NCBI GenBank assembly: GCA_045837725.1
Contig: JBEWZL010000188.1
Span: forward strand, 62,001-82,950
Length of the DNA: 20,950 nt
Reading direction: 5' to 3'
From: Vermamoeba vermiformis
Taxonomy: Eukaryota
This document shows positions 1 through 20,950 of this stretch, one piece after another. Below the pieces are notes generated by a model, which made no database searches, had not been told where the DNA came from, and saw only the letters and a list, made by a program, of their open reading frames with translations. The stretch's first letter is position 1, and the number at the start of each line of letters is the position of its first letter. The translations under genes and the position numbers were made by a program.

Positions 1-1724
1 ACTGCATTGTGACTTTAAGAACGTTTTGTAACTTTTGAAGGTCTAAAAATAGCGTCAAAGTTAGTTGTCAAATTGTTTCAGAGAAAATATATAACATTTC
101 ACTTACCGTTCCAAAACGCAGAAGTAATTGCTTTAATTTCTTCGACCTTATTACTGCATGATTTTAATGTTTCTTGTTGCTGCTTAATACTACAATAATA
201 AAAGAATTAGTAATTATTCAACACTTCCTTCGAATGTTCCGACCGGAAAAAATGCAATTTTATACTTAAAAAAGCGATTAATATGTTATAAAGCACGACT
301 ATAAACAGTTCATTATTAATATAGTGCATCGTTTAATCAACGTGAAAAGTTTTAAGTGAAAATCAAACTACTTACTCAAAATCCATTTGCCTGTCCGTTT
401 CTACTTTAACATTTTGATCCAATTCTTTAATTGACCGCGTTAACTCGCTAAATTTCCACCGCAACAAATCTGTTTCATTTGTGATTCGTTAGTCCAGCTC
501 GCACAAAATCAAATGAGTACTGGTCTTAAACTTATTCTTACCGTCTTGTTCTTTGCATCGCTTAGCCCAATCACGCAGCTTATCCACGGGTATAAAATCA
601 ATTAATGTCTTGTGTTGCTCGTCAACTAATGCCGGATCCAATTTTGTTTCTCGGAGTTTTTGCAACGTTGAGTCCATATTCTTAAATAATTTGTCATGCT
701 CTTCTTGTTTTCGATTCACGTATTCAGTGAACGGGTCGAATATTTGCAATAACTTTCTGTCATAATCATTCAAGTTTGCAATGGCTGACCGAATTGCTGC
801 CAATTGATTTTGTTGCTCGAAATGGCTTTGTATTATTAATCTTAACGAAGCATCTGACGAATCTAATATGGCCTATTATAGTAATAAAATTATTATTAAT
901 CGAAGATAGCGTAATAATTTGTAATCTAAATCAAATCTCGAATTTGCAATTGCTGCGAGGTAAGATTATTCATTAATGATAAATTATGGATGAAGGGGAA
1001 TAATATTGCAATTATTTAAATAGCGCTGCAAACGCAAAGCGTAATTTTCCTTGAAAAAGTGTCGATCTGGATCTTTTTCGGCTTACCTTGGCAATATTGT
1101 ATTGATAGGAGAATTTCTGCTCGTATTGTTTTAAGTTTCTAACATGTACTGGCTCCGCTGGATTAGGTACAAACACGGGTTGCTCCGGTACTAATTGAAA
1201 TTTATTAAATTGAGATCAGATCCCGAAAACTCGATCAGAAAAAAATTAAATTGATTTCTATTACTAATTTCATTTGCAAATATAACATGAATATTATTCT
1301 TATTGTCCTATAAATTAAACTCACAATTTATAAGCGGAATCTCGTAATAGGTCTCGCTGGGTGGCGCTGAATCGATTCCCAATTGTCTCTTATCATACAA
1401 AAATATTTGCTTATCCTAAAATATTAATAAAAATATTAGTACTGCAATTTTCCTTTCATAAAGCAACGTATGAGCTCACCTGAGTTAATCCGAGCTCTGC
1501 AAACGTTTTTTGAGCCGGCAATTTCGTTCCCTCGCATAATAATATTTGCTGATCGACGGGAATATTATAATTCTCGTATACTTTTTGCTTTACATGATCA
1601 ACGCTGCATGGAAGGTTAATCCAGAATTATTTCATAATTTATTCTTTATTTTTTCAGCTTACGTGGCATTAGATGGAAAGTTAACATCAATAGATGCACC
1701 GTTATCTGCTCGTATAATTTTCAT
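1..1724 (-). CDS. ATG11: Autophagy protein ATG11/RB1CC1(FIP200)-like; 5' part of the gene, which continues past position 1
   Basis: Phase-consistent GT-AG splicing from ATG 1724 (exons 1724-1663, 1603-1480, 1415-1325, 1190-1087, 872-542 and three more). This gives an N-terminal ubiquitin-like region (MKIIRADNGASIDVNFPSNATVDHVKQKVYENYNIPVDQQILLCEG...KQIFLYDK). It is followed by the ATG11/ATG17-like helical region (QLAAIRSAIANL...LQKLRETKLDPAL...TLIDFIPVDKLRDWAKRC). Confidence 0.85.
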
Positions 1725-2618
1725 TTGTAGTTATCACTTGCAAGTAACTGTGTTATAGATGTAGATCTGAGCAAAGACCAAAACGCTCTGTGAGAGTTGT
1801 CTATGCTCGTGATCGTCAATAAATATATCTAACAATATAAATAATAAATAAAAAAAATGAGACTTGTGTGTGTTGTCTCTCTTAAGAATACAAGAAAAAA
1901 ATAATTCTCATCCGCGCGAAAAAATCAATTCGTGAAAGATTGGAAACGTGGGCTTAAGAAGAACGAATGGCTCAAAAAAATCTTCAATTGCCGTGGTGCC
2001 TGAGGAAATCAGAATTGAAATAGGTATTGAATTGTGATTTTGTTTTTGATCTTTTTCGTTCGCTTTCTGTGCCAATAATTCCGAAGCTATCAGCAGCAAA
2101 TATTTTTGTCATAATCGCCTAAATATTCTCTTTTTAATTCTATCTTCTGTCTCGGTGAAATCAAAAAATAAAAATGTGCCGGTGGGATATCGCGTACTGA
2201 TTTTTGCGGTGTGTTTTTTTCTGCGTCGGGACCAAAATATTTTGAATTTTTGAATGGCTTGGGGCCATTGTTCCTCCTCTTCCTCCTCTTTCTATCTCTT
2301 TTTCTCTCCATTTGTTTCTCGCAATTAGGCAATTTTCGTTTTACCAAAAATCGTATCACTCGAAGTCAGCTTAGCCCAATAAAACAAACCGCGTACTACT
2401 AACATCACGTGACGAAGAATTACGTAACTTAAAGCTTTAGTAGTAGATCTGACTTCCATTAGGCTTCTTCAAAATGGAAGATCTGTTTTGCCACGTAAGA
2501 TCCCAGAACGGAAGAACTGTCGCTCAAAATTAACAACATTTACTCTAATTACAAAAAAATTATGTTCAAATTTGCTAACAACAACTTTTTACAATCAAGG
2601 CTGAGCAAGATCTAATAA

Positions 2619-5003
2619 TTAGTCCTGCATCTGATCCTCACCACCTTCATCCTCTTCATCATATTCCTCGCTTTCATCATCTTGCTCATCAATGCTAGGA
2701 TTGGTGTTCGTATTGTTGTTATTATTGTTAGCAAGTGCAGCAGCCTCAGCAAAGTCTTTTTCAGCGTCATAATTCCAGATCTTGCAAGTTCCATCCCACT
2801 GCACAAATGGAGTCAGATAATCGCTATCATTAATATAGAATATCGACGCCTATCACTTACCGATGCAGACAATAACAACGGTTGATGAGGGTGCCAATGC
2901 ACATCACGAACGATTCCTCTGTGGCCTGAAAGTCGCTTCACGATCTCACCAGTCAGCACGTCATACACTAAACAGATTGATATTAGTACTCATACTATAG
3001 TATTTGTGCCTTATTTACGTACCAACGACGGTACCGTCGTAAGATCCGGTGTAAATGTAACGCTGTCCCGTTGTTTGTACTGGCGAGAAACGACAACGAA
3101 TTAACGTTTGCAAAACTTTATGGCCACTAAAAATAGGTCAGTAATGTGTATATTTATGATTATTACTATTATACGCACCGATATTCCATAACTGATTTGT
3201 CGTCTGGATGTCTCGGGAAATTTCTCGGCATGAATCGTCGCTGAAGATAAAATCGATCGATTAATCTCTAGCCAACTATTATTACACTTGCAACGTGCTA
3301 CATGATACTTACGTAATCGTACCACTGATTTCCAGCGCGTCTTGGTTTTCTAGGCATTTTGTTATCCATTTTACGCAAGTCCCAGAGCTTGATCGCCTGG
3401 TCTTTACCGTTGCTGATAATATAATGGCCGTCCATTTTTGAGTCGATGAATGTAATGCCCTCTGCATGACCTGCGAAAATTCCGACAGGCCCGTCGTTTA
3501 AAGCACGTCTGTCCCAGATCTTGACAAACGCGTCATCACTACCACTACACAAGGTCTGCGAAGTGTTGTCTAAGAAACACACGGCATTGACGTCATCATC
3601 GTGTGCATCGATGCGCGCTGATCGCACGCGTCTGTCCAAATCGTAAAAGTACAACGCAGCGTCACTACTTCCACCGACAATCTCGCGACTGTCAGGACTG
3701 AACTGTGATGAGAACAAGCAGAACCGTTGTTGTGGAGGTCTATATACGACAGGATTAGTATACAATTAACTTCTTAACGCTATTCAAACATTACGTACTT
3801 CATGTCAAGTGCTTCGTGAACCTCGTGGTCACCGCTTGTGTTACACAAGTGTACTGCATCGGAGATTAATTTGAGTTGCAAATACTAATAGAAGGACATA
3901 CCGTAGTTAGACCACGACGAATAAATGACCCATTGTTGATTAGGACTATAGTCTGTACTGATGATAGACCAGCCTATGTCACGTGCAATAATTTGCTTCA
4001 CTTCTTTCCACGTCTCAGTGTTATACAATCTAATGACAGAGTCTATAATAAAATTGGTACTAATGTCTACAATAAGCGAATTAGCGATCCTACCTTGACA
4101 AGCAGACAAATACAAAGATCCATCTTGACTGAACATGCCACAAAACACGTGCTCGCTATAATTGTCCAACGGCTTCATCTTGTTAGGAACCATTCTGCTG
4201 GCGATATGGCGCCTAGCTCGCGATGAAAATGACGGAGCTGTTCTGTGCAGGCCACGGACCTTTGCCTAAAAAAGGTATGAGAATCGTTGCGACTAAAAAT
4301 CTTCTGTTCGAATTCCTTACCTGCTAACTTTGGCTTGCTAAACATATTTTGGTGGCTTATTTCTCGCTGTTGGCAAATATTTAATTAATTACGCATAAGT
4401 GGTGCGGATTGGAAAAACGGAGAAATTTGAGATCTTCGTTATTCGATGACCTAAGGGTACAAAGGACTGTTTACCTGTCTAATCATTTTGTGTATAGACG
4501 TGTTTGATTTGTCCGAGCTCGAAGCTGTGTAGCACAATTGTTCAACGTGGATCGGCGAGTGCTGAAATTAAATTAATAAATTGGCATTATTTTATAATAT
4601 CGTTAACTTGGTTATATCGGTGCACGCTCTTAAATAGCTTGGAATGAGATTATCCGATAATTTTCCAAAAGATCTTGAAATTTATCGTGCAAACTCAGCA
4701 AGCAAAACACTTTTACCAGTGAAAATTTTAAAACCCTTACATATAATGGCTCGTAGTTAGACTCCTGAGGCTCTTCTTCACCTTCTCCCTCTTCGTCGGC
4801 ATCCTGGCTGAAAATAGAAATTTATTATTAATTTACTGAACTCGCCAAAGCCGACCACGCCAATGATTTATATTAATTTTATATTTAACTTTCCTAGGAT
4901 CTTCGTAATATTCATCGTCATCATCGTCGTCTCCTTGTTGCCCAAGCAAGTACTGCGATAACAGCTGTATCAACATATTACGAGACATTTGTTCGCGGCT
5001 CAT
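2619..5003 (-). CDS. DCAF11: DDB1- and CUL4-associated factor 11 (WDR23/LEC14B-like) WD40 protein
   Basis: Spliced translation gives family-typical segments: FCGMFSQDGSLYLSACQ, IGWSIISTDYSPNQQWVIYSSWS, AHDDDVNAVCF, SGSDDAFVKIWDRR, GHAEGITFIDSKMDGHYIISNGKDQAIKLWDLRK, YRGHKVLQTLIRCRFSPVQTTGQRYIYTGS, GHRGIVRDVHWHP. There is an acidic N-terminus and an N/E/D-rich tail, with stop TAA at 2621-2619. The N-terminal exon junctions are less certain. Confidence 0.9.
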
Positions 5004-5429
5004 AATTAAAATATACTTCTTTATCGATACCGTTGGTTATGGTGGAAGTATTGCGTCAAACACGAAACTGATCGATCCCTCTCGTGACCGAAAATTTTCT
5101 GTTGGCCAGAATAACCGAGGATACGAAAAACACAAGCTGCTCGACATATTAATTGCTACATAGTATCTTATGTTCAATATTATACCTTCGAGTACCATTG
5201 CAACACGCCAGCAAACCTCAAAGGGTTATGAAGAAAAAATCTTTTGGGAGCGTTTCATGAGTCGATAATTTACGCCAGTCGTGTTACCTCAAAGCTTGCG
5301 ATAACAATATTCTTCGTTGGTATTTGATTCCAGCCCATTTGCCATTTGGGTTACTGACTGAGCGGTCGGCGAGCAACTGTTACGTACCCCAAGCAGATTT
5401 TGCAGTAAAAATTATGTTACACGTTAGAA

Positions 5430-7757
5430 ATGAATGGCAAGACTAAGATTAGCGATGATAGAAAGCTACCAGCATCGGGAGATAAGAGATTCCAATCCGA
5501 AACGGTAACTTTTTTTGTTTTCCTTCCAACATTTTGAATTATTATCTTCAGCTGAAATTTATATCGAATCAATACCCGTAATAAATTTGCACGAGCAAAT
5601 ATTAAATTAGGAAATTATGGTAGGGCTCTGGTAGTCGATCAACCCTCATCCCTCTTGTGGTCTTACTTCTCGCTGTATTGCTCGGTTTTGTTTATTATCA
5701 ACGTGCACATAGTCCAGTGTCATCGAATGAGCAAATAATTTTCTCTGCAAGTAGCGAGGCTGTCGGAACCGAATCTTCTCCAAGCCAGAGCGATGAGCGT
5801 CAGACAACCAAAAGTGTTGAGAAGGCTGCCGATAACCGAGACTTATCATTACGCATTGACGAAGACCATAAAGCAACGGCCACAGAAGCCACAGAAGCCA
5901 CAGGGTCCTCAGAAGATGAAACAAAAGTTGCTGCATCTTCCAGTCACCAACTTTCCGAAGTAAAAGAGAGCGAAGACACTCAACTTGGCGAGGAGTACTC
6001 GCAAAAATGTAAAATAGGACGTGGTGGAATACCAAAAGTACCGAGTACGTATCGATAAGCAATATTCTGACCGCACTAGCAGCTCACCTTCGATCCAAAG
6101 GCCGTCACGAAGGAAAGATCGATGTGATTCAAGGAAGACCTGAAGTAGACTTCTTTTACGACAATTACGTTAGACCTGGCAAGCCTGTCGTTATCAAGAA
6201 TGCAATGAAGAATTGGAAGGCTATAGAGTCGTGGACAGATGCGTACTTGAAGGAGAAGATCGGCGACAAGCTGATGAAGGTAAGATTTGAATCATTCTCA
6301 AAAACCTTTATCAAAATAATGTGGACAACTTGATACTCTTATTGGAACCCTCATAATCCCTAATAATGAGTTTTACTCTGTGCGTGACACGCGATCGCCT
6401 GTTAATTTTTGTAACACAGGCGCATTTTTAACGTTAATATGTAGGTAGAGAGGTCTTATAACAAAGAGTTTGGCTACTTGGCCGATGAGAAGACCAAGTG
6501 GTCGTTTTCAAACATGACGTTCACGAACTTCACTGAGGTCTACTTGATCCCGAAGCCTACAGACAAAAATGCTATTTGGGAGCATTACTATCTTGATTCA
6601 GGTACGTCATTGGATTGCAAGACTCTTGAAGCAACTGAATTTTGCTCGGTTTACCTGCGAGCACTCGCCCTTCTTCTTTCACGCTGGTCAATTGACAAGT
6701 TCTTTCAGAGTTTCCTGAAGAGCTAAGGGCTGACGTGCATTTGCCCGATTGGATCCCTTGCTTGCACGACGAACCACCTCCATTCTTCCGTTACACGAAT
6801 ATGTGGATGGGAGGTGGAGAAGAGATCTCGCTGCTTCATAATGACTGGGAAGATAACCTGTTGCACGTAGTATCAGGTAAGCACCAAAGTGTCAAAACCA
6901 TTGGTGATCCGTGTTTTTTTTCGTTGTTTGAAATTTCATACTTTTTGTGGAGTCTTGGCTGCAGGACCATAATTATTTTCGCTACCAAGGCCATCACCGG
7001 CCATAAGGTGGCAAAATTTTCATTTACTTTTTGAAGGTGCATAGTCATAGTGCTACTTCGTAAATCTTTCTGATTTTTAAAAAAAAAAAAACAAATCCAA
7101 AAAAACCACAAAAATCAAAATCGTGCAAAAACTCATAAATATCGCAAAGAACCCGCCACACGCGGGCAAAAAACCAATATGGCTGCTGCTGAAAAAAAAT
7201 TTCGAAACAATACTTCGTCTCCTTTGTAAATGTACGTAATACGTTAAATACTTCGTGGTGCCCTCCTTAATTGGAGTGCTTCTTTCAGCGGCACTAGACG
7301 CCATCACCTTCTTTTTTTCTCGCGAACAAACATACATCCAGCTAGAGCTCAATTCTTACCTTTTTACGTAGGGTACAAGCTGTTCACGTTGATAGACCCC
7401 AAGACTCCGAGCGAATACCTTTACGAAGTTTATGACGACAAAGTCACTGAAACAAAATTGTCACCTGTGAATCCAACAGATCCGGACGTACTAACAAAGT
7501 ACCCTCTATTCGCTCATGCGCAACCAATTCAAGTCCTACTAGAGCCCGGCGATATCTTGTTCATACCAGCATTGTACTGGCATCAAGTCAACTCGTATTG
7601 CCGGCACATCTCCGTAAACATATGGTGGGACACGCATCGTTTGCGTGACATAACCGAGTACGTGTACTTCCACAAGACCGCTGATTGTGTAAAGAGATTA
7701 CATAGGCGATTGCCTGTTTGTAAGTGGAAAAGACGGAAGGATAATAAAAGAGCTTAG
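5430..7757 (+). CDS. JmjC (cupin-like, FIH/JMJD5/JMJD7-type) 2-oxoglutarate/Fe(II) dioxygenase with an N-terminal transmembrane anchor
   Basis: Exons are ~5430-5504, 5624-~6008, ~6080-6279, 6445-6601, 6709-6876 and 7372-7757. Motifs include KPVVIKNAMKNWKA..W, NMWMGGGEEISLLHNDWEDNLLHVVSGYKLFTL (HxD) and LEPGDILFIPALYWHQVNS (distal His). The hydrophobic segment LIPLVVLLLAVLLGFVYY is followed by an S/E/T-rich linker. The start codon and the exon 2/3 junction are tentative. Confidence 0.85.
5879..5903 (+). repeat. Short coding tandem repeat (GCCACAGAA)x~2.8 encoding ATEATEAT
   Basis: GCCACAGAA GCCACAGAA GCCACAG is read directly in the linker exon of the JmjC gene. Confidence 0.9.
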
Positions 7758-7968
7758 TAACTACACAACACGATTGATGTACTTTGGCTCGCGTTTCTCG
7801 GCGGATACTCTTAAAAGGACCGCAACAATCGTCGATATTGCTATCCAAAGATTGACAATATTATTACATTTATTCATATTTACAATTATATGTAAGATGG
7901 AACCAGATGGATCCAGGGATTGGAATCCGGATCTTTGCTCATGACCACGACGTGTTTCTCGTCTCGTC

Positions 7969-8676
7969 TTACTTTGACGACTGTTTGTAACCAGATGTAT
8001 CGAGAATCTTACGGCCGCACATTGAACAAATACCTATAATCAGGCCAAGTGTTAGAATGCGTAGTAAATGAAACGAAAAATGAGAGCGCCCATCATTCCG
8101 AAGCATTAAGGCCGGACTAAATATTTGGTTTCAAGAGAAAAGTGTCGTACCTTTTTTGTAAGCGCATTCAGTGCAGTAAGCACCCTTCTGGTGCAACTTG
8201 GATTTGCAAATTCTGCATCTGCTTTCGTAAGGATCGGATCTAAACAGTAGTTAGAATGGCGAATATTAATATGGATGGTTTTTGGCTAAATTCTTACCTG
8301 TTCCGTTCTTTGGCCATGAGTAGTGTGTTTTTACCAGTTCTTACGGACGAGCCAGATCTAGCAAAAAAATTGTTAAAATTCTAGTTAAATGCTACAAAGG
8401 ACAATATTTATGTCTGCAATTCAAGCACGCATCCACAAATTAATTAGCAAAATTAAAGAAAAATATAGTAATTTTAGAGCTCATTCTGATCATCATAAAT
8501 TACTCCTATTATAACCTACGTATTTTTAGCACCTTCTTTCCATTTATCGGGAACGACGACTGTTCCAAGCTTTTTCTGACCTAAACTGCGAGATTAGCAA
8601 TCTGACGTCTTGTTTTGCCCAAAATAATAATTATCCTCATTGGATAATCGATTAACATACATGTTTCGCAAACCAT
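7969..8676 (-). CDS. CRIPT: Cysteine-rich PDZ-binding protein (CRIPT)
   Basis: Five small exons missed by the ORF track join to MVCETCQKKLGTVVVPDKWKEGAKNTSGSSVRTGKNTLLMAKERNRSDPYESRCRICKSKLHQKGAYCTECAYKKGICSMCGRKILDTSGYKQSSK*. This has four CxxC pairs and closely matches the CRIPT consensus. Confidence 0.95.
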
Positions 8677-8806
8677 TGTTGTGGTATTTTGTTGTTGAAT
8701 TGAGTTTGACTGAGAAAATTCGTCCGGTCAAAAACATCGCTCGGTAACGTTAAAAATTATAATCCCCTAATGTACATAACACCACGAAAGCATACGTAAT
8801 ATATTA
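8677..8806. promoter_or_regulatory. Compact divergent intergenic region (probable bidirectional promoter) between CRIPT and the LBP/BPI gene
   Basis: Only 130 nt separate the head-to-head ATGs (8676 on -, 8807 on +). Confidence 0.55.
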
Positions 8807-10987
8807 ATGTATTATATACGCAATATTATCATCACAGCGCTCCTTGTAAGCACGATTGGACAGATTGCAGCTAATCCTCCTGGAGCAACTTTGCTAGTTT
8901 CTCAAAGTGGAATTAATGAAGCACAAAATATAGCAATACCTATATTGCAGAATCAGTTGAATAAGATTGCAATTCCTGATCTGCACACTAAAGTCCGTAT
9001 CCACCAGCAACAAATTTTTATTTTTCCTACAATTAATCATTTTGATTATAGAATTATATTATTATTTCGCAAATATATTTCTATAACGATGCGCTCTATT
9101 TACGTTCTGTTAAAAGAAATTTCATGGGCTTTTTCCTTAACCTCTACCTAGATGTGACCCTAATTGGAAACATCGACATTGATATCACAAGCATTCAGCT
9201 GTCTGGCGTTACCTTTCAAACAGCCGTTAAAATTGTACCTTCTACGGGCATTGCTATGACAATGTAAGCGCAATTATTCTTTCTTTAAAACCAAAAGTTA
9301 ACAAATGTAAATAGTTCCAACTTGGCTGCAACAGTGAACGCTAATTGGCATTATAAAGAGGTATAAATGATATTTTAATAATACCGTTAGCTAATAAGAT
9401 CAAACAGGAAAGCTGGCCGCATATCGGCGATCACGGAACTGTTGACGCGACTATTTCAAACACCCAGGTACTTCCTTTAATGCCCGCTGCATATAAATGA
9501 ATACTAACTGCCAGTTTAAGACCGATTTAATCATAGAAATTACGAACAACAACGGCCATCCAGTTGTGACTTTGGTTCAAGACGACGTCACGATCGGATC
9601 TTTGTGTAAGTCATTTGAACTACCTTCGTGCCTTGTAATAGAGCCTATTGTTATATAATATATGCTGATAACCTTTTCATAGCTGTTGAGCTGCATGGAG
9701 GTGCGAGTTGGTTGTACCAAGTTATTTTGGATTTGTTCTCGGGATATATCAAGTCTGACATTGAAAATGGTATCAAGGCCGGTATCGCTACTGCAATTAA
9801 TACGCAGGTTGCAAATTTCTTGGCAAAATTCCCTTTCGTTTTGCCGATCGACAAAAATGTTGAGGTTGATTTTACGCTGTCTGACAACCCGCTCTTCACT
9901 TCTGAGTTGATGGCTATCTTCTGCAAAGGTAAATATAGCATTGATAAGACATACAAAGATGTTATAATAACGCTGCAAATTATTTTAAGGTGAGTTGTTG
10001 GCACGAAATAATCCCGTGGAGTACCCGATCCCACCTCCTCAATTACCTGCTCCTGAAGCTGATAAGATGATTCGCGTAAGAACTAACGGAAATAAGTACT
10101 ACTTGGTCTTATATTAATATTGTCCTTATTAGATCTTTGTGACGGACTACACTTTCGGAAGTGCCGCGGCAGCGTACTACCAGTCAGGAATTATGCACGT
10201 GACTTTTACGAACAAAAATATTCCCGCCAATTTCCCAGTCAGTTTGAACACTTCTAGCTGGCAATGTAAGCCAAAGAATAACATCGTTTAATATGCATAG
10301 ACGCAAGCTCATGTTTTTATTTCAGTCTTGTTGCCTAATTTGTACTACAAATATCCTAATATGGCAATGCAAATTGACGTGCAAGCAGTTCAAGCTCCAG
10401 ACGTTATTATTAATAGCACTGGTGAGTATTCGGATCGCGGATCGAATCAGGGTATCATTCTCATGCTTATTCTATTCTAGGTGTTACCGCAGAGGTAGCA
10501 GGTTCCATGGTTATTTCAGTTATTGATTCAAAGCAAAAGTTAATTCCTTGCGTGACTATTTCTATCGACGCAGCATTGACCGTGAACGTCAAATTGAACT
10601 CGACCTCTCTCATTCCTTCTTTGCTCTACGACTATAGCTCTATTACTTTGAAGGTATGTAATAGCCTTATATATATTGCACTACCACTGTTTTGGTTGTT
10701 GCTCTGAAGTGTTCGATCTGATTGCCTTTTGTATTTAGAACTCCACTATTGGCCCTGTGTATTCAATTACATTTATCGGAGAGATGGTCACTTTTGTCAT
10801 TCAAAACATTGGTGTGCCTATGGCTAATGCAGTACTTAGTCGTGGCTTCCCTCTGCCGATCATCCCTGGAACGGATTTGGTTAACACGGAGCTCTCATTC
10901 CAGGACCGCTACTTAATGGTCGATACAGACTTTACCACGAGCACGTCCCACGTTGCTAATGATCTTAATAGAATTGTAGTTGTTTAA
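8807..10987 (+). CDS. Secreted LBP/BPI/CETP-family (TULIP) lipid-binding protein with two BPI domains
   Basis: Eleven phase-consistent exons. Signal peptide MYYIRNIIITALLVSTIGQIAA is followed by NPPGATLLVSQSGINEA...IAIPDL, VNANWHYKEESWPHIGDHGTVD, VELHGGASWLYQVILDLF, DKMIRIFVTDYTFGSAAAAYY, LLPNLYYKYPN and ANAVLSRGFPLPIIPG...DRYLMVDTDF. Confidence 0.88.
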
Positions 10988-11104
10988 TGTACGTTTTAGT
11001 AAACTGAGTAAGAATTTCTTGCTTTTCAATAACCTGGCTAAAACCGGATATTTTTGTTTATTTCTTTTTAATTCAGTAATACCAACAAGAAACAAACCTA
11101 CAAT

Positions 11105-12108
11105 ATGTTTGCTTGTTTAGTTGCAGGCCGCTTGGCTCAAACTAATTACGTCCAACCTGCACCGGACAAGATCGCGTTTCAATTAGATAATGCAACAGGT
11201 AAATCTTTAATAAATTAATAAAAATTAATATAATATCGTGACGAAATAATTAGAGCGTCAGTTGGTCTCGCAGAACAAGATTTTTGTTCTATTGCAAATT
11301 GAAAAATTTTCAAACGAAATTTTAACAAATTTAATATTATAGAAATTCACCACTTATGCGTCTTTATGACTGGCGCGCAACCGTTGCCCGAAAATATGGG
11401 CGCAGTAATTTATATGGGCTGGCCACCATTCACGAACTGGATCTACTTGGGCTACTTGTCCAACAAAAAGCCCAGCGCTATTTTTAAAGTTCAACCTGTA
11501 AGTAAAATAATTGCTTTTTGTGCGTAAAATTTCAGGCAAATATTTTTTCTTGACAGATGACCCGATCGACTTACCTGTAGCAATATTAATGTTTGTTTTT
11601 AGCCTAAAGAAGAAAACCCTAGCGGAGGAGGATTTATGTTCCATCAAAATATGCAAGTTGGTCAGGTAAGCGCGGATCTTAAATAATGACGTAATCACTC
11701 GCCGTTACACGCGACTCTAACTAACTACAAACATGCTAAATATTATCATTGCGCATAATATACGATGCGCGCGAGTTGTGTTATAATTTATTAACCAACA
11801 GTCTATCATTACAGAATATTTCAGCTCAGATCGGAATTCAGTTGATGGATCTGACTGCTATTCAACACCAATACAATGTACATAAAGAAGAAGACGCCTC
11901 AACTATCACAACGAAGGCTAATGAATTCGTCGCCTTTTCACAAAAGATGCTGCTAAACTTTTTCAATTACGCATCTAGCTTCGCGACAGATGTGATGAAC
12001 AACGCTACTGGAAAGGCCGAAAAGATTATTCCAGCTAGTGTATTGGACAAATGGTATCAGAATTTCGAAGGCAAGTTGAAGCGAGACCCGTACTTCTGGA
12101 AGAATTGA
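11105..12108 (+). CDS. HIKESHI: Hikeshi/OPI10-family Hsp70 nuclear import carrier
   Basis: Four exons give MFACLVAGRLAQT..., EIHHLCVFMTGAQPLPENMGAVIYMGWPP...WIYLGYLSNKKPSAIFKV, SAQIGIQL, FSQKMLLNFFNYASSFA and KWYQNFEGKLKRDPYFWKN*. Confidence 0.95.
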
Positions 12109-12756
12109 GCGTAGAAGATAGATCCGTTTTTGGTGTGTAGTACAGATTCTCTTTTTTGGATAAATTTTTGCTTGTAATTTACTTTCGAACACATTTATTG
12201 CCTAATTTAGCTCTCCCTCCAAAATCCACAACGGAGCTGCCGAATTTTACAAGCCTACTTAAACAGGCGAAAAGACAGCAATGGCATGCAGAATTCGCTG
12301 CAACTGGCGAGGTTTTATGCATCTGCACGCAAAAGTTGCGAGTGACGCTGACTTCAGAAAGTGGTTACGTTCATTACGTAATGCTAAAAGCAAAGTTTTA
12401 GCGCGCACTTACGAACTGATTGTTTGGACTCAATCGGCAACACTACTATCGACCCTTTTGCCGTTTTATCGACATTGCCAATTAAAAGGAAGGATGATAC
12501 TTACGGCACCAATAGAAACGTAATATCTCTTGATACGCTGCTTGTTCGCCTGTACGGGATTATCTCTCCTGTTGGGACTGATTGTTCAGCTGTATCTGCG
12601 AGTTGATATCGTCTTGCTTTTGTGTTGTTACTATTGCATTAATTTAGTAACGGTGGAAGGGAACGGAGGCACGTGATCATTTCCTGGAAATTTCGCCCGA
12701 CAAAATCTGCTTGGCGCCAGTTTATTATCCTCAGTAACTTTTAACTAGTGACCAAG

Positions 12757-15530
12757 ATGACAATAACATGGGTCTTAGAATATAAATTAGACTCATCTAA
12801 AAAGTTCCAGTTAAGCCCAGGCCAAGACCTGACGTTAGGTCGAGACGCATTGCCTGAAGGTTCGCATTGCATCCTGCTAAAGATAATAAATGTACTAAAT
12901 TAGTATAGGCCTAAAGGATCGGAAAATAAGCAGGCAGCAATTGTATATAAAGGCTACGAATGAAGATCTCGAAGTTACTTTGGTAAAATTAATTTCAAAA
13001 ATGTCTAAAAATCGCAATTACCCTTGATTAATATAATATTATTAGAATGGCGCTAATCCATCGTGTTTCAAGCGAGAAAATGAATTACCACAGTTTGTGC
13101 CAAAAACAAATCCGGTCAAACTTCACAGCGGCGACAGTTTATTTATAATACTTGACGAACACGAATTTTCTGTTATAAAACACGATGATGAAGATACGAT
13201 TCCATTGCCAGAGGCAGATCTGCTCCAAAAACTTAATAGCAACGAGATCAATGCTACAGAAACGAGTAATCAGCCAATTTAGTCCATCAGTTGCCAAAAA
13301 AAGAAAAATATCGAGTATTTCTTCGGAACTGGACTCCGAAGCTACTCAAGTTGAAAGCGAGTTGGACAATAATAACGAAAGTAGCCCGCCTAAAAAACAA
13401 AAAATCGAGCATAACGTTAATAACAATAACAATAGTCCTAAAAATACAGCAACGCAAGATAATGCTAAGTTTGACGAATCTTTGGTAAGTAGGAGCAGAT
13501 CCAGCGCAGACAAATTAAGTAATTTTCAGATCGCAAGATCTGTTCTCCAATAACAATTGCTAACTAGATTTTATCTTATACTAACATATTTATATAGATT
13601 GATTCGTTATTAGCGATTGTTCCAGCAATTACTAGGGACATCGCAGTACGAGCGTTACAAAATAGAAACGGCAACATGGAATTAGCAGTAAATGACTTGC
13701 TCGATCAATATTTGCGTAATTCACCAGTCAAAGTCAAGCAAACAATCAAGGAAAATATTAAGCAGATAAATAGTGCCGCGACAGACAAAAAAATCAAGCC
13801 AGATCTGACGACAATGAATCAATTCAAAGAGGCCTATCGATTGAATAAAATCAAGTATAGTCAAGAAAAGGACAATATATCAATATCTCAATTAATGGAG
13901 TTGGTAAGTACTCGATTTTGTTTCAACGTTTTTGCTAATAGATCGGGATGTAGGTTGACGACGCTGAAGTTGCAGTTTTGACTACTTATAAAATACAAAT
14001 GGATTGGCTATTAGACCAATGTCCATCACTATTAACTATACCAGAAGTCGTTATAGCTCACGGCGATATAGTCCTGGTACGTAAAAATTGTCGGATCTAC
14101 TTCCGATTTTTTCTGACTTTTCAATGTAGGAGGCGCTACCAGACAATTTTCAATTGATTAAGCCATATGTACCTCAATATGGATGTCCTCATGGCAAAAT
14201 CATGGTGTTGTTTGGCAAGACTCATTTGCTCGTTATGATCTCAACCGGAAATTTGATCGAAGTCGATTACGAACGAAAAACAAACGTAAGTTTTCACTGA
14301 ACGATTACTAAAATTGATAAAATTATTAAGGTTTGTTAACAATTCGAAACTATTTTAGGGCGTTTGGTACCAAGTATTCCCGCTGAAAAATAATAATGCC
14401 AATGCCGAATCGTCAATGGGCAGTGATTTTAAATTGACATTGTACGATTATATTCTGCAATTAGGAATATCAAAGGCAATATGCAATCGATTGCACAAAT
14501 ACAATTTTGACGACGTAAGTGTCGGATCCGTTTTTGCTGACACGTGTCAAAGTGTCAAATTTTCTTACCTTTGCACGCAGGTTCTCGTACGATTAATCAC
14601 GTCGGTCCCTGGTACTCATAGCGGTGCTCAATTAGAGAAATATGGGCATATGAAACTACGAAAAGAATTGGCGCAGCATGTGCCGCAATTCAGCGAGCAG
14701 CAGATCTACAGCCAAGTACGCAATTGATCTCCATAACGTTAATTACTAATGCCATTTTATTTAATATATTTCGAGTATTGGATCGATCGATGACAAGTGG
14801 ATCCAAGAGTTTTCACAGAGCTGCGCTGGCGGGAAAAAATCAGTCAAATTGAACGTCATTTGGTACGCTCAAAATCAATACGTATTATTACGCAATATTA
14901 ATATTCGATATTGTTATATTTATAGGCCTAGCGTTGATTTTGTGAAAAATTGTGTTGACGGAATGGATGCGGGTGGTTCGCTTTGCTTGCCTGGCAAAAA
15001 TCTCAAACCGGCCGTTCAAAATTTATTTCAAAAGTATCAGCCGAGACAAAAAGAACGAGCTACAATCCCTCCTCATATTAAGGTACCTATCAAACATGAA
15101 TTAATGACGGATCTAACGATGACTTCATACAGACGTTTTTGAAGTTCAAAAAAAACGATGAACTAGAATGGCTCTGTTTAACGTCTGCAAATTTCTCAAA
15201 AGCTGCTTGGGGCGTATTGCAAAAGAGCGGTACTCAATTAACGATGAATAATTTTGAGGCACGTTATAATGCCGGATCCCGCTTGACCCTTTTATATCGA
15301 TCTATTCTATCTTGATCACGTACCAATCAAATTAAATATTTATTAATCTTTATTTTTCGTTTTAGATTGGAGTCCTGTTTTTGCCGTCATTACTGAAGAA
15401 ATCAATTTTCGTCGGCGAAGAATTGAACATCAGTGCCGATCGAATTACACTGCCAATTCCGTATTCAATTCCAGCACCTGTGTACAATATTGGAGAGCGG
15501 CCTTGGACTTGGGACGAGTTTCCAAAATAA
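12757..15530 (+). CDS. TDP1: Tyrosyl-DNA phosphodiesterase 1 with N-terminal FHA-like and UBA-like domains; one unresolved frame break at ~13280
   Basis: Both HxK catalytic motifs are present (YGCPHGKIMVLF...ISTGNL and PPHIKTF...LTSANFSKAAWG), along with LITSVPG, Q-ISSIGS, WPSVDFV, NNFEIGVLF and LPIPY...PW. The N-terminus LTLGRD...DRKISRQQL...GANPS is FHA-like. The model needs a GC-AG intron (15259-15365) and an intron ending AT (14716-14767). Confidence 0.9.
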
Positions 15531-15715
15531 ACTTGAATACGTAAGTTGGAACAACATTCATTTTGACACAAAGGACAGGACTGAGAATAAGTGAAATTTA
15601 TTATTATTAGGGCATACAAAAAATTACATACATATGATATTTTACCTTTGTATTGATACTGGCAAATACAGTACCAATACAGTTTGATTACAATCGATGT
15701 TTAAGCTTGAGTAGC

Positions 15716-18050
15716 TTAATCATTAGTTGTGGTGGTGTTTGTTCTGAGTGGAATTCCAAGAGTACTCAGCACTCTTTTGAATGCATCACGATCATTCACA
15801 ATTTGCATGACATGCTCTTCACTCAGTTGAATCCAAAGTGAGGTCTTGTCTGAGTGACCAATCACTGATGTCTCTGGGAGTTGAGTGTAGTTTGATCTTG
15901 GTATTCCAATATCAAGGTGCAATTCGTTCCAATTTGAAACAGCTTTTATGGCTTCAAGAGCCACTCCACATTCATTTGGATAATTACGCCAGCCATCTTT
16001 CAAATAATTCTTTGTGAATTTGTCCTTGTTATTCTTTTCGTTTTCGGGCAAATTGCTTTTTCTGTTCTCTTTTGGCGAGTGCAGGTAGATGCCAATTTTG
16101 AAGAGAATTCCACCTAAAATAATGTCGGTTCATGCAACTTTTAAACTGTCTACATACCATAAAAGCCAATCACATCAGGGCCATAATACTTTGAGGGAAG
16201 CAATAGCTCATTTTCATATTGAGTAAGCAACAGAAGGAGCTCACCCCAATATTCCACTTGGCACACCATTATTTTTTTCAAAGCATCAATCACTAGCTTG
16301 TTTCTTGCCTTGTTGTCTGAAAAGAGTTTCTCAAGAATTGTTCCTTTTAGTGCAACCTGTATTTTCTCAGGCTTGGCTTCTGTTAAACTTGATTTGCTTT
16401 AAAGTCTTGATTAATGTGCTAAACACAGCACTATGCTCCATTGAGGATCCCACACGAGTCCAGTTGTTTTGGAAAGGCTGGTTCAACCAATCAGGTGCTT
16501 TGTCATCAAAAACTACTCCTTTTAAAATTGGCAGATGTTGTATTTTATCAGTGTTGGGGAATTGGAGCTAAATGCAAAATTAGTAAAATTGCACTTGAAT
16601 GAGCACATACCATTAATGCAGCCACTAAGCACTCAAATGCATAGCCTTTCTTGCCACAGTTTGCATGGTGCATTGAGCCCACCAGTTTTTTCAAATCTTG
16701 TTCATATTCATCAATGAAAGGTGCTTCAATCTCCTTTAACCAGCTACGAAACACTTCAAATGAATATGGCTCCTCAATTGAGATGCAGTGTTCCTCATCT
16801 ATCAGCTTCACTGAGGCAAAGCCAAGATCGTCAATATTAATTCCAAGCTCAGTACACTTTTTGTCAGACACCTGCAAGTCTCCAATAGAGCTGCAGACAA
16901 AGAGTGTCTTTAACCAATCTCTCCCTGGTAGCAAGTTAGAAAATTGATTTGGACCTAAAAAAGTACTCACATTGCTTGTGAAGTTCTGTATCAGTTTTAA
17001 ACTTGTTTTCAAGTGCATTCAAGTGCTTTTCAACATAGTTCTTGGTTACCGTTTTCATGTCCTCAAGGCCAGCTTTAATGTAGTCTTGTAGTTGGGGAGA
17101 TGGTATGTTTGGCTTGGCATTAAAAATGAATTTGTTCAAATTTGCAGATCGTTGCATTCGTCCTTGTGCAAATAAGCCAATCTGAGATCTTAGATCCAAG
17201 TCATTGGCCAAACGTTCATGGTAGAATTGTGTGACAAAGGCAACAGCATCTTCTGGTGAGGCAACTGGGAATTGAAAATATTGGGACCTAAGAAGGGCAG
17301 AAAAATTTCGAATGGTTTGGTTACGTACTCTTTTGGTAAGCCAAGGAGTTCTCGAGCATAATCTCCTTCGTAGAAATTTCCCTTACTGTCCATTAATATA
17401 ATCTCTTTGTAGTCTTGGATCTTTTCTTTCTTGTCGAACTCGTAAAAGCCACGACCTTTCTCAAAGTCCAAGCCATTCTCTTTAATGAAGTCTCTAATAT
17501 GCTGAGGGTGGTTCACGCGCATCACTAGGAACCTACGGCACAAGGTTATAAGATAGTCGAGATCTGCGAACAGAATAATTTTTTTTAGATGTGCGGATGG
17601 CACTTACCGGGATTGGTTCGTAGTCTTAGCGGACCCATTTCTGTTTCTTTTAGTGCTATTCTTTTTAGGAGTGGCTTCTTTAATATCGAACTCATAATCG
17701 TCTTCGTTTTCCAGGGCTCCGTTCTCGATCGACTCAAAAACGAACTTCTCAGGTACCAAAAAAGACGTTCTTAGCTTGCGCGGTAATAATCTTTTTGCCT
17801 TCCTTGTCGATTTCATCTTGAGTAGTCACGTAATGAGTGACTCGATTCGTTATTGTATTTAGGACCTTTGAAAAAGTATTTAATCTCGCCGTAATTAATA
17901 AATAATCTTGTATTAAGGTACCTCGCCTCCTTTTGCGGTAATTTGGACTTTTAGATCCGAGGAGATGCCTGAGCCAAGAGCGAAAACGCATTCGTCGAAG
18001 ATCTTGGTCTTCTGCGCGTCAGTAGTTCTTCTTTTCTTTGTTCTTGGCAT
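15716..18050 (-). CDS. Chimeric gene or pseudogene: BRCT domain + truncated 'KGRGFYEF' domain + Crinkler-like (restriction-endonuclease-fold) C-terminal region
   Basis: Exons are 18050-17922, 17865-17608 (extra T at 17758-17763), 17532-17329, 17287-16971, 16924-16611, 16567-~16432, ~16379-16158 and 16113-15716. BRCT: IFDECVFAL...ITAKGGEVLNTITNRVTHYVT...VFLVPEKFVFESIENG..E..Y. Middle domain: IRDFIKENGLDFEKGRGFYEFDKKEKIQDYKEIILMD...GDYARELLGLP. C-terminal motifs: KGYAFECLVA and LLPSKYYGPDV. Confidence 0.6.
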
Positions 18051-18172
18051 AGAGCTGGTTGAAAATGTTAATATCTCTATATAAATTATCGAAAATGAAT
18101 TCCTTCTTCGAATTTAAGGCGACACCGCGATTTGGAATTTTCGTCCAGATCTGATCAAGCTTTCCAACATCA

Positions 18173-18194
18173 AGCGACTGCACGTGAAGTCGCT
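18173..18194. promoter_or_regulatory. 22-nt near-perfect palindrome centred on an E-box (AGCGACT-G-CACGTG-A-AGTCGCT)
   Basis: Read directly from the sequence, ~125 nt upstream of the ATG at 18050. A regulatory role is inferred from position only. Confidence 0.4.
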
Positions 18195-18358
18195 AGTAAT
18201 CTCTACGAATTTCGTGGAATGAATTGCGACCGGTGGCAATTAGATTGCGTTCATCGTAATCGGACAGATTCCTTTTTTGGAAATCGATCCAGATCCGATC
18301 TCATTTGACTATACTATCTTGCGCTCCGATGGTTATAATAGAAGAATTGAAGTATAAT

Positions 18359-20950
18359 TTACTTTCTCTTTAGAGCAGCAAATAAAGCGAAAGGATTACC
18401 GCTCAATTTTTTGACTTCAGCATTCAAGATCGCATCACCCGTATCAAACTGCTCGCTATTAATAGCTGCTTGAATGATGCCATAATCAAATACTCGTCGC
18501 ATTTCGATGAACTCTTTGATGCGTTCGTCGACCATGCAGCACGAAAGCAGCACCACGAAAGGTTTCGTCAAGCTGTAACTTAGATCCGGCGAGAACTTTG
18601 AAATCAACGGCAAGCACTTATCTCGCAGCTCTATAATAGTATTAACGTATGAAGGTCTTAATATACTATAATATATTTGCAGTTACCTTTCAGGTTGGCC
18701 TGTTGAAAAACAATTGCAGTACTGCCCGAGCCCTGGTAAAAAAAGAATTAATCGCTGTACAAAATAACATTTTTCCTTTTATAGTAATTACGCCGTATTG
18801 GATGCCGTAGGTAAATCCGAGGATAGTCAGGACACGAAGCGAAAATTCCAACATCTGCATTCAAAAACATTAACATTTTCACTGAACCCTGATTTCAATG
18901 AAAACTTACGTTATCTTCGCTCACATCCACAATTGGGAATTCAAATGCCGTGCTAGTTTTGTTCGGCAGTCTTGTAACGAGCACTGAGAAATATTCCAAG
19001 AACTTTTTGAAATATTAGTGTCGAATTTATCTTATTAAGCTTATTATGACTTACAGAAACGTGTTCGAAATCTTCCATATCTTCCTTAAGAATGGCGAGG
19101 TCTAGGTTCCACGAGAAGTCGAGCAAGTTGCGGATGATTTTCGCGGTGACTAATTTGTTCTCGATCGAAAGCGAGAACACCTGTAAGGATCAGCGTTAGT
19201 AGTGCTTATTATTGTTTAAAATAATCAAGGCGCCACTTAGATTGAATAAGATAAGGTTGAAAATTATCGGCGCTGAAAGGCGTATTCTCGCAGTACTACG
19301 CGGCTCTATAATCACGTGGATTTTCGATATCGTGAAAAGAGGGTGAGCTCCTCGGCTAAAATATTTTTGCAAATACTGGACACTATGACTATAATATGAA
19401 GAGCAGGAGATAGCCGAAGATACGTTCGCCTCGCGCAACAATTTCGACGAAAATTTTTTGGTCTATTTTTAAAAGTTGATTACTTACCACTGTGAACAAC
19501 TCGTACAATGCCTCAGCGGAGTCAAGACCAGTCTGCCTTCTGAACAATCGAGAGTAGTGCGACAAGCTATTGGTCACCAACATCAAGTAGTACGTGAGAT
19601 GTCGTTTGGTCAATAGCGGTGCAATAAGTTTGATTAATTCTGCGAATGGACGGATGAATCGTTCGTCAGGGAGTTTCAATCTGAACCAGGCCAATGCGAT
19701 GTGGAAGATTTGTTGAATGAACGGAAAGGAGTCTTTTTTCATCTCCAATGTCAATTTCATCAAATTGACCATGATTCGCTTGTAATTCAATTTGGCTACT
19801 TTCTAAATAATAAAATCTTGTTAGCAAAATTACGTAGCTTTGCATTATTTAGGAGATCCGAAAAAATGATTAGCTAACCATAGTTTTAGTTATAAATGGT
19901 AATTTTATCGATCTTAATAATAATAATAGTTTGAAAATACTTGCCCATTTAAGCCTAGATTCACCAACGTTTTCGGCAAACAACACATCCGCTGCAAAAA
20001 CTGAAGGAGCCTCAATGAACTCGTTACTCATTTCCTCGTCTTCAATATCATCAGCATCGTCCTTAGTCTGCTCTAATATTTCATCTGCGTCTTCATTGCT
20101 AAGACTATCTCCGCTCTGGATCCGTTTGAGAATTTGTTGAAAATACCTCCGAGAATGATCGGAGGTCTCCGGTAATATCGGCAACCCCTCGTTCGGTTGT
20201 ATATCTCGCATATCCGAGATACAGCTTTGTCCGTACAGCGCAAACCCTTCCTGAAAAAAGTTGACCACGTACTGCAGAATTTTCTGGGAATTTGCTTTGA
20301 AGTTCCATCCGAGAAGTTGCTTAATAATATCACCAATAAGACCGTAGAGCAGCGGAAGATCAACAACGAATTCTCTTCCTTTTTCTGCTTCTTCCAACAA
20401 TGCGGGTACTTCGCTGGTGAATTCTGGGCCAGCGACACCTTTGAGGCCTGATTCACTTCATTAGTTATGCGAAAAATACTACTAAAAATTCTATTATTTT
20501 GAGAAAATTGGGTGCTTTATGTAACTTACCAAGTCTGAAATAAATGTCCAATAACTCCGCTGGCGATAAAATTTTTCGTTTGAGAACTACTCTAAGCAAG
20601 GCGTGTTTGTAACGAGGAATAAACTAGCAAATAGTTAGTATTTATAAATAAATAGTTTATTAGTATTTTAATATAAGAACCAAGCAATCTTTACTTACGC
20701 TTGCCAGTCTTGTTCCGAATGCAGATCCGAGTTTACACAGCGAAATCAACAACGACTTGTTTTGTGCATCTATTGAAGACGAATCTAATAGCAGTTCAAT
20801 AATCGAGTTGTTCAATTTGTTAAATTTTTCGTCGTTGATTAGACCACTGTTTTCCTCGTTGATTAAACACAATATTGCCTCTACAAAAAATAGCCTAAAT
20901 AGTATTCATGAGTTTTCATGTCACATTAAGCCGACAATATAATAATGTAC
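18359..20950 (-). CDS. 3' part of a large Leu-rich alpha-helical (ARM/HEAT-like) protein of unknown family; the gene starts beyond the window
   Basis: Phase-consistent GT-AG exons join ORF pieces at ~20880-20698, 20624-20531, 20447-19879, 19802-19488, 19180-19054, ~19003-18910, 18855-18792, 18732-18687 and 18630-18359, ending ...SGNPFALFAALKRK*. I recognised no family motif. Confidence 0.7.

What the first reader, a model, noticed from the sequence alone, without database searches (positions are those of the whole stretch)
15716..18050. In-frame spliced chimera: BRCT/'KGRGFYEF' head fused to a Crinkler-like nuclease-fold tail
Seen: exon 3 ends ...ARELLGLPK-GA, followed by a 41-nt GT-AG intron (17328-17288), and reading continues in frame into an unrelated region (SQYFQFPVASPEDAVAFV...FAQGRMQR...KGYAFECLVA...PSKYYGPDV). 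Recalled, not verified: the KGRGFYEF..IQ..KE..L.D...ARxLLGLP domain of vWA-associated proteins normally continues to a VFxQSTS.NR motif, which is absent here and not found downstream. The GR, GxxFE and PxxxGPD motif series resembles the end of the NTPase plus the PD-(D/E)xK REase module of Crinkler/RHS (CR) proteins, which are known to swap N-terminal headers. Inference: a young fusion puts a DNA-damage-targeting BRCT head on an effector- or transposon-derived nuclease fold, tail-to-tail with TDP1.
Basis: partly seen in the sequence, partly recalled or inferred. Interest (0 to 1): 0.75.

Follow-up and report, generated by a model that had tools for sequence, protein, structure and literature searches.

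The report
Two neighbouring genes collapsed by assembly
What looked like a new fusion of a DNA-repair-type BRCT gene with a Crinkler-like nuclease gene is most likely two separate neighbouring genes, whose intervening DNA is missing from this assembly but present in public sequencing data.

Summary
The 41-nt GT-AG stretch (17328-17288) is in the window and does splice exon 3 into the tail in frame. The chimera is still not supported.

(1) The modelled gene is not open. It breaks in the BRCT (stop 17751-17749) and again in the tail (16398-16367).
(2) No listed DNA contig carries the window's junction. In run X1 the head runs on into its parent's own intron, and the tail runs upstream in frame into a motif its paralogs share. 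Run X2 shows an out-of-frame deletion allele and, by depth arithmetic, a long allele.
(3) A close relative's intact gene (P0002, 238 aa) is BRCT plus the KGRGFYEF domain. It ends 42 residues after LGLPK with its own FVQSTS motif and has no tail.
(4) Seven of seven paralogous loci have Walker A/B NTPase motifs; the window has none.

Best reading: a BRCT gene and a separate CR-like NTPase + REase-like gene, with the DNA between them dropped at a heterozygous deletion. The Crinkler-like guess fits the tail family, but the REase fold is only weakly supported and the ExK motif is missing. RNA could not be tested.

The parts
17922..18050 (-). Gene 1 exon 1 (ATG 18050), start of BRCT
   Evidence: 79% identical to P0002 residues 3-45; GT donor at 17921. 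X1 and X2 contigs lack 11 nt at 18026.
17608..17865 (-). Gene 1 exon 2: rest of BRCT and basic linker; frame broken at the T-run 17758-17763, stop 17751-17749
   Evidence: Two frames each match P0002. Relative's genomic ORF P0047 reads through this place with no intron. X1 record 7 has 0 substitutions and only the 11-nt gap over 17695-18118, so the break is in reads too.
17329..17532 (-). Gene 1 exon 3: KGRGFYEF..ARELLGLPK domain, lacking its last exon
   Evidence: 91% identical to P0002, 97% to P0001; single copy in own assembly; no Pfam hit at cut-off.
17288..17328 (-). Apparent 41-nt intron = junction where DNA is missing. 17328-17316 is the true start of gene 1's last intron; 17315-17294 is in no listed contig; 17293-17288 is coding sequence of gene 2 in the long allele
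   Evidence: Loose ends at 17316 and 17293 in X1, joint 17292/17344 in X2; translations of the loose ends; depth arithmetic.
16971..17287 (-). Gene 2 first retained exon: end of NTPase region with QGR motif and helical lid
   Evidence: 26-32% identical to 4 paralogs, which have Walker A/B upstream.
16611..16924 (-). Gene 2 exon ending in GYAFE (candidate first catalytic Glu of an REase fold)
   Evidence: Paralog matches.
16158..16567 (-). Gene 2 exon with PSKYYGPD; frame broken between 16398 and 16367
   Evidence: Paralogs L014, L015, L016 are open across this stretch.
15716..16113 (-). Gene 2 last exon: remaining strands of the putative REase core, no (D/E)xK motif
   Evidence: Paralog matches; alignment A4; weak fold matches of relatives' models.
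13100..15530 (+). TDP1 gene, tail-to-tail neighbour (ends approximate)
   Evidence: PF06087 on two ORFs, CUE/UBA on a third.

Best explanation
The locus holds two separate genes on the minus strand. Gene 1 encodes BRCT plus the KGRGFYEF domain and ends with its own last exon. Gene 2 is a CR-like protein: P-loop NTPase, helical lid and a degenerate REase-like domain. The sequenced organism is heterozygous here. A long allele keeps the DNA between the genes (at least 307 nt; roughly 1-1.6 kb if gene 2 is as long as its paralogs, an estimate). A short allele has deleted it between 17344 and 17292 at a 3-nt microhomology, joining the genes out of frame. The window's junction matches neither allele. 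It is most likely a consensus blend of the two that happens to begin GT, end AG and splice in frame. Shown: divergence of contigs on both sides, the short-allele joint, the intact stand-alone parent, NTPase motifs in paralogs, two frame breaks. Inferred: that one contig links head and tail in the long allele, the size of the missing piece, the microhomology, and that the blend is an assembly product. Likely function of an intact gene 2 (inferred, about 50%): an ATP-driven nucleic-acid-binding protein of transposon/conflict origin whose nuclease site has decayed.
For:: X1 record 4 matches 17547-17316 with 0 differences, then runs on for 307 unlike letters. Another X1 loose end starts at 17293. 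X2 has a joint 17292/17344 at depth 242; the head-side loose end translates 8 of 10 identical to P0001's intron read-through at the exact offset, versus 0 of 10 for the window's own continuation; the tail-side loose end is open in exon 4's frame and carries GES, 13 codons before FP (12-15 in 3 of 5 paralogs tested; 2 lack the motif). The short joint is out of frame. X2 residual depths on both sides are 219.5 and 219.3 under the long-allele model. Reported side = 27 and two unaligned letters on record 11 fit a 57-nt deletion contig. P0002 and P0045 are complete without a tail; P0001, P0003 and P0048 also stop after the FVQSTS exon. Walker A and B in 7 of 7 paralog loci, 0 in the window; the missing pieces were not found elsewhere in the assembly.
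Against: The long-allele contig of X2 is not listed as a joint or loose end; it is inferred from depth bins. A window-like allele at depth about 167 also fits the bins if the joint's side were 29 rather than the reported 27. X1 shows no short allele. The window has 11 nt at 18026, shared with the parent P0002, that neither run's contig shows, so the window may come from another isolate or haplotype. Intron alleles here differ a lot (8 substitutions and 10 gap letters in 207 nt, record 13), so a natural third allele is possible. Only contigs, not raw DNA reads, were laid.
Confidence: 0.75

Rival explanations
1. The window shows a real third allele: an independent deletion between gene 1's last intron and gene 2, leaving a splicable 41-nt intron. 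It makes no fusion protein because translation stops after 81 codons in the broken BRCT, so it is a pseudogene.
For: The window differs from X1/X2 contigs at many places, including 11 nt that the parent shares; alleles are very divergent in introns; a nearby real deletion exists in X2; contigs drop variants.
Against: Two independent deletions with breakpoints within about 30 nt are unlikely. By eye, the 22 unsupported bases look like a thinned blend of the two loose ends. Side = 27 and the two unaligned letters of record 11 do not fit a window-like allele in X2.
Confidence: 0.17
2. In the long allele gene 2 has no start of its own, and some transcripts skip gene 1's last exon, making a real BRCT-headed NTPase + REase-like protein.
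For: CR proteins take varied N-terminal headers (passages of PMC5289972). Paralogs here differ upstream of the NTPase: SAM-like in L036 (Pfam SAM_2 E 0.0056, below cut-off), a SAM-like stretch by eye in L016, none evident in L014. The missing piece was not seen in full.
Against: All five close relatives of gene 1 that extend that far stop after their own last exon. None of 42 longer homologues of exon 3 was seen with such a tail (Pfam columns for all 42, sequences read for 12). Gene 1 carries lesions in the contigs.
Confidence: 0.05
3. One reading: a functional in-frame spliced BRCT/KGRGFYEF-nuclease chimera.
For: GT-AG ends and frame at 17328-17288; 9 of 25 listed tail substitutions are silent versus 21% at random, hinting at recent selection on gene 2 (40 of 85 rows were visible).
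Against: Two frame breaks, the first also present in X1; junction absent from listed contigs; NTPase missing; ExK missing.
Confidence: 0.03

Closest known systems
CR (Crinkler-RHS-type) proteins with NTPase + REase C-termini (Zhang et al. 2016, as summarised in PMC5289972 and PMC11342252; passages read, original not held)
   Same: Paralogs of the tail have a P-loop NTPase (Walker A, Walker B, QGR) followed by a region with E..GPD motifs whose models weakly resemble REase folds; variable N-termini; multi-copy family with broken members.
   Different: No (D/E)xK in the window or in four paralogs inspected; no Ubl/LXLFLAK header seen by eye; no Pfam hit; assignment to a numbered CR-NTPase or CR-REase clade was not testable. 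The window itself lacks the NTPase core.
vWA-associated KGRGFYEF-domain proteins (bacterial vWA and vWA+WGR proteins such as P0013, P0020; eukaryote-like BRCT+vWA proteins such as P0005)
   Same: Exon 3 is 47-66% identical to their C-terminal domain; P0005 also starts with BRCT.
   Different: The direct parent P0002 has no vWA: BRCT is linked straight to the domain. The window copy is frameshifted and lacks the last exon.
Collapsed heterozygous structural variant in a haploid-consensus assembly (general knowledge)
   Same: Two alleles at about equal depth (242 and 219) and a reference junction matching neither.
   Different: Not verified with raw or long reads.

Membership tests
Spliced in-frame fusion gene | GT-AG intron joining the two halves in frame | tested here: met
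   On the window sequence only.
Spliced in-frame fusion gene | One open frame from ATG to final stop | tested here: not met
   Stop at 17751-17749 and break at 16398-16367.
Spliced in-frame fusion gene | Junction present in independent DNA data | tested here: not met
   X1 diverges at 17316 and 17293; X2 pieces end at 17293 and 17344. Contigs show presence, not absence.
Spliced in-frame fusion gene | Spliced RNA reads across 17329/17287 | tested here: inconclusive
   X21 and X23 gave 6 and 8 partial reads, none 95% alike or better, and did not cover the TDP1 end either.
CR (Crinkler-RHS) NTPase+REase proteins | P-loop NTPase ahead of the REase, in the window's gene | tested here: not met
   No Walker A or B motif in three minus-strand frames of 15701-18100; the X1 tail contig runs on in frame into the missing part.
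CR (Crinkler-RHS) NTPase+REase proteins | P-loop NTPase ahead of the REase, in paralogs | tested here: met
   Walker A and B patterns (written from these loci, so descriptive) in 7 of 7 loci. Atlas feature hits for L036: unnamed eukaryotic clusters at 0.92, AAA/ATPase clusters at 0.84-0.87, leads only.
CR (Crinkler-RHS) NTPase+REase proteins | REase (PD-(D/E)xK) fold | tested here: inconclusive
   Models of relatives L016 and P0053: mean pLDDT 55 and 51. Best REase match EcoT38I Z 4.0, rmsd 3.3, 67 aligned. About 17-19 of 50 rows are REase-fold proteins by my recall of fold classes; top row Ski7 GTPase Z 4.3. Foldseek found nothing at E <= 0.001.
CR (Crinkler-RHS) NTPase+REase proteins | Catalytic E..D..ExK set | tested here: not met
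   E (GYAFE) and D (GPD) present. The strand where ExK is expected reads KIGIY in the window and has no ExK in L014, L015, L016, L036 (strand assignment inferred).
CR (Crinkler-RHS) NTPase+REase proteins | N-terminal header domain | not testable with these tools
   Gene 2's 5' part is not in the assembly; only 30 nt of each loose end were shown.
CR (Crinkler-RHS) NTPase+REase proteins | Profile match to a described CR-NTPase or CR-REase clade | not testable with these tools
   The defining paper is not held; no Pfam family at cut-off for the tail or paralog core exons; HMMER found 5 unnamed relatives.
BRCT + KGRGFYEF-domain proteins (P0002 type) | BRCT domain | tested here: met
   P0002 scores 29.9 bits, cut-off 21.3; the window is collinear with it but frameshifted.
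BRCT + KGRGFYEF-domain proteins (P0002 type) | Complete C-terminal domain ending FxQSTS.NR | tested here: not met
   Absent from window and assembly; the X1 contig continues into the intron that precedes it in P0001.

The most novel reading that the evidence does not exclude
This locus is a CR-type header swap caught in progress. Deletions between a BRCT/KGRGFYEF gene and the downstream CR-like gene segregate in the population, and one allele or splice form makes a BRCT-headed NTPase/REase-like protein aimed at damaged DNA.
Probability: 0.07. Interest if true: 0.6.

Novelty: not a real feature. Interest (0 to 1): 0.12.

Why it matters
As reported, it does not: the chimera is very likely a reference artefact at a heterozygous deletion, and the window's copy could not be translated past 81 codons. 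Two small points remain. A real deletion allele joins a neighbour's 5' half to a CR-like 3' half. That is the kind of event that could give CR proteins new headers, though here it is out of frame. The genome also holds a family of at least eight CR-like NTPase loci whose REase-like domain lacks ExK where inspected. If an expressed BRCT-headed form existed, it would give a testable case of header acquisition.

Tried and rejected
Unrecognised introns as the cause of the two frame breaks: candidates were listed and rejected, because P0047 and the paralogs are open across both places. An in-frame cryptic intron 17756-17702 would remove the BRCT's last helix.

Intact parents elsewhere in the assembly: DNA search gave only the window itself; exon 3 is single copy; the tail-side loose end had 0 hits; no orphan NTPase exon that could be gene 2's was found.

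RNA: no RNA holder was listed. Runs X21 and X23 share only the species label and did not map, so they say nothing on expression.

Neighbourhood of relatives: both metagenome scans failed (none; one spurious bacterial hit, L037).

Full-length homologues of the tail: none (weak negatives). Atlas search for the L016 C-terminus was blank.

Fold searches gave no Z >= 5 and no Foldseek hit.

Literature: none of the 15 listed papers (of 18) contains GRGFYE (listing only); a CR-NTPase/CR-REase search gave one paper. Zhang 2016 and its supplements were not available and may already list such proteins.

Earlier scan findings: three look-ups were empty. The organism was not identified.

Full report
Setting. 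The window lies in a 43-Mb, 309-contig assembly of an AT-rich eukaryote with short introns. Neighbours are ordinary: ATG17-like, WD40, Cupin_8, LBP/BPI, Hikeshi and TDP1. The organism was not identified.

Checking the observation. The minus-strand model has seven exons: 18050-17922, 17865-17608, 17532-17329, 17287-16971, 16924-16611, 16567-16158 and 16113-15716 (intron 2 ends at 17533, one base from the trial value in that script). The 41-nt GT-AG stretch is there and joins LGLPK to SQYFQFP in frame. But exon 2 changes frame at the T-run 17758-17763, giving a stop at 17751-17749 after 81 codons. Exon 6 changes frame between 16398 and 16367. Neither is a hidden intron: a relative's genomic ORF reads through the first place (P0047) and three paralogs are open across the second. 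The first break is also in run X1, whose contig has no substitution and only one unrelated gap over 17695-18118. For the second, the table shown does not let me tell whether the other haplotype is open (three indel rows were hidden).

The head has an intact, stand-alone parent. A search with exon 3 among longer proteins gave 42 hits among 65 candidates. P0002 (238 aa, 91% identical over exon 3) is collinear with exons 1-3. It scores as BRCT above Pfam's cut-off, continues 42 residues past LGLPK through FVQSTSWNR and stops. P0045, P0001, P0003 and P0048 end the same way. More distant hits are vWA, vWA+WGR or BRCT+vWA proteins with the domain at or near the C-terminus (12 of 42 sequences read). 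That last exon is not found anywhere in the assembly.

The tail is the 3' part of a longer gene. Exon 4 has four paralogs at 26-32% identity, and an NTPase exon of one of them finds three more loci. All 7 of 7 have Walker A and Walker B patterns upstream of the part that matches exon 4; the window has none (patterns were written from these loci). The Walker A lies 680-825 nt upstream in four paralogs. Several paralogs are themselves truncated or interrupted.

DNA data put the break inside the supposed intron. I laid two DNA and two RNA runs out of 24 listed. In X1 a 539-nt contig matches 17547-17316 perfectly and then runs on for 307 unlike letters. Its first 30 translate 8 of 10 identical to P0001's read-through of the parent's intron at the right offset; the window's own continuation scores 0 of 10. 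Another X1 contig diverges at 17293. Its next 30 letters are open in exon 4's frame and carry a GES motif 13 codons before FP; the spacing is 12-15 in 3 of 5 paralogs tested, and 2 lack the motif. That sequence is absent from the assembly. In X2, pieces end at 17293 and 17344 and a contig at depth 242 joins 17292 to 17344. Its reported short side of 27 and two unaligned letters on record 11 fit a 57-nt contig across a clean deletion with 3 nt of microhomology (my inference). The depth left over in the two flanking bins is 219.5 and 219.3 if one further contig covers 28 nt of tail and 58 nt of head, as X1's long allele would. Against this: that contig is not itself listed; a window-like allele at depth about 167 fits the bins if the side were 29; X1 shows no short allele; and contigs drop variants. 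The short joint is out of frame.

RNA. X21 and X23 gave only 6 and 8 partial reads, none 95% alike or better, and did not cover the TDP1 end either. They carry no information on expression.

What gene 2 is like. Reviews describe CR proteins as a variable header plus, in about a quarter of cases, a P-loop NTPase and an REase, also in free-living eukaryotes (PMC5289972, passages). They give the active site as E..D..ExK..Q (PMC11342252, passages). The defining paper was not held. The paralogs fit the architecture, with a weak SAM hit on L036. Models of two relatives were of low confidence (pLDDT 55 and 51). Their best structural matches stay at Z <= 4.3. About 17-19 of 50 rows for the second model are REase-fold proteins by my recall, such as EcoT38I (Z 4.0, rmsd 3.3, 67 aligned), Bax1, ERCC1 and Card1; Foldseek found nothing significant. 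The Glu and Asp are present in the window, but no ExK is seen in it or in four paralogs. So gene 2 is built like a CR NTPase+REase protein with a probably dead nuclease; membership of a named clade is untested. Of the 25 tail substitutions visible, 9 are silent against 21% expected at random (40 of 85 rows visible), a weak sign that gene 2 was under selection until recently.

Verdict. Most likely (0.75): two adjacent genes, a heterozygous deletion between them, and a reference junction that blends both alleles and mimics an intron. Less likely: a real but untranslatable third allele (0.17), a BRCT-headed form made by alternative splicing of the long allele (0.05), or the chimera as described (0.03). 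Interest 0.12.

Noticed in passing
P0002 / P0045; window 17329-18050: BRCT linked directly to the KGRGFYEF domain without vWA. The domain has no Pfam model, occurs after vWA in many homologues, some with a WGR domain, and here sits close to TDP1; a DNA-damage role is a guess.
   Followed up: partly
window 18026 and 17613: Contigs of X1 and X2 lack 11 nt just after the ATG, and one haplotype lacks 5 nt in exon 2: gene 1 seems to be decaying in this sample.
   Followed up: no
L013 1322-2197, 2795-4518, 4570-4728: A CR-like paralog is cut off after the lid region and lies between a Macro-domain gene (PF01661) and a second copy of that gene's last exon.
   Followed up: no
L034 and L035 (C126, C291): Two near-identical loci with a CR-like NTPase that seems to end after the QGR motif; possibly haplotigs or a recent duplication.
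   Followed up: no
L036 2941-5809; L016 5583-2520: Apparently complete family members with SAM-like heads; the best starting points for classifying the family.
   Followed up: partly
L015 1534-1809 and 4854-5261: A DUF4291 ORF lies about 1 kb upstream of a paralog that has a frame change near its GPD motif.
   Followed up: no
window 15355: Both DNA runs have a contig with a 146-nt loose end in the 3' part of TDP1: another allele difference.
   Followed up: no
window 16365-16435: Seven differences between the two haplotypes within 71 nt around the tail's frame break.
   Followed up: partly
window 18359-20950 (-): Multi-exon gene upstream of gene 1 with no Pfam hit on five ORFs.
   Followed up: no
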